This document shows positions 1 to 64,000 of a stretch of DNA of 64,000 bases, piece after piece. Positions within the stretch are counted from its first letter, which is position 1, and the number at the start of each line of letters is the position of its first letter. Position numbers and translations under genes: made by a program. The notes under the pieces were generated by a model that worked only from the letters and a program-made list of their open reading frames with translations, searched no databases and was not told where the DNA came from. This DNA comes from a virus (lineage: Duplodnaviria > Caudoviricetes): IMG/VR virus record IMGVR_UViG_3300030419_006251, positions 32,001 through 96,000 of that record. One strand, 5' to 3'.

Positions 1-2096
1 CTAAGATCATAAACGGAATTCATCGTCTTGCGGTGATGCTTGATCAGTGCGCCTTCGGTATATTTCTTGGGAATCTCAACATAATTCGCCAATCCTCCCA
101 TGACCTCATATGGTTTGTCGTCCATGAGTCCAACTAATATTGTCCACTTTTCCCCTTTGATCGTGGTGTGGTGTATTCTGCATTCTAACTCTTTCGGCCT
201 GGAAGGTGCTGTGTGTTGTGGAAACAGTGCGTCAGTCTTGGTTTGAGTCACCAGAACTCCCGAGCGGGAACCGTCAACATAGACAGTAATTCCCTTGAGG
301 CCGCGGCGCCAACCTTCAAAATACAGATTTGATACGACTGCCGGATCTGTATCCTTTGGTAAGTTAATAGTTGAACTGATCGAATGATCGATAAACTTTT
401 GGATTGTAGCTTGTACTTCTATTCTGCGAAGCCAGTCGATCTGATCGCTTTCAACAAAAAAACTAGGCAATGTATCTGTGTCGTGTTCATTGATCCACTG
501 TTGAACATTGTGATGAAATACTGCATATTCTATCCATCGATCCCCCAGTTCGTCCACATAGTCAGGTTCAGTATCTGTCTCGTTGTGGGATAACTTTCTT
601 CGACGCGTATACTTGTTTCGAAATACTGGCTCTAGTCCCGAACTAGTTTGTGATAATATTGACACTGAACCTGTCGGAGCATTTGTCAAAATTGAAATAT
701 TTCTTCGACCCACTTGGCTCATAAGGGTTTGTATGTTTTGTGGCAAATTCTTAATGAATGCGTTATTACGCTCTTGCTGCCAGTTAAAAACTTCAAACGA
801 GCCTCGCTCTTCTGCCAGACGCGCACTCTCTAAATACGCCGAGTTTCTGAGTGTTTCGTAAATTTTTCCGATTACTGTGTTAGCTTTTTTGGAGTCGTAA
901 GCCAGATTCAAGCATGCAACTGCATCTGCGAGGCCGTGGGTACCCAGACCGGTTCTTCTGCCCGTCGCACACGCAGTCCGAAGTTTGAGCCACAGTTCTC
1001 TCTCGTCTGGAGTATCACATACTTCAATTATTTTATCTAATTTTTCTAGTTCAAGTTCTACCAAATCGTCTGATAGTCTCATTGCCATTGCGGCAACCTC
1101 GGACAACTTTGAAAAATCAAACTCAGCTTTTTTATTAAATTTGTTTTTGACAAAGCTCTTGAGATTAATGGAGATGAGCCGACAAGAATCGTGTGCCGAC
1201 AGGGGAATCTCTCCACAAGGATTAGTAGTGATCGTCTTAAAGCCTTGTTGTGCATATTCTTCTGCTGGTAGCGACTTGGTTATATTATCCCACATAAGCA
1301 GGCCGGGTTCTGCGGTTTTTGTAGCGGATTCCACAATAGAATCCCACAACTCCTTTGCTTGAACTTCTTTTGTGTGTGTTGGTTTGTCCGATCCAACGGG
1401 AAAATGCAGCGTAAATGTTCCGTCTTCTTCTACCGCCTTCATAAAACTGTCGCTTATCTTAACAGAGACATTTGCGCCGGTTACTTTAGTCAAGTCATGT
1501 TTCATAGTAATAAATTTTTCAATATCCGGATGACGGATATCCATAGTAATCATCAAGGCGCCGCGGCGGCCATTCTGACCTATCATCCTACAGATATACG
1601 AATAAAGATCGGCGAAAGACCACGCTCCAGTAGTAGTACCGGCAGAATTATTTACCGATGTTCCCTCTGGGCGCAAATCGCTAATATCAACACCGACGCC
1701 ACAACGACGCTTAAATAAATTAGCAAGATTTTTTCCGGAGTCAACAATTGAAGAGATGTTGTCTGCTGGTGATTCCACCACCACGCAATTTGATAAGGAT
1801 ACATTGACATAATTGTTTCCAATGCCCATCATGGGCGAACCTTGTGGCACGATATATCTAAAATTCTTAAGATATTCATAAATCTTGTCAACCGAGAGAG
1901 CGCGTTCGCTGTTAAAAGCTTGCTCGACCCTGGCAAACTCAGAAGCCATTCTTCTATGCATGTCGTCGGGCGTTTTTTCTACATACCTTCCTTTGTTATC
2001 TTTAAGGGCATACTTTGTCATCCAGACATTCGTTGCCAATTCATCATTCTCAAAATACTCTAAAGTTGCATCATGAACTTCTTTTTTACTATACAT
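1..2096 (-). CDS. nrdJ: Class II (adenosylcobalamin-dependent) ribonucleotide reductase, 3' end truncated by the window edge
   Basis: Absent from the ORF track. Manual translation from ATG at 2096 gives MYSKKEVHDATLEYFENDELATNVWMTKYALKD, with SLSNCVV, TTNPCGEIPL, RRTGLG, TNAPTGSVS and GLKGITVY motifs, and stays open to base 1. Confidence 0.88.
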   Translation of the reverse strand, partial: MYSKKEVHDATLEYFENDELATNVWMTKYALKDNKGRYVEKTPDDMHRRMASEFARVEQAFNSERALSVDKIYEYLKNFRYIVPQGSPMMGIGNNYVNVSLSNCVVVESPADNISSIVDSGKNLANLFKRRCGVGVDISDLRPEGTSVNNSAGTTTGAWSFADLYSYICRMIGQNGRRGALMITMDIRHPDIEKFITMKHDLTKVTGANVSVKISDSFMKAVEEDGTFTLHFPVGSDKPTHTKEVQAKELWDSIVESATKTAEPGLLMWDNITKSLPAEEYAQQGFKTITTNPCGEIPLSAHDSCRLISINLKSFVKNKFNKKAEFDFSKLSEVAAMAMRLSDDLVELELEKLDKIIEVCDTPDERELWLKLRTACATGRRTGLGTHGLADAVACLNLAYDSKKANTVIGKIYETLRNSAYLESARLAEERGSFEVFNWQQERNNAFIKNLPQNIQTLMSQVGRRNISILTNAPTGSVSILSQTSSGLEPVFRNKYTRRRKLSHNETDTEPDYVDELGDRWIEYAVFHHNVQQWINEHDTDTLPSFFVESDQIDWLRRIEVQATIQKFIDHSISSTINLPKDTDPAVVSNLYFEGWRRGLKGITVYVDGSRSGVLVTQTKTDALFPQHTAPSRPKELECRIHHTTIKGEKWTILVGLMDDKPYEVMGGLANYVEIPKKYTEGALIKHHRKTMNSVYDL

Positions 2097-3470
2097 TTAA
2101 TTATTTCCTGTCTTTTTAAAATCTTTATACTTTTCTTTTAATAATTTCGCTTGCTCTTTTGCGGAATTAGCCGCGATTTCACTTGGTGTTTCGCCCGTGG
2201 ATGGTAAAACCTTAATTTTTACCGTGGATGCGTCCATAAATATTGGGTAAACAACTCCGTCTGGTCCGAACCGATTTTTTGCCACAAAAACTCTGCCAGT
2301 GTTGTTGTTCTTGTCCTCGATCGTTCTAGATAACGAAAAAATAAAATCAGCAACAAAACACTTACTAAAGGCTTCGCTGATTGATTCCATTGTAATAACT
2401 TCTGCATTTAGGCCAGAACGGTTAGTTTGTGAAGCGGTCCACAGCGGACACTCTGTCTCTTGGGCGATTGCTCGTAAATCTTCGTAGATTGATTGCAAAT
2501 CGTGTCTCCTTTCTCTGTGTGGAGAGTTTGGTCTTAGAAGGTCTCCATAATCTACTATTATCATATCCACTTTAACATCCCTTTGTGCAAGCTTTTTTAA
2601 GTGATTGCGTATCGTGTTCGCACTAGCTGATTTAGTCGGATACTCTTTAATAATTAGTTTGCCCTGTATGTCTTGGACCTTTTCGTAGATTAATTCTTTA
2701 AAAGAAAAGAGGTTTCCTAAAGGTACACCCGTCATACAGCTATCATATCGATTACCAATACTCGCCTCTGACAACTCTAGAGTGTAATGTACTACTGTTT
2801 TGCCTGCCACTACAGCTTGGGCTCCCAAGTGAGTTAAGGCCATTGATTTTCCGGCTCCCGTAGGTGCGATTACAACACCAAGCTCGCCCCTTCCCAATCC
2901 ATTTTTGCAGATTTCGTCTATCTCGGTCCAGCCTGTCGAGATTGCATTTCTAGCCCTGACCTCAAATCTCGATTCAAAATCTTTAATATAGTCATGACCA
3001 TAGTCATTATCTACTCCCAAGCTTAGAGAATTATTAATAATCGTTGCAATCTCATCAAAAGATGATTCTTCTAAAAGGGGAACACATTTTATCATGGCGC
3101 CTTTCAAATTTTGTTTTCTGCAAAAATCGAGCGCGGTTTCTTTTATATATTCAGAACCATCAGTGACATCTTCTGTGTATATTCTGGCAAAATAGTCTCT
3201 GACCTGCATCTGCGTTGCTTCGTTATATTCTCCCAATTCGGTACGCAGAATTGTCGTCATCGTTTTAAGCGTCGGATGAACCTTGTACTTTTCCTTGTAG
3301 TTTATGATCTTCTCAACAAAGACTTGCAAGTATTTTAATTCGAAGTAGTTTATATCTAACACTTCACCAATCTGGTCCGCGAAGGGCCTATCTTGCAGAA
3401 TTAGTTGTGATAAGCCTTCTTGAAAAGACTTACCATATTTAGAAAAATCAACCGCCATAGCATGCCCCAT
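2097..3470 (-). CDS. dnaB: DnaB/gp41-like replicative helicase
   Basis: Walker A APTGAGKS, IIVDYGDLL, WTASQTNR and KNRFG motifs; AAGGAG SD upstream. Confidence 0.9.
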   Translation of the reverse strand: MGHAMAVDFSKYGKSFQEGLSQLILQDRPFADQIGEVLDINYFELKYLQVFVEKIINYKEKYKVHPTLKTMTTILRTELGEYNEATQMQVRDYFARIYTEDVTDGSEYIKETALDFCRKQNLKGAMIKCVPLLEESSFDEIATIINNSLSLGVDNDYGHDYIKDFESRFEVRARNAISTGWTEIDEICKNGLGRGELGVVIAPTGAGKSMALTHLGAQAVVAGKTVVHYTLELSEASIGNRYDSCMTGVPLGNLFSFKELIYEKVQDIQGKLIIKEYPTKSASANTIRNHLKKLAQRDVKVDMIIVDYGDLLRPNSPHRERRHDLQSIYEDLRAIAQETECPLWTASQTNRSGLNAEVITMESISEAFSKCFVADFIFSLSRTIEDKNNNTGRVFVAKNRFGPDGVVYPIFMDASTVKIKVLPSTGETPSEIAANSAKEQAKLLKEKYKDFKKTGNN

Positions 3471-3503
3471 GTATGCTCCTTAAATAAAATAGTGTGTATA
3501 ACA

Positions 3504-3532
3504 ATATTAACCCCTATGGCTTATCATGTCAA
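3504..3532 (-). promoter_or_regulatory. Sigma70-type promoter upstream of the helicase
   Basis: Minus strand TTGACA-17 nt-TAATAT in the intergenic region. Confidence 0.65.
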
Positions 3533-3545
3533 GCAGAAAATCTTC

Positions 3546-4325
3546 TCACAGCGACATTATTTTATCATAAGAATCCGTTTTGAGTTTCGACAACTTCTCT
3601 AAATAGCCGTTGCGTCTTAAAACTTTAAACGCTATATTTTCAGTAGAATATTCTCCACCTTGTTGAAGACCGCATTTTCTAAATTTCCGAAGCTTTTGTT
3701 TTAGACGATCTACATCAGAAACTGTTTCTCTATAATTCTCTTCTTCATAATCTCTCTCAATTATATCAATCTGGTTCATTATGTGTGCGGCCTTTACTTT
3801 AACATCATTATGATCAATTGTAAAGTCGCCGCGTTCTGGCTCGACCTCCCATTCGTTCTTTAACACCGAATAGACGCCAGTAGAGTGATGAACTTCATTT
3901 GAATCTTGTACATATAATTCAACTTCGTAGCCATGTATTTCAATATTGTGTTTATTGTTCCACATAGCACGACGAGCGTTCATCATAGCTTTTGTTATTT
4001 CTTCATCGCCAGGTAAAAGATTAAAATCTACTAAAATGTGCAAATCCACATCAGAATATACTGACCAGTTGTAGTTGGCAAGAGAGCCAGTAAAAGTTAT
4101 ATCATCAATCTTGACTGTAGGTAGTTCTATAGATTCCCAAAATTTACTGGCGATGTGCATCAAGCGTTCTCTTATACGGGGTTTTAATTTTTTATTTTGA
4201 CTCCATATATTTTCTTCTAATATATCATTAATTTTGAAACTTGAGGTATCAACTTTATTAGGATCAACACGCTCAGTTATTGGTGTGGTTGTAAACTTAG
4301 ACCAACTGTCGAGAAAAGCTTTCAT
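3546..4325 (-). CDS. Pol-beta superfamily nucleotidyltransferase, substrate unknown
   Basis: FTGSLANYNWSVYSDVDLHILVD (GS...DxD) plus third acidic strand GYEVELYVQD. Confidence 0.75.
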   Translation of the reverse strand: MKAFLDSWSKFTTTPITERVDPNKVDTSSFKINDILEENIWSQNKKLKPRIRERLMHIASKFWESIELPTVKIDDITFTGSLANYNWSVYSDVDLHILVDFNLLPGDEEITKAMMNARRAMWNNKHNIEIHGYEVELYVQDSNEVHHSTGVYSVLKNEWEVEPERGDFTIDHNDVKVKAAHIMNQIDIIERDYEEENYRETVSDVDRLKQKLRKFRKCGLQQGGEYSTENIAFKVLRRNGYLEKLSKLKTDSYDKIMSL

Positions 4326-6301
4326 TGCCCTTCCTTTATCCTCTCGGCTATTATTCTACTAAAAAGTTCTTCAAATTCTTCCTTTATAATCGGATCCAAT
4401 AATGATTGAACATACGGTGTGGCTCGCTGCTCCTGAAGAGGGTACCCGGGCGGAACTTGAATCCAATTTTGAGGATCTCTTAGGTTCTGAATCCTATCTC
4501 TTCGCGACGGCACTATATGTTGTTGAAACTGTTCCGGGTTGTCGAGATAAGCATTTAAAGTTTCTCTTTGCGCCAAATCTCTCGCATATTCATAAGCATC
4601 TCTCGGGTCAACGCCGGCGCTTGCTGCTCGCTGAAGCCATGCTCTATTTTCAGCTCCAAGTTGAGGATCTGATAGCCAATCATTCATGCTTGGAAAATCT
4701 GTCGCGCCGGCGATATCGTATACCACGCCGTCCGGAGTGGTTAGTCTTCCGTTCCTGTATTGCCCTGCTTCTCCAGACACTCCCGGGACATCGACAGTGG
4801 AGGTGCGTTGTTCTAAACTTGCTCGATCTTGCTCCTGTACTGACGCTAAATTTTCCGCATATTGCGGGGCATTAACTCTGGCCTGTAGTTCATATGCTTG
4901 GCCAACCGTCATACCGGGCGTAACGCCTACATCCTGCAAACTCTGTGGCACTTCTGTTATTTGAGAGTTCCATGCGGCTCGCATGTTACTGCCGCCGCGG
5001 CCCCAATTTCTTTGACGCTCGGCATCTAGATCTGCAGCGGTAGCGAGTGCTGCCAATTCTGGTTCACTTCGCATCCATGTTCTAAACTCCTGTTCGGACT
5101 CGTGGCTTGCGCTGACGCCGGCTCGTAGGTTATCACGAGTTGCGTTTCCAACAAAGCCATCGCCTTCCGGATTTGGAACTGCATTTGCAGCCCTCGTAGC
5201 CTCAGTGTTAACGCTTTGTCGGTATTCTTGCTCCAAGTGATCATCCGGGACTTCTACTCCTTCAATCGTGCGCGGCTGAATAACCTCTTGGGGAGGAGGT
5301 CGAGTAACTGTCACTTGACCACGATCACCAATCTCAACCTCTGGTCCTCCTTGCGTCGAACTAGTTCGGAAGTCACCCGGTAGGCCTCCCACATTGGCTA
5401 AGCGGTCTTCGACGGTTTCCGGAGAACCTAACATGGCTGCGGTCTGGGCCTGACTACGATCGAAGTCCGCCATTTGATTTACCAACGAGGCTCTTCTAGT
5501 AAGGTCGTGTCCGAGTTCCGGAGTTGGCATCTCTTCCGCAGCTGTGACACCCGCCTCGGCGGTCGATAGAGCACGCTCAGCGTCAGATCGATCGCTGGTC
5601 TTCCTGTTAATACTGTCAACCATGCTTACCGCATCTCGATAGCTCCTTCTGTCGGGAAAGTTAGCTCTGAGTGGGGCGTGACCTCCTTGGTCGGTGGCTG
5701 TAAAGAACAGAGGATTCTCTTCCCTAAATTGTTCTTCGGCCGGCGTTAATTCGCTTCTGGCTATAGTATCACTTGCTATTTCAGTATTAGTGCGCCCAAG
5801 GCCCAGCGTTCGATCTGCAAACTGTCTTAAGCCGGGAAGAGCATGTCCGAGAACCGGTATACTCTCATCATAATCTCTACTATATTCCGCATCGCGATAA
5901 GCCCTGTTGCGATCTACAACCTGCCCCTGTTCTGAAGAACGCCCAAACCCTTGTACAAACCTCTCGCCCGGGCCAAGTGACGAAACCGTGGTGCCATCGG
6001 GGCGCTCATAGTTATAGCCCGCGCGTTCCATGGCCGCTCTTTCTTCAGCGTCACGGGCCTCTCCTTCACGATTCCTTGCTTGCCTAGCCGTTCTACGAGC
6101 TAACTTTCTGGCGTGTCTGCGATCTGCGCGTTCACCTCGGCGCCTTCTGCGGCCGGCGCCTCGGGCCTCACGCTCATCGTCATCACTTACATATGTTGGT
6201 GTTTCTTCTGGTTCTGCAGATGCTGTGGCCTCCACCTCGGTGGCATCTTCTTGCTCATTTAGTAGTTTAAAGGCGCGCCATTCTTGGAATATGTCCTTCA
6301 T
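4322..6301 (-). CDS. Hypothetical 659-aa protein, probable internal head protein with an Arg-rich segment
   Basis: Long ORF overlapping its neighbours; N-terminal EWRAFKLLNE, RRRRRGERADRRHARK tract, C-terminal IIKEE. Confidence 0.6.
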   Translation of the reverse strand: MKDIFQEWRAFKLLNEQEDATEVEATASAEPEETPTYVSDDDEREARGAGRRRRRGERADRRHARKLARRTARQARNREGEARDAEERAAMERAGYNYERPDGTTVSSLGPGERFVQGFGRSSEQGQVVDRNRAYRDAEYSRDYDESIPVLGHALPGLRQFADRTLGLGRTNTEIASDTIARSELTPAEEQFREENPLFFTATDQGGHAPLRANFPDRRSYRDAVSMVDSINRKTSDRSDAERALSTAEAGVTAAEEMPTPELGHDLTRRASLVNQMADFDRSQAQTAAMLGSPETVEDRLANVGGLPGDFRTSSTQGGPEVEIGDRGQVTVTRPPPQEVIQPRTIEGVEVPDDHLEQEYRQSVNTEATRAANAVPNPEGDGFVGNATRDNLRAGVSASHESEQEFRTWMRSEPELAALATAADLDAERQRNWGRGGSNMRAAWNSQITEVPQSLQDVGVTPGMTVGQAYELQARVNAPQYAENLASVQEQDRASLEQRTSTVDVPGVSGEAGQYRNGRLTTPDGVVYDIAGATDFPSMNDWLSDPQLGAENRAWLQRAASAGVDPRDAYEYARDLAQRETLNAYLDNPEQFQQHIVPSRRDRIQNLRDPQNWIQVPPGYPLQEQRATPYVQSLLDPIIKEEFEELFSRIIAERIKEGQ

Positions 6302-6462
6302 TCTTCTTCATCCTCGCCGGCTTCAGGTAAATCTTCAAACGCATCTTCATCATCAAACATCTCCAGTACCGCATCTTCGACTTCGTATGTCGTGCCCTCG
6401 GTCTCCAAAGGTTTATGTTTTGGTGCGCAAGATAATATGAATAATAACAGTAAATAACGCAT
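6298..6462 (-). CDS. Small putative lipoprotein (54 aa) missing from the ORF track
   Basis: Manual translation MRYLLLLFILSCAPKHKPLETEGTTYEVEDAVLEMFDDEDAFEDLPEAGEDEEE; lipobox-like ILSC; ATGA overlap with the next gene; late motif just upstream. Confidence 0.65.
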   Translation of the reverse strand: MRYLLLLFILSCAPKHKPLETEGTTYEVEDAVLEMFDDEDAFEDLPEAGEDEEE

Positions 6463-6469
6463 GCTTTAA

Positions 6470-6478
6470 TAAATAGTT
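6470..6478 (-). promoter_or_regulatory. Putative late promoter motif
   Basis: AACTATTTA 7 nt before the ATG at 6462. Confidence 0.5.
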
Positions 6479-6519
6479 CCGCTTTATAGAAGATTCTCAT
6501 AAATTCTACTTTCAAGAAT

Positions 6520-6918
6520 TCACAGCGGCAGGTCCTCATCTTCTTCGACTTGTTTCACAAGCATCCAATCTTCGGAAGGTTGTTCAAGCTCAGGCTGCTT
6601 AGTATAGTCGACTGTTATTTCTTCATGGGGCATTATATCTACTAACGCAACCAAATGCCTTTCACCTCCATTCAATACGCTTTCGCAATTTGGCTGAGAT
6701 GAGTGGTTGTGATACCTGCCTAAATCCGTGGTTGGCGCCAGACGGCCTTGCTCACCTTGAGGCTGGTGCGCTATCCCAAGTACTGTGCCCTGCGGCATGT
6801 GCTCCCCTGAAAACACGCCCATGCCGTGTATGGGGGAAGGCGCCAAATATAAAGAAGTTTCGAATGTTGGGGCCGAAGTCTCTGAGAGAAACATTTTCCA
6901 TTTCTTGTGATAAGTCAT
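6520..6918 (-). CDS. SET-domain protein (putative lysine methyltransferase)
   Basis: SPIHGMGVF, GRYHNHSSQPNC and EEITVDY are the three canonical SET motifs. Confidence 0.88.
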   Translation of the reverse strand: MTYHKKWKMFLSETSAPTFETSLYLAPSPIHGMGVFSGEHMPQGTVLGIAHQPQGEQGRLAPTTDLGRYHNHSSQPNCESVLNGGERHLVALVDIMPHEEITVDYTKQPELEQPSEDWMLVKQVEEDEDLPL

Positions 6919-8330
6919 TTATACGCCCTCCTAACAGCATCGATGTATTTGCTCGACAGGTTATAGTTTTCTAGGTCTCTGATATCAACCATTTTATAGT
7001 CTACATGCTCGCTGCTTAAGCTTACCCTTTTTTGCGGCAATCGAGCCTTGTAATAGGTGTTTCTGCCTTGGGAATAAAGCTTTTCTGGGCGTCTCACCAT
7101 AAGTCCTGTTTCTTCCCAAACCTCTCTCTGAAGACCGTCTTGTGCGTCCTCGCCCTCAAGAATGTGGCCACCGGGAAGATCCCATTCGCCTGCGTGCTTT
7201 TTCAAATGTGCTGAACGCTTGAGTAGCAAAACTTTATTTCCGTCACATATAACCGCCTTTGCAATCTTGTTGCTGTCCACCTTCTTCTCCTCTTTTAAAT
7301 AGTTTCTCCATTTATCAAAAATAAGCTTTTCTGTAACCATTGGTCTTTCTGGCGTATCTGCCATCGCGATTGTGTTTAAAATATCGGCTAAATCCTGATC
7401 GCTCAAGCCGGGCTTTTTCATGGTGTTTATCAACTCTCCTAAGTCCCCACCCACTGCGGATCCGCGGACGGCTGGAAGATCTACACCTAATTTAAGCTTT
7501 TTCATATCCTGTCCGGTAAAGAAGGGCGTCGACCTTAAGCCTTGCTGGTGTTGCTTGTTATACAAAGCCCTTAATTGCAATATATCCGCATATGGCTCTG
7601 AGATTTGAAGAGCGTGGGGAAGGGCCGGCCCGGTTGGGCTTCGGCTGGATTCAGGATCAAAGCGATCAAGATTGAGGTCGGAAATGCCGGGAAATGCTAG
7701 CTCAAATTTATCTCTTTGGCGCCACGCTGCGGTGGCATGCGAATCTGATATTCTATCGCCGTGTTTTGTATATCTTCGCCTCTTTTCTCGCGCTTGACTG
7801 CTATCGCCCGGGTCGCCTTCTTGGCCGGAGCGTGCATCGATGACATGCGCCGTCTCATGGCCAAAGACTGGAGCAAATGGAAGGGACCGGGGCCAAGCAT
7901 TACTCGCCTGGAGGGTGGTTTCGTGCGGATTAAAGTCTATATACGGCTGGTGTCTCGGGCCCATGCGAATTCCGGACTTCCCGCCAGTAGCTCTAGCATC
8001 TATCCAGTTTTTAGCAGGATCTCTAACTTCAGGCTCTACTTCGAGTGCAGATTCAATACCCGGTAGAATCTCATTTTTGTAACGGTCAATTACCTCGTCG
8101 TCAGACAACTCGGGATACCTTTCCTTGATATCTTTGAGCCAAACTTGCGCACTGGCGCCGTGAGGTACCGACGGATCGTCTGAAATAGTGTAGGAATCTC
8201 TGTACATTTGTTGCTGAGCGGCCATAACCGCCTTTGCTTCATCTGTATACTCCATTCTATCCGGAAAGTCTGGTTCCAGCACTTCTCGCTCGGTTAAAAA
8301 TTCTCTCCATTTTTTATAATACTTGGTCAT
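6915..8330 (-). CDS. Fusion of a zincin-like HExxH domain and a C-terminal Nudix hydrolase
   Basis: HETAH at 7845-7859; exact Nudix box G-HILEG-E-DAQDGLQ-REVWEETGL. Confidence 0.8.
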   Translation of the reverse strand: MTKYYKKWREFLTEREVLEPDFPDRMEYTDEAKAVMAAQQQMYRDSYTISDDPSVPHGASAQVWLKDIKERYPELSDDEVIDRYKNEILPGIESALEVEPEVRDPAKNWIDARATGGKSGIRMGPRHQPYIDFNPHETTLQASNAWPRSLPFAPVFGHETAHVIDARSGQEGDPGDSSQAREKRRRYTKHGDRISDSHATAAWRQRDKFELAFPGISDLNLDRFDPESSRSPTGPALPHALQISEPYADILQLRALYNKQHQQGLRSTPFFTGQDMKKLKLGVDLPAVRGSAVGGDLGELINTMKKPGLSDQDLADILNTIAMADTPERPMVTEKLIFDKWRNYLKEEKKVDSNKIAKAVICDGNKVLLLKRSAHLKKHAGEWDLPGGHILEGEDAQDGLQREVWEETGLMVRRPEKLYSQGRNTYYKARLPQKRVSLSSEHVDYKMVDIRDLENYNLSSKYIDAVRRAYK

Positions 8331-8415
8331 TTTTAAAAATCAAAAATCTGAAAAATTAGCCTGCGAAAAAATTTCGGCATATGCCGATCATAGGATCGAA
8401 TTAGCTCACAGCTTT

Positions 8416-8859
8416 TTAGTCTCCTCCGTAAATTGCGTACAGTTCATCTGCCTCGCCATGTGGCTTGCATACCTGTTCGCCATATTTGTTCTTAACTTTT
8501 TCGCTTAGAGGGATAGCTTCGCCGTCGCCATCAATTCTAACGAATGTCATATCGGTCGTAAGCACTATTCTCTGAGAGCCGTTATATACACTGTGTCTTC
8601 TGGCCTCCAGACGAACAGTCATAGATCTGTTGCCAATCTTTTTCACCTTTCCATAAATCTTAATGATTTGTCCAGGTCGAACAGGCTTATTAAATACGAC
8701 CTCTGAAATTTTCTTTGTTACCATTCTCGGCGTGTCACATGCCTGACATGCAAAAATAGCGCCTGCCTCGTCAAGCCATGCAAGCATGGTGCCTCCAAAC
8801 AAATTGCCATGATAACCAACATTGGCAGCTTTGCAAAAGTGTGTCGATATTAATTCCAT
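8416..8859 (-). CDS. Hotdog-fold acyl-CoA thioesterase (YciA-like)
   Basis: NVGYHGNLFGGTMLAWLDEAG, FNKPVRPG and MTFVRID motifs. Confidence 0.85.
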   Translation of the reverse strand: MELISTHFCKAANVGYHGNLFGGTMLAWLDEAGAIFACQACDTPRMVTKKISEVVFNKPVRPGQIIKIYGKVKKIGNRSMTVRLEARRHSVYNGSQRIVLTTDMTFVRIDGDGEAIPLSEKVKNKYGEQVCKPHGEADELYAIYGGD

Positions 8860-8873
8860 ATAATTTCCTTATT

Positions 8874-9668
8874 TTAAACAGCAGATTTAAGCTCTCGCAT
8901 ATAAAATTCAAGATCTTCAGGCTGGTGACTATAGCGGCCGCACAACGCGTTAAGAGTAGAAATTGTATTCGTTATTTCAAAATTTGTTTTGATGAACACA
9001 TCACTAACTTGCTGATTTGTCAAACTTGTAAGGTCGCTAAAATCTATATCGCTATAAGCCTTTTCAGATTTTATGGCATTGCTAAGACACCATAACTGTT
9101 CGCAGCAGCAGTGCCCCGTTGGTGAGGGGTGTGGCGAGGGAACTTTGGCCATGGCAAAAACATAATTACTATTTCTTTGTACATCTGCCCACTCTTTGAT
9201 ATCATAAGCGTTGCCTAAGAATAGCCAGTCAGAAGGGTTAAAAAATCTATGACCCTCACCAGGGACTTTCTTGTACGCATCGATAGTCATTATATTGCTT
9301 ATATATAGCTTAGATCTCAATACATCATACCCATTTTGCTCAACAGGAATGTCCTTAAAAATCTCAAAGGGATCTCTAGCATGTACCATATCGGAGCGTG
9401 TTTTTAACACCAAGTCGTCATCCTCACATAACCTCAAAGCCTCTGTGAGACCATACACCTGTCTATTAAAATTTTGTATTGGGCCCGGGCCTGGGTCTTC
9501 TAAATATAAAACTTGTGCGTTTGTATCAATATCCCTATCTTGATCCTTCCATGTAGAGAATATAACATGAGTGTTGGGCAATGATTCAAAAAACTTAAGG
9601 CTTTGTTCTGTCCAAGGGGTTATTCTGCCTTGCACTATAACAACTTTATTTCTATTATTTACTTGCAT
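8874..9668 (-). CDS. WavE-like lipopolysaccharide synthesis protein
   Basis: VIVQG...IFSTW...DPG...NFNRQ...LKTRSD...PSDW pattern recalled for the WavE family; ATG at 9668 preceded by GGAG. Confidence 0.6.
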   Translation of the reverse strand: MQVNNRNKVVIVQGRITPWTEQSLKFFESLPNTHVIFSTWKDQDRDIDTNAQVLYLEDPGPGPIQNFNRQVYGLTEALRLCEDDDLVLKTRSDMVHARDPFEIFKDIPVEQNGYDVLRSKLYISNIMTIDAYKKVPGEGHRFFNPSDWLFLGNAYDIKEWADVQRNSNYVFAMAKVPSPHPSPTGHCCCEQLWCLSNAIKSEKAYSDIDFSDLTSLTNQQVSDVFIKTNFEITNTISTLNALCGRYSHQPEDLEFYMRELKSAV

Positions 9669-12277
9669 AAATATTTTCTCCACTTGTTATACATTCTCTG
9701 CATGTCTCTGTTGCCGTCTCGTATTCTACTCTCTGTTAGATTTTCATCTTCAGAATTTTGGGCGGGCGGCGGATCGGGCTCAGCGTCCCACAGTTGTTCG
9801 ATAGGTTCTGGACCTTTCATTCCGGTCGGCATTCGCAGTCTGCGTATTGTTTCCAGTGTACCCAAAAAGATCTCGCGAAGCTTATCTTCATCATCGACAG
9901 TGCCGGGTTGCCAAACTGCAGCTTCAAATAGGTCTATCACCTCGTCTGGGTCTCCATCGCCAACGACGAATGCAAACTCGTAGTTTACTCCATTATCAAG
10001 GGGCATAGCTCCGGTTCCCTCCTCCCATATGTCTACATTGTACTCTGTTTGGACCTCTTCTTTTGCAGCTGCTAGCATCTTCTTTCGAATTGCATGTTTA
10101 AAATCGCGAGAGTCTAATACTTGTTGTAAAACCTGTGGGTTCCATTGAAGCTCTTTGGTATCGAAGAAAAATTCTACTTGACCCACTATAATGGTGGCCT
10201 CCTCGGGATCCCATTTGTCATCAAGCTCAAGCGTCCACTCATAAGGATCGATATCTTTGTTTGAAACCTCTATGGCCATGTTTAAAAACCTCCCACCAGT
10301 CATAGAGCCTTCCATTTTATAGTGTCTGGTGAGGTAATGTTTAATTCCGTCGTACATGTCATCAATAGTATTAATGGCTACGCCAAAGTCCTCGACTTCT
10401 TCTGCGTCTGCGGTAAACGGCATGCCAGTCCACTCTGGAATCTTTTCTGGCCAAATACGGAAGCCTAATTCAATCGTATGATTCTGATTGCGACGAAGCC
10501 ATGAGGCTGATTCATCTGCCCAAGCCCAACCCAAGTCGTTAAGTTCCGAGACTGCCCAGCGCGCTGAGCTTGGGACAGGAAGCTTGTTCCATTCTTCTAC
10601 ACCCCACTGGACTTTCATCCATGCCTTGAGCATGATGATAATCTGACCATCGTCGTCTTCAACGCTTGCTTCAATTTCTGCAGCTTGGTATCTACCGTTC
10701 CATTGATCGACTATCTCGTCTACTCGGGCCTGCACAGCTTCAATCTGGCCGGCGGTAAACATAGAGGGATCTAAGTCATATTCCGGACTTGCATCTTGCT
10801 CGACCTGTCCGTCAAAGTTTTCGTTAGGTCGACCAGTTAGTTGCACCATTAGTTCGCGGCGGCCGGCGTAGCCTTGAGTGTCTTCGTAAGAAGCACCAAT
10901 AAGTTTAAACTTGTTCAGGTCAATGCCATCACCATACGCATCAATCGGCATGTTTTCAAGAGCCTCTTTTTGATTTTCTCTTGCCCACTGAACCACGCGT
11001 TCAACAAAGCCGGGAATCTTCTTTCCATACACACGCTTCTCGGGTACCGCCAACTGCGTACCAATATCATAACCACCTTCTGGATCTGGAGTGTCGTACA
11101 CAAACTTTCTAAGGCGCAATCTAGAAATTGGATTTAATTCTGTGCTGAGTCCGATGTGGCTTCCTCTAACATCATCTGGGAATATTTCTCCCACATGATC
11201 ACGATCGATGGCGGCCTCTGCAGCTTCGATTGAATCGGCACCAGTAGCTTCCAACAGGTCTTGTGTGTTGACGATATATGCAATGGCTCCGTGCCCATGG
11301 GCTTCGGCGACGGCACACTTATAGTAGGTATCTCCTCCGCTTCTGGATGGTGGGCTGTGGCAGGATGTGATGTTATTAAAATCGCTCATGCGAAGGATAT
11401 CGATGGGATCCCGCGTGAGAATGATGGAGTATTGATCTCCCTTTAGTTCGTCAATTTCCTTCTTAATGTAGCCTGCATTTTCTTGCCAATATTTGGCCAT
11501 CTTAGTTGCCCAATCGGGTATCTCGCTCCATGCTGGTTCAAGATATCCGGGATTTGGAATGTATAGCTTAAGCTGACTATATAGTTGGTCATATCTTCCC
11601 CTCTCTTGTTCATCGGGCAGCGCATGCTTAAGCTGAGTTCCGGTAACATTACCGGGAGAACGGGGGGTCACGCCGGCGGTCTTAAGGCTGTCGACAACCT
11701 TTTGAAAAAGTACATCCTGCTTCTTTGATAGTTCTGCAATCTTCGCAAATAGCTTACCGACCTTCATCTGGATTTTTTTGCTTCTCTTTTGTCGCGACTG
11801 GCCGCGGCCTAGGCCCATCAAATCGTCCAGCAAGTCCTCGGAACTTGTAATATCTCGCTCTGCTGAAACAATGCCACGCTTCCAATCAACTTCATACTCC
11901 TGTTTTCTGAAAAACTCCATGAACTTTCCAAGATCAGAATCTATATCGACAGCTTGAAAGTCTATAACCCTACGGGTCTTGCCTTGAAATGCATCATTGA
12001 AGGCGAGTTCTTCTGGGCCCATTTCATCGATGGCATCGCGAATATGCTCTACTTCGTCTTCAGATATCTCGCGCAGGAGACGAAGGCCTTCTCCCATAGG
12101 CGGCGCGGACTTGCCAGATGGCTTAGTCATACCCTGTACTCCGGAGCCCTCTCGCTTATCATTATCTCCAGTGCTTAGCAAAAAGTCTAGCTCTCCCGGG
12201 AGATTCTGTCGCATTCGTTTTTGAAAGGGTTCTTCTTCAGCCAAGAATTGGCGCCACTTGTGATGGAAATCAGACAT
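9659..12277 (-). CDS. Hypothetical 872-aa protein, probable internal head protein
   Basis: Long ORF; KWRQFLAEE leader and C-terminal KWRKYL; conserved-looking core TRDPIDILRMSD...SCHS. Confidence 0.6.
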   Translation of the reverse strand: MSDFHHKWRQFLAEEEPFQKRMRQNLPGELDFLLSTGDNDKREGSGVQGMTKPSGKSAPPMGEGLRLLREISEDEVEHIRDAIDEMGPEELAFNDAFQGKTRRVIDFQAVDIDSDLGKFMEFFRKQEYEVDWKRGIVSAERDITSSEDLLDDLMGLGRGQSRQKRSKKIQMKVGKLFAKIAELSKKQDVLFQKVVDSLKTAGVTPRSPGNVTGTQLKHALPDEQERGRYDQLYSQLKLYIPNPGYLEPAWSEIPDWATKMAKYWQENAGYIKKEIDELKGDQYSIILTRDPIDILRMSDFNNITSCHSPPSRSGGDTYYKCAVAEAHGHGAIAYIVNTQDLLEATGADSIEAAEAAIDRDHVGEIFPDDVRGSHIGLSTELNPISRLRLRKFVYDTPDPEGGYDIGTQLAVPEKRVYGKKIPGFVERVVQWARENQKEALENMPIDAYGDGIDLNKFKLIGASYEDTQGYAGRRELMVQLTGRPNENFDGQVEQDASPEYDLDPSMFTAGQIEAVQARVDEIVDQWNGRYQAAEIEASVEDDDGQIIIMLKAWMKVQWGVEEWNKLPVPSSARWAVSELNDLGWAWADESASWLRRNQNHTIELGFRIWPEKIPEWTGMPFTADAEEVEDFGVAINTIDDMYDGIKHYLTRHYKMEGSMTGGRFLNMAIEVSNKDIDPYEWTLELDDKWDPEEATIIVGQVEFFFDTKELQWNPQVLQQVLDSRDFKHAIRKKMLAAAKEEVQTEYNVDIWEEGTGAMPLDNGVNYEFAFVVGDGDPDEVIDLFEAAVWQPGTVDDEDKLREIFLGTLETIRRLRMPTGMKGPEPIEQLWDAEPDPPPAQNSEDENLTESRIRDGNRDMQRMYNKWRKYLCK

Positions 12278-12284
12278 TACCTAA

Positions 12285-12293
12285 TAAATAGTT
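12285..12293 (-). promoter_or_regulatory. Putative late promoter motif
   Basis: AACTATTTA 7 nt before the ATG at 12277. Confidence 0.55.
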
Positions 12294-12297
12294 ATTT

Positions 12298-13257
12298 TTA
12301 TGCGTTGTTGGCCACAATTCTTTTCATCGATGCGAATAAATCTGTAAAATCAACGACACCAAATCCATCTTCTATCATCATAGTCTTAAATGTGGTCTGA
12401 TTAAGCTCGGCATTAAAGTTTTCAATTATATATCTTAACTTACTCTTACCCTGTACGCTAATCGACGGTGCGTACAGTTGCATCATTTTATAATTGTGCT
12501 CTATTGTCTCTCTATTCTCTGAGATAGTTTTAAAAACCTTTAATTTCTCTTCGGAACAATTACAGTGATCAATGATATCGTCAATGGTGTAAGTTTTCTC
12601 CTCAATCAAAAACGGAAATCGTTTAGCTATCGTAGAGAGGCCTACACCTTTAATTCCAGGTAAATTATCGCTTCTGTCTCCGACGATAGACCTAGCCATA
12701 GCAAAATTTGTTGGATGAATGCCAAACTCTTCAACAATTCTTTTAGAACTGAGTACTTGCTTTTGAATTGGTCTGTAAAGTACAGTATTATCATCACAAA
12801 GCTGAAAGAAATCTTTGTCCGAAGAAACGATCACCTTTTGCCACGAGTTGTACTTCTTATTTTGACAAACATATGAAATAATATCATCAGCTTCAACAGA
12901 TGGCAGCATCATTTGCACGACAGGAAGCTGGTTGAGATATTCTACTAGTCTAGTTTGTTGCCAGATCTTGTTGGCCACCTCTTCACTCTCGGAAAGATTT
13001 CTAATATCTCGATTCAAACGAATTGGTTTGCGGCCTTGCTTATAGTTCTTGTCCTGAGATTTTCGGCGTTGACTTCCGCCTTCTCCATCCCAACAAATAA
13101 TAATTTCGTCAGGCCTAGTTTCCCTAATTAGTTTCTGTATTATACCAAGAAATCCCTTTACTCCACCAATTGGCTGGCCATTAGTGGATAGACTAGGATT
13201 TACAATGTATGCCCTAAAGTACATGTTAAGAGCATCTATTACTAACAATCGTTTCAT
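12298..13257 (-). CDS. 5'-3' exonuclease / flap endonuclease (T4 RNase H, Pol I N-terminal domain family)
   Basis: LLVIDALN, EADDII, SSDKDFFQL, GDRSDNLPGIKGVG; start moved to MKRLL at 13257 (GAGGAG SD, overlap with the upstream stop). Confidence 0.9.
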   Translation of the reverse strand: MKRLLVIDALNMYFRAYIVNPSLSTNGQPIGGVKGFLGIIQKLIRETRPDEIIICWDGEGGSQRRKSQDKNYKQGRKPIRLNRDIRNLSESEEVANKIWQQTRLVEYLNQLPVVQMMLPSVEADDIISYVCQNKKYNSWQKVIVSSDKDFFQLCDDNTVLYRPIQKQVLSSKRIVEEFGIHPTNFAMARSIVGDRSDNLPGIKGVGLSTIAKRFPFLIEEKTYTIDDIIDHCNCSEEKLKVFKTISENRETIEHNYKMMQLYAPSISVQGKSKLRYIIENFNAELNQTTFKTMMIEDGFGVVDFTDLFASMKRIVANNA

Positions 13258-13499
13258 TTTCTCCTCGCCGGATAGTGGTCGATTATTTGTTCGAATATTT
13301 TCCTCTTCAAGAAGCTTTCCAATATGCGCGACTCCCATCCTAACACCTTCCATAGTGCGCCGACGCGCTGTTCTTTTCTATGATCGTAATACGGTGACTG
13401 CTTAGCTTGCAATACTCCCTGTTCGGCTCGTCCGTTTTCATACTTGACGACCATATCTCCAACTTGTAAATCAATTTTTCTCCACGGTTTGTAATTCAT
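13254..13499 (-). CDS. Hypothetical protein (81 aa)
   Basis: Fills the gap downstream of a promoter; ATGA coupling to the exonuclease. Confidence 0.6.
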   Translation of the reverse strand: MNYKPWRKIDLQVGDMVVKYENGRAEQGVLQAKQSPYYDHRKEQRVGALWKVLGWESRILESFLKRKIFEQIIDHYPARRK

Positions 13500-13525
13500 G
13501 CATAAAAAACCCTATATGCTGTATT

Positions 13526-13555
13526 AATATAGCATACAGGGCCCCAAAAAGTCAA
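13526..13555 (-). promoter_or_regulatory. Sigma70-type promoter with extended -10
   Basis: TTGACT-18 nt-TATATT, with TG one base before the -10. Confidence 0.55.
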
Positions 13556-13563
13556 CTAGTTTT

Positions 13564-13869
13564 TTATAATCGCACAACTACGCGCCAATATCCGCTGATC
13601 CAGACTCCTCTACGATTGTAGTGGCCTGGAGTCCATCGCCAAACAAGCGCCGAATTGCCATGAGGGTATGTCCAATAGCCTCTGGGATGTAGCGTAACAT
13701 GGTTGGCGTTTGAGCGTGCCCGACGCGGTGCATAATGTGGTTTTGTGCAATTATGATCTACCACGACATGCACAGGCAAAGGCTTGGGAGGATGTCGGCG
13801 TTTGTGGGGCTTAGCCTCCGCAGTGTTAAAAGATGTTGCTAAAATTAAAGCTGTTAATAGTGAACTCAT
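13564..13869 (-). CDS. Secreted protein with WXXGXW-type repeats
   Basis: Signal peptide ending TAEA; WRWTPGHY and WISGYW repeats. Confidence 0.55.
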   Translation of the reverse strand: MSSLLTALILATSFNTAEAKPHKRRHPPKPLPVHVVVDHNCTKPHYAPRRARSNANHVTLHPRGYWTYPHGNSALVWRWTPGHYNRRGVWISGYWRVVVRL

Positions 13870-13882
13870 GTGTCTCTTCTCC

Positions 13883-14086
13883 TTATCTACAGTTTGCCGG
13901 TTTTATAAAAAGTGTAATGTCTTTTTTCGGCTTCCATTTGTTCTCTTCAATAAAAATTTCTCTGGCTTCTTCAGCCGTATTTGCGTTAATCACCTGTTTG
14001 TATCTGTATGTTTTCGTCTTTCTGTTATATTCTCTTATTTCATATACAGACGCGGGTGAAGCAATTTTATTCACTATTATCTCCAT
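13883..14086 (-). CDS. Hypothetical protein (67 aa)
   Basis: Same strand, overlaps the recA stop region. Confidence 0.5.
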   Translation of the reverse strand: MEIIVNKIASPASVYEIREYNRKTKTYRYKQVINANTAEEAREIFIEENKWKPKKDITLFIKPANCR

Positions 14087-15182
14087 AAAATTCTTCGGCG
14101 GCGCCTTCTCGTTTGTCGAACTTCATAATCACCTCCTCATCCATAATCTCTAAAACATTCTTTCTGAAATTTTCATCTGATAATTTATCTGCCCACTTGC
14201 TGGCTTGGAACTTAGGACCTAATGGCTTACCATTCTTGTCTAAAAGTTCATACCAAGCACCAGAGCGCTTAAGTCTGGATGAGCCGGCAATTGCATCGAA
14301 CCAACTCTCCTCGTCTTGTACTCCAATCTCGTCGCCCCATAGAATTCTGAAGTTACACTGACGACCCTGCGTTCCGAAGCGAGACTTCTCCAGTTTAACC
14401 TTAACCTCTGATCCTATTCTAAACCCTTTGTCGTCCAATACAAAACTGGCTTTCGCTTTGCGGCCCGTTAACCAAACACGCAAAGAGTAGGCATAAATCA
14501 TAGCCTTGCCGCCCGGAGTCATGTAAGGAGTGGTCAAAGCTTCTGATGGAGATCGAGTGATATTTGTCTTAAGCTGGTTTAAAACTAAAAAAGTTGATTG
14601 GGAATTAGCAATCGGCACTGTTAACTTAGACATACCCTTGGCCAAGATTCTGGCTTTGACAGCCATTGATGACAAGGGGTTAAAATCTCCTTCAATATCG
14701 GATATTGCTGGAGTCAGGGCCAAAGAATCCCAGATAAAGAGCATGCGATTATCATTAGAGCCGAGTAATTCTTCGATTGTTTCTAATACAAACTCAACAG
14801 AAGCAGCCTGCACATATAGTAGACCACTCAAGTCGCATCCTGCGCGTTCCAAGAAAGAAGGATCAATAGCTGACTCTGAATCGAAATAAATCACATCGAT
14901 GCCCATTTTCTGAGCGTTGGCTGCAATCTGTGCGGCCATGTACGACTTTCCAGTAGCTTCTAATCCTGCGATTTCGACAATCTTTCCAACCGGAATGCCA
15001 GCCAGTCGACCACGACAGATGATCGAGTCAAGCCATCGCGATCCAGTAGGAATCCAATCCTTGACAGCAGTCGGGTTGTCTTCTGTAAGGTTGTGTGCAA
15101 CATTTTGTCCTGCCTTCTTGTTAATGAGCGAGCGCATGTCTGCTATTGAAAGTTTGCCAACCTTCGTTTTAGTTCTAGCCAT
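14067..15182 (-). CDS. recA: RecA/UvsX-like recombinase
   Basis: IPTGSRWLD, Walker A GLEATGKS, IWDSLA, LNQLK and TPGGKA; start at MARTK. Confidence 0.92.
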   Translation of the reverse strand: MARTKTKVGKLSIADMRSLINKKAGQNVAHNLTEDNPTAVKDWIPTGSRWLDSIICRGRLAGIPVGKIVEIAGLEATGKSYMAAQIAANAQKMGIDVIYFDSESAIDPSFLERAGCDLSGLLYVQAASVEFVLETIEELLGSNDNRMLFIWDSLALTPAISDIEGDFNPLSSMAVKARILAKGMSKLTVPIANSQSTFLVLNQLKTNITRSPSEALTTPYMTPGGKAMIYAYSLRVWLTGRKAKASFVLDDKGFRIGSEVKVKLEKSRFGTQGRQCNFRILWGDEIGVQDEESWFDAIAGSSRLKRSGAWYELLDKNGKPLGPKFQASKWADKLSDENFRKNVLEIMDEEVIMKFDKREGAAEEFYGDNSE

Positions 15183-15262
15183 TAGTTTCTCTTGTTTTGT
15201 TTTGAAAAAGTGAGGCACCTGTTAACCCTATGCCTTCCCCGTGGGTCTGTACCTATTATCGA

Positions 15263-16039
15263 TTATGCATTCATAAGTTCGTCAAATGCACGGTCAACGC
15301 TAGAACCAGCGGACGCGGGCGGTACAGTCATCTCGCCGTCGTCACCGTACTTGGTGGTCTCGGTCGAGGAAGCTTCGTCCCCAAGGAGGAATGCATCAAG
15401 CATACTTCCCACTTCTTCTGGAGTCTTGCGCTCGAAAAGAGTATTGAAGTCTGGAATGTTTTCCAGAAACTCGGCGCAAAGCTCCACGCCACCGATAGAT
15501 TCGTCACACAGTGGTGATGGTCGGCGCCGAGGGGTAAGCTTGGTCTGCGGAAACGACGCTCCTGCGGGCTTGCCGTAATGCAGCACAAGATCTGTACCAG
15601 TATCTGGATCTGTGATGTCTCCGTACTCGGGGTTTAGAACCAAATTAATGAGTTGTTCGTAAACCATTTTGCCAAAGCCCCAGACACGGACACCCTTGCT
15701 CTCCTCGCCGCGGACGATTACCGGAGCGAAGAAACGCTGTCGAGCCATAAGGTTCTTGGCCATTTTTACACTGTCTTCAGTGCCCTCGTTAAAGAGTTTG
15801 CGCACGAATGAGTCCAGTGGATCATCCTCGCCAAAGTTCTTCTTGGGACTCAAGAAACCAGCGTTATTTCCCACATTATAGTGGAACCAGAAATCCTTAA
15901 AGGGATCTCCGTCGGCAGTCGGAACAATACGAATCGTTTGTTCGCCGTCTTGTGGACGCCAAAAATACGAACCGCCTCCGTTGCCTCGATTTTCTAGAGC
16001 CTGCTTACGGGCTCTCATCTTACTCATGTCAATTGCCAT
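15263..16039 (-). CDS. Single-stranded DNA-binding protein (gp32-like)
   Basis: FWRPQDGEQTIRIVP, FWFHY and GVRVWGFGKMVY pattern; acidic C-terminus; adjacent to recA. Confidence 0.75.
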   Translation of the reverse strand: MAIDMSKMRARKQALENRGNGGGSYFWRPQDGEQTIRIVPTADGDPFKDFWFHYNVGNNAGFLSPKKNFGEDDPLDSFVRKLFNEGTEDSVKMAKNLMARQRFFAPVIVRGEESKGVRVWGFGKMVYEQLINLVLNPEYGDITDPDTGTDLVLHYGKPAGASFPQTKLTPRRRPSPLCDESIGGVELCAEFLENIPDFNTLFERKTPEEVGSMLDAFLLGDEASSTETTKYGDDGEMTVPPASAGSSVDRAFDELMNA

Positions 16040-16126
16040 TTTTATTTTCTCCTATTGTTATTTGTGGCTGGCTAGCCTATAGTCAAAGCAACAAATATTT
16101 TGCTCTGCTAAATTCTGTATAGTATA

Positions 16127-16155
16127 AATATAATACACTCTGAAAGCTTTGTCAA
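16127..16155 (-). promoter_or_regulatory. Sigma70-type promoter upstream of SSB
   Basis: TTGACA-17 nt-TATATT. Confidence 0.8.
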
Positions 16156-16163
16156 TCTTTTTT

Positions 16164-16475
16164 TTAAAAATCTTTTCTAAGGGGTACAGCGTAATATGCG
16201 TTTGGGCCGGCGGCACACCAGCAAGTATCATCTTCATCATAAAAGCTGTATTCCATATCCAACACTGCACATCCTACTTCACACTGTCCGACTCGGCGGC
16301 CGTGTTCTTCTCCCATATCATACGATACTATACTAGTATAACATATGGAACCTACCATTGCAACAACAAATAAGACATAAGAAGCAATTCTATATGCCTT
16401 CCTCCAGTTTCTATTTTTAAACCAGTCTATAAGATGTCTTACTTTTTTGCTAATCTTTTTTACCTTCTTTTTCAT
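16164..16475 (-). CDS. Hypothetical membrane protein
   Basis: Basic N-terminus, one TM helix, Cys-containing C-terminal region. Confidence 0.55.
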   Translation of the reverse strand: MKKKVKKISKKVRHLIDWFKNRNWRKAYRIASYVLFVVAMVGSICYTSIVSYDMGEEHGRRVGQCEVGCAVLDMEYSFYDEDDTCWCAAGPNAYYAVPLRKDF

Positions 16476-17326
16476 TCTATTTGTGTCTCCTGTATTATTG
16501 AAGAGCTTGATATTACATACACAAACGGCTCTTCATAATCAGATTCGTGCACGGTGAAGTTTATCTTTATTTTACCATCTTTTGATTTTCTTTTAACCTG
16601 TTCTATAATTTTATTCATTAATTTTATATCCGTATCAAGTTCCTTCTTTGGTATTAGATAAAAATAAGTCTTTTCTCTAGCATATAGCAGCTCATAGAAC
16701 AACATCTCCTCGTCATTTTCAATGGAAGCCATGCCTATTGTTGACAGTCTCGCCATACTAATATTGGGAGATACGACTCCATATATTGGATTATCATTCT
16801 GCAGTACTTTGATCATGTGGTAGGCCATCGATATTTGGTTTGATAAATTATTTTCAAATTCCGATATCGGCACATCCCCCATCATATTCCGCAACAACTC
16901 ATGAGAGATGACAAACATGCGCTCAAAAACACCGGACCTTGCATACTCTTGAAATATATTAAAGGCACCGCGATTTAAAAGCTGTCTCTCAGTGCTCAAC
17001 AGTGCTGCTTCGGGCTTGTAATACAACAAACTAATTGTTGCACGGCTTCGTATTGTTTCCAATATTTTTAACGAGGCTGCTGATATAAACTCCCCTCCGG
17101 AAATAACTACTAGAGTCTCACCATTCACATTCTTTAGAAAATTTTTCATAGACGGACATTTACTTTCGTAATCTTCCGGCGAATCAAACGAAGGAAAATC
17201 GTAAATGCCATTCTTCTTCAAGCCCTTTAGTCCAGTATCAATTTTATACACACTATATTGTGAATGCTGTTCAAGTTTCTCTACAACAGAACAGCCAGTT
17301 TTGCCTATGCCAATCAAGTTTATCAC
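16472..17326 (-). CDS. Divergent tubulin/FtsZ-like protein
   Basis: N-terminal LIGIGKTGCSVV (GxGxxG), degenerate T4 loop VISGGEFISAAS, MFVISHELL strand, length about 284 aa. Confidence 0.55.
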   Translation of the reverse strand: MINLIGIGKTGCSVVEKLEQHSQYSVYKIDTGLKGLKKNGIYDFPSFDSPEDYESKCPSMKNFLKNVNGETLVVISGGEFISAASLKILETIRSRATISLLYYKPEAALLSTERQLLNRGAFNIFQEYARSGVFERMFVISHELLRNMMGDVPISEFENNLSNQISMAYHMIKVLQNDNPIYGVVSPNISMARLSTIGMASIENDEEMLFYELLYAREKTYFYLIPKKELDTDIKLMNKIIEQVKRKSKDGKIKINFTVHESDYEEPFVYVISSSSIIQETQIE

Positions 17327-18513
17327 TATAACGACCTCATGTTTCCAAAGCTTTGGCCGGCGCTGATATTTACAACAAATTCCCCCAAATCCGTAGAGCC
17401 AAATGAATGTGTAAGGAGCGGGAGCAGCGAGCGCTCTTGGTGATGCAAATCTATAATAACGCTATCGTGCAGAGTAAAGGCCACAAAGCTCTTACAGCCT
17501 CTAAGCATTTTCGCTATCCTAACCATCTGTCTAAGCGTATTATCTGCACTAGTACTTTGAACGAGATAGTTTATGGCATGATGTGGATCTGCGGCAATCT
17601 CTCTACCGAAGGGATTTGTAACTGTTCCGTTAATATAATAATTCTGTAATAGATTCTCTTTATCATAAAACTTATTGGGCGCCGAGTCTTTTGAGTCCGG
17701 ATTATATAGCCATGCGAATATGCTTTTCTTCGCCTCGTCTCTAGTCTTATCGTTGTTGTATACATATTCCGCATTCCAACTGTGCATGTCGATTGTGGGC
17801 TGTTCTTTGTCATTGAGCGATAAAATCGTTCTTAATTCAGCAGCATTAAAATCAAGCTCTACAAACCAGTCGTTAGTCGGCTTTAAGATATTGCGATACT
17901 TTTTATCCATAGTAAGAATTGGAAATGTATTTTTTTTCGTAGTCAGTCTACCAGTTTTTGTACCAAAAATATTATAATCACATACCAATTTGGTGTTTTT
18001 CATCTTATTGATAAAATTTTTACCTGCCACGGTGTGTGCCTCGTCTCTCATAATTTTTAAATCTACATTCAGTGGTCGATGCCGAATTTGTTCTAAAGTC
18101 ATCGACAAATCTTTCATATAGTAATAGTTGTACGGCTTTTCGTAGTTCTCAAATACATGGCGACATATTTCATTCTTAGCATCATAATAATTAATTAAAA
18201 ACTTATGAGGTACCAAGTTAAAAAAGCAGTTTTCATGTAGCGAAATCTTTGACTCCATAAACGATCTCACAAATGCCTTTAGCTTTTCAGAATGCTTTTG
18301 CAACCTCTCTCTTAGGTGACTGGGGCAGACTTCTTCGATCGATTTGCCGCCACAATATAAATAGGCTAATTCAACTCCCTTGGCCTCTTCTAACGAGAGT
18401 GAATATTTCCATGTGCGCTTCATGTCGCTTGGAAGTTCTTCCTCAAATATTAATTTACCATCGGTATAATAGCCAAGACATTCGCTCTTGTTATCAATTA
18501 TTTGAAACAGCAA
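17326..18513 (-). CDS. Short family A DNA polymerase (polymerase domain only)
   Basis: TKTGRL, motif A ELDFNAAELR, motif B RDEAKKSIFAWLY, NYLVQSTSAD, motif C LHDS; TTG start with GAGG SD. Confidence 0.8.
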   Translation of the reverse strand: MLFQIIDNKSECLGYYTDGKLIFEEELPSDMKRTWKYSLSLEEAKGVELAYLYCGGKSIEEVCPSHLRERLQKHSEKLKAFVRSFMESKISLHENCFFNLVPHKFLINYYDAKNEICRHVFENYEKPYNYYYMKDLSMTLEQIRHRPLNVDLKIMRDEAHTVAGKNFINKMKNTKLVCDYNIFGTKTGRLTTKKNTFPILTMDKKYRNILKPTNDWFVELDFNAAELRTILSLNDKEQPTIDMHSWNAEYVYNNDKTRDEAKKSIFAWLYNPDSKDSAPNKFYDKENLLQNYYINGTVTNPFGREIAADPHHAINYLVQSTSADNTLRQMVRIAKMLRGCKSFVAFTLHDSVIIDLHHQERSLLPLLTHSFGSTDLGEFVVNISAGQSFGNMRSL

Positions 18514-18525
18514 GTTAACCTCAAA

Positions 18526-19806
18526 TTAATAATAGTCAGTTGTTTCTAATATAACATTGGACTGAAACTCTGATTCTTCTCCGACCTCAAGTTTTTGCTC
18601 TCCAGGCAGAAACCTAATCGGATCGAGCCGATCCCTTATCACATGATAACTGAACTGTTTATTAATATAATCTAATGCGGCCGGCATGTCAATGTTTTTT
18701 TCAATATGAATTGCATTTTTAATTAAATTTTTGACAAAAATATCATTAAAGATACCTTTGTTCTGTAATTCTGATTGCTTTATCTTGCAGTAATACCGAA
18801 TCCAAAATGCATTATCGTATTTGTCATTCAACTGAGCTAAGTTAAGTCTTTCTCTCTTATAAAATATGGGTGTTCCGCTATCGTGATCGTGATGTGATGC
18901 GTATCTATTGTTGTCCACAAACGAATTCCATGTCATAAGGATGAATTTTTTAAGAAGTCCAATATCTTTATAATAAATTTTATAGTAATGTGTGTTCGCC
19001 AATTCTTCTTTTGATGTAAATCTATTTTTCATATACTCTGCCATCGGATCGGAATCTATGTTTGCTACTATTTGCCAAGGAGCATTTCTGTCAATCATAA
19101 AGCCGTGCTTCATGGCAGCTTGTCTGTAGAAATCAAATATTTTCTTATCCATAAAGATCGATTTCTTTTCGTCATCATCAAAAGCGGAATCCTCCAATAT
19201 AATAGCCAAGCCACTACTTTGTAGCGAGCAGAATCTTGATGCCATAACCGCAGTAGCAGTCAAAGGTACCTTTCCAGACACCAGTTTGGTGAACTCTGTC
19301 ACTTTTTCCATAAATTGTTCTATGGTCACTAAGTCATTCTTTTTCTTTTGATAAGACGCCTCTAGAGTTGCAGCTAACACATGTTTTTCCAGATTTCCCG
19401 AAAAGCTCATGAAAGCAGCTTTTTGCAGATCCTCAAACCGAGTCCAGGCCCTTACAACTTCCAAATTTATATCGGATGCTGTTACTCCGCAAATTCCTGA
19501 GTTGATTAAGTCTTGAAACTCTCTCATGAATCCTTTATAAGCGTCGACTACAAAGTCTAAAGCCCGCGGAGCGTTAGAACTGATCGTCTTAGTTTTAAAG
19601 GCAGCCGTCCTAGATGCTATTGGAGAAATAAAGTTATCTTCGGAATCAATTCTACCGTAAAACGACAGCTGTTTTGAAATAAAAAAATCTTCGACGCCAG
19701 AAACAAAACGACCTTCTTCGAACATAGCATTATCTCTATATTCTTTGCGATGTTCGAATAATTCTCTAGCGCCTCTTGTTGTATTTTTTGCTTTAAAGTC
19801 GGCCAT
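18526..19806 (-). CDS. Hypothetical protein (426 aa) at the end of the baseplate cluster
   Basis: Long ORF collinear with structural genes; no motif recognised. Confidence 0.6.
   Translation of the reverse strand: MADFKAKNTTRGARELFEHRKEYRDNAMFEEGRFVSGVEDFFISKQLSFYGRIDSEDNFISPIASRTAAFKTKTISSNAPRALDFVVDAYKGFMREFQDLINSGICGVTASDINLEVVRAWTRFEDLQKAAFMSFSGNLEKHVLAATLEASYQKKKNDLVTIEQFMEKVTEFTKLVSGKVPLTATAVMASRFCSLQSSGLAIILEDSAFDDDEKKSIFMDKKIFDFYRQAAMKHGFMIDRNAPWQIVANIDSDPMAEYMKNRFTSKEELANTHYYKIYYKDIGLLKKFILMTWNSFVDNNRYASHHDHDSGTPIFYKRERLNLAQLNDKYDNAFWIRYYCKIKQSELQNKGIFNDIFVKNLIKNAIHIEKNIDMPAALDYINKQFSYHVIRDRLDPIRFLPGEQKLEVGEESEFQSNVILETTDYY
18664..18692 (-). promoter_or_regulatory. Sigma70-type promoter embedded in a CDS, upstream of the polA-like gene
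   Basis: TTGACA-17 nt-TATATT about 150 nt before the polA start. Confidence 0.65.
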
Positions 19807-19808
19807 TA

Positions 19809-22800
19809 TTAAGGTTCCTGTTGTTCTGCCGGAAGGTCTGAGGCAAAGGCCGAAGCATCTTCGACCGAGAACTCTGCACCAGCACTATCCATATTAGTGG
19901 GGTCTGTGTTTGCTGCAGCTAGCTTACAAATTTCTACCCGACCTGCGCTATGCCACACGCAGCGAAGAGTTGTTTCAAAAAATTCTGGGGTGATTGTGGA
20001 ATCAACATCAATCACAACATAGTAGCCGCCCAACCCAAGAAGCAGCGGAGCGTCTTCGTAGTCTGAATTCCAGTCCCCGGAACCAACACTGTCTGGGTTT
20101 ATGTAAATAAACTGACCCGGTAGGAAAAAGGTGTTTCCTTGCATAACGATTGTTGCTTCATATCTTCCTCTAAGTTGGTTGTATCCGAAGGCACCGTGGC
20201 CCAATAATCTTGATTCTGCTAGATATGCCTGATCTGTTCTGGTGAATTTGATACTTTTTACTAGTCCTTGGTTTTGGCCCAAATAAAAATGAAATATGCC
20301 TCGACTCAAATCGCCCGGCAGGGTTTCGAGGCCGGCATATTGCTCATACTCCTTTAAGTTATCTGTCATCGCGGCAGCTTCAGCATCCGATTCAAACCCC
20401 AATAAAGTGCTCGCCTCATATCCTCTAGCATACAAGGCTATAAAGTGATAAACATCTGTATTGTCTTCCTCGGTGGCATACAAAGTGGTCTTGCTGCTCT
20501 GAAGGCTTGCATTAATTTTGTCCAAGTCGTATCTCTTCTGTAAAGAAGATTTGTAAAAGTCTGGATCTCTAATAAATTCTAGCGGACTTTCATAGGCGCC
20601 ATTACTATTCTTATAAGCAGGTAAGGTAAAATTAGTAAATCCTATATCAAATATTTGTCTTGAGAATCTGGATGCTGGTGAGGCTTCCGCAATTTCAATT
20701 CCCTCGGTTGCGTTAACTCCCTCATAACATTTGTCTCCGCCAAGAATATCGAGAACCAAGGACTGTAAAGCCTCTTTCAGAAAAGATTTTAAACTATATG
20801 AATAAACACCAGGACGCATAATCTTATTTAGGAACCATTCGTTAAATCTGGTCAAGGTAATTGGAATATCTGCCAAATTAATGTATCTTGTTTTCATAGA
20901 CACCGGATCAAAATATTCTATGCAGCCAAGTATAATATTAATTTTATCTAGTTTGCGTTCTTTAAGTTGTCGTATGTCCTCAACAAAACTATCAATAGTG
21001 AGGGGTTCGCCGTCCGGGCCCTTTAGCTCTCCGTCTGTCCATAGGTCATCGAGGCCAAAGCTTCTATTCCATGTTGGTGCCCATTGGGCGCCGGTCTCTT
21101 CAGCAGTATACGCAAGATCTCTAAATCGTTCCATTGCGATGTAATGATCTTCCGGCTGAAACGGCTCCCTCCACAATGCTTTTCTGACTGCCCAGTCAAC
21201 TATGTCTCCAAAATATACAAAATTAATTCTATACCTACCGGCGGTGGGGTTTTCAGGAGTCGCGCGATTGCCGGCTTCGGGGTTGGTTGTGGTATCGAAG
21301 TACAATTCCTTTTCTACTGCTTCTTCGTTTAGTTTATTGAAGTCGGACCCCCCAGGATCTCTACCGTCGTGGCCTGCGCGCCAAGCATCTGAAGCTTCGC
21401 CACCGGGAGTATTCGCTGTGTTATTGTGTGTCGCGATATCGCCAATAGAACCGTTCATACTATTGACGCTAGCTGCAAAGGGATCGCCAGCTTTAATGTT
21501 TTCCGAATGGGCATATGTAAATGCAGCGTTACTGCGAGAGTACTCTGCACCGGTGGAGGCCCACGGTGGCAGTCCAGGGACGACGGCCATCCGGTTGCTC
21601 GCATCATATTGCGCGCCGACCATATCGGGACTAACAAAAACTGTTTTGATTCTCGGTATACCAGTGTCTTGGTCCACAAGACTTGTTGCGCCGTGTGGCG
21701 CTCCGTATGATAATGGAAATTTAGTAGGCTGGCCATACCCCGCATCGGTTATTCCGGTCCTTAATTTTCTACCTCGGAAGGCCGGCACCGGAGTACGCTC
21801 AGCGTGGGCGGTGGAGCCGCCGGCGGCTACAATATCATAACCCCACTGATCTGGTATGTGAGTCTGATCAGCCAACCAGTTCATGAGCGTCTGATATCCG
21901 ACGCCTCTAGATAGATTACGCATTTCTTCCAACAAGTTGTCCAATCTACCAACCATGTCGTCGTCTTCGTCTGATACCTCATCAGAACCTAGTTGAGTAT
22001 CTCTTGTATCTTCTTCTATTAATTCATTACCAAAAGCATCCGTCATTGTACTTACATTTCCGCCAGTTGTGACAACATGCGTTCTGCCTGTAGCTATAGC
22101 TTGACGCATTGCCTCAATCTGTGCTTGTCTTGTTCTCTCATAGATAGACAAAAATAAATCCGTGCTCGGATCTTCTAGCAGGCCTTCGATCGCAGCACGG
22201 TATCTGATATCTAAGCTGAGCGAACCATCCTCATTATAGGAGATCACATGATCGACAATCGTTAGGTACAGAATCACAGAAGCGCTTCGTAGTGCATTTC
22301 TTTGAGCTTCGCTAAACGGTGCACCGTCTTTAAATTCCCATCCGACGACTGCTTTTAATTCAAAGTACTCCGGATCGTATAGGTACATCCACTTGCAAAA
22401 ACCCTCTTCTTCGGAGCCCGATGTAGTTGCAGAATGGCTGGTACCTGTTGCGGCTGTTCGCATTATTAAATCAACAAACTGATAGTAGCCATCAATTTCG
22501 GTTGGATCTTCACCGTCTCTTGCGTGTGTCATGACTGGGAACGGCCCTTTCTTGTCAAACAATTCCTGAACATCGTTGAGATGTAGGCTCAAATTGGCTG
22601 ATAATAAGTTAGCTGCTTCGGCAGGATTTGTTCCTTCGTACTTCCAACTAAACCCTGTAATTCCAACTCCCGTGCCGCGTCCTGCGCGTGAATTCATCAT
22701 CCGCTCCACACGACGAAACTCGTTAGTCGGTCGTTCGGACTCATCTGCCATTATTCCCATGATATTATCAGGAAACAAAAGCTCCACATCCCAAGATTTG

Positions 22801-23147
22801 CCCGCGAGACTGACATCATCGCTGGTCGTTTGGCCTCTTTGGCCTACATAAGTCTTATACAATCTTACTTTTGGCACCAAAAAAGAAAGCTGGTATGGTG
22901 TTAAATCCATTGCGCCGGCCAAATCTGTTCTGCCTGTCAAGATGCTCATCATTAGCGTGGGAGAACCATACATCGCAGTGAACGCAGTATACTCGCAATC
23001 CTCGTTCAGTCCAGCTATGCCATCTTGTATTGGCGCTGAGGTGGCAGTGGACTGGCGAGTGGCCCAGTTCCGCTCGTCTCTTAACCAATGCAATAACCAA
23101 CATTGTTCTAGATTTTTTCGTCTTGTTATATTATCTTGTTCACCCAT
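19809..23147 (-). CDS. Baseplate hub-like protein (gp27/VgrG-like scaffold with large insertions)
   Basis: Position after the tape measure and tube initiators; C-terminal GLVKSIKF...EATIVMQGNTFFLPGQFIYI...GGYYVVIDVDSTI hub pattern. Confidence 0.6.
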   Translation of the reverse strand: MGEQDNITRRKNLEQCWLLHWLRDERNWATRQSTATSAPIQDGIAGLNEDCEYTAFTAMYGSPTLMMSILTGRTDLAGAMDLTPYQLSFLVPKVRLYKTYVGQRGQTTSDDVSLAGKSWDVELLFPDNIMGIMADESERPTNEFRRVERMMNSRAGRGTGVGITGFSWKYEGTNPAEAANLLSANLSLHLNDVQELFDKKGPFPVMTHARDGEDPTEIDGYYQFVDLIMRTAATGTSHSATTSGSEEEGFCKWMYLYDPEYFELKAVVGWEFKDGAPFSEAQRNALRSASVILYLTIVDHVISYNEDGSLSLDIRYRAAIEGLLEDPSTDLFLSIYERTRQAQIEAMRQAIATGRTHVVTTGGNVSTMTDAFGNELIEEDTRDTQLGSDEVSDEDDDMVGRLDNLLEEMRNLSRGVGYQTLMNWLADQTHIPDQWGYDIVAAGGSTAHAERTPVPAFRGRKLRTGITDAGYGQPTKFPLSYGAPHGATSLVDQDTGIPRIKTVFVSPDMVGAQYDASNRMAVVPGLPPWASTGAEYSRSNAAFTYAHSENIKAGDPFAASVNSMNGSIGDIATHNNTANTPGGEASDAWRAGHDGRDPGGSDFNKLNEEAVEKELYFDTTTNPEAGNRATPENPTAGRYRINFVYFGDIVDWAVRKALWREPFQPEDHYIAMERFRDLAYTAEETGAQWAPTWNRSFGLDDLWTDGELKGPDGEPLTIDSFVEDIRQLKERKLDKINIILGCIEYFDPVSMKTRYINLADIPITLTRFNEWFLNKIMRPGVYSYSLKSFLKEALQSLVLDILGGDKCYEGVNATEGIEIAEASPASRFSRQIFDIGFTNFTLPAYKNSNGAYESPLEFIRDPDFYKSSLQKRYDLDKINASLQSSKTTLYATEEDNTDVYHFIALYARGYEASTLLGFESDAEAAAMTDNLKEYEQYAGLETLPGDLSRGIFHFYLGQNQGLVKSIKFTRTDQAYLAESRLLGHGAFGYNQLRGRYEATIVMQGNTFFLPGQFIYINPDSVGSGDWNSDYEDAPLLLGLGGYYVVIDVDSTITPEFFETTLRCVWHSAGRVEICKLAAANTDPTNMDSAGAEFSVEDASAFASDLPAEQQEP

Positions 23148-23161
23148 AATGTAAACCTTTA

Positions 23162-23518
23162 TTAATACCCGTAATATTTTAAAATTTTATTCAATGGCAT
23201 AGGAATTTTTAACCTATCCCCTATTCTACAGTGTGCGTCGGTAGGTTTTAAATTATACCATGCAATTATCCACCAGTATCTAGAATCTCCATAATAATGC
23301 GCAGCCAATTTCCAATATTTGTCTCCATGAGACCAAACATATTCTACTTCGGCCAAGCGCCTTCTGAGAGCTTCGTCTGGATACCTCATCTCAGCGGTAA
23401 CGAAATGTTTAATTCTTTTTCGATTGCGCGATTCTCTAAGCTCCTCATATGCCTCTTCTGTGCCCGGCTGTCCTCCATTAACGAAGGTATTACGACCTCT
23501 AAATCTTGATCTTGACAT
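23162..23518 (-). CDS. LysM/gpX/gp53-like baseplate protein
   Basis: GDKYWKLAAHYYGDSRYWWIIAWYN...GDRLKIP. Confidence 0.75.
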   Translation of the reverse strand: MSRSRFRGRNTFVNGGQPGTEEAYEELRESRNRKRIKHFVTAEMRYPDEALRRRLAEVEYVWSHGDKYWKLAAHYYGDSRYWWIIAWYNLKPTDAHCRIGDRLKIPMPLNKILKYYGY

Positions 23519-23551
23519 TAAAATATTCTCCTTTTTCTATTTTGTTCAAAC

Positions 23552-24388
23552 TCACAACTCATCTCCATCGTCTCCGCCATCTGAACCATCCTTATTCGCA
23601 AACCCTGCACCATATGTATTTCCCCAGGCGCGTGTCCAAGTGTTGTTCGCGTCGACCAATATATTTGGAGAAGCCTGGTGCATTACTGAAAGGCTGCAAT
23701 TAAGATCATAAACTTTAGGATACAATACTCCTTCGCCATCTTCAAAAAATCCAGCATCGAGCCTAGGATTTATCCCGTAACTTTCAATTGCACAAATTAA
23801 ACCTTTTATTTTTGTATCACCCCAAAACTTTTTTTCTATAATAGCAGCATTTGGATATCCCGGCACATCATCTGGTATGCCAGATCTTATTAGGTTTGCC
23901 AGTTCTACCGTTACCAGCGGAGGGGCGCTAATGCACCATCTTCTGCTGCTCAAGGCGGCGCCGGTTCCTTGGGCGACATCGGCCTGATTAGGGTTAGACT
24001 GCGCCTGACTAGAATTCGAACCAAAGGAGCCGACAATATCAATCGAAGGTCCATAGCCCCTATTCTCATACACTGGATATAACATCTGTGCTAAAGCCGA
24101 GATCTTCATGACATTAGCTTTAGCCTCATCTTTGTCTTTTGCTACTGTTTGCCACGATACAGACATCATTCTTTCAGTATTGGCAAAGTGTCTAATCGGA
24201 TCTGCTTTTCCATATGGCTGTTCCGATGACCAAGCCGAATTAAAGTTATCGGTAAATCCAGTTATATATGCTTTGAAATCTGCGCGGACACCATTGTAAA
24301 TGCTTACAAACGACAGTGCCATACCGCTATTTTTAGCATATGTTTGCTCTACTGTAAATCCTTCAAATTGTATATTCTCGTTTGCCAT
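23552..24388 (-). CDS. Tail-tube initiator-like protein (gp48/gp54-like), canonical order
   Basis: FKAYIT...W..E.PYGKADPI..F..TER...VSW...MLYP...PPL...GFFE...LYPK; position after the tape measure. Confidence 0.6.
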   Translation of the reverse strand: MANENIQFEGFTVEQTYAKNSGMALSFVSIYNGVRADFKAYITGFTDNFNSAWSSEQPYGKADPIRHFANTERMMSVSWQTVAKDKDEAKANVMKISALAQMLYPVYENRGYGPSIDIVGSFGSNSSQAQSNPNQADVAQGTGAALSSRRWCISAPPLVTVELANLIRSGIPDDVPGYPNAAIIEKKFWGDTKIKGLICAIESYGINPRLDAGFFEDGEGVLYPKVYDLNCSLSVMHQASPNILVDANNTWTRAWGNTYGAGFANKDGSDGGDDGDEL

Positions 24389-24395
24389 AATTTAT

Positions 24396-25199
24396 TTATC
24401 CTTCTGATTGACTTTCTTCGGACTCAACCTCAAAAAATCCTACATCTAAATTTGGAGTAAAATTAAATCCATTAAGAGTACCAGTGAGTCCTCGGCCTTC
24501 GTCGGCTGGACCTTGTGATACTAGGTTCGTAAACTTGATAGCCATCATCGGCGGGGCCCTTAAAGATGTCGCACTTCCATGTTTTGTCTGTGTTGGATAT
24601 AACATTCTTATTAGATTTGTACATTTTCTTAAATTTTCGATTCCTTCTTCTTTGTTAGAGGCGATCAAGTCCCAACTTATTGTCATTGTTCTTTGCGTTC
24701 CCTGGAATATTTTAATCGGATCCATACGACCATACGCTCGCTCCGAACCCCATTTAGAACTAAAGTTATCGGCCAGAGAAGTTAAAAAAGCTTTAAAATG
24801 TAATCTAGTTTCAGTTGGGATATGCACTATAGTAACGAAGTTTTGCGCCTGATTTGCATAATTTGATTCCACCGTAGCGCCGGTGGAGAATAGCGGAGTG
24901 GGAGCCGCGCCGGCGAAAGCCTTGTAAATATCTCTAGAGTCTGATGGTGCGCCTCCGTAAGCGTTTCCAAAGGTGTCACTATAGTAATCAGCTTCAGAAG
25001 ATTTGCTTGAACCTGCGTGCTCTGTACTTAATTTAATATTGCTTTCATCATTGATATCTAGGCCATATGGAAAGCACTTCATATCCTCTGAATCATTTAG
25101 TTGTAGGCCCGTGAGACGGTCCCAGCCCAATAAATGATCGTGCACTACAGTAAGAGTGCACTTTACGGTCAACAATTTTGGTATCAGGCTTACAGACAT
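24396..25199 (-). CDS. Tail-tube initiator-like paralogue, apparently circularly permuted
   Basis: FKAFLT...YGRMDPI..FQGTQR...MLYP...PPM...GFFE core aligns with the neighbour; the IPK...CTLTVVH element lies at the N-terminus. Confidence 0.6.
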   Translation of the reverse strand: MSVSLIPKLLTVKCTLTVVHDHLLGWDRLTGLQLNDSEDMKCFPYGLDINDESNIKLSTEHAGSSKSSEADYYSDTFGNAYGGAPSDSRDIYKAFAGAAPTPLFSTGATVESNYANQAQNFVTIVHIPTETRLHFKAFLTSLADNFSSKWGSERAYGRMDPIKIFQGTQRTMTISWDLIASNKEEGIENLRKCTNLIRMLYPTQTKHGSATSLRAPPMMAIKFTNLVSQGPADEGRGLTGTLNGFNFTPNLDVGFFEVESEESQSEG

Positions 25200-25241
25200 T
25201 ATAAAATAAATAGGTAAAGTTTAAAAATTAATCAATGTTAT

Positions 25242-27587
25242 CTATCCATGACCTTGCTCGCGAAGCCTCTGATCAACCAACGGCACAACCTGTCTTGCCA
25301 AGGTCGCGCCAGCCATCTTGAGAGTAACTTCCACATTCTGCGGGCCTTGATATCCGCCTCCGCCTCCACCTCCGCCGGTGCCGTGTGTAGTGGCCGCTAT
25401 TTGAGCTACAGCCCTAACTAATGCAGACAATTCATCTCCATTTGATACTGTGCTTGCTACTGCCAACTTATTTGCCTGTTCTACCAGTCTAGATACTTGC
25501 GCCACATCATCCGATGTTAATTGTACTGCTGCTTGAACTACTTGTGAAACCTTTGCACTGGCAAAAGTATTAATAGACGCCCTAAAATCCATGGACTTGT
25601 TTACATCGACTTCCTTGATTGCACTAGCGATGTTTCTAATTGAATTTGCAATCTTATCCATTATAGAGGTATCAACACTTTGTAATCTGCTGAGCGCCAT
25701 TACTGCGCCGGACATCGCTCCTCCAATTGGTAATGCCGCGCGGCCCATAGTATCAAAACCAGCTGCAGCTTCTCGGGCTGAGGTGCCTGCTCGACGCATT
25801 CTTGGCCCAAACGAAGCCATGGCATCATATAGAGAAGGGGAATGCTGTGGTTTTAAAATTGCTGCAGCCAACATGCCCACTGCTGCAACAAGGCCCAGTC
25901 CTCCCAAAAGGCCGCCGCCAATAAGTGCAAGTTGTAGGCCCCTGGCGGCGCCGGTGGCTAATGTCATTGCCGCTGCTTGCGCCTGTAATCCCATCGTTAC
26001 CATGGGTAATATTGCACCAACTACCTTAAAAGCCCCCCATGCATAAAACAGCTTTTGACCTAATTCTTTATAGCGATCAATATTTTGTGATATATGTGTT
26101 ACCATTCTCTGCAGCCATTCCATAAGTTCCATCAAGCTTGGAGCCAAGGCGGCCAAGGTTGCATTCCATTTCTGTTGCATACTCATTAAAGCCATCTGTT
26201 GTTGCGCCATTTGTTCTGCACTCATGGCGTTCGCATCGGCTGCTCTGGCACTCCTTTCCAAATGACCAGACATGAGCAATGCCAGTTCGCCAACACCCTG
26301 TAGGCCTGCGGCATCTGCGATTGCTCTCTTTTCATAGTAACTTAATTCTTGAAAACTTCCGGCAGCCATCATGATTCCTTCTCTTAGCTTGCGGAATCTC
26401 TCAGTAGGATCAACAGTCATTAACATATCAAGCGAGTTAAACAAGTCTCTACCCAAAATAGCATTAAGGCGACCTGCAGCTTCTGCCGCTCCTTCAAAAG
26501 TATCAAACTGACCAGTAATAGCCATCAGTTGGTTCATCGAAAGACCTGTATCTTTTGCAGCAATTCTCAAATCCTTAAAAACATCTACCATTTTACCGCC
26601 ATAAACTGATAGATCCATGCTCATTTCAGCAAACTCTTGCTGAACAATTGCTGGTGGGACATTTAAGGCCCTTGCGAAAGAATCTAAGCCTCGAACAGTT
26701 TGGGCCAATTGGCTTCCAGATTGTCCTAAGACTTTATTAAGCATTTGCATGCTTTGCGCGGCATCTTGTGCCGATGTGCCATTTTGCATTAATAAAGTTA
26801 CTGTATTGCCTAGACTTTGTTGTGCTCGGGCGGACATTCTGCTAAACTCCGATATACTGGTATATAATGCAGTATATGCTTCGCCCGTCTGTTCTGCGGT
26901 GACGCCGGCTCTAAGATTTGCCATAGTGACGGCTTCCATTTGTGATTTAAAATTGGCCAACTCGCCAGTGCTGGCTCCAATACTTCTTGCAAATGAGTAT
27001 TGCGCTTCGTTGAGTCCAACCGCAACATCCCAAGCCTTTTTCAGTATAACAAGAAATCCTTGCTCTATGAAATTGGCCGCAGTATTGGCTGCAGCACCCA
27101 TTGCACCAAATCCCGCTGCAGCGGCTTGGCTAGCGCTCCCCACACCCTGCAACTTTGAGGCCATGGCTATTAGTTGAAAGATAAAATTTTCAGTTGCGTC
27201 AGCATTAACTCCCAAAGCCCCCGTAAGGTTTCTGATGCCTTTGTTTGCGGCCTCAGTCATTCTATTTTGGTTTTGTTGCGCCTTAGTCAACTTATTTAAA
27301 GTGGTTGTGTGCTTTCTTAACCTAACCTCTAGAGCTTTAATTGCGTCTTTGTTGCCTTGATTGGCTGAAATCTGCTGTTGTATCAAAGCAATTTGCTTCT
27401 CCTGAGCCTTAATTAAGGCTCGGGTGGCGCGACTGGCATATTCTGAGGATTGTGCCGTACCTTTTGTCGCACTAGCCATCTGAGATAACGCGGCGGCGGC
27501 TTTTTTTCCACTGTTCTCTATGGACTTTAAAGCTTCGTCTAGTTCTTCGGCGGTTTTTACATCTTTTCCTGTTGGTTTATCAGCCAT
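25242..27587 (-). CDS. Tape measure protein
   Basis: 781 aa, Ala-rich and helical, downstream of tube and chaperone; FDTFEGAAEAAGRLNAILG pattern. Confidence 0.8.
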   Translation of the reverse strand: MADKPTGKDVKTAEELDEALKSIENSGKKAAAALSQMASATKGTAQSSEYASRATRALIKAQEKQIALIQQQISANQGNKDAIKALEVRLRKHTTTLNKLTKAQQNQNRMTEAANKGIRNLTGALGVNADATENFIFQLIAMASKLQGVGSASQAAAAGFGAMGAAANTAANFIEQGFLVILKKAWDVAVGLNEAQYSFARSIGASTGELANFKSQMEAVTMANLRAGVTAEQTGEAYTALYTSISEFSRMSARAQQSLGNTVTLLMQNGTSAQDAAQSMQMLNKVLGQSGSQLAQTVRGLDSFARALNVPPAIVQQEFAEMSMDLSVYGGKMVDVFKDLRIAAKDTGLSMNQLMAITGQFDTFEGAAEAAGRLNAILGRDLFNSLDMLMTVDPTERFRKLREGIMMAAGSFQELSYYEKRAIADAAGLQGVGELALLMSGHLERSARAADANAMSAEQMAQQQMALMSMQQKWNATLAALAPSLMELMEWLQRMVTHISQNIDRYKELGQKLFYAWGAFKVVGAILPMVTMGLQAQAAAMTLATGAARGLQLALIGGGLLGGLGLVAAVGMLAAAILKPQHSPSLYDAMASFGPRMRRAGTSAREAAAGFDTMGRAALPIGGAMSGAVMALSRLQSVDTSIMDKIANSIRNIASAIKEVDVNKSMDFRASINTFASAKVSQVVQAAVQLTSDDVAQVSRLVEQANKLAVASTVSNGDELSALVRAVAQIAATTHGTGGGGGGGGYQGPQNVEVTLKMAGATLARQVVPLVDQRLREQGHG

Positions 27588-27600
27588 TAATTAATACCCC

Positions 27601-27951
27601 TCATTCAAACGGCCAATGAAGCCCGGTCAGTCTCTCAAAATCACTTATAGAGCGCTGCAGTACTGCTTTGTTTTTATAAGTTCGCGGATCGTCTAAACCA
27701 TGCTGGCGCCACGAGTCCATATATCTCTTTTCATTTGCCAATGCTCTTACAAAAGAATTAACTTGTGCTGGATTTCCTCTAATTTTAACTGGCGGCGCGC
27801 CGGCGCCGCCAAACATGTGACCAAGAATCTTTTCTACGGCCCAGCCAAACATACGCAAAAACCCGCCCTCTTGAATTTGTCCGGATTGGGCACCAGTTAA
27901 ATCAATTACAATCGGCGTTACTTTATCTTCGTTTATTTGTTTATTTGCCAT
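27601..27951 (-). CDS. Hypothetical virion-associated protein (116 aa)
   Basis: Late motif upstream (27969-27977); lies in the tail cluster. Confidence 0.6.
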   Translation of the reverse strand: MANKQINEDKVTPIVIDLTGAQSGQIQEGGFLRMFGWAVEKILGHMFGGAGAPPVKIRGNPAQVNSFVRALANEKRYMDSWRQHGLDDPRTYKNKAVLQRSISDFERLTGLHWPFE

Positions 27952-27984
27952 AATATAAGTCCATAAAATAATTAGTTATACACA

Positions 27985-28018
27985 AAAGAAAAGCTGGAAA
28001 AGTTTCCTCTTCCAGCTT
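27985..28018 (-). terminator. Rho-independent terminator
   Basis: AAGCTGGAAGAG-GAAA-CTTTTCCAGCTT followed by TTCTTT. Confidence 0.8.
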
Positions 28019-28024
28019 AAGAAG

Positions 28025-28210
28025 CTATCTTGTGCTTCCCCTTTTTGCGTCCTGCTGGGCGCGTTCGATCTGCTCGCGCTCATCTTCGAAATGCTTTGCT
28101 AGTCTTTCTACAAACCAGCGCCGCAAAGCAACAGGTAAATTGTAAGCCTCAAAGAAAGACCAACTACCATGATGCTTTAATAAGAAAAATTCTTCATAAA
28201 CATTTGCCAT
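28025..28210 (-). CDS. Tail assembly chaperone downstream ORF (T-like part of a G/GT pair)
   Basis: MANVYEEFFLLKHHGSWSFFEAYNLPVALRRWFVERL; the frame is open upstream through the T7 run at 28229-28235. Confidence 0.7.
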   Translation of the reverse strand: MANVYEEFFLLKHHGSWSFFEAYNLPVALRRWFVERLAKHFEDEREQIERAQQDAKRGSTR

Positions 28211-28214
28211 ATAC

Positions 28215-29084
28215 TCATCGGTTAGGCCAAAAAAAGTCCGCCGTAAACGGTACCTCCAGTCGGGAATCTGTCCCGCACTCGGCGCACACAAAGGGCAGAG
28301 CCATATCAACATTTGGAACTAGACTATTATAAGCTACTCGCAAATATTGCGCATCCAAAGTAGGCATATTGTCAATAAAATTATTTAATTCATTTTTTGA
28401 ATTATATCCATCGACTGACACGACAAATTGTTTCATCTGTGTTGTGATTGGAGTTTCTTGCAGTCTATGTTTTTTACGATTCTCCACCACCTTCATTACA
28501 TGTTTCTCATCGTAACCATTTAACAGTCGAACTTCTGCTTGATATCCAGTTTTAGGCAACTTAATCAGAAATGTACTGTTCTCTGTTGGGCCCTCGATAT
28601 TCATATCAGCCCAAGAATCTCCATAGTTAATTCCAACCTCCATAAGATCAAAGTTGTTCGAACCTTCTGCACTACAGGCTGGGCAAATCGCCCTTGTTTC
28701 ATAATCAGCTCCGTATGCGTGTATCCTGGTTTGTACAAGAATTGCGTTTTTGTCGCCGATAAGAAGACTATTGACATCGACATTTTTGTCGACTAACACA
28801 CTCTGTATAAGTCGTTCGATGGCCAAGCCTTTCTTGAGCAAAGAGCGAGAAGTTAATATATCCTCGTCCTTAGCAGTCATGTGTCGAATCTCGACAACCT
28901 CTTGATTGTGCAGAGGATGATCCTCGGCGTAATATTTGCCCCGACTTGGCAACTCTACAAATTCGGTCGGAACAACAAATGATAAACCCTGCTTTTCTGC
29001 AGCGGCGTTAGCGGTCTGTACGGCCGCAGATGAAGGATCCGATGGGGCGGGGGCCCCAAGACGATCCCGATTGTTTCTAGACAT
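28215..29084 (-). CDS. Tail/baseplate assembly chaperone (gp26/gp51- or gpG-like)
   Basis: VELPSRG..Y, MTAKDEDIL, LLIGDKNAIL, CPAC and CAEC Zn ribbons; between tube and tape measure. Confidence 0.7.
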   Translation of the reverse strand: MSRNNRDRLGAPAPSDPSSAAVQTANAAAEKQGLSFVVPTEFVELPSRGKYYAEDHPLHNQEVVEIRHMTAKDEDILTSRSLLKKGLAIERLIQSVLVDKNVDVNSLLIGDKNAILVQTRIHAYGADYETRAICPACSAEGSNNFDLMEVGINYGDSWADMNIEGPTENSTFLIKLPKTGYQAEVRLLNGYDEKHVMKVVENRKKHRLQETPITTQMKQFVVSVDGYNSKNELNNFIDNMPTLDAQYLRVAYNSLVPNVDMALPFVCAECGTDSRLEVPFTADFFWPNR

Positions 29085-29150
29085 TTACACCTCGTTTTTA
29101 TTATACTATCATGAAACGATTGTTTGTTAAAATGATTTAATTTATGTTAT

Positions 29151-29837
29151 TTATTTCCAGATTCCAGTTGGGCCATAGTTTGTGATAACTTGAGACCTGT
29201 CGCTATCGTCGATGTCGCCGGCTGGACCATTTGAGCGCACATAGGTCGCCCAGTCATACCTTATTGATGTATCAACAGTAAGCATTTCATCACTTCCGTA
29301 ATCTAAACCAGATAGTCGAACACTTTTAAAGAAAGCATTATGCAGGGTCCATCTTTCAACTTCCAAACCATTAGCGTTGACAAGAACAATAGCAACATCG
29401 CCTAACTGATCAACCATAGCCTGTTTTCCTAAAGTCATTAGGTTCAGATCGACTCCTGTTCCCGCGCCTGTTTCCGGAGATGTAGACGGGCCAGCAGCAG
29501 ATGGAAAATTATATCCGGCTTGATTGAGCATTTGTAAAAATACATCTGCTGCTCCGTCGGCGCCGATGACATCAACAAAGGAAATACTAATTTCATTCCA
29601 CTCTACTCTGCCAGGATAATAAAACTTGTGATTAAGATATGTATGTTCTGTTTCTGAAACAGATAGAGACGGGCGGTCCACTCTTTTACATGCATACTGC
29701 AAAGAACTTCCTCCAGAAGAGATCGCGCCGCCGCCGCCATTGGTGGTCGATGGTGTGGATCCGAGGTTCGTAAACGAAACATACCATCTATAAGCTCTTT
29801 TAGGTTCTTGAGATGCGTTTCTCCAAAATTCTGCCAT
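29151..29837 (-). CDS. Tail tube protein (gp19-like)
   Basis: EPKRAYRW, YYPGRVEWNEISISFVD, ERWTLHNAF and LDYGSDEM...IRYDWA; follows the sheath. Confidence 0.88.
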   Translation of the reverse strand: MAEFWRNASQEPKRAYRWYVSFTNLGSTPSTTNGGGGAISSGGSSLQYACKRVDRPSLSVSETEHTYLNHKFYYPGRVEWNEISISFVDVIGADGAADVFLQMLNQAGYNFPSAAGPSTSPETGAGTGVDLNLMTLGKQAMVDQLGDVAIVLVNANGLEVERWTLHNAFFKSVRLSGLDYGSDEMLTVDTSIRYDWATYVRSNGPAGDIDDSDRSQVITNYGPTGIWK

Positions 29838-29879
29838 TTAAAATGTTCTCCCTTTGTTGTATATAGTCTTCATTTGTTT

Positions 29880-32800
29880 TTAGTCTTCAAAAGATGCTCC
29901 ACTTTTTGTAATAATAAAGTCAATTGCAATAAATTCAATCGCTCTAGCCGGCTTAAGGTAAACCTGAGCATAAAGAATGTTTCTATCGATCAGATCATCC
30001 GTGGTTGTGGTTTCATCTAACTTGACCAGATAATCGGTTAACCCGTAATTTGCCTTAACTCCCTCAAGGAAGGTATCAGCAGCTGATTTGAACTTGGCCC
30101 ATGTGTCGGAAACATTTGGCTCGAACAGTATTGTTGCTGCAATGATAGAAATTTCTTTCTTAACATGTAGAAGCAGACGGCGAACATTGATTCTATCCAA
30201 CGCGGAGGGAACCGCTTGAAGGGTCTTCTGACCAAACACCACAATTCCTTCTGCTGGGAACTTAGCAATTGGGTTGATGCTGTGCTCATACAAATCATCT
30301 CTCTGTTCAGATGTTAATCTAGTGTGCACATTCAACACCTTGAGGCCTGCTGCGCCGGTGTCTGAGCCCATGCTATCAAGCCCACCTCGTTTGAACCCGG
30401 CTGGGGCAAACCATGGTGCATTGTTCTCAATAGCTTGCGAGTATCCAAGAACACCGACAGCAATCGCAGAAGGCGGCAGCCAAAGTCTTCTTTTAGAACG
30501 AGAATCTTGAACCTGAACCCATGGATAATAAGCACAACCATAGCTGCTATCAGCCTCTCTGGATTTAAGATTGCTCACAATTGTCGTAACATTTCCGCGT
30601 CTTGCAGAGGCTGAATCACTAGATTCTGTACGCGGTACGAATCCACCTTCGATATCAATGATGGCCAAAGCATCCGCTCTATCTTCGCAGACCGAGAGGA
30701 GCTTATCTGTAAGGTTACGCTCAGTAAGCCCGGGCATAGAAAGGATATTGAATTCCACATACTCGGGATCTTGCAAAATCTCAGCTGCTCTCATGACGGT
30801 GTTATAAGCATAATTAAGTGTTCGGTCGCCACTACAATCATCAAGGAATGTGTTTCTAAAAGGTTCTGCTTCTTGCAGATCTAGTCCGTCATGACCACCA
30901 TGGAACATAGTAGTAAAGCGGTTGTAACCCATGTCGCAAAGGCCGCGGCGGTCATCAGAAAATGCGCCCGAAGCTGCTGTCCAGCTTCTCATCGCCGCAT
31001 CTGGGCGTACCGCAACAGAATTTTCGCGAGCGGAAGTTGTCTGACGGGAACCGGAAACATAATAAGCTCTGGGCTTCTGTATTTCAGAAGTGGCAGAACT
31101 AGGGCCAGCATTGTCTTCCAACTGAATATCGTCCAGTGTAAAGACCCAAGCATATTCCATATCATTTGCGTATGGGTCATCAACATATGAGGTATAATAA
31201 GATGGGACATGGCGCGCCACATCTTTCAGACTACGGTCAATGGAGTGAAGCGGGCCTTCGGTGCCTCTTGTTTTCTGGCGAGACCAGTCGACTCCAAAGC
31301 TTCTATGGTAATTTGCGTCCCATTTGTCTGCAATCTTAATAAGCTTTGGTGCGGGAAAATCAAACGATGCAGAATATGGCACGAGTCCGAGATGAAGTAG
31401 CGGCTGGGATGCCTCCGGCACATCTTTACCAGCCGTATGTGCAAAGTTTGCTAAGCCTACAACGGGGATGCTTCCCGATGCGTCAATAAATGCATTTGTG
31501 AATGCAGAACCGGTTGTTCCGGTAACTATTGCATTTTGCCCTCTGTGGTCCGCACCTCCGGAAAAGCCTGAGACCGTAAACTGTGAGATGTCGGTTGTTA
31601 TCGTCGTGTTTCCGGCATCTCCAGTCGTGGCCTGTGTAAATGTAATTGACTGAATACCATCTCCAGTACCAGTGATGGTGCCGGTTGTAATTTTGTCTTT
31701 TAGTGGCGAAGTAGCTGAGTTCAATGTATCTTTAAATTCATTTAATACAGTAGCTTGTGAATTTGAATTCAAGTTACACCTAACAGCGATACAAGTGCCT
31801 TCTGCCAATAAAGTTGCGGATGGGGTGCCTGTACCTAAATCAGAAGATGCGTCCAAAATAGTGCCTGAAGCAACTGCGTCAGTTTCCGAGGCGTCGGAAA
31901 GTATAAATATCCCTACCGTGCCATCTGCTGCTGTCATCTTAACATATTCACCTTCTGTGAATTGGTTGGCTGTTGCATCGTCGCCGTCTGCCGTTGTTAT
32001 TTTTCCAGTGGCAGCAACTGCATCCACTACATCATAGACGCTGGTAGAGCCGCTAACGACTGCGAATGATCGAAACCTGGGAGGCCCAAATACGCCAAAA
32101 GGTAGAAGCTCTGCTTGTGTGTTACCTCTGTCGACTTGCTCATTCATCTCAATGCGAATCAAGGAAGACATATTATCATATGTCCCATATTCTCTCATAA
32201 CAAGCTTGTCAGAATCCCACTCCACATATCTATCACCGATTAACTTCGCGATATAATTGTCGCTGTCCGGATCCAAAGTACAGCTGCTATAAATCTCAGT
32301 AGCAGTACCGGGAGTTTCTTTTGCTCCGAGAGGCCTCACCACGACATCAAAAGTACCATATGCATATTTATTAGGATGTGAAGCCCTCTTAATATTTTCA
32401 ATAGAAACTTTATAATTATTCTGTAACCATTCACCATGATTCATACCAATAAATCTAAATAATTTTTGCTGGTCCAGTGCATTATATGAAGCGGCGGCGC
32501 CGACATCTTGACTAATAAACCATCCGGTTCGGCCGTCTCGGAATGCTTCGCGGTGCTGTTGCCACTCGGCATTTGAATTACCTAGGCCGGCAACAAAGCC
32601 GACCTGATCGCCAGCCGAAGAAGAAATAGCATAAACTAATTCGTCCAGAGACTGCTCAAAGGATTCGCCGAGCCAGTATGTTAGTCTATCGGCAGAACTA
32701 TTGATGCTACCGTTTGTTCTGGTAGGATCTGTGTTAAATTGATTTCTAATATATCCATCAACGCCCGAATCGAAATGAAACTCTGCTTCTTTTACTGATT

Positions 32801-33485
32801 GTCCGGCACTATTTCTGATAACTGCTTTAAATCTTGCAAAGTTAGTATCCATAGATTGAAACATTTGAGCAGAGCCAGAAGTCACAGTCGAACCATCCAC
32901 TAGTGTACCAGTTAATTCAATCGATCCCTCAGTCAAGTACCACACTGCCGCGAGAGAGCCGGTATAGTGGTACGCCGTAACACCAGAAGTCGGTTGATTG
33001 GCGTCCGTTACTGAGGCCGAAGGGGCAATGAAGAGGCCAAATGCGCCGCCATTAGTCGCCTGGGCTGCAACATTAGTGTCGCCTGAAGAAACATGCGTCA
33101 CGGAAGTACCGGACGAATTCTTTGTATCCCAGCCGGCATAACCAGCAGTGGTTGCAGAGCCGTTCTGAGTGCCCATAAGCCTTACGATTGTGACCGGAGC
33201 AACGCCGGATTGCAGCCATGCTTCAGCAGCATATGCAGAATAGGTCGGACCACCGTGTGCGTCTCCTCGCCAACCATCGCGAGAAGAGCCGCCAGCATGA
33301 GGATCTCCAAAAAGTTCCGAAAACTCTTGATAGCTTGAAACTACAACCGGGCGCATACCTGGGCCCTGCTTAAATCGCCCGATAAGCGCTGGTCCCCTCT
33401 CTGGTCGTGTTGGGGTAAGTACAGACTGATCGATCTCCTTAAGAAAAATTCCTGGCGATACGAATCTATAACCTTTTACTGACAT
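29880..33485 (-). CDS. Contractile tail sheath protein (gp18-like) with insertion domains
   Basis: FVSPGIFLKEIDQS start; YGCAYYPWV, PWFAPAGFKRG, FGQKTLQ..SALDRINVRRLL and KPARAIEFIAIDF. Confidence 0.93.
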   Translation of the reverse strand: MSVKGYRFVSPGIFLKEIDQSVLTPTRPERGPALIGRFKQGPGMRPVVVSSYQEFSELFGDPHAGGSSRDGWRGDAHGGPTYSAYAAEAWLQSGVAPVTIVRLMGTQNGSATTAGYAGWDTKNSSGTSVTHVSSGDTNVAAQATNGGAFGLFIAPSASVTDANQPTSGVTAYHYTGSLAAVWYLTEGSIELTGTLVDGSTVTSGSAQMFQSMDTNFARFKAVIRNSAGQSVKEAEFHFDSGVDGYIRNQFNTDPTRTNGSINSSADRLTYWLGESFEQSLDELVYAISSSAGDQVGFVAGLGNSNAEWQQHREAFRDGRTGWFISQDVGAAASYNALDQQKLFRFIGMNHGEWLQNNYKVSIENIKRASHPNKYAYGTFDVVVRPLGAKETPGTATEIYSSCTLDPDSDNYIAKLIGDRYVEWDSDKLVMREYGTYDNMSSLIRIEMNEQVDRGNTQAELLPFGVFGPPRFRSFAVVSGSTSVYDVVDAVAATGKITTADGDDATANQFTEGEYVKMTAADGTVGIFILSDASETDAVASGTILDASSDLGTGTPSATLLAEGTCIAVRCNLNSNSQATVLNEFKDTLNSATSPLKDKITTGTITGTGDGIQSITFTQATTGDAGNTTITTDISQFTVSGFSGGADHRGQNAIVTGTTGSAFTNAFIDASGSIPVVGLANFAHTAGKDVPEASQPLLHLGLVPYSASFDFPAPKLIKIADKWDANYHRSFGVDWSRQKTRGTEGPLHSIDRSLKDVARHVPSYYTSYVDDPYANDMEYAWVFTLDDIQLEDNAGPSSATSEIQKPRAYYVSGSRQTTSARENSVAVRPDAAMRSWTAASGAFSDDRRGLCDMGYNRFTTMFHGGHDGLDLQEAEPFRNTFLDDCSGDRTLNYAYNTVMRAAEILQDPEYVEFNILSMPGLTERNLTDKLLSVCEDRADALAIIDIEGGFVPRTESSDSASARRGNVTTIVSNLKSREADSSYGCAYYPWVQVQDSRSKRRLWLPPSAIAVGVLGYSQAIENNAPWFAPAGFKRGGLDSMGSDTGAAGLKVLNVHTRLTSEQRDDLYEHSINPIAKFPAEGIVVFGQKTLQAVPSALDRINVRRLLLHVKKEISIIAATILFEPNVSDTWAKFKSAADTFLEGVKANYGLTDYLVKLDETTTTDDLIDRNILYAQVYLKPARAIEFIAIDFIITKSGASFED

Positions 33486-33545
33486 TCCGTGTTTAACTCC
33501 TTAATAAATTATTTAGTTGTGCTTGATACACTATTTTATCGTTAG

Positions 33546-33554
33546 TAAATAGTT
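33546..33554 (-). promoter_or_regulatory. Putative late promoter motif
   Basis: AACTATTTA in the intergenic region before the sheath gene. Confidence 0.55.
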
Positions 33555-33596
33555 GATAAAAAGTTGAAAATCCAAAATTACTGTTTAATACCGAAA

Positions 33597-34457
33597 TTAA
33601 AACTCTCTATAATCTTTGTCTCTATCTAAATAGGGATTAATATCACCCAAAGCCGTTCTTTCTCTTGAAATCTTTACCTCTACGGCATTCTCTCTTACAA
33701 CAATTTTTGGACGATCGTCGTTTTCTTCAGAACCCATTATGTATCCTTGAACTTTTACTGCTAACGAGGCCTCATAAAGTTTTTCCGACTCTCCAACATC
33801 TGATATGTTTCCGCCGATAGAGTAGTCTACATCAAGAAAAGCTTCGTAAGTGTGCCCATCCGCAGATATTATAAAAGAATTGATTGAAGAGCTATCTGGA
33901 TGATTTATAAATGTTGCTATAATTTGGTTGGCCTGTTGTTGGTAGTCCGTTTTAATAACAATGTTGTAATTAATGTTTAAATATACTGGTACGGGCACTG
34001 TAATGGTTTCATACACGACTGCCGGATTGGTCGTCTTGTCTACCGTGGAGGGGTATCGATTTACTCTCTCGTTGGCATTGTTTGATGTCTTGGCTTGACT
34101 TATTCTGCGACTAATTTGTCTTGTTCCTCCACGAACTGATCTCAAGTCTGTCCCGCTTTCATTGACATTGCTGGGGAGTGCTGCATAATGGCCTCCTTTA
34201 TCGATAGGATCCTTCACAATAGAAGCGCGCTCAATTGATATTAAAGGTAGCTTAAGTACACCATTCGAATCTCGCAAATCTTTATCATTTTTAATATGAA
34301 AGTTTCTTTCAGCGGACAACCATATGACCGGCACTTTTTTCCAACCTTTATTTGTGTCTGTATGTATATTCATGCCTTCTTTAAGCCAATTAAAGAACGC
34401 TCGATCGATGGTTTCAATCGTTGATGGCATTAATTCATACTCTCTCATTTTAGACAT
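33597..34457 (-). CDS. Tail completion/terminator protein (gp15-like)
   Basis: STIETIDRAF, KVPVIW..AER and LKLPLISIER; between neck and sheath. Confidence 0.65.
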   Translation of the reverse strand: MSKMREYELMPSTIETIDRAFFNWLKEGMNIHTDTNKGWKKVPVIWLSAERNFHIKNDKDLRDSNGVLKLPLISIERASIVKDPIDKGGHYAALPSNVNESGTDLRSVRGGTRQISRRISQAKTSNNANERVNRYPSTVDKTTNPAVVYETITVPVPVYLNINYNIVIKTDYQQQANQIIATFINHPDSSSINSFIISADGHTYEAFLDVDYSIGGNISDVGESEKLYEASLAVKVQGYIMGSEENDDRPKIVVRENAVEVKISRERTALGDINPYLDRDKDYREF

Positions 34458-34468
34458 ATGTTATCCTC

Positions 34469-34957
34469 CTACGATGCATCAAATATTCCCTCTCTAGCTC
34501 TTACACCTCTTGCGACGATCGCTGTTTTGTGGTCAATTTGGCCAAACATCTGATCGGGCTCTGATAACGAGACAATTTCATAATAAATCTTACCATATAA
34601 AACAAAGTCTCCTTCTCGTACATATAAATCCTGGTCTTCGGTTAACCTTCTTTTGTGAAAATAGACGGTTATAGCGGATTCTTTATCTAAACCAATATTG
34701 CCTGTACTCGTGCTTATTCCTTCCCAGTCAACTCTGGCATAAACGCGTATAGGGGGCAAGAAAGTCTTCTGAATCGCCTCTCCGTATATGTCGTGATAGT
34801 TTGTTCTTTGAATATCTATTGGGTAATATAGTACTTGCTGGCCTGCGACTCGCTCGATTAACTCATCATTAACTTGCTTGACAAGATCTCTCTCTTTTTT
34901 ACCAGCAAAGAGCGGTGAAGGGGGCTGTTCGGGTTGTTTCCATTTGTTTCCTGCCAC
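34469..34957 (-). CDS. Neck/head-closure protein (gp14-like)
   Basis: GQQVLYY, YHDIYGEA and REGDFVLYG; synteny. Confidence 0.65.
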   Translation of the reverse strand: MAGNKWKQPEQPPSPLFAGKKERDLVKQVNDELIERVAGQQVLYYPIDIQRTNYHDIYGEAIQKTFLPPIRVYARVDWEGISTSTGNIGLDKESAITVYFHKRRLTEDQDLYVREGDFVLYGKIYYEIVSLSEPDQMFGQIDHKTAIVARGVRAREGIFDAS

Positions 34958-34969
34958 TTATATATCCCC

Positions 34970-36241
34970 CTATCCTACGATTATCGGCAGAGGTACCTTC
35001 TCTTGTATAGACCTTGCCGTATCGGCCACGCCGGCATCTTTTTCCATAAGTCTGGCATATGTCAATTCGTCCAATGTACTCTTCAACTCTTCTCTGAGTT
35101 TATCTTGTTCTTCTCTAGCTTCCACTATTAAGGTCGATCCATTTAAGGTTATATCTGAGCCTGGAATTGGAAGTGCTGCAAATTTGCTGCGAACTTGCCC
35201 TAAGATCTCCTTTGTTAAGGCCAGTGCAAATCGACGGATCCATTGTTTACCAATTGCATTGATATTCTTATAAGGAATATTTTCAAACGGAAGCGTATTC
35301 ATGTTGTTAATACCCTGTGTGCCGCTTTGTTTGTTATTGTCCTCTTCCCACGGGTTTTCGTCTATAGTAAATTGAAACCATATTTTCGTAGGGCTAACAG
35401 AAGAGGGCTTAGGGTATATTCTAATTCTATTATCTTTAAGTTCATATGAGTAGTGAGAAACTCTTGTCCAAATATTATCTTCAAACTGCATTGCTTGAAG
35501 TTTATTATGCCAAGCAGGAATTAACTCGAAGGTTGAATCATCGGCATACATACCATAAGAAGACATGTTCCCAACAGTGTTGATTCCTCCATAATACCCA
35601 AAGAATCTCCACATCGCGTGAGGAGTTTTAAAGAACACTTTCTTGATACGGATCTTTTTGCCCGGGCGAGCGACTTTATCAGTATATTCTTCACCAGTTG
35701 CTTCTGCGACCAATTGCTGCAAGTCATAATCCTGTTGGCCCTCGGCTGTGGCAAATGACGCTGAATATTCAGTCCTATCGCCTCCGACGCCGGCTCGTTG
35801 CGCAAACCCATCCGAGACTCTTCGCTCATATGCAAAGGTATATTTAGGATATTTTAGGGCAACGGCTCTGTCGGTAGCGTTGGAGCCAGAAAGTGGGTCT
35901 GAGGCTACTAACCTTCCTAAATAATCAAAACTACCTGTGGCCGAACCAAGATAATCAGACAACACATTTTTAGATTGATGTATGTTTATTATATAAGAGT
36001 ACTCAAGTACTGCTTCTTCATATGCAGCGTAAACATTTCCTGCAGTTAACTCAATATCTAGAATATCGCCGCCGAGTTTTTTATATGTATAGGATACCTG
36101 CGCAGATGCACCGTCCAAAAAATCAGATGAGTTAGAATAAACTCCATATGGAAGCGATCCGGAAACAAGGTTCCGGCTTCCAGTCGACGGTAACACTACA
36201 GCGCTCAGTTGACTTACTGGAGTAAGCGTGGGGTGTGACAT
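34970..36241 (-). CDS. Neck/head-tail adaptor protein (gp13-like)
   Basis: LGGDILDIEL, WIRRFALALTKEILGQVRSKF..LPIPG..ITLNG. Confidence 0.75.
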   Translation of the reverse strand: MSHPTLTPVSQLSAVVLPSTGSRNLVSGSLPYGVYSNSSDFLDGASAQVSYTYKKLGGDILDIELTAGNVYAAYEEAVLEYSYIINIHQSKNVLSDYLGSATGSFDYLGRLVASDPLSGSNATDRAVALKYPKYTFAYERRVSDGFAQRAGVGGDRTEYSASFATAEGQQDYDLQQLVAEATGEEYTDKVARPGKKIRIKKVFFKTPHAMWRFFGYYGGINTVGNMSSYGMYADDSTFELIPAWHNKLQAMQFEDNIWTRVSHYSYELKDNRIRIYPKPSSVSPTKIWFQFTIDENPWEEDNNKQSGTQGINNMNTLPFENIPYKNINAIGKQWIRRFALALTKEILGQVRSKFAALPIPGSDITLNGSTLIVEAREEQDKLREELKSTLDELTYARLMEKDAGVADTARSIQEKVPLPIIVG

Positions 36242-36304
36242 ACATAGATCCTCCTGTGTCTAAATAGTTAGACGAAGGACAAACCGGCACTTATAAAAGT
36301 ATAA

Positions 36305-36586
36305 TTATTGTTTCGTTGTTTTTTTGGTTGTTCTGGGTTTTCTAGTTGCCGTTTTACGATTAGTTGACTTTCTTGCTGGTCTCGCTTTCGTTGTCTTTTT
36401 CGTTGTATTAGTTTTTGTGGTTTTTTTGGCTGTCTTTTCCTGTGCTGTCTTTACAGTTTTCTCAACCTCTTTTGCGACCTTCTCCACTTGTTCTGATAAA
36501 GCTTCTGTTCGCTTGAGTGTGTCCAGCCATGCACCGCGTTTAGCGTTGAATTTGTTACTTCTTAAAGTTCGTCTTTTTTTGCCCAT
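36305..36586 (-). CDS. Basic Lys/Thr-rich histone-H1-like protein
   Basis: C-terminal KKTTKTNTTKKTTKARPARKSTNRKTATRKPRTTKKTTKQ; SD and late motif upstream. Confidence 0.6.
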   Translation of the reverse strand: MGKKRRTLRSNKFNAKRGAWLDTLKRTEALSEQVEKVAKEVEKTVKTAQEKTAKKTTKTNTTKKTTKARPARKSTNRKTATRKPRTTKKTTKQ

Positions 36587-36619
36587 TGTGGCCTCCTGTG
36601 TTGTAATAATTAGTTCATA

Positions 36620-36657
36620 AAAAAGAAAAAACCCCTAACCACATGGTTAGGGGTTTT
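36620..36657 (-). terminator. Rho-independent terminator
   Basis: AAAACCCCTAACC-ATGT-GGTTAGGGGTTTT followed by a U-rich tract. Confidence 0.85.
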
Positions 36658-36683
36658 ATAATCGATTAATTAAAGTTTAATTA

Positions 36684-37286
36684 TCAAACATCCACTGGGG
36701 CTTGGCCGAGCCACTTGACATAAACTCCCACTTTGGGACTTCCCGTCATAGAACTCAAGTCTTCCTTAGCAGTTACATGTAGGTATGTTGCAGCGGTGCC
36801 CCTCTCTACATAAGCTAAAGTTCCCATAGTGATTCCTTTTCCTAAAACTCCTGCGGTCGCGTCGAGATCACAGTCATTATCTGGTACCGAAACATTGCCA
36901 GACACATCTTCGCCTACGATTTCAGTGCCAGCGGAAGCCGCATCATCTGCAATAGCAGCGCTATGTACTTCCAAAGCCACTAGTCCATGGTTAGATGTAG
37001 CTAACTCAACAGGAATTAATGCCGCTTCAATGATGACAGCTTGTGCCGGCAGATAAACCGAACATGATGCAGCCACATCATCATCATCGGCTGTCGATAC
37101 GGATACCACTTCATAATACTCGTGAATACCATACCCTGTACCTGCTTGTGACGAAACCGATCGTTGAACTCCATTTCCAGTATCTGCGACTTGAACAATA
37201 TTTGTTCCCGCTCCAAAAGAGATCTCTCTCTTTAAGTTTTCCAATAATGCCTCTATTCGCGCGAGGCCCACTCTTTTTGTTCCCAT
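36684..37286 (-). CDS. Putative head decoration/virion protein
   Basis: Directly downstream of MCP; AGGAGG SD before MGTKRVGLAR; beta-rich C-terminal domain. Confidence 0.5.
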   Translation of the reverse strand: MGTKRVGLARIEALLENLKREISFGAGTNIVQVADTGNGVQRSVSSQAGTGYGIHEYYEVVSVSTADDDDVAASCSVYLPAQAVIIEAALIPVELATSNHGLVALEVHSAAIADDAASAGTEIVGEDVSGNVSVPDNDCDLDATAGVLGKGITMGTLAYVERGTAATYLHVTAKEDLSSMTGSPKVGVYVKWLGQAPVDV

Positions 37287-37410
37287 AGTTAAAAACCCTC
37301 CTTTTATAATCATGTTCCTGTATCGACCTATTTCAACGATACTAGGAGGCAGCTCAAGTCTGCCCGATAACTTGGTATGAATCTTGTTGATTCGGTTATA
37401 ACTAGTTCTA

Positions 37411-37445
37411 TAAAAATGAAAGCCCCCACCAAATGGTGGAGGCTT
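37411..37445 (-). terminator. Terminator after the major capsid gene
   Basis: AAGCCTCCACC-ATTT-GGTGGGGGCTT (G-U pair only on the minus strand) then TCATTTTT. Confidence 0.7.
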
Positions 37446-37469
37446 AGCATTATTATTACGCTACTAGAT

Positions 37470-39374
37470 TTAGCTAGTTGCGCCGGCTTCACCGAGGAGA
37501 CCGCGAACGATAACCAGACCGTACATATCCGGACGGACCATCTTCTTACCGTAGCGCGTCATGACGCCCTTACGGGGTACGAAGTCTTCCGTTCCGAAGA
37601 TTGTAGGTGTGGTCTGCAGCGGCACATAAGGTGCGTATACATACCCACTCTCAAGGAAGCTGTTACCGCGGCGGCCGACGAGGACCACATTACGGGGGAA
37701 GTATGGGTCAACCCAAACATCCCACTTCTTGGAGATAGAGCCAGCGTTAACTGCTCCGACGGTACCCTTATCGGCATCAGCGGTGATGTTAGCGCGGAAA
37801 CCACTTGTGAACTCAAGGATATTAGCAACTTCGGGGCCTACGACCAAGAAGTTAGCTCCACCCCGCAGAGTTTTGCGGTGGATCTGTGCAGACACATCGT
37901 TGATAGTCTCAACAAGAGTCTCATACCACTCGCTAACCGTACCGGTGAAGTCGGGTGCAGCAGAGCTAGCTCCGATTTCAACGCCGGTTTCGCGATTGAG
38001 GAACATACCCGGGGAACGAGCCCAGTAATATGTACCAGCGGTAGCGCCTCTAATAAGGTCGTTAACGATCTCGCGGTCAATCTCAAGAGCAATCTGCTCA
38101 GAGAGAATGCCAGTAAGCTCGACTTCGGCATCAAGGTTGTGATAGGCATTAAGATCCTGTCCCAACTCTGGTGTCCACTTAGCCTTGAGCTTCTTGGTGA
38201 TCGCGGTGATCGCAGACGAATCGACCTTGATGTCAATCTCGGGGATTCCCGGATCATTCTCAAGACCCCAAACATCGGCACCAACAACGGCTCCGAGTGC
38301 TCTCTCGCCAACATTATCGAGATTATCGATGATTGGATAAGAGAACGACTTACCACTGCCACCAGCAACTGCGGCTGTGTCGTTGTTTTCGATCAGCGAG
38401 GCGGCGATTGTTGCAGCGGTGGTGGATCCAACAGCCTGCCAAACCATGATGACAGACGAGGCGCCTTCTTCACCAATCTTGTTGTCGATGTCCATAGAAC
38501 GAATTCCGCCCAAGTCCGAATCCTGACCCACAATATGAGTCAAACGACGAACGAGACGACACTCGCTTCTATCAACATCAGATTCACAACCAGTGGCGCC
38601 AGTACCATCAGGCTTAGAACCAGTAGCTTCGATTGCAACCAAGTTATCAAGGTTGAGGCGAGAACCGCTAGCATGCAACCACTGACCAGAACCAGAAGCT
38701 GCGGTGATAACAACGACCGAACCAGAAAGATCTGGGTCGAAACGAACCAGCTTATCTGCTGTGAGTGTTGTGGATCCACCATGATATCCACTAAATGTGA
38801 ACTCATATGAGGATCCGCCGGCGGTCTTAAGACCATCGCCGATAGTACCCTGCCACACAACATCAAGCTCAAGCTGAGTCGAACCGGTTGGAGACGAGTA
38901 GCCATTGTTCATGGAATAGAATCCGGCTTCCGCGTAAGATCCTGTGAGGCTAACGCCACCCATGATTTCCTGACCAACCTTACCGCCGCCGAAGAGGGAA
39001 GCGTCACCGTCAGAACTACCACGAGGGGAGGTTCCGGGAGTGAACTGGAAGTCTAGGAAGAAGATGAGGCCCGAGGGCAAGCTCATCGGCTGAACAGAAA
39101 CGAGATCGTTGGCAATTAAGCCTCCGAAAACGCGGCGCACGATGGGGAATGCAACAGATGCAAAACCCTCGACATCTCCACCAGCCATGGTAGATGCCTC
39201 GCGCAAAAGCTCCTTAGCTTGGTTTTCAAGCAAACGAGCCATGTTAGAACGAGTGTTATCGCTAGAAAGTCCTTCTAAAAGGCCGGTGCGTTCCCACTTA
39301 GAGAGAAGAGCGCTACCTTCCTTACCGAGATCCCTACTAACAATACCTTCGGTTAGTTTTTTTAAAACAGACAT
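37470..39374 (-). CDS. Major capsid protein (gp23-like)
   Basis: AFPIVRRVF, VSVQPMSLPSGLIFFLDF, KLKAKWTPELGQDL..YH.LDAE.EL, YAPYVPL and GVMTRYG. Confidence 0.95.
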   Translation of the reverse strand: MSVLKKLTEGIVSRDLGKEGSALLSKWERTGLLEGLSSDNTRSNMARLLENQAKELLREASTMAGGDVEGFASVAFPIVRRVFGGLIANDLVSVQPMSLPSGLIFFLDFQFTPGTSPRGSSDGDASLFGGGKVGQEIMGGVSLTGSYAEAGFYSMNNGYSSPTGSTQLELDVVWQGTIGDGLKTAGGSSYEFTFSGYHGGSTTLTADKLVRFDPDLSGSVVVITAASGSGQWLHASGSRLNLDNLVAIEATGSKPDGTGATGCESDVDRSECRLVRRLTHIVGQDSDLGGIRSMDIDNKIGEEGASSVIMVWQAVGSTTAATIAASLIENNDTAAVAGGSGKSFSYPIIDNLDNVGERALGAVVGADVWGLENDPGIPEIDIKVDSSAITAITKKLKAKWTPELGQDLNAYHNLDAEVELTGILSEQIALEIDREIVNDLIRGATAGTYYWARSPGMFLNRETGVEIGASSAAPDFTGTVSEWYETLVETINDVSAQIHRKTLRGGANFLVVGPEVANILEFTSGFRANITADADKGTVGAVNAGSISKKWDVWVDPYFPRNVVLVGRRGNSFLESGYVYAPYVPLQTTPTIFGTEDFVPRKGVMTRYGKKMVRPDMYGLVIVRGLLGEAGATS

Positions 39375-39419
39375 TTATATTTTTTCTCCTTTTTGTATTG
39401 TTTTAGTTTTCACTTTGTG

Positions 39420-40661
39420 CTATTTTAGACCGGCAAGAGCTTTCATCCTATCATATGCTTGCACATCACGGGGTTTCTTTTCTTGTCGTCTGGGAAGTAG
39501 AAGAGAACGATCTCTACTAACTGCTTCGCGAAGTGATTGTGGCTTTTTCTTGCTGGTAGTACCAGCAGTCGAGCCCACAGCGCTTTGAAGTGTTTCGTAA
39601 ATCACTTTTGCTTCTTCTACAGAACCGCACTGTGTGATCGCGTCGACAATTTTATTTCTTTGTCGCTCATTCAGCGAGGGATCGCTTAATACACGGTTCG
39701 TATAAAGTAGTCTAGCATTCGAAAGATTGGCATTTGTTAAATGCTCTTGCATTTTCACTAGTGCCTTCTTAAATTGACCACTTTGGTGTTTGTAATAATT
39801 GACTTCAGTCTGAAGTCTCTTAATTGATTCGTTGACTTCTTCAGATTTTTCCTGCTGTTCTGCTACAGCCATTTCGGCTTGAACAATATCTTCCGCTTCT
39901 TGCATAGCGCCTGTTGGTGTAGTTCTACCACCTAAGCCACTATCCGGAGCGCTGAGATTTGCTCTAATTTCCTCGGCTATTTGTGTAACAAGTTCATCAG
40001 GTATCATCATTTCAGAATCAACTGCTTCTTGTAGTTTTTCAGTACTTAAGTTAAGTACCATATCATCTTTAATTTTATAATCTCTTGTATTTTCCATCAT
40101 TGGTTGTGGAGGGCCGCCACGACCGCCGGGAGCCATCGGGCTCAAACCGGGAGGAAGCGCAGGCGGACCGGGGGGCATGCCGGGCATGCCGGGTGGGCCA
40201 GGAGGTGGCGGAGCCATTCCCATGCCTGCACCTTGCGCCTGTTGCGCCTCAAGTGCTTGCTCTTCTGCATCCACTCGGGCGGCTAATTCATTAAAATCTA
40301 TCTCTACCTCTTGGCCTTCGTCTGGACATGGGCATAAAGGCACATTATCTGCATACGCTAGTGGCGCCACGGGGACATCTGCCATGGCAGCCGGATCTGG
40401 CGGAGGCGTGCCACCGGGGCCCGGGGGCATTCCAGGGGGCATTCCAGGGGGCATTCCCGGAGGACCGCCGGCCATCATAGGGTCCATCATAGGATCGGGC
40501 TCAGGTGGCATGCCAGGAGGCATCCCCTGCTCCAACAAAGACTCTACAGCCTTCTTAACTTCTGGTGCGTACTTTTCTATAATTGATTGTTCGGCACTCT
40601 TAACTGCTGCTTCTCTCAAAGCTGTAGCATCAATAATTGCTTGTTCAAGCAATGTAGACAT
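39420..40661 (-). CDS. Prohead core/scaffolding protein (gp22-like)
   Basis: Immediately upstream of MCP; coiled-coil NLSNARLLYTN, many LxE sites, Pro/Gly/Met low-complexity segments. Confidence 0.7.
   Translation of the reverse strand: MSTLLEQAIIDATALREAAVKSAEQSIIEKYAPEVKKAVESLLEQGMPPGMPPEPDPMMDPMMAGGPPGMPPGMPPGMPPGPGGTPPPDPAAMADVPVAPLAYADNVPLCPCPDEGQEVEIDFNELAARVDAEEQALEAQQAQGAGMGMAPPPPGPPGMPGMPPGPPALPPGLSPMAPGGRGGPPQPMMENTRDYKIKDDMVLNLSTEKLQEAVDSEMMIPDELVTQIAEEIRANLSAPDSGLGGRTTPTGAMQEAEDIVQAEMAVAEQQEKSEEVNESIKRLQTEVNYYKHQSGQFKKALVKMQEHLTNANLSNARLLYTNRVLSDPSLNERQRNKIVDAITQCGSVEEAKVIYETLQSAVGSTAGTTSKKKPQSLREAVSRDRSLLLPRRQEKKPRDVQAYDRMKALAGLK
40423..40458. repeat. 12-bp tandem repeat x3 encoding (GMPP)3
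   Basis: gggggcattcca gggggcattcca gggggcattccc on the + strand. Confidence 0.9.
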
Positions 40662-40762
40662 GTTTTTTTCTCCCGGAATATGTTTATTGCAATAAAGTAT
40701 AATTACTTTTAATCAAAAATAAATAGTATCTCATCTAAGTAAATGCCGATTTTTGATAAGAA

Positions 40763-41908
40763 TTACCTCAAGCCGGCACCTTCGATATCAGAGGTGATAC
40801 ATCTGAGGGCTGCAGTAAAGCCTGTGACTGCCGGATCCAGCGTGGTCCAGGACGATCCGTTGGTGCTATAAGCTACTTGACCGCCGCCGCCGCAAAGAAC
40901 AATAGTGCTGTGATCTGTCGCGATTGAATATATAACATTTGAGCCCCAATCTTCGTCGGTTCCAGTCCACACATTTGTCCAGTTTGTCCCATCCGCACTG
41001 CGCATTAACCTTCCATTGGCGCCGCCGACGATAAATTCGTTAATAGAGCCGGCCGCGAAGACAGCAGAATTCAAATGGTTAGAGCCGCTTTGAGAACTAG
41101 TGCGTTCTGTCCAGTTGACTCCATCATCAGTGCTAGTGGCAAGCTTGTTACCATCCATCACGGCTAACCAAGTGCCGTTGTCAGACTTATATACAATATC
41201 GCGGATTCCTTTGCCGCTGACGACTACGCCCCGATCGGTCCAGTTAACCCCATTATCACTAGTGGTCCAGATGCGATCTTTCAGGCTGAGCAGCCAAACA
41301 TTCGATGTACCACCTTTATGCGCGATACAATACTGGCCAGTGTTAACTGTATTGTCGAGTTCAACAACGGTCCAGTTTGCGCCGCCGTCAGTTGATCTAA
41401 TAAGGCCTTCATAGTTCTGCGGATCTTCGCCGGTTGCGCCCATGAGGTTCGCCATCATCCAGACACCATTTCCATAAGCTGTGGATCTGCCAAAATCTGC
41501 ACCTCTGGGACTTAGACTTGCGCCTGTTGAGCCGATATCAAGACTGAGATTTGGTGTTGTCCAGTTATTAGAATCTGTTAAATCATCGGCAGTGTTTGCA
41601 TATGACATATTAACGCTATTAGTCTTGTTGTTGAACATTATACGCTGATTTCCAGAATTATCTTGCCCAATAGCCGTGCTAACAGCCACAACAGAACCGA
41701 CATCGACGAGTTCAGACCATCCGCCTGAAGCGTTGGCTGTGGTTGTACGAAAGATTTTCCCACCAGAAGAGCCAATATACCATGCGGTGGCCACCGAAGA
41801 AGAGCCCGTCTCCAGACCTATAACTTCGTCCACATTACTCTTCGTGACTCCATTAATCTTTTTTACATCGTCATCTTCAACACCAAGTATTTTATCCCAT
41901 TCCGCCAT
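40763..41908 (-). CDS. BNR/Asp-box beta-propeller protein, putative receptor-binding adhesin
   Basis: RSTDGGANW, TTSDNGVNW, TSTDDGVNW, RSADGTNW and YSTNGSSW; follows the long fibre. Confidence 0.75.
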   Translation of the reverse strand: MAEWDKILGVEDDDVKKINGVTKSNVDEVIGLETGSSSVATAWYIGSSGGKIFRTTTANASGGWSELVDVGSVVAVSTAIGQDNSGNQRIMFNNKTNSVNMSYANTADDLTDSNNWTTPNLSLDIGSTGASLSPRGADFGRSTAYGNGVWMMANLMGATGEDPQNYEGLIRSTDGGANWTVVELDNTVNTGQYCIAHKGGTSNVWLLSLKDRIWTTSDNGVNWTDRGVVVSGKGIRDIVYKSDNGTWLAVMDGNKLATSTDDGVNWTERTSSQSGSNHLNSAVFAAGSINEFIVGGANGRLMRSADGTNWTNVWTGTDEDWGSNVIYSIATDHSTIVLCGGGGQVAYSTNGSSWTTLDPAVTGFTAALRCITSDIEGAGLR

Positions 41909-41918
41909 ACTATGTTCC

Positions 41919-44900
41919 TTAGTCTACCTCGACCCAAGTTCTATCTGGATTAAAGTAAATCAATACATCGCCACCATCATCATCAATCGCATAGCCTACA
42001 ACTCTGACGAAATCGCTCGAACCAGAAGGGGCAGTAAAGTCAAAGTGTCCTGCGGTTGTAGACACATAAACCGGTAGTCCATCAACTGCTCCGGAGCCTG
42101 GAGTGTTAAGGATCTCTGTGCTTGGAATTCTCACATATCCCTCAATCAAAACACCCACTGAGCGTGCAGAGCCTAATCCAACTCCAAGAAGTTGCGATGC
42201 ACCAGTGGCTACGGCATCCGCGTCGGTGGAATCCCAAGTACCATCAGTGTGTAGGAAGTATAGTTGGCCAACTGTGAGACTATCGTCTGCTCCGGGCGAG
42301 TATTTCAAGATCTGGCCACCACCTTGCCCATCAGACATCTGGTTTTCGAAGGTTATTGTGTGGAAGTCTTGCGCAACACTAAGTGCAGTCTTTGGAGCGT
42401 CTACATTCACACCCAAACGGCCCACAGAATCGAGTACCATTTTTTGTGAGGCTGTTGCTGAGTTTCCGGTTCTAAAAGATAACGATGTTGCGTTGCTGGA
42501 GCTAGAGAAGTCGCCTTCTGCTACAGCTGCAATACCTGCGGCGACCAAAACAGCATCAGTGCCGGCGCCTTCGTCTGGGGCTTGGAAAGAAATTTGCCCA
42601 AGAAGGTCTCCATTGGCAATATCGTTGTCGCCAGTTTGGAAGGTTAAAGTAGGAAAGCTGTCATCAGCTGTATTATTGTGTTTGAGAATGAGGCCCACAT
42701 TATGAACATGGGTTAGCTGTATTTCTTCATTCGCCCCGAAGCTAAGAGTCGCTCCATCAGTCAATATCCCCACATCGCCATCAGATTCTATTGCCACCTT
42801 TGTGGTTGCTGCTTCTGATGCTCCAGTCATAAATTGTAGAGTAGTGGCATTGTTGTCGGCAGCAAAGTTTCCTTCGGACACAGCCTGGATGGCCGCGGCT
42901 ACAAGAATTGCATCTGTGCCGGTGCCTTCGTCCGGTGCCTGGAATGCAATCCTGCCCAAAACATCGTCTGCTGCGATGTCCGTATCACCGGTTTGAAGTG
43001 TAAAAGTTGGATATTTATCGTCGGCGGTGGCGTCATGCTTCAGGATTAAGCCAGTGTCAGCGACATGAGTTAGTTTAATCTCGTTATCGTCGCCGAAAGA
43101 AATGTTGGCTCCGTCTGCCAGAAACAGGTCGCTCCACTGAAGTGAAGAAGTACCCAAATAGGCACCGTCTTGGGCATCAGGAGTGATACCGACAGCCACT
43201 TTAACAGTCGTATCGTCGTCTAACCTTAAAGTTTCGGTACCATCATACTGTTTGAATATAATGTCTTTCGCATCGACCTTGTTCTGAATTACAACATCAC
43301 TTGAAGAATTAAAGATTCGCAACATTTCTGTGCCGTCGTCTTCGTAAATGATTCCTGAAGCAGCTGTGCCTGCATCGAGGGTGATTCCGCCTGCAGATTC
43401 AATATTGATCGAGTCGACTGCTGTGCCGTCGGACACGATGTCTAAGTCGCCATCTGCGTTAGAACCAATATATAGCCCAGAGTCCCTAAACTGTAAGCGC
43501 ATAGCAGCGTTAAGCAGCAATGCAGTATCAGCGACATGAGTTAGTGTGACATCACTATCAGCACCAAATTTTATGATAGATCCGTCAGATTTAAGAGATA
43601 AATTATCTCCAACTTCGACATGCCCACCATCGGTAAAGCGAATCACTTCTGTTCCGTCATACTGCTTGAACAAAAAGTCATCACCATTAACTTTAAGTTG
43701 CATAACGACCGCGCCGCCCACTCCATCCATATCAAGCGTCAACTGCGATGTGCCGCCATCTTGGAAGTCGATATCGCCAGTGGCAGAATCCAAAGTAATT
43801 GCGCCATCGGAATCAAGCGTTATTGGGTTCGCCGCAATGGTTAATCCAGTTGTACCATCATGAGTAAATGTGGCGTCCTTGCCGGCGCCCAACCCAAGCA
43901 CAGCACTATCTGTTAACAAATATACATCATTACCTATAATGGCGTCTTTTGCAACGCTTAGGCCACCATCAGTTTGTAAAGAGCCGTCGGTGGTGCTAGT
44001 TGCGTCTGTAGCATCATCTGTAATAATTCTGCCAGAAACAGTCAATAAACCAGCGGAAGAAAGGCTCATTTTTTCGGCTGCGGCTTCTGAAGCTCCCGTC
44101 ATAAACTCTAATCTTGTAGCGTTGCTTGACGAGGAATGATCGCCCTCTGCCACCGCTTGAATTGCAGCAGAAACGAGAACAGCGTCTGTTCCTGTTCCTT
44201 CGTCTGGAGCTTGGAATGCAATCTTACCGATGACATCGTTTGCTGCCATGTCGGTTTCACCAGTTGCCAGCGTAAGCACGATTGGCTTGTCATCGGCGGT
44301 GGCCGTATGTTTGAGCGTCAAGCCAGTATCTGCGACATGCGTTAGTGTAATTTCGTTATCGTCTCCAAAAGAAATAACCGCGGCGTCGGCCAAGAACAGA
44401 TCGCTCCACTGTAGTGATGAGGTACCTAAATAGGCGCCATCTTGAACATCTGGAGTGATGCCCACGGCCACTTTAACTGTTGTATCGTCGTCAATACGAA
44501 GAGCTTCAGTACCGTCATATTGCTGGAATATTATATCTTTTGCATCTTGGAGGGGCTTTATGACAACATCACCACTGCTATTGGCAATATTTAGCTTATT
44601 TCCCACTAAGCCTAAAGAAGCATTATCTTCAATACGAATCACTTCTGTACCATCATATTGAGAGAAGACCATATCGTCTGAATCAACGGCTGGTTTCATA
44701 ATAACTTCGCCGGCTGTGCCGTCTAGATCAAATGCGATTTGATCGGTACCGCCATCTTGAAGTTTGATGTCTCCAGTTGTTGAGTTGAGATGTAGCTCGC
44801 CGGTTGAATCAATCGAAATTGGCGTTGCTGCGATTGTAAGGCCGGTTGTGCCATCGTGAGTCAAAGTGGCATCATTTCCAGCACCCATATTAATAACACA

Positions 44901-47447
44901 CGAGTCTGATGTTAGCGAAAGATCATCACCAACTGTAAGATCTGTAGCTACTTTAACTGTTGTATCGTCGTCAAGCCTGAGAGTTTCAGTGCCGTCGTAT
45001 TGCTGGAATACAATGTCTTTCGCATCAACCTTATTTTGGATTAGAACATCGCCTGAATCATTGTGGATTCGTAACATTTCTGTCCCATCATCTTCGTAAA
45101 TGATTCCCGAGCCGGCTGTACCTGCGTCGAGAGTAATTCCACCTGCAGATTCAATATTGATCGAATCAACGGCAGTACCATCAGATACAATGTCCAAGTC
45201 GCCGTCCGCGTTTGAATAAATGTAAAGGCCACTATCTCTAAAGTTTAATTTATTGCCGCCATTAACTACAATCGATGATTCGCTACCATCCATAACCATG
45301 AAAGTGATATCTGTGGTGTTATCTGTTCCTTTGAAAACGATATCACTATTGCCTTCGGCAGCATCAATTGTAATATTGCCCTCGGTTGTCGTAATAACGA
45401 CTGCGGCGTCACCGGCGCTAATATCGTCTGCTGCGGTCGAGCCGCCGCCGCTCGAACCCGCTGCTGCCCACGAAAGCACACCCGAACCATTGGTTGTAAG
45501 TTGTTGTCCGTTCGAACCATCTGCTGTCGGCAGTGTATATGTAATATCTCCAGATTGAGCACCAACCTTAAAGGCTGTATAGTTAGTACCATCGTCACTG
45601 TCTTCGTAAATTCTTAACTCGCCCGAGCCGGCGCTTCCATTTGCAATTGCAACATAGCCGCCATCATTGACTTCGAGAATTGTCCTACCGTCATATTGGT
45701 TGAACTTAAGGTCCTTCGCATCTGTTAGGGCTTGAAAAACCGCGTCACCAGAGCTATTTGCAATTTTTACATAATCTGTAGTATCGTCTTTGAAAGCAAC
45801 ATGGCCACCATCAGCATTAAGGAAAATGTTACCAGCAACATCAAGAGTAAGATCCCCGGACGAAAGGTCTATTTCTGTTCCGTCAATTGTAATGTTGTCT
45901 ACAACAATTCCAGCGTTTGAGGTAATTGCTCCACCAGAAGTAATCGTGCTTGTTGTGGTAATGGTATCTACGAAAGCATCTTTCCAGCGAACACCAGTTG
46001 TCCCTAAGTCAACATCGCTGTCGGTTTGTGGCCCAAAAACTCCGTCGGCAACATAAACTTGTTCTGCGTTTGCGGCATAAAAATGAATTTCATCCGCAGT
46101 TTCAAAATCGATTTTGGTCTGATCATCCTCGCCAATTTTAATGTCCTCCGCAAGCAGGGAAGTAATTGTCGTTTGAGCAGCGCTAATTGCTAAATCAATC
46201 GTGTTATCACCATCTTGATATGTCGCAGTTAAGCCAGTCTCTGTGTTGCTGGAAAACATTGCGCCGGCAGTGTCAGCAATCACTTCTGCTAAAGCTGTCC
46301 CATCTACCGTAATTGCATCGGCTTCGAGGGTGCCATCAATATCAGCGTTTCCGCTAATATCAAGAGTTGCCGCATCAAGCTCGCCGGCGATAGTAACATT
46401 GCCAGAACTGTCCACAGTCAACCGATCGGTATTTCCGCCGGCATCGATGCGCAATTTGTCGGTGCTGTGGTCATAGTAAAGCATTCCCGACGCGGCTGCG
46501 GCGTTATCGCCAAACTCAATGAGAGCGATATTGTTGGCCGAGCCTACGAACTGCAGCGCAGGCCGTGCATCATCTTCAATGATGATTGGCGCGTTGCTTG
46601 AATAGGTGCCGCCACTTGAGGAGTCTCGCTTCGCGTGTATTTCGGCTTCAGCTTGCTCTGTGCCTGCACCTATGCGTTCGACCGATAAGTTAGCAGGCGT
46701 AAACGACAGGTCGCCAGTAGAAGCGCCCGTTGCCGTGGTAGTCGCCAGCACAAACTCGTCGCGCGACTCGTCCCAGAGGATCGCTGCATTGTTCCCGGTT
46801 GAGCCGCGCTCAATAATAATGCCACTATCAGCGCCAGTGCTGGCGCCAGTCGCCAACTCAATCAGTCTATCTTCTATTACCGTATTTGTTGTAGAAAGAG
46901 TTGTTGTTGTGCCGTTGACTGTAAGGTTTCCTGCGACAGTGACATTTTGGGAACTATCTATAAGTAAGGCGTCGGTACCAGCCGTTCTAATCGCCATGCC
47001 TCTGGAGCCATGATCATACTTAATATAAGATTCGTCTGGATCGCTAGAATCTGGGAAGTATAACCCGACGACATGAATCGAGCCTCCCAATATAGATATG
47101 CCGGCGTTGCCGTCGCTCTCAACTACCAATTCGTCTGCTTTTGCATCAATACTTGTAATGCCGCTGTCTGCGGTCTTAACATGGAGTTTACCTAATGGTG
47201 TAGATTCTCCAATTCCTACTCTATCAGCGGATGCATCAACAACAAGCATGTTATCATCAGCCAATCCTTTGACTACAAAATCATAACTACTGCCATCTGT
47301 ATTTAATGTAGTGGGGCCATATACATTAAGTGTGCTGGAGCCAGAAACCGTCAAAGATCCCGTAACTGCAGTGTCTCCGTAAATCGTCAAAGAGCCCGTA
47401 ACTTGGGCGCCTGCAGACGATGATAAGTGTGATGAATATACAGGCAT
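41919..47447 (-). CDS. Long tail fibre (1842 aa) with internal module repeats
   Basis: Gly/Thr/Asp-rich beta repeats, duplicated modules, C-terminal knob (GLPVYVSTTAG...VRVVGYA). Confidence 0.8.
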   Translation of the reverse strand: MPVYSSHLSSSAGAQVTGSLTIYGDTAVTGSLTVSGSSTLNVYGPTTLNTDGSSYDFVVKGLADDNMLVVDASADRVGIGESTPLGKLHVKTADSGITSIDAKADELVVESDGNAGISILGGSIHVVGLYFPDSSDPDESYIKYDHGSRGMAIRTAGTDALLIDSSQNVTVAGNLTVNGTTTTLSTTNTVIEDRLIELATGASTGADSGIIIERGSTGNNAAILWDESRDEFVLATTTATGASTGDLSFTPANLSVERIGAGTEQAEAEIHAKRDSSSGGTYSSNAPIIIEDDARPALQFVGSANNIALIEFGDNAAAASGMLYYDHSTDKLRIDAGGNTDRLTVDSSGNVTIAGELDAATLDISGNADIDGTLEADAITVDGTALAEVIADTAGAMFSSNTETGLTATYQDGDNTIDLAISAAQTTITSLLAEDIKIGEDDQTKIDFETADEIHFYAANAEQVYVADGVFGPQTDSDVDLGTTGVRWKDAFVDTITTTSTITSGGAITSNAGIVVDNITIDGTEIDLSSGDLTLDVAGNIFLNADGGHVAFKDDTTDYVKIANSSGDAVFQALTDAKDLKFNQYDGRTILEVNDGGYVAIANGSAGSGELRIYEDSDDGTNYTAFKVGAQSGDITYTLPTADGSNGQQLTTNGSGVLSWAAAGSSGGGSTAADDISAGDAAVVITTTEGNITIDAAEGNSDIVFKGTDNTTDITFMVMDGSESSIVVNGGNKLNFRDSGLYIYSNADGDLDIVSDGTAVDSINIESAGGITLDAGTAGSGIIYEDDGTEMLRIHNDSGDVLIQNKVDAKDIVFQQYDGTETLRLDDDTTVKVATDLTVGDDLSLTSDSCVINMGAGNDATLTHDGTTGLTIAATPISIDSTGELHLNSTTGDIKLQDGGTDQIAFDLDGTAGEVIMKPAVDSDDMVFSQYDGTEVIRIEDNASLGLVGNKLNIANSSGDVVIKPLQDAKDIIFQQYDGTEALRIDDDTTVKVAVGITPDVQDGAYLGTSSLQWSDLFLADAAVISFGDDNEITLTHVADTGLTLKHTATADDKPIVLTLATGETDMAANDVIGKIAFQAPDEGTGTDAVLVSAAIQAVAEGDHSSSSNATRLEFMTGASEAAAEKMSLSSAGLLTVSGRIITDDATDATSTTDGSLQTDGGLSVAKDAIIGNDVYLLTDSAVLGLGAGKDATFTHDGTTGLTIAANPITLDSDGAITLDSATGDIDFQDGGTSQLTLDMDGVGGAVVMQLKVNGDDFLFKQYDGTEVIRFTDGGHVEVGDNLSLKSDGSIIKFGADSDVTLTHVADTALLLNAAMRLQFRDSGLYIGSNADGDLDIVSDGTAVDSINIESAGGITLDAGTAASGIIYEDDGTEMLRIFNSSSDVVIQNKVDAKDIIFKQYDGTETLRLDDDTTVKVAVGITPDAQDGAYLGTSSLQWSDLFLADGANISFGDDNEIKLTHVADTGLILKHDATADDKYPTFTLQTGDTDIAADDVLGRIAFQAPDEGTGTDAILVAAAIQAVSEGNFAADNNATTLQFMTGASEAATTKVAIESDGDVGILTDGATLSFGANEEIQLTHVHNVGLILKHNNTADDSFPTLTFQTGDNDIANGDLLGQISFQAPDEGAGTDAVLVAAGIAAVAEGDFSSSSNATSLSFRTGNSATASQKMVLDSVGRLGVNVDAPKTALSVAQDFHTITFENQMSDGQGGGQILKYSPGADDSLTVGQLYFLHTDGTWDSTDADAVATGASQLLGVGLGSARSVGVLIEGYVRIPSTEILNTPGSGAVDGLPVYVSTTAGHFDFTAPSGSSDFVRVVGYAIDDDGGDVLIYFNPDRTWVEVD
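42440..45250 (-). repeat. Interspersed internal repeats in the fibre gene
   Basis: FRDSGLYI.SNADGDLDIV...TVKVA x2 (about 43200-43500 and 44950-45245); GITPD.QDGAYLGTSSLQWSDLFLAD x2; TG..D.A..D..G.I.FQAPDEG.GTDA x3. Confidence 0.85.
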
Positions 47448-47740
47448 TAGTCTTCTACCTCCTCAAGAACAAATTTATACTTCTTGCCGGTTTTGTTGTT
47501 CGTTATTGATAAATAGTCTTCTTCCTCAACTATTGACCAGCTACCACGATCATTTTCTAAGTGCAAATCTCCTGTATGAAAGTTGTTGACATATATATGA
47601 TCCCATCGCCTCTCGTCGTCGCCCAGATCGCAAGAAGTACCAGTTGCTGGCACTAGAGAATTGCGCATAATCTTGATATTATCTTTGCCCGTAGGGCGGA
47701 TACCTTCTGCGTCATCAGCGTACTTTATTCGTCTAGCCAT
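47447..47740 (-). CDS. Small tail-fibre-associated protein
   Basis: C-terminal TGDLHLENDRGSWSIVEEEDYL...GKKYK, paralogous to the end of the 47740..48786 product. Confidence 0.65.
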   Translation of the reverse strand: MARRIKYADDAEGIRPTGKDNIKIMRNSLVPATGTSCDLGDDERRWDHIYVNNFHTGDLHLENDRGSWSIVEEEDYLSITNNKTGKKYKFVLEEVED

Positions 47741-48786
47741 TAGTCGTCGATTTCCTCCATCATAATTTTATACCTTTTGCCGTTAGCATTATTCGTCAAA
47801 GTTAGGTAGTCTGCTTCCTCGATAATTGTCCAGTCGCCACGATCATTTTTGAGATGAAGGTCGCCTGTATATAAGTTGGCCCAACGCTTACTAGCTGAGC
47901 CGAGATTTCTGGTATTGTCAGCATTTGGCAATATGTTTCCATCTGACACAACATCGGAGCCTCCCGGGTCTAAAGTAATATCTCCAGACTCTGCCGATGC
48001 AATTGTCAAGGCACTATCAGAAGCCACAGCTAGCGTTGCATAGCTATTAGAATCATAAGAAAGCTTAAGTTGTGTGCCTGTATCTAGTATTTCAAGTTGC
48101 GCATCAGGATCCGAGAGGCCTCCGGAGTTACTACCAATTCCAACCTTGCTATCTGACTTTATGTGTATCGCATCATGGCCGTTCGTTCTAATAGCCATTG
48201 CATCTGTACCGTGATCATATTTCACATAAGCGTGATCTGTGTCGCTTGCATTTGGAAAATAGAGGCCGGCGGTATGTATCGAGCCAGCCAAGAGGGAAAT
48301 GCCAGTATTTGTGCTGTTTTCAACAACCAAATCATCACCAATAGCATCTATACTACTGATGCTACTAGCCGCGGTTCTCACATGCACTGTGGCCGACGGA
48401 GTAAAAACCGCTACAGGGCCGGCGGCAACCTTTCCATAGAACTGGTGTGTATCGCCAGAACTATCACCAAACTTTGTATCTCCATCTACTTCAATTGATG
48501 AGACATCTTTAATATAATAATTGGTAGCATAAATTGAGCCCGTTACAGAAACATCGCCAACGATATGAACCTTGTGATCTGAGTGTGGAAGGCCGCGGCC
48601 GACATCCATATCGCCGACGCCATCCCATGTTGTTAGGCCGATGCCAATATTGTTTGAAGCAGTAGAATAAACAAAGTATTGACTACCACTTAAAGCGTTA
48701 CAGTCGGTCCGAAACTGGACAGAGCCCGTAGGCCCACCAACGCTGTTTAAATAATCTAAATAAGTATAAGCCCAACCGCTTGGCAT
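47740..48786 (-). CDS. Short tail fibre-like protein (348 aa)
   Basis: Shares a segment with the long fibre N-region (SIDA..D.LVVE...GISL..GSIH..GLYFP); ends TGDLHLKNDRGDWTIIEE. Confidence 0.7.
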   Translation of the reverse strand: MPSGWAYTYLDYLNSVGGPTGSVQFRTDCNALSGSQYFVYSTASNNIGIGLTTWDGVGDMDVGRGLPHSDHKVHIVGDVSVTGSIYATNYYIKDVSSIEVDGDTKFGDSSGDTHQFYGKVAAGPVAVFTPSATVHVRTAASSISSIDAIGDDLVVENSTNTGISLLAGSIHTAGLYFPNASDTDHAYVKYDHGTDAMAIRTNGHDAIHIKSDSKVGIGSNSGGLSDPDAQLEILDTGTQLKLSYDSNSYATLAVASDSALTIASAESGDITLDPGGSDVVSDGNILPNADNTRNLGSASKRWANLYTGDLHLKNDRGDWTIIEEADYLTLTNNANGKRYKIMMEEIDD

Positions 48787-48855
48787 TTTTACATATCTCC
48801 TTTGCTAGTAAATAGTGTCGACATCACTAAGTAGCATCAAGAAGCACCAAGTTAA

Positions 48856-51800
48856 TTAGTCTAATCCATAATATTCAATGTAAATAAGCAGTGTACCCGA
48901 AGTCGCATCCGTACCACCATTGCTAGTGCCAGCATTGCAAACATACGGATACACATCAGCAGTGGTCATGAACGACGGAGTATCATTAATATAGCTTTCT
49001 TTTGCTGCAGTCAAATCAATGTCAACGGCTGACCCAACATTGGTCGAAGATCTTGTATTAGCTGCGCCGGCGCCAAGAGCCTCTTGTGAGGTGCTTGTTG
49101 CATTATAGTCGGCGGCGCGACCGTCACCGACATCGAAACGAATTTGAACATTATGAGTGCCAAGATTACTAGCTGTTTTAACTATTGCGACAACTCTAGT
49201 TACAACTGAATCTTGTGGAATTTTTTGACCAAATTGGACACTAACAGTGTTGTCGGTAGCGTTTGCATGTCGAACATCAACTTCTTCATATAATACGACT
49301 CGGCCTGGGGCTGCCGGATCACCATGATTAATTACATCTTTAAAGTTAGCATCAGATGTAACGGTGAGATCTCCCGATATAGTTGTGAGAGATTGCGCAC
49401 CATTACCAATAGTTACATCGACTTCATCTTCCTCGGAGCCATCCGAAACGACAATACCATTATTTATCTCTCCGTCGTGCGAGGCGACCCTCAAAATAAG
49501 ACGACCTCCCTCGGAACCATTGGACGCATCTGCGACTTGGCCAACAATCGAAGCGAACTCAATGTTATCCTGTGCATCATCATCGCCATAGAATAAAATT
49601 GATCCGATAATATCGTTGTCTGCGCCGGCGGCGCCCTTGTCTTTAACGAACTGAAGTCTTGCGCCATTTGTGTCATTTGTAGTATTTTTGATGATGACCA
49701 GCGGATCAAGCGAATTAGCAGACTCAAAGGTTACTGTGTCGCCCTGAGTCTTAAGATCTCCCGCCACGGTTGTGAGAGAAGTGGTAGTATTACCCAACCA
49801 CACATCAACTTCATCTTCTGCATCTCCATCCTGAATTGTCAGGCCAGATTGCATTTCGCCATCATGGGTCGCGATCCTAAGTGCAATCTTACCACCTTCA
49901 GCGCCATCGTCTGATTCCGCAATCTCGGCTGTAATTCCAACAAATTGTGTATTATTGTTTCCTTCATCCTCGCCATAGAATGTAATCTGACCAAGTACCT
50001 CGCCATCCTCTGTGTCTGCCGCATCTTTAAGGAATTGCAACTCACTAGAAGATGTCTTGGTTGTGTGAGTCGTTTTTAAGGTGAGAACGGGCTTACCGTC
50101 CGCGGAATCTGCAATTGTCACGGCTGGACCGTCGACGGTCACAGCAGTTGATGCATTTAAATCAATTGTTGGTGATGTAACATCTAACAAGGTGCCGGCG
50201 TTAATATCAAGCGTGCCATCAGCTGATGCAAAAATTTCTTCGCCGCCGCCAACATCATGAAATTTAAGCTTAGTTGTCAATAAAAGAGCTAACTCATCTT
50301 GAGACGCATCATAAAGCACGCCTTCATTAGTAGTGGCGCTGAAGAACCTGACATCAACGCCCGTGTCGTCAACACCAAAAGTAGCATTACCGTTAAATTG
50401 TGTGGCACCCGCAAAGGTGGCTAATTTGTCGGCGTCTAATGTTAACACTAAAGACTCAGTTGTTCCATCGGTAGTGTAAAATTGCAAGTCTGCATCGTTA
50501 TTTGATGCATCCCAAGCATCTCTAGCAATTGCTTGGATTCTTGCTCCTATGGATATAGTGCTGTTAGCATCTTCGGCTCCTGCAAACTCAATCACTCCGA
50601 GTCTATGGTTATCGGCCATAACCGCGCCGTCGTCAGCGGCCAACCTTAAATAGCCGCCCTCTGTTGCGCTGGTGGCTGTAGTGTCTGTTATGGTAACGCC
50701 GGGCGTATCAATTGTAACCGCAGTAGAAGCGTTAACATCAACGGTTGGTGCAGTCATATCAAGAGTTGCCCCTGCATTGACCTCCAGGTGGCCATCAGAA
50801 ATTGCAACAATGTTTTCACCGCCGGCCGCATCATGAAATGAAAGCTTTGAGTCTGCCGCTAATACCAATTCATCGGCCGATTCGTCCCAAAGCAAGAAAT
50901 GGCTGGCGGATGCACCAAAAAGTTTAACATCATAACCAGTGTCATCGACACCGACAGTGAGTGTTCCATCTAGTTGGACATTTCCGTCAATATCAACAGC
51001 ATCAAGGTTAGTTGTGCCGTCAACATCAATATCGCCGGCGAGGTCAATATCGCCCGGTATTGTGACAATAGAGCTTGAGCCGTTTCCGATCGTAACATCC
51101 ACCTCATCTTCAGCAGAGCCATCGGTTATAACAAGACCGTTATTTATCTCTCCATCGTGTGAAGCAACTTGAAGCGCCAACAACCCACCTTCTTGCCCAT
51201 CGGTAGCTACAGATATCTGAGTTGCGATACGACCAAACAAAACCTGATCTTGGTTTGCATCGTCAGCATAGAATTCAATCATTCCTGCAACATCATTATT
51301 TGCGCCGGCGGCGCCCTTGTCTTTAACAAATCTGAGGCGCGCGCCGTTTGCGTCATTTGTGGTATTCTTAATAATAACTACTGGATCGTTGGCATTTGCA
51401 GACGCCATTGTAACAGTGTCTGTATTGAGCTTAATGTCTGTGCCGGCGAATAGTTCCAAAACATTGTCAGCAGAAGCGTGTATATATTCGCCTCCAGACG
51501 CATCATTGAAGGAAAGCTTGGTAGAAGAAGCGAGAAGCAATTCATCTCCAGACATATCCCAATGTACATATTTTCCAGACGACTCGCCAAAGAACTTGAA
51601 ATCAACACCATGGTTATCGGCACCACCAATCAAGATGCCCTCGGTCTCGCCATCTGCATCCCACTGGATACCCACATGTGCGGCTGTGCCGGCCGTATAG
51701 AGGTAAGCGTCTAATCCGCTGCCTGCGGCGGAGCCAATTTTAAGAGCACCGGTTGAAGTAATCGCACCGACTCCTAAAGTTCCCAAGCCGCTCACATTGT

Positions 51801-52209
51801 TACTATCATCAACAGTAATACCAGAACCTTGAGCGGTTTGACCGCCGGTTCCATTGGTCCGCATAAGTCGATTATCGTTGCTGCCTAAGCCAGAAAGACT
51901 ACCTGCAACGCCGGCTAAAGAACCATCAGAAGTGATCTGAACATCTTGGCCCGTATCATCTGTAAAGTAAAGGTTGTTAGGGGCGTCTGATTTAACCCAC
52001 AGCTGGCCGTAAGCGGCGCTATCACTGTCGGCGTTAGCTTGTTCTTTTATTGTGAGTGTACCTTCGACAGTCAACTTAGTCTTAGGACTAGTCGTTCCAA
52101 TGCCAACTTTATCATTGGTAGCGTCAACAGAAACTGTTCCGCTATCGACTTCTAAGTCAGTTACAACACTTGGTGAAGGACTGAATCCTCCGCTATTAAA
52201 TCCGCCCAT
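48856..52209 (-). CDS. Tail fibre/spike protein (1117 aa) with triplicated modules
   Basis: P.V.IKNTTND.NGARL.FVKDKGAAG...HDGE..NG...DG..EDEVDV.IGN x3; GVD...FF......WD.S.DEL.L x3. Confidence 0.75.
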   Translation of the reverse strand: MGGFNSGGFSPSPSVVTDLEVDSGTVSVDATNDKVGIGTTSPKTKLTVEGTLTIKEQANADSDSAAYGQLWVKSDAPNNLYFTDDTGQDVQITSDGSLAGVAGSLSGLGSNDNRLMRTNGTGGQTAQGSGITVDDSNNVSGLGTLGVGAITSTGALKIGSAAGSGLDAYLYTAGTAAHVGIQWDADGETEGILIGGADNHGVDFKFFGESSGKYVHWDMSGDELLLASSTKLSFNDASGGEYIHASADNVLELFAGTDIKLNTDTVTMASANANDPVVIIKNTTNDANGARLRFVKDKGAAGANNDVAGMIEFYADDANQDQVLFGRIATQISVATDGQEGGLLALQVASHDGEINNGLVITDGSAEDEVDVTIGNGSSSIVTIPGDIDLAGDIDVDGTTNLDAVDIDGNVQLDGTLTVGVDDTGYDVKLFGASASHFLLWDESADELVLAADSKLSFHDAAGGENIVAISDGHLEVNAGATLDMTAPTVDVNASTAVTIDTPGVTITDTTATSATEGGYLRLAADDGAVMADNHRLGVIEFAGAEDANSTISIGARIQAIARDAWDASNNDADLQFYTTDGTTESLVLTLDADKLATFAGATQFNGNATFGVDDTGVDVRFFSATTNEGVLYDASQDELALLLTTKLKFHDVGGGEEIFASADGTLDINAGTLLDVTSPTIDLNASTAVTVDGPAVTIADSADGKPVLTLKTTHTTKTSSSELQFLKDAADTEDGEVLGQITFYGEDEGNNNTQFVGITAEIAESDDGAEGGKIALRIATHDGEMQSGLTIQDGDAEDEVDVWLGNTTTSLTTVAGDLKTQGDTVTFESANSLDPLVIIKNTTNDTNGARLQFVKDKGAAGADNDIIGSILFYGDDDAQDNIEFASIVGQVADASNGSEGGRLILRVASHDGEINNGIVVSDGSEEDEVDVTIGNGAQSLTTISGDLTVTSDANFKDVINHGDPAAPGRVVLYEEVDVRHANATDNTVSVQFGQKIPQDSVVTRVVAIVKTASNLGTHNVQIRFDVGDGRAADYNATSTSQEALGAGAANTRSSTNVGSAVDIDLTAAKESYINDTPSFMTTADVYPYVCNAGTSNGGTDATSGTLLIYIEYYGLD

Positions 52210-52221
52210 CTATAATGCTCC

Positions 52222-52650
52222 TTATCTCCAGCCCATATCTTCGTTGATACCCGAACCGCTTAGCTCGTACATCTTATTAGCCGGAATTTGAGTTAATTCG
52301 GCGAACAGCGTATATGTCGCGCCAGCACTGCCGTGATTGGTAATGTAAATTTCAGAACACTTCACATTCATGGTCATAGAATCCTTGTTAGCCGGCAAAG
52401 CAATATAGTGATAATTCTGTAGCGTGGTTGTATCTGTTTTCGCGTCCGCAAAGTGTACCCTTAACTCATTGGCACTAGTGTTGATAATGGTTATAGATTT
52501 TGTAACCATTGGAAACTCAATTTTATCCTGCCATGCGTTTGATGCGCCAGAGGCTTCCATTCCTGCCGAACCGGTGATATAGGGTGTGCCCGCGGCCTGA
52601 TAAGAGCCTACATTGTGTAGTCCAACGCCGTATGATTGCCAATTTGCCAT
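52222..52650 (-). CDS. Hypothetical virion protein (142 aa)
   Basis: Late motif at 52684-52692 and SD upstream; within the structural cluster. Confidence 0.6.
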   Translation of the reverse strand: MANWQSYGVGLHNVGSYQAAGTPYITGSAGMEASGASNAWQDKIEFPMVTKSITIINTSANELRVHFADAKTDTTTLQNYHYIALPANKDSMTMNVKCSEIYITNHGSAGATYTLFAELTQIPANKMYELSGSGINEDMGWR

Positions 52651-52667
52651 TTATATAACTCCTTAAT

Positions 52668-52889
52668 TTACCTTTTGCTTCTATAATTAGTTCTTTTCTT
52701 GCGTTTTAATCTCTCGATTGTTCTTTTTCTTTCATTTTGTTTTCTTCTTTTAGCATTGGATGGCTTTTCGTAATACCTGCGTCTTCTAACCTCTTGCACT
52801 ATGCCTGCTTTCTTAGTTTTTTTTATAAACCTTCTTATCATTTTTTCAGGAGTATCATTTCTCCTCGGTTTTACATTTACATTCGCCAT
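52668..52889 (-). CDS. rpsU: Phage-encoded ribosomal protein bS21
   Basis: EKMIRRFIKKTKKAGIVQEVRRRRYYEKPSNAKRRK matches the bS21 consensus. Confidence 0.92.
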   Translation of the reverse strand: MANVNVKPRRNDTPEKMIRRFIKKTKKAGIVQEVRRRRYYEKPSNAKRRKQNERKRTIERLKRKKRTNYRSKR

Positions 52890-52891
52890 AT

Positions 52892-53350
52892 TTACACCAA
52901 TTTACTCCAATTTTTTGAGGCACCAAAGAAAGCGCCGATGTCTACACCGGAATCTCCAGGGTCTACGCCCGCCAAAGCTCCCGGAGCGCTTGGGCCGGCA
53001 TCCGGAGAGCCGGCTCTTTTAAGGGGCTCTGTTCCTTCAAACAGGTCGACACCATTATAGGCGTCTTTTCCAACAGCGCTGGACATCTGATGTCTAGATT
53101 CCATAATCTTTCTTCTTCTTTCGCGATCTGCCTCGGCAGCGGCTCGAAGTTGTTCTTTTTCTGTAGGCGTATTTCTCGCTTGTGGGGCGCGCGATTCCAC
53201 TATGGGAGTAACGCCAGCAGAATGCACTCCGACCATTACCTCAGTTACGATTCCAGACAAAACACCTTCTTCTAGAATAACCTCTTTTATACACTCTTTA
53301 ATCAGTGGTCTCAATATTTTTTTTAAATCTTGATTATTCATTTTAGTCAC
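52892..53350 (-). CDS. Hypothetical head-associated protein
   Basis: LIKECIKEVILEE motif; between protease and bS21. Confidence 0.6.
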   Translation of the reverse strand: MTKMNNQDLKKILRPLIKECIKEVILEEGVLSGIVTEVMVGVHSAGVTPIVESRAPQARNTPTEKEQLRAAAEADRERRRKIMESRHQMSSAVGKDAYNGVDLFEGTEPLKRAGSPDAGPSAPGALAGVDPGDSGVDIGAFFGASKNWSKLV

Positions 53351-53957
53351 TCAATATATCATTTAAAATACGATTTATTCTATCTGATTTTGTAAAAACA
53401 TTTGATAAATTTAAATTCTTTGCTTCTTTAATCATATAGGCTTCGTTTGTCGACGGTTCAGATACCATATCAAAACAGATAAGTTGAAAATCATCTTCGA
53501 CAATTGTCTTTCCCTTGCTTTCAGTCACAGAGCCCAAACCTCTAGAAGAAATTCCGAGTTTAACCCCTGCTTTTACCAATTCTTGCAATATCTTACCAGA
53601 TGGAGTATCTAAACATTTAATTTTACCCATAACTGCGTTCGGATTATCTTTGTCCCACCATACCTCAGTAACTAAGTGAGAAGCATTTTTGAGATTTATA
53701 ACTTGTTCGTCTGGATGATCTAATTCGCCCAGTGCACGACTTTCATCAATAAGTTTTTGATAGTTTTTCATTTCCCTTTCTAATATGTGTTTAGGATACA
53801 CTCGGCCATTGCCGTTTTTAGCCTCGGCTTCTTGTAGTTTTCCAGATAATATTACTCCGCCGCCAACGACAAACTCTTTTTCGGACTCAGTTAATAAGTC
53901 CGGGCAAGAGCCTCCATCGCAAAGCTCATAAAATTCTCTTAATAATTTTTTGCTCAT
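53343..53957 (-). CDS. Prohead protease (gp21-like)
   Basis: NGNGRVYP, LGELDHP, GISSRGLGS and FDMVSEPST. Confidence 0.92.
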   Translation of the reverse strand: MSKKLLREFYELCDGGSCPDLLTESEKEFVVGGGVILSGKLQEAEAKNGNGRVYPKHILEREMKNYQKLIDESRALGELDHPDEQVINLKNASHLVTEVWWDKDNPNAVMGKIKCLDTPSGKILQELVKAGVKLGISSRGLGSVTESKGKTIVEDDFQLICFDMVSEPSTNEAYMIKEAKNLNLSNVFTKSDRINRILNDILSD

Positions 53958-54009
53958 GTCGTGTACCTCTTAATATTAGTTTAAACTATGCGGGCGCTAC
54001 CCGCACGAT

Positions 54010-54078
54010 TTAGGAACCCTTGCAACAGTGCCTAACTGGCTGTAACATCCACTTTGCTGTCCAAATGTTAGTGCTCAT
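54010..54078 (-). CDS. 22-aa micropeptide MSTNIWTAKWMLQPVRHCCKGS
   Basis: AGGAG SD 8 nt upstream; overlaps the stop of the previous gene; followed by a GC hairpin. Confidence 0.5.
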   Translation of the reverse strand: MSTNIWTAKWMLQPVRHCCKGS

Positions 54079-54385
54079 TGTCATTACTCCTTGTGTGCTG
54101 TATTTTTAAGCCGCAATCTCCCACAATCATATTGAGTACATACGATGTTCCGGAAGCTAACCACCCTAAAATAAATAAATTGGCAATTGTATACTCAAAT
54201 GTAAATAGTTCTGTGTATTTGTTTATTCCAAACAAAAATGCCCCAACCCAGAAACCCAGGCACATGGGGCAACGAAACAATTCTCCCAACTTTCCGGCGG
54301 CCGGTCTCACGGCATCAAATATAGTGCCATATACTAATATTTGCGTTAAGCCATATGCCGTTAAAACAAACCACAATAAATCCAC
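54068..54385 (-). CDS. DUF1360-like membrane protein
   Basis: Three hydrophobic helices and LGELFRCPMCLGFWVG. Confidence 0.65.
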   Translation of the reverse strand: MDLLWFVLTAYGLTQILVYGTIFDAVRPAAGKLGELFRCPMCLGFWVGAFLFGINKYTELFTFEYTIANLFILGWLASGTSYVLNMIVGDCGLKIQHTRSNDNEH

Positions 54386-54387
54386 AT

Positions 54388-54957
54388 TTACACCCGATAC
54401 ATATCATAGATCCCATAAGGACCGCGGATCCAGCCCGGGCGGAGAGAGCCTTTCGTTTCTTCATGTGGCACCTCTCCAAGTTCTGTCGAATCTTCTTCGT
54501 CAGGATCCAAAAGTTTTTTCTCTTCTTTTTCGAAATAAGCCTTTTCTGCTTGAAAGTACGGACGCTCATCTTCGATAAATTTTCCAATTTGAAATATTGC
54601 TGCCTGGATTGGACTCAGGCCCTCAAATGCCGATTTATGTATTGTCGCTTCAAAAGAGCCGTACACATTTCCACCTTTAATACTATCAAATTCAATTATA
54701 CCTTTTTTGGCCAAATGTTTAAATAGATGATTTTGCGTATCATAAACCTCATCTGTAATTAAGTCTTTAGGAAGAGCAACAATTTTTAATGGTTCAGGTA
54801 TGACAACTATATCAATATCGTCATGGTCAAAAATCATAACACTTCCGTCTACGCCTTTGCGCAGATTCATACTCATGCTGATCTGTGGTTGGCCTGGAGC
54901 AACTCTTTTTTGTTCGTCGTCTGTTTGCGGATCTGTTATCGTTACATCTATAGACAT
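54388..54957 (-). CDS. Hypothetical protein (189 aa)
   Basis: Collinear ORF in the head cluster. Confidence 0.6.
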   Translation of the reverse strand: MSIDVTITDPQTDDEQKRVAPGQPQISMSMNLRKGVDGSVMIFDHDDIDIVVIPEPLKIVALPKDLITDEVYDTQNHLFKHLAKKGIIEFDSIKGGNVYGSFEATIHKSAFEGLSPIQAAIFQIGKFIEDERPYFQAEKAYFEKEEKKLLDPDEEDSTELGEVPHEETKGSLRPGWIRGPYGIYDMYRV

Positions 54958-55802
54958 TAGCTTTTAATCTCATTTATAAGAGTTTGCATCTTCAATATCT
55001 TTTTTAGTGCCCTTTCGTCAATTGGATGCTCTTTAAACTCATTTATCATATTTTCCACTTCTTTAACAGAGTCTTTCATAGATCCTGTAAATAGGTCTTC
55101 ATTTTTTGAAGTACTTTCTTGCAAGGTCTTCTGAATCCTGCTAAGTTCGTCTCCGACAAATATCTTTAAACCCACTCCATTGTCTGCGAATGACATAATA
55201 TAATTGCTCAATAACTTCTTTTGTTCCGACAATAAAGAATTATTATATTTGTTATTAAATTTTTGTGTGAAAGTCTTATACACAAGATTGTCGATTTGTA
55301 CAATTTTTTCTGGGGCTTGTTCTGTTGCTAACTCATTGACCAATCTTTCTATTAATTCTTTTTCTAGTAGAACACGCTTTTTCGTGGTTGTGTCTTGATT
55401 GAAAATTTGTGCAATAGTGGCCAAATTTTTATATCCCGGAACAAAGTTCGAGAACACATTTTTTGAAAGGCGTCTGTTAATTAAACCAATAAGAGCGGTT
55501 TGTTCATTAAAAAGTCTTTTTTGATCAACATTTTTGTTTCGATCGCTTTTGATTTCAAATATTAATTTTTCTGCCGTGTATGGATCTAAGCCCGAGGTTT
55601 CATTTAGCGACTTATAAAACCCAAGATCTTTATTTAGATCTGTGCCGCTTGAAAAACAAACCGACAATAATTCTATAATACTATTTTTGCGTTTATGATT
55701 CTCGCTCAGTATTGCTTTAGTAAGCTCGACCATCAAAGCTTCATATAAAAATGCAGTATTTCTTTTTTTATTGTGTCTCTTCTTCGTCGTTTTTGTCGTC
55801 AT
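54957..55802 (-). CDS. Hypothetical prohead-associated protein (281 aa)
   Basis: Directly downstream of portal; RHNKKRNTAFLYEAL start; helical. Confidence 0.6.
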   Translation of the reverse strand: MTTKTTKKRHNKKRNTAFLYEALMVELTKAILSENHKRKNSIIELLSVCFSSGTDLNKDLGFYKSLNETSGLDPYTAEKLIFEIKSDRNKNVDQKRLFNEQTALIGLINRRLSKNVFSNFVPGYKNLATIAQIFNQDTTTKKRVLLEKELIERLVNELATEQAPEKIVQIDNLVYKTFTQKFNNKYNNSLLSEQKKLLSNYIMSFADNGVGLKIFVGDELSRIQKTLQESTSKNEDLFTGSMKDSVKEVENMINEFKEHPIDERALKKILKMQTLINEIKS

Positions 55803-57735
55803 TATTGCGCTCCATATCTTCGATAAGTAGTTTTAAATCATTGTTGATTTGAAAAAGTTGTCTCTCTTCTCTAATATAATTAGTATTGTCTCCTTCATAA
55901 ATCCCGTTTCCTGCCTTTGTTAAATCGGAAAGGCCTGGATATATATTTCTTCTTGCAGCAGAGGCAACCTCTCTACCATATAGCGAATTTAAATGTTTAT
56001 TCATTCCGCTTCGCTGGTCAACATTTACGGGATAGTATGTGCTGCCATCTGTGTATACCGTTGGCTCATCTCTACTACCCGGCGGTGGTCCTTCAGGGGG
56101 AGGCTCAGCCAACAGAGCGGATTCTTCCTCCGGCGGCATTTCTTCTTCTGGTGGGGGACCCCCTTCTTCGCCTTCCACGGGCGGTCCTCCTGGAGGTACT
56201 AATCCCTCCTCTTCGGCGATATCCATAGCATCAGCTTCCGCCTCCACCGAGCCAGCCTGTACCACTGCTTCAGCCTCAACTTCAAGAGAGGCTTCGAATT
56301 TCTTGTCATAATACATTTCACGCTGATTTCTAAGGAATTCCTCATTGTCCAGATTAAATAAATTTTGTGATATCCATCTTCTACTAAAAAAGCCCTCAGT
56401 GGCGGAGGCCGCAACATCAAACTTTGTTTTCCAGTGCTCTAATTCTTGCAGTTCCGCAATTTTCGATGGGTTGTTCAAAACGATACTAAATGACAACAAA
56501 TCGTCTCCTCGAAAGCCTAAAGTAAAAAGATGTACAATTCCTATTTTTTCAAGCTCCGATACAAGCACTCTTTGTAATCTCTGAATGGTTCTGGCAAACC
56601 TGATATCTTTTTGTGCTAGCGTTGTCTTGTCTTCTCCTCCGCCATCGTCAGCCATGCTGGAGAGATATGAGGGAGGAATCTTAAGTGCAGAAAACAGTTT
56701 ATCTCTGAGATATTTAATATCGTCGATGTCTCCAGTATAAGTGCCTCCTGGTAAATTTTCAATTTTCGAAGATGTTCCTCCGCGTACAGGAATGAAATAA
56801 TCTTCTTCGACGCTCATCGGATTATAGCGTAAATCGACGCGGCCATTATCTGGATCGATTACTTGATTTCGCTTCATTTGCGTCATAACTTTCTGCATGT
56901 ATTGTTCGACATCTTCAGGCGGTATATTTCCGACATCAATATAAAATACTCTTCGCTCTGGGGATCTTACAATGCGATATGCCATGACCGCATCCTCCAA
57001 CATCGTTAGCTGTCTCCAAATTCTTCTTGCAGGCTCTAAAATAGAAGTGCCATAAGGGGCATACTTGTCGTTACCTAGAATACGAAAGTGGCCAATTTGC
57101 CAATTTTCAAAAGTTAATCCTCCCGAGTTCCACTGAAATTGTACATAATTCGGATTTGAATCGTCTTCTCCTTCCAGCCTTTCTACTTCGTTCGGAGGTA
57201 GTCCAATGACCGATTTGATACCATGCTCTTCATCAATATCCATATACAAGAAGAAATCTCCATACTTGCACATCGTGCGACACCAGCCAAACAGATTATG
57301 TTCAACATTCATAACATTGTTATAAAGATTAAATAGAATAATTTTTATCTCCTCGTTGGGACATATGACCTTTAACATTGGGGATAAGGCGCTTGAAGTT
57401 GTCATTTCATCAGCATATATATCCATAGCAGAAGCAATTTCAGGGGTATATTCCATCTGATCAAAATCGGAATATCGATGTTGACGATTTTGGTTCGCCA
57501 TTAAGTCAGCTTCTAACGAAGCAAACGGATTATTATCTGCTTTTTTAAACTGCTTGCCGCTAGCAGATTTAAACTTAAACTTGTCTAGATGTCGCCGACG
57601 GTAACGACGGATGTTCTGTGTCCTATAGTTAACAATGGGCCCAGAAAATAACCTAGTTAATCTTTTAAAAAGTTCTGAGTTTTCATTTCTAGGGTTACTA
57701 ACTCTGCGATTTCTTGCTCTTGTTCTTTTTGCCAT
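55768..57735 (-). CDS. Portal protein (gp20-like)
   Basis: YGTSILEPARRIWRQL, YRIVRSPERRVFYIDVGN, EEDYFIP and IENLPGG. Confidence 0.93.
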   Translation of the reverse strand: MAKRTRARNRRVSNPRNENSELFKRLTRLFSGPIVNYRTQNIRRYRRRHLDKFKFKSASGKQFKKADNNPFASLEADLMANQNRQHRYSDFDQMEYTPEIASAMDIYADEMTTSSALSPMLKVICPNEEIKIILFNLYNNVMNVEHNLFGWCRTMCKYGDFFLYMDIDEEHGIKSVIGLPPNEVERLEGEDDSNPNYVQFQWNSGGLTFENWQIGHFRILGNDKYAPYGTSILEPARRIWRQLTMLEDAVMAYRIVRSPERRVFYIDVGNIPPEDVEQYMQKVMTQMKRNQVIDPDNGRVDLRYNPMSVEEDYFIPVRGGTSSKIENLPGGTYTGDIDDIKYLRDKLFSALKIPPSYLSSMADDGGGEDKTTLAQKDIRFARTIQRLQRVLVSELEKIGIVHLFTLGFRGDDLLSFSIVLNNPSKIAELQELEHWKTKFDVAASATEGFFSRRWISQNLFNLDNEEFLRNQREMYYDKKFEASLEVEAEAVVQAGSVEAEADAMDIAEEEGLVPPGGPPVEGEEGGPPPEEEMPPEEESALLAEPPPEGPPPGSRDEPTVYTDGSTYYPVNVDQRSGMNKHLNSLYGREVASAARRNIYPGLSDLTKAGNGIYEGDNTNYIREERQLFQINNDLKLLIEDMERNNDDKNDEEETQ

Positions 57736-57738
57736 TTA

Positions 57739-59325
57739 TTAACCTTTATATAACCATTTATATTGTTCGTAGTCTTTTTTTGCGTTATCAAACCTATCTA
57801 AATCTTCTTCTCTCTTATAACCTTCCATCCCTTTGATAGTTGTATTAATGGTTGTATTTGATACAAGCATAGAATTCAATAAAGCTTTTTTATATTCTAC
57901 ATCCCTTTTATTAACTTGTAAAGCCGTATCTCTAACCCAACAACCGATTGCCAACGCCATAATTAAATCATCATTATATCCCCTCATAGCTTGTGGCTTT
58001 CCGTTATACCAAATAAATGTGGTTATCTCCTTAAATGTTCTCTGCGAATAAATAGTAATTAGTTTGTTTCTTATGAACTCTTCAAATTTTGCTACAATAA
58101 TTGGTCTAGTTTTTGTAGAGGTCGTAAACCCTGGAACTGAGTTTGTCATTGACTCAGCCTGATATTGTTCTACAAACTCGTGAGAACTCTTTATTGAAAA
58201 ATACAAATTTGAGTATTCTAGATCGATCAATTTTTCCAGTACCGATATTCCAACGCCCACATTCTCTACTATTAACAAGCATTTTCCGTATTCTGATCCG
58301 GCCTGATATAATATCCTAGAATACATATCTAAGCTGGGCTTACCTTGGTACTCCGCTACTACTTCCATGGTTTCCAGTTTAATGACATGAAATGTCGAGT
58401 TGTCTGCTCCGTCACCTCTCGCAACATCAGCTACTAACAGATATGTGCTCTCGGCCTGATATTTCTCCCATATCCAAAAATTTCTATCAAATCCCGTTCT
58501 GTACACAGGGTCTTTAGTTATTGTGTCCATCCACGCAATGTCGTCTGGATGTATTACAGTTTCACCAGAAGTGTTGAAGTTACATTGAAGTTCTTGCGCA
58601 ATTTCTCTAGAGGACATATTTTTGGTTTCGCGCTCAAACCATGCCTGATCACGATCCGGATGTACATCCCATGGTAAATTTACTGGATGAAATTCGTTTT
58701 CTTCAAGCTCTGCTTCAGAGTATATTTTGTGAAACCAATTACCAACACCATTTGGTGTAGAGAGCGCAATACAACGACCACCAGTAGATAGTGTAGGATA
58801 AAGGCCGGCCCATAATTCTTCTAAGCCCTCAACATGCGCAGCCTCGTCAATTACCAATAATGAAAGAGCTTCGGAACGGCCAGCATCACCAGAAGTTGAG
58901 GATGCCTTGATTTGAGAGCCGTTAGAAAGCTCAAACGAAGTCCTATTGTCAATTGAAATATCAGCGATCTGGAGCCATTCAGGCATTCTCTTAATGATTG
59001 CCTTAACCTTTTTAACCAAGTTAGATGCCGTTCCGAATTTTGTAGCTACAACAAGAATATTTTTGTCGCGATGAAACATCATAAGCCACGCAACATAGCC
59101 AGCTGTAATAGTGGATATTCCAAGCTGACGGGCTTTTAGTATAACCGTAAATCGATGATCATTATAGCTTTTTAAGAGATCCGACTGAAAGTCGTATGTC
59201 CGAAATGGAATTAAGCCTTTTTGCGGATGAGAGATTCTGGCGTAATTGTTCAAGAAGTAACTGGAGTCTTTGCCACATTTAACAATCTCTTTCAAAACTT
59301 CTTCTTTTGAAAGTCTATATGTCAT
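57739..59325 (-). CDS. terL: Terminase large subunit (gp17-like)
   Basis: LKARQLGIST, LLVIDEAAH, LSTPNG, DVARGDG.D and NDDLIMALAI. Confidence 0.93.
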   Translation of the reverse strand: MTYRLSKEEVLKEIVKCGKDSSYFLNNYARISHPQKGLIPFRTYDFQSDLLKSYNDHRFTVILKARQLGISTITAGYVAWLMMFHRDKNILVVATKFGTASNLVKKVKAIIKRMPEWLQIADISIDNRTSFELSNGSQIKASSTSGDAGRSEALSLLVIDEAAHVEGLEELWAGLYPTLSTGGRCIALSTPNGVGNWFHKIYSEAELEENEFHPVNLPWDVHPDRDQAWFERETKNMSSREIAQELQCNFNTSGETVIHPDDIAWMDTITKDPVYRTGFDRNFWIWEKYQAESTYLLVADVARGDGADNSTFHVIKLETMEVVAEYQGKPSLDMYSRILYQAGSEYGKCLLIVENVGVGISVLEKLIDLEYSNLYFSIKSSHEFVEQYQAESMTNSVPGFTTSTKTRPIIVAKFEEFIRNKLITIYSQRTFKEITTFIWYNGKPQAMRGYNDDLIMALAIGCWVRDTALQVNKRDVEYKKALLNSMLVSNTTINTTIKGMEGYKREEDLDRFDNAKKDYEQYKWLYKG

Positions 59326-59346
59326 CTTATGTTCTCAAAAGCTTTG

Positions 59347-59535
59347 CTATTTACCTTTACGCTCGTGAAGCTCGGCCATAACTTCTGCTCTGAGTTCCTT
59401 TAAATCTCTAATTGCTTCCATGGCGGACTTTCTCACTCTACGGCCGGCCGAAGCGTTACCTTTATCAAACTTTTCTGCGTCTCTAACCGCCAAAGAAAGT
59501 TCGCTAAGAATTTCCTGTAATCTTTCCAATACCAT
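59347..59535 (-). CDS. Hc1-family histone-like protein
   Basis: DAEKFDKGNASAGRRVRK...LKELR resembles the Hc1 core (KGNKAAAQRVR). Confidence 0.65.
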   Translation of the reverse strand: MVLERLQEILSELSLAVRDAEKFDKGNASAGRRVRKSAMEAIRDLKELRAEVMAELHERKGK

Positions 59536-59536
59536 C

Positions 59537-60115
59537 TTACTTCTCCTTTCTAGTTACATTCTTTGGCTTTTTAGTGTTGGGATACTTGTCTTTGCCAATT
59601 GCCAAAAACTTCTTGATTGCCGCGTCCAGCCTTTCTTCGGAGGAAGAGCCCTCTTCATAATTAGGATCCCGCTCGACATCCGATAAGCCGCCAATTTTAT
59701 AATATCTAAAGGCCTGAACCCAAGCTCTAACGCGAGAAGTGCTTTGCACATCTACCTGAACTTCCGCATCGGGGCTTAGCGTTAGTGAGTTTCCAGTTAC
59801 TTTTTTGTACTCTTTCTTAAGAAATTTAGCAATATCGTTAATCATATCTTCTATATTAGATTCAAATTTGCTGTCGTGAATATCTTTAATTTTAATCTCA
59901 CCATGATAATGAATGCAAAGTAATGGGCCTTGAAACTTAATGCGAAAGCCGTCTAATACTCTAGAATCCAAGATCGGGTCGCCCTCTTCTCTCTTGAGGC
60001 CAACTTTGTGTTCTTCTCCATCGAGAGAGTACTTTTTATCGTGGGCGCCGTCATAAGAGTTTGCAGCTGCCTGCGCGATTCCTCTAATAATGTCTAATGT
60101 ATTTGATTTTGCCAT
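59537..60115 (-). CDS. Hypothetical protein (192 aa)
   Basis: Collinear ORF with SD; no motif recognised. Confidence 0.6.
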   Translation of the reverse strand: MAKSNTLDIIRGIAQAAANSYDGAHDKKYSLDGEEHKVGLKREEGDPILDSRVLDGFRIKFQGPLLCIHYHGEIKIKDIHDSKFESNIEDMINDIAKFLKKEYKKVTGNSLTLSPDAEVQVDVQSTSRVRAWVQAFRYYKIGGLSDVERDPNYEEGSSSEERLDAAIKKFLAIGKDKYPNTKKPKNVTRKEK

Positions 60116-60131
60116 TTATTTGTTTCCTTGC

Positions 60132-60233
60132 TTATTTTTTACAATCACAACTGTCACATCCACAACAGCCGCAACAGCAACAACAGTGTTTGTCATTCAA
60201 TAAGTTTACTAATCTGTGTAATACTTTTTTCAT
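60132..60233 (-). CDS. Metallothionein-like Cys-rich peptide (33 aa), missing from the ORF track
   Basis: Manual translation MKKVLHRLVNLLNDKHCCCCCGCCGCDSCDCKK; AAGGA SD and late motif 60254-60262 upstream. Confidence 0.7.
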   Translation of the reverse strand: MKKVLHRLVNLLNDKHCCCCCGCCGCDSCDCKK

Positions 60234-60297
60234 TTTGTTTGCTTTCCTTATTATAATTAGTTACTTGTTTGTCTCTTCGACAATTCTTTTTCCTTCT

Positions 60298-60669
60298 TTA
60301 TGGGAACATCGCCTTCACATATTGAAACACTTCCATCTTTGCTCGCTCAAATTCCTCTTTATCTTCACCAAAGTATCCTGATGCGAACCACTGATCGACA
60401 TCCTCAACTAAAATTCTATCATATTCCCACATCTTGCCGAGGCCGGTCGCTTTGTTCGCTTCCTCCATCATTTCGTACAAAGGTTCAGACAAAGGGCTTT
60501 TCCAACTAGCTCTAACTCTATCAGACATGCCCTCGCTTATCGACTTTCCGCTTCTTGTATGGTTGCCTGGGGTTGTATATTCAACCAACGCATCAATGGC
60601 ATTAGACATGCTTGCAAGTATATTTATTGCCTCTTGAATTTGCTTTTGTTTATTATTTTTATTGCTCAT
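60298..60669 (-). CDS. Hypothetical protein
   Basis: AGGAG SD before MSNKNN at 60669. Confidence 0.55.
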   Translation of the reverse strand: MSNKNNKQKQIQEAINILASMSNAIDALVEYTTPGNHTRSGKSISEGMSDRVRASWKSPLSEPLYEMMEEANKATGLGKMWEYDRILVEDVDQWFASGYFGEDKEEFERAKMEVFQYVKAMFP

Positions 60670-61051
60670 TTTTATCTCCTGGGCGCCATCCGGATTCCCA
60701 TCGAGTCTCCCGATCTTCAACATACTGTACATAACACTTGAAGCAACAATCGTACTTATTCATATAAACATCATCTTTGCTACTAAAAGAGTATACAGCA
60801 CATGTAGGGCATGTACGATTACTATCTTTATTAAGTAGATTTTTCGATATCAAAAAACCACTTAATTCAATCTTCTCAATTTTTTTCTGTAGCAGGTCTG
60901 TCTTTTCTTGCAGCTTCTTTATCTGCTCTTTATATTCTTCCTCTTTTTCTTTTGTCCATAAGTTCTTAGGATTTTGTACTGCTTCTGGGCCGTACTTATC
61001 TGATATTGCCTTTTCAAGATTCGCTATATAATTTAAATCTTTTTTTCCCAT
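60659..61051 (-). CDS. Hypothetical Zn-finger protein
   Basis: CPTC...CCFKC; TAATG coupling at 61051. Confidence 0.65.
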   Translation of the reverse strand: MGKKDLNYIANLEKAISDKYGPEAVQNPKNLWTKEKEEEYKEQIKKLQEKTDLLQKKIEKIELSGFLISKNLLNKDSNRTCPTCAVYSFSSKDDVYMNKYDCCFKCYVQYVEDRETRWESGWRPGDKNEQ

Positions 61052-61500
61052 TATCGTTGAATTTCCTGCGATGCGAACAAAACGCCCAAAGTAAGTCCGA
61101 TGCCAGTTACAATGCCGCCAGCTAGCCACCAATGATTATTTCTATTTGGTTGTTCTAAAGCCATGTCGCGATATGTGTCTATTTCTTGCTGTTTAATATC
61201 CATCAAAAGATCGTGTCTTTCCGTCAAAGAATCATAGCTAACTTGTAACATATCAAGCTGAAGTTGATATCTGGCTTCTGTCTTATTAATCTCAAATTCT
61301 ACTCGCAAATCACACTCAGACATGCTAAATTGACTTTCCGCAATCAATGTGGCAGTTGCGGCCGGATTAAATAAAGTCCCATCGAAAGGAGCCGGATCTC
61401 CTTCTTCAACATGTGTATATTGTGGTGCCTCATCTGCATATGCAATTGGTGCTGCTATTAAATTAGTTGAAATTATGAGAGTAAAAATCTTATTCCACAT
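61051..61500 (-). CDS. Exported coiled-coil protein with C-terminal TM, putative spanin component
   Basis: Signal peptide ending IAYA, coiled coil, C-terminal WWLAGGIVTGIGLTLGVLF. Confidence 0.45.
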   Translation of the reverse strand: MWNKIFTLIISTNLIAAPIAYADEAPQYTHVEEGDPAPFDGTLFNPAATATLIAESQFSMSECDLRVEFEINKTEARYQLQLDMLQVSYDSLTERHDLLMDIKQQEIDTYRDMALEQPNRNNHWWLAGGIVTGIGLTLGVLFASQEIQR

Positions 61501-61906
61501 ATTCAAATCCAAACTCCTCTTTTAAAGCCTCGTTAAGGCTCTCTTTGTTGCCGGCGTGAGAATCTACAAGCTCCTTAATGCGCGCCCGTTTTTCGAAAGT
61601 AAGTTTGTCTCTCTCGTTTTGATATCGAACCTCTATAGAGTCCATTACTTTCTGGTATTGTTCGACAGCCTCTGCTTTTCTCTGCTGTTCTTCTGCATGT
61701 GTTTTATTTATCGCTTCGATTTCGTCTTCGTAACTTTTTCTAGTAGTTTCAAGTACCTTAAGCATGGCCTTTGCATTTTTTCTAGAAACAAACCAAATTA
61801 CTATCGTCCATATGACGAGTGCTACAATTTTCCAATGATGTTTGGACCATACCCAAGCCTTCTTAACAAAAAGCTTGGTGGCCTCCCAAGTTAACCAACT
61901 CATCAT
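61490..61906 (-). CDS. i-spanin-like protein
   Basis: N-terminal TM helix followed by a long charged coiled coil; directly after the holin-like gene. Confidence 0.5.
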   Translation of the reverse strand: MMSWLTWEATKLFVKKAWVWSKHHWKIVALVIWTIVIWFVSRKNAKAMLKVLETTRKSYEDEIEAINKTHAEEQQRKAEAVEQYQKVMDSIEVRYQNERDKLTFEKRARIKELVDSHAGNKESLNEALKEEFGFEYVE

Positions 61907-62103
61907 TATTCTCCAGAATCGCCAAATCGATAAGCTTTCATTACATCTACAACACTTTGGCCTGCAATGTATACTACAGCGATCATGCCCCAGGTTTCAG
62001 AATCCAAATCAGACCACATCATTAAACCAGTTGCAGTCAAAAATGTAAATAGCTTACGAGAGACGGCTTTTTCTAAAATTCGATCAAGAGTACCTTTTCT
62101 CAT
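61906..62103 (-). CDS. Holin-like protein (2 TM)
   Basis: SRKLFTFLTATGLMM...WGMIAVVYIAGQ, 65 aa; late motif at 62123-62131. Confidence 0.6.
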   Translation of the reverse strand: MRKGTLDRILEKAVSRKLFTFLTATGLMMWSDLDSETWGMIAVVYIAGQSVVDVMKAYRFGDSGE

Positions 62104-62130
62104 TACAAATTCCTCCTGACCTTAATTAGT

Positions 62131-62394
62131 TTATTTTTCTGTTTGAAGGCTAGAATTTAAATATTTTTGAAATGTTTGTGTGAAAAACTTGTGAAATCTC
62201 TTGTTACTCCAGCGTTTAAGTCCTTGCTGCTCTTTAAACCAGTTCATAAATTCTTCACTCATTTCAACATTAACAGTGCCAGAGCCATCCTCGTTCTCTT
62301 TCACGCCAACAATCTTTACTTTAAAATTGCCGGCATCAATGTGTTTCTTCACCTCCATTATGTCTCTTAAGCTCAACTTTTTAATATCGGACAT
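62131..62394 (-). CDS. Hypothetical protein
   Basis: GGAGG SD before MSDIKK; overlaps the sbcC-like stop. Confidence 0.5.
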   Translation of the reverse strand: MSDIKKLSLRDIMEVKKHIDAGNFKVKIVGVKENEDGSGTVNVEMSEEFMNWFKEQQGLKRWSNKRFHKFFTQTFQKYLNSSLQTEK

Positions 62395-64000
62395 GTGCAA
62401 AACCCTCCTTTTTATCAATATTAATAATTATATCTGCGTTGTCTTTTAGTGTATCCATGTGCGATATTAACAATACAGTCTTATAATAGCTTTTAATCAT
62501 ATCCAAGATTCTAATAAACCCTTCCATGTTTTCTGCGTCTAACGCGGTGCCGGGCTCGTCTAAAATAAATAGATCTCCCTTTGGTAAATTAGACACAGAC
62601 AATAAAGCTATTCGAATTGCCATAGATGCAATGGTTTTTTCTGCTCCGGAGCCCATTTCAATCGGTCTCGGATCATGTTTTGGGTGTTTGATAAAAATAT
62701 TTAACTTCTTACCATCATCTTCAAAATATACATCAAAATTAACAATGTTTGCTAGTGTTTTAGCAATTTCTTCGTTAATGATTGGAAGTTTTCGCTTAAT
62801 AATATCGTAAGCAATTCCATTTGAATGCATGCAGCGCATATAAAGATCAAAAGCCGAATATTCATCGTGTAAATTGTGGTATTCCTGCTTTTGTTCTTCT
62901 AAGTTTCGCAACTTTTGCTCTAGAGAACCGTGTTCTACATACAATGTAGTTAAATTGTCTTCACACTCAACCTTTTCAGAAGCCAAAGTAGCAATTGTTG
63001 CCTTCATTTTGTTTGATTTGGCGATTAAAGATTCTAAATTATCTATTGCTTTCTTATTTTTATCATATTCAACTACCTTTTCGCGCAAATCAACTAAATT
63101 ATTTGACACCTTTTCCAAAGAATTGGTATTTCGCTCAATAGATAAGTTTAATTCCGCAATCTTAGTAGTGACCTCTGTTCGTTTCTTTAAAATATTATTA
63201 TATTTTTCTATATGCCCGAAGACAACTTCAGGATTCAATTTATTTAGCGCCGCTGTGGTGTTTTTTTGCTCGGCAGCTACTTGTGAACGGGACGCAACAG
63301 CAACATTGGCATCTCTAATAAACTTGCATTTCGGAAAGGAATCACCGCAAGGAATTCCATCTAACAATTTTGCCTTTTTATCCGCATTTTCTATCTCTTT
63401 TTCCAAGTTAGTGATGTTGTTCTTTAGAAGAACAATCTCTTCTTTCTGCAGTTCCAGTTCTTCGATATCCATGCTGTCTATAAAGTTTGCGATTTTCTCA
63501 AAAAGCTCTGTTCGTATCTTAAGATCTTGTCTTTCTTCGACAATCTTAGACTGTAGCGACATCTGTTGTGCTTCTAATTTTCGTATCTCGTTTTTTGTCT
63601 TTACGATATCAATCACTTCAACAGGAATTGAGCCAATTTTAGCTTGAATTTTTGATAATTTCTCGTCAACTTTATTAATCGATGTTTGGTGTGCTTCGCA
63701 TTTGTTCTTGTATTGTGTGATATTGTCTTCACTTTCACACAACTCGATTGTCGCGGCTGCGATCTCTTCATCAAACTCCTTATCTTGCAATCTTCTTAGG
63801 GCGCCCCTCAAATCACTGGCGTCTTCTTTCGCTAGCTTATACTTTTTCTCGAAGATTTCTAAATCCAAAAATTTCGCTAAAATTTCCTTGCGGCGAGTTG
63901 AACCTTCATTGATAAATGTTAAGGAGTCAAGCTGACTCGCCATCGAAGATAGTAAAAAATCATCTAAAGTTCCAAACTTTTTACGAATGTTTTTATCTGT
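62381..64000 (-). CDS. SbcC/Rad50/gp46-like recombination ATPase, 5' end outside the window
   Basis: Long coiled coil, Zn-hook-like PCG..FPKC, ABC signature GSGAEK, Walker B FILDEP, SH loop; the frame stays open to 64000. Confidence 0.88.
   Translation of the reverse strand, partial: TDKNIRKKFGTLDDFLLSSMASQLDSLTFINEGSTRRKEILAKFLDLEIFEKKYKLAKEDASDLRGALRRLQDKEFDEEIAAATIELCESEDNITQYKNKCEAHQTSINKVDEKLSKIQAKIGSIPVEVIDIVKTKNEIRKLEAQQMSLQSKIVEERQDLKIRTELFEKIANFIDSMDIEELELQKEEIVLLKNNITNLEKEIENADKKAKLLDGIPCGDSFPKCKFIRDANVAVASRSQVAAEQKNTTAALNKLNPEVVFGHIEKYNNILKKRTEVTTKIAELNLSIERNTNSLEKVSNNLVDLREKVVEYDKNKKAIDNLESLIAKSNKMKATIATLASEKVECEDNLTTLYVEHGSLEQKLRNLEEQKQEYHNLHDEYSAFDLYMRCMHSNGIAYDIIKRKLPIINEEIAKTLANIVNFDVYFEDDGKKLNIFIKHPKHDPRPIEMGSGAEKTIASMAIRIALLSVSNLPKGDLFILDEPGTALDAENMEGFIRILDMIKSYYKTVLLISHMDTLKDNADIIINIDKKEGFAHVRY

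Follow-up and report, generated by a model that had tools for sequence, protein, structure and literature searches.

What is the role of the amphipathic peptide that opens five genes in one block (positions 3546-12277) of the window, i.e. the whole stretch of 64,000 nucleotides analysed here from an uncultured phage? The preliminary description regarded it as a leader that is cut off by a gp21-like protease, in the manner of the capsid targeting sequence (CTS) of phage T4, and proposed that a nucleotidyltransferase, a lysine methyltransferase, a metalloprotease and a Nudix hydrolase are packaged into the head as a payload delivered with the DNA, to serve as a writer/eraser kit ahead of phage gene expression. 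We confirmed that all five genes are long minus-strand ORFs with the reported starts, and found that all of them encode an N-terminal tag of the form h-h-x-x-W-[KR]-x-[FY]-[LI]-x-E. As had also been claimed, the tag is lacking in the replication genes (DnaB-like helicase, 5'-3' exonuclease) as well as in the 4HBT thioesterase (8416-8859) and WavE-like (8874-9683) genes, which lie on the minus strand among the tagged ones (together 8416-9683). When the DNA of the block was compared with GenBank phages at near identity, there was no match.

A 259-aa nucleotidyltransferase-like protein (3546-4325, minus strand) starts with MKAFLDSWSKFTTTPITE and carries a degenerate tag (residues 1-18, nt 4272-4325) that ends in ITE; its matches to NTP_transf_2 and MTPAP-like domains in Pfam are weak, and it matches phrog_36119 at 7e-48. 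Its homologues in Lak, Molly and Kyanoviridae phages align from residue 29 only and do not possess the tag. The 659-aa protein (4322-6301, minus strand; start MKDIFQEWRAFKLLNE; tag at nt 6254-6301, ending in LNE, followed by an Arg-rich low-complexity region) has no homologues in a word-indexed protein search of 5.8 billion clusters, in the PDB or in Pfam. The identification of the SET domain was upheld: the 132-aa protein encoded at 6520-6918 (minus strand; start MTYHKKWKMFLSE; tag at nt 6880-6918, ending in LSE) matches PF00856 with 39.1 bits (cut-off 22.4, 1e-9), SET domains of KMT2A match it at 2e-4, and it is thus a SET-family member and a predicted lysine methyltransferase. A tagged homologue is present in a relative (G001). 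The Nudix assignment was also upheld, with 58 bits to PF00293 (cut-off 21.1, 1e-15) for the C-terminal domain of the 471-aa protein (6915-8330, minus strand; start MTKYYKKWREFLTE), which by profile match and predicted structure is a Nudix hydrolase; in the AF2 model residues 355-471 (Nudix) have a block-mean pLDDT of ~67-90, and the model is poor outside this domain.

We carried out a scan for the leader, as had been suggested, both in the whole genome (200,760 bp; 224 ORFs, 64,779 residues) and in relatives. W-x-x-F occurs 36 times in the 64,779 residues, and with the Trp at residue 7-8 it is found in 7 of the 224 ORFs, against ~0.25 expected; the tag proper spans residues 4-14. All seven tags share W8 and [FY]11, and all seven ORFs contain [LI]-x-E no more than 20 residues in. 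Two of these genes are located beyond the window (genome positions 4844-7003 and 7000-12162), and additional tag copies occur inside two proteins (residues 334-347 of the 471-aa protein, around residue 487 of a 719-aa protein) and at the C-terminus of the 872-aa protein. The candidate payload is wider than originally listed, since tagged cargo also includes a 1720-aa M23-peptidase protein and a tag-HExxH-tag-NT5C protein, besides the 872-aa protein. The idea that the common start is due to chance or leftover paralogy can be practically dismissed: there is indeed paralogy between the N-terminal HExxH domain of the 471-aa protein and that of the 719-aa protein (E = 3e-7), but the bodies of the tagged proteins are unrelated domains, and the counts alone refute it.

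In IMG/VR, the consensus MKLLFENWRxYLxE stands at the start of at least 138 distinct ORFs with unrelated bodies (mean column identity of 4% among 111 non-redundant ones), with cargo domains such as kinases, Nudix, NT5C, HD, DnaJ, exonuclease and HNH. These 138 tags were gathered by a pattern that fixes residues 1-9 only, and they nevertheless agree further on, with Y/F in 91% at position 11, L/I/V/M in 93% at position 12 and E in 82% at position 14, while positions 10 and 13 are variable and there is no conservation past position 14. It could be argued that the element acts as nucleic acid, e.g. as a translation-initiation enhancer or a cassette recombination junction, and that the peptide is incidental: tagged genes are clustered, their sets vary between relatives, one gene that immediately precedes another tagged gene ends in a tag fragment, and codons 2, 5, 6 and 7 of the IMG/VR tags are strongly biased. 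We regard this as very improbable, because Leu3, Leu4 and Arg9 are encoded by synonymously varying codons under invariant residues, which indicates selection on the peptide, because the variants in the window agree in peptide pattern and have little DNA sequence in common, and because some functional-looking copies are internal or C-terminal. Statistically the tag is real, and it is modular and under selection at the protein level.

The closest parallel is the CTS of T4, MKTYQEFIAE (PMC8442874). Mutagenesis of T4 IPIII showed that residues 4 and 7 govern targeting and that residues 8 and 10 govern processing (PMC9026906), and these four residues correspond to W8, [FY]11, [LI]12 and E14 of the tag. 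Judged by sequence, the tag has the leader properties of a T4-type CTS: it is a short N-terminal amphipathic peptide in which aromatic-x-x-Phe-[IL]-x-Glu keeps the T4 register, its last residues form the gp21 motif [LI]-x-E, it is portable between unrelated proteins, and the genomes that carry it encode a gp21-type protease and a Gp23-type capsid. It differs in length (14 versus 10 residues), in having Trp-[KR] for Tyr-Gln and in an extra hydrophobic turn (LLF). The cargo consists of enzymes of 130-1720 aa versus the small basic proteins of T4, and this clade has seven tagged genes in the present genome, more than 100 cargo families, and internal and mirrored C-terminal copies. PHROGs searches of the tagged proteins gave no internal-protein family, which together with the large enzymatic cargo (SET, Nudix, NTase, HExxH, M23) indicates that they are not members of the IPI/IPII/IPIII family and share with it only the kind of targeting system. 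Literature searches, both with the tag sequence and for a CTS in cyanophages, yielded no description of the tag, and when the nearest isolates (Pelagibacter phage HTVC008M, Microcystis phage Mel-JY01 and Flavobacterium phage immuto) were scanned for its pattern, hits stayed at chance/control level.

The head genes reported for this phage were verified. The gp21-like protease (53343-53957, minus strand), presumed to remove the tag, matches Peptidase_S77 at 1.7e-28 and phrog_207 at 2e-51, and has KKLLRE at residues 3-8 of its own N-terminus. The Gp23-type major capsid protein (MCP; 37470-39374, minus strand) contains the LLRE/A site as a sequence, in the propeptide context KELLRE/AS at residue 59, together with LLSKWERTGLLEG, which is similar to LLNKWKPLLEG of T4 gp23. 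The T4 cut sites FLTE/A (gp23) and LLRE/S (gp24) match, respectively, WREFLTE in the tag of the 471-aa protein and LLRE in the MCP and protease of this phage. Portal_T4 and TerL are also encoded in the window, and directly upstream of the MCP gene lies that of a 413-aa protein (39420-40661, minus strand), likely a gp22-like scaffold on the basis of its position and N-terminal likeness only. Peptidase_S77 was detected in 5/5 tag-carrier genomes that are 81-100% complete (180-205 kb); it was not matched in the short IMG/VR carriers, which is uninformative, as these are fragments with an estimated completeness of 21-27%. The proposal of a CTS-like tag cut by a gp21-like protease is thus borne out in part, by register, modularity and co-occurrence with Peptidase_S77, and additionally by the motif depletion and the mirrored tag described below. 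On balance we favour the tag as a removable prohead-targeting peptide, a divergent functional analogue of the T4 CTS.

In tagged cargo the observed/expected ratio of [LI]-x-E is 0.88, compared with 1.29 for 797 untagged neighbours (Mann-Whitney test per protein, p = 2.8e-6), while there is no change in [LI]-x-Q, [LI]-x-K or E-x-[LI] and an increase in [LI]-x-D; in T4, Asp at the Glu position of the cleavage motif stops processing (PMC9026906). Within the genome alone, i.e. for seven tagged proteins, the depletion is weak (0.96 vs 1.27). The specificity of the depletion points to cargo that encounters a protease of exactly gp21 specificity. The same result bears on the view that tagged proteins reach the prohead to become part of its core or scaffold, or to be degraded in it, and are never delivered as active enzymes. 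This has a precedent in T4 gp67, gp68 and gp22, core proteins destroyed by gp21 (PMC9958956). However, the enzyme domains that make up the cargo (SET, Nudix, NT5C, kinases, M23) are intact and the cargo is depleted in protease sites, whereas scaffold-like proteins encoded next to the protease contain 4.3-4.6 such sites per 100 aa; one of them, the 152-aa protein of the adjoining gene (52892-53350, minus strand; 4.6 per 100 aa vs 1.25 genome-wide), is a candidate degradable prohead-core protein. We find such a structural or degradative fate improbable for the tagged enzymes.

This genome makes no systematic use of the T4 late promoter TATAAATA, which was replaced in our analysis by an empirically found, strand-specific motif, ACTA[AT]TTA, which occurs upstream of sheath, neck, scaffold-like and fibre-like genes. 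It is also found directly upstream of the tagged 872-aa and 1720-aa genes and of the 659-aa/NTase unit. As a candidate late promoter, ACTATTTA is located at 6470-6477 (minus strand), where it precedes by 7 nt a 54-aa ORF (6298-6462) leading into the genes of the 659-aa protein and the NTase, and again at 12285-12292 (minus strand), 7 nt upstream of the start of the 872-aa gene and right after an RNase H-like gene. In total, three of the four tagged transcription units of the genome carry the structural-gene motif, an association that is not statistically strong, and the 471-aa/SET unit lacks it. The latter fact counts against packaging, as does the position of the tagged genes among replication genes. 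Both the position and the resemblance of much of the cargo to nucleotide metabolism (Nudix, NT5C, HD, exonuclease) would suit another explanation, namely that the tag is a docking or processing motif for a different assembly or hub (a chaperone, a replication or metabolic complex, zymogen control), with enzymes that act in the infected cell and are never packaged. We consider this unlikely, given that the tag matches the CTS register at mutationally mapped positions and ends in the prohead-protease motif, that [LI]-x-E depletion speaks for exposure to a protease of gp21 specificity, and that most tagged units have the motif found upstream of structural genes.

The 471-aa protein comprises an N-terminal tag (nt 8289-8330), a domain with HETAH (7836-7868), the internal tag EKLIFDKWRNYLKE (7290-7331) and the Nudix domain (~6918-7268), all on the minus strand, and five metagenomic full-length homologues conserve both tags and HExxH. 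The HExxH motif is also kept in the paralogue (genome 4844-7003). The domain around the motif has no Pfam match, and its AF2 model, made for the 471-aa protein, is poor. In L003 the Nudix domain is a stand-alone tagged gene of 140 aa, and in the 471-aa protein it is fused behind the internal tag. The two paralogous tag-HExxH-tag-hydrolase proteins look like polyproteins. In the 872-aa conserved protein (9659-12277, minus strand; start MSDFHHKWRQFLAE; N-terminal tag at 12236-12277), an LTE site at residues 847-849 (within nt 9728-9745) is followed by a mirror tag, MYNKWRKYLCK (9662-9700, minus strand). The mirror tag ends all 119 of 119 aligned members of the corresponding ~800-aa family, and in 50 of 99 unique tails [LI]-x-E ends 5 residues before the Trp. 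The AF2 model (pLDDT 78) shows each of the two tags as a terminal helix attached through a disordered linker; despite this reasonable model, the protein has no Pfam, PDB-sequence, Atlas or fold match. Most family members have a different N-terminus, and their phages have the tag on other genes.

A doubly tagged protein has a counterpart in T4 Alt, a head-packaged and injected ADP-ribosyltransferase that is likewise several hundred residues long and from which gp21 removes propeptides at both ends (PMC9026906). The two proteins have no sequence relationship, and none of the tagged proteins that were examined showed an ADP-ribosyltransferase domain. In phiKZ-like giant phages such as SPN3US, a T4-related prohead protease processes many head-internal proteins, whose conserved N-terminal propeptides were proposed to be targeting sequences (Ali et al. 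2017, PMC5694885), as we propose for the tag; those propeptides are mostly 80-130 residues long, with no single short universal tag, and have virion mass-spectrometry support (PMC5694885), whereas the present system is known from sequence. Encapsulin cargo-loading peptides are also short and portable, and bring diverse enzymes into the interior of an HK97-fold shell from either terminus, but they are not removed by a protease and have no sequence in common with the tag, so the analogy is purely functional.

In the scheme that we propose, the amphipathic tag helix would dock its protein onto the scaffolding core during prohead assembly, and the gp21-type protease (53343-53957) would cut after the Glu of [LI]-x-E, thereby freeing N-terminally tagged cargo, splitting the tag-HExxH-tag-hydrolase polyproteins at the internal tag, and, in the 872-aa family, removing the C-terminal tag at the [LI]-x-E that precedes it. 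Mature enzymes would remain in the head beside the DNA and probably enter the cell at infection. Since the tag of these seven unrelated proteins closely resembles the T4 head-loading signal, this phage probably packages an enzyme set with its DNA. Several facts speak against this scheme: the cargo, of up to 1720 aa and with metabolic-looking enzymes (NT5C, Nudix, DnaJ), is unlike the small basic internal proteins of T4, the 872-aa family mostly has another N-terminus, and GenBank phages contain no match to the cargo. Searches of GenBank phages by tblastn with the 872-aa protein, the 1720-aa protein and a 746-aa tagged IMG/VR protein returned no relative with virion data.

New here are the mirrored C-terminal tag, the polyprotein-like pair and the depletion of [LI]-x-E in tagged cargo. 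The last of these provides a general way to test computationally which proteins of uncultured phages are head-packaged, and the tag itself is a clear testable consensus. More tentatively, we suggest that in an uncultured T4-like clade (~180-205 kb, with relatives in Tara Oceans assemblies) one universal 14-residue tag, be it N-terminal, internal or mirrored at the C-terminus, might load more than 100 enzyme families into the capsid, where the head protease would trim or split them; the predicted families include kinases, Nudix and NT5C hydrolases, a SET methyltransferase, zincin-like proteins and an M23 peptidase. If so, the repertoire of injected "effectors" could be read directly from the genome sequence. 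Only a few injected proteins are known for T4. The sorting of proteins into its scaffolding core is still termed mysterious (PMC9958956). With the mirrored C-terminal tag and the tag-separated polyproteins, the loading of capsid cargo would gain new design rules, and the tag could broaden T4-type protein packaging as a tool. Should the tag work as we infer, a common group of uncultured phages would bring a large and fast-changing set of pre-made enzymes into its hosts.

The record, of which the window covers bases 32001-96000, is a single contig of 200,760 bp (42% G+C) with nearly all genes on the minus strand. The phage is a T4-like myovirus, though a divergent one. Among the products of the window are Portal_T4, a Gp23-type major capsid protein (MCP), a prohead protease of the gp21 type (Peptidase_S77), a large terminase of the T4 type and the proteins of tail sheath and tube, as well as a RecA/UvsX homolog, gp32 and a DnaB-like helicase. 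The closest isolates by protease identity, Flavobacterium phage immuto and Microcystis phage Mel-JY01, are only 45–53% identical. The second gene downstream of the protease gene, still among the head genes, encodes a 73-aa homolog of ribosomal protein S21 (PF01165, 5.5e-13; 52668-52889, minus strand). The MCP (37470-39374, minus strand) has 634 aa, and the Gp23 profile covers residues 369–618 plus a short N-terminal stretch, leaving an insertion of ~250 residues relative to T4 gp23. Outside the window, at genome positions 183,000-200,000, many small genes are preceded by clustered promoters that resemble the sigma-70 type (TTGACA, 17 nt, TATATT-type), and this is probably the early region.

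Five minus-strand genes of the window (NTase, 259 aa; a 659-aa protein; SET, 132 aa; a 471-aa HExxH/Nudix protein; an 872-aa protein, 9659-12277) start with the amphipathic tag h-h-x-x-W-[KR]-x-[FY]-[LI]-x-E exactly as quoted in the preliminary description, and the motif is indeed absent from the untagged neighbors (helicase, 4HBT thioesterase, WavE-like gene, RNase H-like exonuclease). W-x-x-F occurs 36 times in 64,779 residues genome-wide, and a whole-genome scan found it with the Trp at residue 7–8 in 7 of 224 ORFs (~0.25 expected), all seven tags having [LI]-x-E within 20 residues. Two of these genes lie outside the window, encoding a 719-aa protein (start MKLLFENWRRFITE, genome 4844-7003) and a 1720-aa protein with an M23 peptidase domain (start MEKYFKAWREFQARTKIEE, genome 7000-12162); a search for additional tagged small ORFs found none. 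The 659-aa protein (4322-6301, minus strand), which has no homologs in a word-indexed protein search of 5.8 billion clusters, contains a strongly Arg-rich low-complexity stretch (residues ~45–95) after an acidic linker.

The tag also occurs in relatives. Scanning IMG/VR with a back-translated pattern for MKLLFENWR identified at least 119 stretches with at least 179 tagged ORFs, at least 138 of them distinct. These are true N-termini: among the distinct hits listed, 140 of 141 have an in-frame stop less than 60 codons upstream, and the other has none within the stretch examined. Among the tags listed, positions not set by the pattern are Y/F at 11 (91%), L/I/V/M at 12 (93%) and E at 14 (82%), while 10 and 13 are variable and conservation does not extend beyond 14. 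Several synonymous codons are used at Leu3, Leu4 and Arg9, and selection is therefore on the peptide. The 111 non-redundant bodies behind the tags are unrelated (mean column identity 4%). Pfam domains are recognized in only about a fifth of them, namely protein kinase (5), Nudix (3) and NT5C (2), with DnaJ, HD, RNase_T, HNH and others occurring once each. Eight tagged genes are adjacent in one contig of 203,859 bp (L003), and a complete relative of 180,711 bp (G001) has six, one encoding a SET protein. Peptidase_S77 is present in all five carriers that are 81–100% complete (180–205 kb), the shorter carriers being fragments estimated as 21–27% complete. The tag is absent from NTase homologs of Lak megaphages, Maribacter phage Molly and a Kyanoviridae phage, whose alignments begin at residue 29 of the window protein. 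On a Tara contig (L137, 13064-16725), genes for cytochrome c (CBB3-type), NifU_N and Fe-S biosynthesis stand beside tagged genes.

A literature search for the tag found no paper describing it. The T4 capsid targeting sequence (CTS) is MKTYQEFIAE (PMC8442874); amber-suppressor mutagenesis of IPIII attributed targeting mainly to residues 4 and 7 and processing to residues 8 and 10, with processing prevented by Asp at residue 10 (PMC9026906). When the two sequences are aligned at the aromatic residue, the four residues fall on W8, [FY]11, [LI]12 and E14 of the new tag, precisely the ones that its logo shows as conserved. In T4, the cleavage sites lie after FLTE65 in gp23 and after LLRE10 in gp24 (PMC9958956; sequences from NC_000866). 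The tag of the 471-aa protein likewise ends in FLTE, the prohead protease begins MSKKLLRE, and the previously noted MCP site KELLRE/AS at residue 59 is present in the sequence, with the same LLRE as in gp24. The most likely mechanism, which is rather probable, is that the tag directs proteins to the prohead and is removable, the gp21-type protease being the enzyme that would process it; the T4 CTS system would here be expanded and rearranged. The system does not belong to the family of T4 internal proteins, since its cargo is unrelated and neither small nor basic. The conserved propeptide helix of MCP and gp23 resembles the tag (LLFENWRKYLNE), shifted by one residue, and therefore the tag may, speculatively, mimic the scaffold-contacting region of the capsid protein. 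MCP propeptide residues 22–35 (39290-39340, minus strand) contain LLSKWERTGLLEG, the gp23 counterpart being LLNKWKPLLEG.

The main rival explanation is that the tag is a docking motif for another complex and that the enzymes act only inside the infected cell. If tagged proteins are enclosed in the prohead together with an active [LI]-x-E protease and have to survive it, avoidance of the motif would be expected. In the 111 tagged bodies the composition-normalized observed/expected ratio of [LI]-x-E is 0.88 (bootstrap CI 0.80–0.98), versus 1.29 (1.24–1.34) in 797 untagged ORFs of the same loci (ratio 0.69; per-protein Mann-Whitney p = 2.8e-6). The corresponding tagged and untagged values are 1.15 and 1.17 for [LI]-x-Q (ratio 0.98), 1.16 and 1.12 for [LI]-x-K (1.03), 1.22 and 1.21 for E-x-[LI] (1.01), 0.98 and 1.03 for [LI]-E (0.95), and 0.95 and 0.97 for [LI]-x-x-x-E (0.97). 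[LI]-x-D is raised in cargo (1.32 versus 1.14, ratio 1.16), which fits Glu-to-Asp escape from cleavage. In this genome alone the [LI]-x-E trend is the same but weak (0.96 versus 1.27, seven tagged proteins). Small proteins adjoining the protease have 4.3–4.6 [LI]-x-E sites per 100 aa versus 1.25 genome-wide, as expected of a degradable core.

A second tag copy, EKLIFDKWRNYLKE, is found in the 471-aa protein at residues 334–347, immediately before the Nudix domain; both tags and the HExxH are kept in five metagenomic homologs. The 719-aa protein is built likewise (tag, HExxH domain, internal tag, NT5C-type nucleotidase), and its HExxH domain is a paralog of that in the 471-aa protein (E = 3e-7). 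Since relatives have Nudix and NT5C as stand-alone tagged genes, the fusions look like polyproteins joined at the tag. The internal-tag N-Y-L codons (7296-7303, minus strand) spell ACTATTTA; AAAGAGGAG comes next, and then an in-frame GTG where the Nudix domain begins (to ~7270, minus strand); an in-frame Met (residue 333) precedes the internal tag and is not conserved in the homologs. A Nudix-only or tagged-Nudix product could conceivably be expressed separately from this gene.

A third arrangement is found in the 872-aa protein, whose C-terminus reads MYNKWRKYLCK. In its ~800-aa family, every one of the 119 aligned members finishes with [LIV]-V-[KR]-x-W-[KR]-x-[FY]-[LI] plus two or three residues, the Trp being invariant, and in 50 of 99 distinct tails [LI]-x-E ends exactly five residues before it, compared with ~25% of any 30-residue windows in the family holding such a site. 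At either terminus, the cleavage motif is therefore on that side of the putative docking helix which faces the cargo; T4 Alt, processed at both ends, is a parallel to this doubly tagged protein. In an AF2 model (119 sequences, pLDDT 78) both tags lie on terminal helices, tethered by disordered linkers (26–69 and 820–855) to a confident core with no recognizable fold. Most family members (homologs P0045-P0145; L137, 10001-12400) have instead of the Trp tag the N-terminus MLNDEQILLKT..LLEN...KLLRE, even on a Tara contig whose neighboring genes bear MKLLFENWR. LLE and LLRE sites occur in this N-terminus, and it may represent a further class of head propeptide.

This genome makes no systematic use of the T4 late promoter TATAAATA. 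ACTA[AT]TTA (e.g. 12285-12292, 6470-6477, 33546-33553, 36261-36268, 40720-40727, 48809-48816) occurs in 36 copies on the coding strand versus 2, and 31 versus 0 in G001; it lies 7–70 nt upstream of sheath, neck, scaffold-like and fiber-like genes, as in their G001 homologs, and we infer that it is a candidate late promoter in place of the T4 one. Several copies have only 7–8 nt between them and the start codon, so that the mRNA leaders there would be very short or missing. The motif also stands directly in front of the genes for the 872-aa and 1720-aa proteins and of a small ORF that leads into those for the 659-aa protein and the NTase, and is absent upstream of the replication genes and the 471-aa/SET unit. 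This distribution is suggestive, though not statistically strong, of late co-expression. A terminator-like hairpin and T-run (8374-8387, minus strand) separate the thioesterase and 471-aa genes; the 471-aa and SET genes may therefore be transcribed together as a unit of their own that lacks the late-type motif. By analogy to IPI and Alt, it is plausible that the tagged enzymes are delivered into the host, where they would serve as the "writer/eraser kit" proposed in the preliminary description.

What the first reader, a model, noticed from the sequence alone, without database searches (positions are those of the whole stretch)
24396..25199. Circularly permuted tail-tube-initiator paralogue
Seen: the neighbour (23552..24388) ends P.LDAGFFEDGEGV-LYPKVYDLNCSLSVMH. 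This gene stops right after PNLDVGFFEVESEESQSEG, and the missing element SLIPKLLTVKCTLTVVH is its N-terminus. Inference: the last beta-strand of the tube-like fold has moved to the N-terminus, probably through tandem duplication and trimming. This would be a natural permutation in a core virion protein, or could enable strand swapping between rings.
Basis: partly seen in the sequence, partly recalled or inferred. Interest (0 to 1): 0.64.

Follow-up and report, generated by a model that had tools for sequence, protein, structure and literature searches.

The report
Circularly permuted phage tail-tube initiator
One of two neighbouring baseplate genes of an uncultured 200-kb marine phage encodes a tail-tube-starter protein whose last ~100 residues, including a core beta-strand, have moved to the front of the chain. 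This is a real, conserved natural circular permutation of a virion protein, and I found no description of one in this protein class.

Summary

- **What moved:** in gene A (24396-25199, minus strand, 267 aa), residues 4-67 match positions 176-235 of a profile of 110 canonical relatives. Residues 110-260 match positions 18-174. The two pieces abut exactly but in swapped order. A version re-joined in silico aligns in one stretch.
- **Break point:** it lies in the hairpin loop between the GFFE motif and the LIPK strand. The moved part is the whole C-terminal module (strand, HxHxLGW, FPYG, tail), not only the strand.
- **Not an artefact:** about 18 metagenomic homologues and 6 viral contigs (5 IMG/VR loci plus L038) keep the layout, including a 42%-identical lineage with the same break point. 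The N-terminal strand is under purifying selection.
- **Rarity:** of the 150 best family representatives, only 2 are permuted. The closest sister lineage is canonical.
- **Gene context:** more distant relatives carry a single canonical gene between the tape measure and LysM genes. One relative is a fused tandem, which is the expected intermediate.
- **Fold:** AlphaFold2 puts the N-terminal strand into a sheet at pLDDT 92-93. Neighbour B and the core of A match tube initiators (P1, Afp7/Pvc7, A-1(L), T4 gp48).
- **Not settled:** whether the strand inserts in its own subunit or a neighbour's, and which ring A forms.

This is a new variant of a known kind, of moderate interest.

The parts
24396..25199 (-). 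Gene A (P0001, 267 aa): circularly permuted tube-initiator-like protein
   Evidence: ORF and translation. One-stretch match only to permuted homologues, two swapped stretches to the canonical profile. AF2 model with pLDDT 82 and pTM 0.79.
24999..25199 (-). A residues 1-67: relocated C-terminal module. It holds the beta-strand (residues 4-18), HDHLLGWD (20-27) and DMKxFPYG (39-46).
   Evidence: Matches canonical HMM positions 176-235 at 35 bits. It is among the most conserved parts of alignment A1. In the 27 codons around the strand, window vs L002 shows 17 synonymous and 4 non-synonymous codon differences. pLDDT is 92-93 and DSSP calls strands E4-7 and E9-18.
24882..24998 (-). A residues 68-106: variable linker. 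It is the former C-terminal tail, now tethered to the former N-terminus.
   Evidence: Low conservation and variable length in A1. pLDDT is 54-62. In some canonical relatives the A-profile match after the core runs up to position about 120.
24426..24881 (-). A residues 107-258: tube-fold core, ending in GFFE
   Evidence: E=6e-30 to the B core. Canonical HMM 18-174 at 204 bits. VIA-align gives Z 7.5 to P1 9ay5_G and Z 6.7 to Pvc7 9qgl_7A, plus Mu and A-1(L) initiators.
24396..24425 (-). A residues 259-267 plus stop: short acidic new C-terminus at the opened hairpin loop
   Evidence: Every full-length homologue ends 4-20 residues after GFFE/GFFEV. In most of them this tail is D/E-rich.
23552..24388 (-). 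Gene B (P0002, 278 aa): canonical-topology paralogue. Its start lies 7 nt after A's stop.
   Evidence: Homologues sit next to A homologues in every locus examined. AF2 model. Z 8.4-10.8 to P1, Afp7, Pvc7, A-1(L) gp18 and T4 5iv5_BE.
23678..23728 (-). B residues 221-237: terminal beta-strand in its canonical place, the counterpart of A residues 4-20
   Evidence: BLASTP E=0.004. DSSP strands E221-224 and E226-235 at pLDDT above 90. Structural alignments of B run through it, for example model 8..239 on 9ay5_G 9..183.
25242..27587 (-). Tape-measure-like protein (781 aa) directly upstream of A
   Evidence: Weak hit to phrog_28, tail length tape measure. The same gene order is seen in L022 and L038.
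23162..23518 (-). LysM-like small baseplate protein (118 aa) directly downstream of B
   Evidence: phrog_7145, baseplate wedge subunit, E=3e-9. Its position is conserved in L022 and L038.
19809..23147 (-). 1112-aa protein with no family hit. By position it is probably a large baseplate component.
   Evidence: No Pfam or PHROG hit. Large ORFs of 894 aa and 1189 aa lie at the same position after the LysM gene in L022 and L038, and their N- and C-terminal stretches look alike on reading; I ran no alignment.
29151..29837 (-). Tail tube protein (228 aa), context only
   Evidence: phrog_4542, tail tube, E=3e-23.
29880..33485 (-). Tail sheath protein (1201 aa), context only
   Evidence: phrog_23, E=2e-58. 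PF17482 and PF04984.

Best explanation
Gene A encodes a structural baseplate protein with the tail-tube fold, a 'tube initiator or cap' that forms a ring between the hub and the tube. It is a genuine, evolutionarily fixed circular permutant.

In canonical relatives the chain runs N-terminal helix, core strands, GFFE, hairpin loop, terminal strand (LIPKxxxxxCTxTVxH), HxHxLGW, FPYG, variable tail. In A the chain is cut in the hairpin loop. The whole post-loop module now comes first and is joined through its old tail to the old N-terminus.

The N-terminal strand most likely inserts in cis, in its own subunit. It would lie next to strand 238-249 and restore the ancestral sheet. The new termini, including a short acidic C-terminal tail, then sit at the opened loop.

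The permutant most likely arose in a lineage of about 200-kb marine T4-like phages by tandem duplication, in-frame fusion and trimming of both ends. A second, diverged canonical copy (B) was kept, so these phages probably have two stacked initiator rings, as T4 has gp48 and gp54.

Shown: the sequence-level permutation, its conservation, the selection on it, its rarity, and the fold class. Inferred: cis insertion, ring formation, the order of the rings, and the duplication route.
For: 1. Swapped, exactly abutting matches to a 110-sequence canonical profile: HMM 176-235 on A4-67 and HMM 18-174 on A110-260. The in-silico un-permuted A, and 13 further homologues treated the same way, align in one stretch and score 7-12 bits higher.
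2. Of the 150 best representatives among 4254 family clusters, 2 are permuted, 117 have the module after the core, and 23 show the core only (all but a truncated fragment with 40-157 residues after it). Eight were flagged 'double': P0123 is a true tandem, and at least four of the other seven are canonical proteins whose core hit is split by an insertion.
3. The layout is kept in 17 homologues of 47-57% identity, in IMG/VR loci L001-L005, and in P0077/L038 (42% identity, a 205-kb contig) with the same break point, HMM 173|177.
4. Purifying selection acts on the N-terminal strand: 17 synonymous against 4 non-synonymous codon differences in window vs L002.
5. In a tree of the cores the permuted clade is monophyletic (support 0.92; 0.66 when P0077 is included). 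Its sister P0174/P0100 is canonical and carries a very similar module at its C-terminus (support 0.91).
6. In the AF2 model of A, residues 1-20 have pLDDT 92-93 and are called strand by DSSP, which needs sheet partners. Order-dependent alignments to ferredoxin-like folds span residues 4..253 with the N-terminal strand as beta-1.
7. Against the same solved chains, B aligns through the terminal strand (9ay5_G 9..183, Z 10.8; 9qgl_7A 5..162, Z 9.6). A stops 17-22 target residues earlier (9..166, Z 7.5; 5..140, Z 6.7).
8. The gene order tape measure, A, B, LysM, large protein, with tube and sheath upstream, mirrors T4 genes 29-48-54.
9. P0123 is a natural fusion of two complete units, and distant relatives carry a single canonical gene.
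Against: - No coordinates were available, so the N-terminal strand's place in the sheet rests on indirect evidence: DSSP, pLDDT and alignment ranges.
- An AF2 monomer model cannot tell cis from trans insertion.
- Only about 18 sequences inform the strand-to-core contacts.
- Foldseek with A's model found no tube protein at all. VIA Z-scores for A's core are 5.5-7.5, below the tool's caution line of 8.
- No sequence family links A or B to T4 gp48 or gp54.
- The grouping of A and B in one 33-leaf clade has weak support, 0.65.
- No virion, expression or proteomic data exist for this uncultured phage.
Confidence: 0.8

Rival explanations
1. Trans complementation (donor-strand exchange). The permutation frees the terminal strand on a roughly 90-residue leash (residues 19-106). 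The strand then inserts into the neighbouring A subunit of the same ring, or into another ring, and locks the assembly. Each core on its own is incomplete.
For: The hairpin is opened, and residues 22-29 and 61-100 have low confidence (pLDDT 45-62) and vary in length. That leash could reach a neighbour. Ring-forming tube proteins already share a continuous barrel between subunits (general knowledge of the fold).
Against: The AF2 monomer model places the strand confidently within its own chain. B keeps its own terminal strand, so B has no empty slot to receive it. The ferredoxin-like alignments suggest the strand is central in the sheet rather than at an edge, though they give ranges only. Nothing tested here favours trans over cis.
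Confidence: 0.14
2. Artefact: a misassembly, a wrong start codon or a decaying gene gives a false appearance of permutation.
For: The phage is known only from metagenome assemblies. Read coverage could not be examined. Some database homologues (P0015, P0017, P0019) were called from internal Met codons.
Against: The same layout and break point occur in about 18 proteins from ENA, JGI, Logan, NCBI and Tara sources, in 5 IMG/VR loci, and in a 42%-identical lineage on a 205-kb contig. Synonymous changes dominate in the N-terminal strand. The reading frame is intact and tightly coupled to B.
Confidence: 0.02
3. The N-terminal module has a new job, such as binding the tape measure, the hub or the LysM protein, and no longer completes the fold. 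The core would work as a truncated tube domain.
For: The HDHLLGW and FPYG motifs that follow the strand are as conserved as the strand itself and have no known function. In phage A-1(L), the part of the initiator beyond the tube domain binds the tail of the LysM protein (PMC10966104).
Against: The strand keeps the alternating hydrophobic pattern and the Cys/Thr/Val/His residues of the canonical terminal strand. AF2 models it as sheet at pLDDT above 90. In canonical relatives the motifs sit in the same order right after the strand, so keeping them needs no new function.
Confidence: 0.04

Closest known systems
Phage T4 gp48 (baseplate tail tube cap) and gp54 (tail tube initiator)
   Same: Two tandem tube-fold genes lie right after the tape-measure gene: T4 genes 29-48-54 against tape measure-A-B here. 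B's model aligns to the T4 baseplate chain 5iv5_BE at Z 8.7 over 148 residues. I take that chain to be gp48 from its residue numbering up to 358. The ESM Atlas's nearest named cluster carries PF11091 T4_tail_cap in 15% of its members, which is only a lead.
   Different: No sequence relation is detectable. hhalign of the canonical profile against T4 gp54 and gp48 gives probabilities of 0.3% and 0.5%. No Pfam or PHROG model is hit. I found no report of a permuted topology for gp48 or gp54.
Tube initiators of other contractile systems: Afp7 (6rao_G), Pvc7 (9qgl_7A, 6j0n_b), CIS initiators (7b5h_AK, 9gtp_M, 7aeb_M), cyanophage A-1(L) gp18 (8kea), and the phage P1 (9ay5_G, 9vzk_2) and Mu (9ki1_0) baseplate tube proteins
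   Same: They share the tube-fold domain: Z 8.3-10.8 for B and 5.5-7.5 for A's core. They also share the partnership with a LysM protein and the hub (PMC10966104).
   Different: All of them align in sequence order through the terminal strand, as B does. A lacks that strand at its C-terminus and supplies it from the N-terminus. Sequence identity is 7-14%. The second domains differ.
Canonical members of the same unnamed metagenomic family, such as P0081, P0038, P0100/P0174 and the single-copy gene in L022
   Same: 36-45% identity to A's core. They carry the same module motifs (LIPK strand, HxHxLGW, FPYG) and the same gene position between the tape measure and LysM genes.
   Different: Their module follows the core instead of preceding it. 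The distant loci I fetched each show only one copy of the family.
Textbook natural circular permutants explained by duplication, fusion and trimming, such as swaposins versus saposins and permuted DNA methyltransferases (from my own knowledge, not checked here)
   Same: Cyclic reordering of an otherwise intact domain. A fused tandem form exists in the family (P0123).
   Different: Here the protein is a ring-forming virion component. The cut also opens a beta-hairpin that is probably part of the tube sheet.

Membership tests
Tail-tube-fold baseplate proteins (tube initiator or cap: T4 gp48/gp54, Afp7/Pvc7, A-1(L) gp18) | Tube-fold beta domain shown by structural comparison | tested here: met
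   B: Z 8.4-10.8 with 139-157 residues aligned to P1, Pvc7, Afp7, A-1(L) and T4 chains, and Foldseek E down to 7e-5. A's core: Z 5.5-7.5, and the top 14 rows are all tail-tube or baseplate chains of phages, tailocins and contractile injection systems. A's core is homologous to B at E=6e-30.
Tail-tube-fold baseplate proteins (tube initiator or cap) | Gene lies between the tape-measure gene and the LysM/hub baseplate genes of a contractile tail module | tested here: met
   Order on the minus strand: sheath, tube, PF12322 protein, 116-aa ORF, tape measure, A, B, LysM, 1112-aa protein. The same order from the 115-aa ORF (tape measure in L022) to the large protein is seen in L022 and L038.
Tail-tube-fold baseplate proteins (tube initiator or cap) | Sequence membership in a curated family (PF11091 T4_tail_cap, PF06841 Phage_T4_gp19, or PHROG tube-initiator families) | tested here: not met
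   A and B hit no Pfam model at E<=0.1 and no PHROG at E<=0.01. None of 67 canonical members hits Pfam. None of 10 hits a relevant PHROG. hhalign to T4 gp48 and gp54 gives probability below 1%.
Tail-tube-fold baseplate proteins (tube initiator or cap) | Forms a hexameric ring between the hub and the first tube ring in the virion | not testable with these tools
   The phage is uncultured, and no multimer prediction or virion structure is available.
Natural circular permutant of a protein domain | Two segments are homologous to the canonical protein in cyclically swapped order, with nothing lost or duplicated | tested here: met
   HMM 176-235 on A4-67 and HMM 18-174 on A110-260. The un-permuted construct aligns in one stretch, HMM 19-235, at 251.6 bits.
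Natural circular permutant of a protein domain | The canonical order is ancestral and the permuted order is derived and inherited | tested here: met
   2 permuted against 117 module-after-core among the 150 best representatives. The permuted clade is monophyletic with a canonical sister. Solved relatives are canonical. Both permuted lineages share the break point.
Natural circular permutant of a protein domain | The relocated element takes the same place in the three-dimensional fold | tested here: inconclusive
   The strand has pLDDT 92-93 and DSSP calls it sheet. Alignment ranges fit a position next to strand 238-249. No coordinates were available, so no permutation-aware superposition was possible.

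The most novel reading that the evidence does not exclude
Opening the last hairpin turns the terminal strand into a tethered donor strand. It completes the sheet of a neighbouring subunit and covalently threads the initiator ring together. That would be a strand-exchange lock in a phage baseplate which canonical initiators lack, and it might explain why this lineage needed a second, canonical ring (B).
Probability: 0.14. Interest if true: 0.75.

Novelty: new variant of a known kind. Interest (0 to 1): 0.55.

Why it matters
**A well-documented natural permutation.** All the stages are visible in sequence data:
- single-copy canonical genes;
- a fused tandem;
- a canonical sister lineage;
- a permuted clade that has persisted down to 42% identity.

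**It shows the fold tolerates a cut.** The tube fold is the building block of phage tails, tailocins, type VI secretion and extracellular injection systems. This case shows it can be cut in the last hairpin with the old termini joined. That marks a place where new chain ends can be put, which is of use to people who engineer tube or initiator proteins for fusions.

**It affects how these genes are found and annotated.**
- Order-dependent fold search failed on the permuted protein: Foldseek returned RAMP-like ferredoxin folds instead of tube proteins.
- The whole family has 4254 representative clusters at E<=1e-3, yet none of the 69 members scanned against Pfam (A, B, 67 canonical) and none of the 12 scanned against PHROGs has a matching model for it. 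Baseplate annotation of these abundant marine phages is therefore blind at this position.

Tried and rejected
**Searches that gave nothing**
- Pfam and PHROGs for A, B and canonical members gave no relevant hit.
- tblastn of A and of canonical P0081 against 50,697 phage records gave no match. No cultured phage in that collection carries the family at this sensitivity.
- A PDB sequence search with the B profile gave only chance hits at E about 0.2.
- hhalign of the canonical profile against T4 gp48 and gp54 showed no relation.
- Foldseek with A's model returned only weak Csm3/RAMP and other ferredoxin-like hits. I read these as a side effect of the permuted strand order, not as kinship.
- Paper searches for protein-level permutation of tube or initiator proteins returned only papers on circularly permuted genomes.
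- Earlier notes of this scan had nothing on this gene, by words or by sequence.

**Steps that could not be completed**
Whether that lineage also has a B copy, and so the order of duplication and permutation, stays open.
- Direct superposition of the A and B models: the tools expose no coordinates.

**Ideas considered and dropped**
- A extra copy of the strand rather than a moved one: A ends 10 residues after GFFE and the HMM positions abut.
- Recombination with B as the source of A's module: A's module and core are both closer to canonical single-copy relatives than to B.
- A frameshift or readthrough that fuses A to B: there is no need and no signal for it, and the ATGA overlap in relatives points to ordinary translational coupling.

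Full report
**What is in the sequence**

Two tandem ORFs lie on the minus strand. Gene A is 24396-25199 (267 aa, P0001). Gene B is 23552-24388 (278 aa, P0002), and 7 nt separate A's stop from B's start.
- A begins MSVSLIPKLLTVKCTLTVVH and stops 10 residues after a GFFE motif.
- B carries GFFE, six residues, then LYPKVYDLNCSLSVMH at residues 213-237, and continues for 41 more residues.
- BLASTP aligns the cores (A107-257 with B10-216) at E=6e-30. It aligns A5-20 with B222-237 at E=0.004.

**Context**

The window is bases 32001-96000 of a 200,760-bp IMG/VR virus record. A and B are the only members of the family in that record. On the minus strand the order is:
- sheath (29880-33485) and tube (29151-29837);
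- a PF12322 'T4_baseplate' protein (28215-29084) and a 116-aa ORF;
- a tape-measure-like protein (25242-27587);
- A, then B;
- a LysM-like small baseplate protein (23162-23518);
- an unannotated 1112-aa protein.

This mirrors T4 genes 29-48-54. Earlier notes of this scan also describe the genome as an uncultured marine T4-like phage.

**The permutation is real and precise**

A has no Pfam, PHROG or cultured-phage match. It does belong to a large metagenomic family: a profile of A and 16 homologues finds 4254 representative clusters at E<=1e-3.

Among the 150 best representatives:
- 2 (P0014, P0077) match the profile in one stretch, so they are permuted;
- 117 have profile positions 4 to about 50-120 (A's N-terminal part) matching after the core, with i-E down to 1e-11;
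- 23 show only the core at my threshold, all but the truncated fragment P0174 with 40-157 residues after it;
- 8 were flagged 'double' by my script. P0123 is a true tandem. At least four of the other seven are canonical proteins whose core hit is split by an insertion.

I built the reverse test from 110 canonical proteins. Their profile hits A as two pieces that abut in profile coordinates but are swapped in the protein: HMM 176-235 on A4-67 (35 bits) and HMM 18-174 on A110-260 (204 bits). When residues 101-267 are placed before residues 2-100 in a script, the protein aligns in one stretch (HMM 19-235, 251.6 bits). Thirteen further homologues behave the same way.

The cut therefore lies in the hairpin loop between GFFE and the LIPK strand. 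What moved is the whole post-loop module: the strand, HDHLLGWD, DMKxFPYG and the tail. Nothing was lost and nothing is duplicated.

**It is not an artefact**

- Seventeen homologues of 47-57% identity, from ENA, JGI, Logan, NCBI and Tara sources, share the layout. The N-terminal module is among the best conserved parts, and all of them end 4-20 residues after GFFE.
- IMG/VR loci L001-L004 keep permuted A followed by B, with an ATGA overlap in L001, L002 and L004 and an 18-nt gap in L003.
- A 205-kb contig (L038) carries a 42%-identical A' with the same break point (HMM 173|177). It has the same order: 115-aa ORF, tape measure, A', B', LysM, 1189-aa protein.
- In the 27 codons around the strand, window and L002 differ at 21 codons, and 17 of those differences are synonymous.

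**Direction and origin**

Solved relatives and nearly all family members are canonical, so the permuted order is the derived one.
- In a maximum-likelihood tree of the cores, the permuted proteins form one clade (support 0.92, or 0.66 when P0077 is included).
- The sister of that clade is P0174 (support 0.91). P0174 and the 75%-identical fragment P0100 together describe a canonical protein. Its C-terminal module, LLPKVLNLKCTLSVTHRHPIGWDRDTG, is strikingly like A's N-terminus.
- B and its homologues fall in the same 33-leaf clade, but with weak support (0.65).
- The distant loci L010-L035 each show a single family member. In L022 the order is tape measure, one canonical 227-aa gene, LysM, 894-aa protein.
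- A is closer to these single-copy genes (36-45% identity) than B is (24-30%). A is therefore the conservative copy apart from its topology, and B is the diverged one.
- P0123 (443 aa) is a natural fusion of two complete units: HMM 14-192 on residues 12-193 and HMM 39-215 on residues 268-436. This is the intermediate that the duplication, fusion and trimming route requires.

That route is thus plausible but inferred. I could not recover the gene context of the sister lineage.

**Structure**

*B.* AF2 on a 20-sequence alignment gives pLDDT 65, with the core and the terminal strand above 90. The model matches tube initiators and caps: P1 9ay5_G at Z 10.8, Pvc7 6j0n_b at 10.5, Afp7 6rao_G at 9.9, A-1(L) 8kea_R at 9.7, and T4 5iv5_BE at 8.7.

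*A.* AF2 on 132 sequences gives pLDDT 82 and pTM 0.79. Residues 1-20 have pLDDT 92-93. DSSP calls E4-7 and E9-18 strand, which requires hydrogen-bonded partners elsewhere in the chain.

*Comparing the two.*
- The secondary-structure elements of A and B correspond in cyclic order.
- Against the same targets, B aligns through the terminal strand (9ay5_G 9..183; 9qgl_7A 5..162). A stops 17-22 target residues earlier (9..166; 5..140).
- A's weaker hits to ferredoxin-like domains span residues 4..253 with the N-terminal strand as the first strand. This fits a strand lying between 238-249 and 162-179. It also explains why Foldseek missed the tube fold.
- I could not superpose the two models, because no coordinates are exposed. 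Equivalence in three dimensions is therefore supported but not proven.

**How it most likely works**

A is a ring-forming baseplate protein whose sheet is completed by its own N-terminal strand.
- The former free, variable C-terminal tail has become a tethered linker (residues about 47-106, low confidence).
- The new chain ends sit at the opened hairpin, with a short, mostly acidic C-terminal tail.
- Together with B, A probably gives this phage lineage two stacked initiator rings. Which ring touches the hub is unknown.

The main rival is insertion of the strand into a neighbouring subunit, which a monomer model cannot exclude. I put it at about 14%.

**Comparison with what is known**

At the fold level and by gene position, A and B belong with tube initiators and caps. 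No curated sequence family is met. The only pointer to PF11091 is an ESM Atlas lead.

In four full-text searches I found no description of a protein-level circular permutation in tail-tube-fold proteins. That library lacks most subscription journals, so the absence is weak evidence.

Circular permutation by duplication is a well-known evolutionary route in general. I therefore rate this a new variant of a known kind, of moderate interest.

Noticed in passing
P0123 (metagenomic protein, 443 aa; no locus): A natural single-chain fusion of two complete canonical units of the family: core plus terminal strand, a linker, then core plus strand plus FPYS tail. It is the textbook intermediate for permutation by duplication and comes from a distant lineage.
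   Followed up: partly
whole family (representatives P0078-P0224; loci L010-L035): The gene family between the tape-measure and LysM genes of these marine phages has 4254 representative clusters at E<=1e-3. None of the 69 members scanned against Pfam and none of the 12 scanned against PHROGs matches a model for it, and tblastn of two members found nothing in 50,697 phage records.
   Followed up: partly
window 19809-23147 (-): A 1112-aa protein directly after the LysM gene has no Pfam or PHROG hit. Large ORFs of 894 aa (L022) and 1189 aa (L038) sit at the same position in relatives. It is probably a large unannotated baseplate component.
   Followed up: no
window 23942-24055 (-), B residues 112-149: B carries a low-complexity insertion rich in Ser, Asn, Gln and Ala inside the tube core. 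AF2 models it at pLDDT below 50, its length varies among B homologues, and A lacks it.
   Followed up: no
window 25242-27587 (-): The tape-measure-like protein has a run of eight glycines about 40 residues before its C-terminus. It matches a tape-measure PHROG only weakly (E=0.003).
   Followed up: no
model m0ff8d56347b3 (gene A): The permutation gives the tube-fold core the strand order of a ferredoxin-like fold (beta-alpha-beta-beta-alpha-beta). Foldseek's top hits were therefore Csm3/Cas7 RAMP proteins and other ferredoxin-like folds rather than tube proteins. This is a caution for fold-based annotation.
   Followed up: partly
L022 1362-2042 (+): A relative on a 175-kb contig has an ORF that, read by eye, looks like a methyltransferase, just upstream of the baseplate/tape-measure block. 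The window has no counterpart at that position.
   Followed up: no
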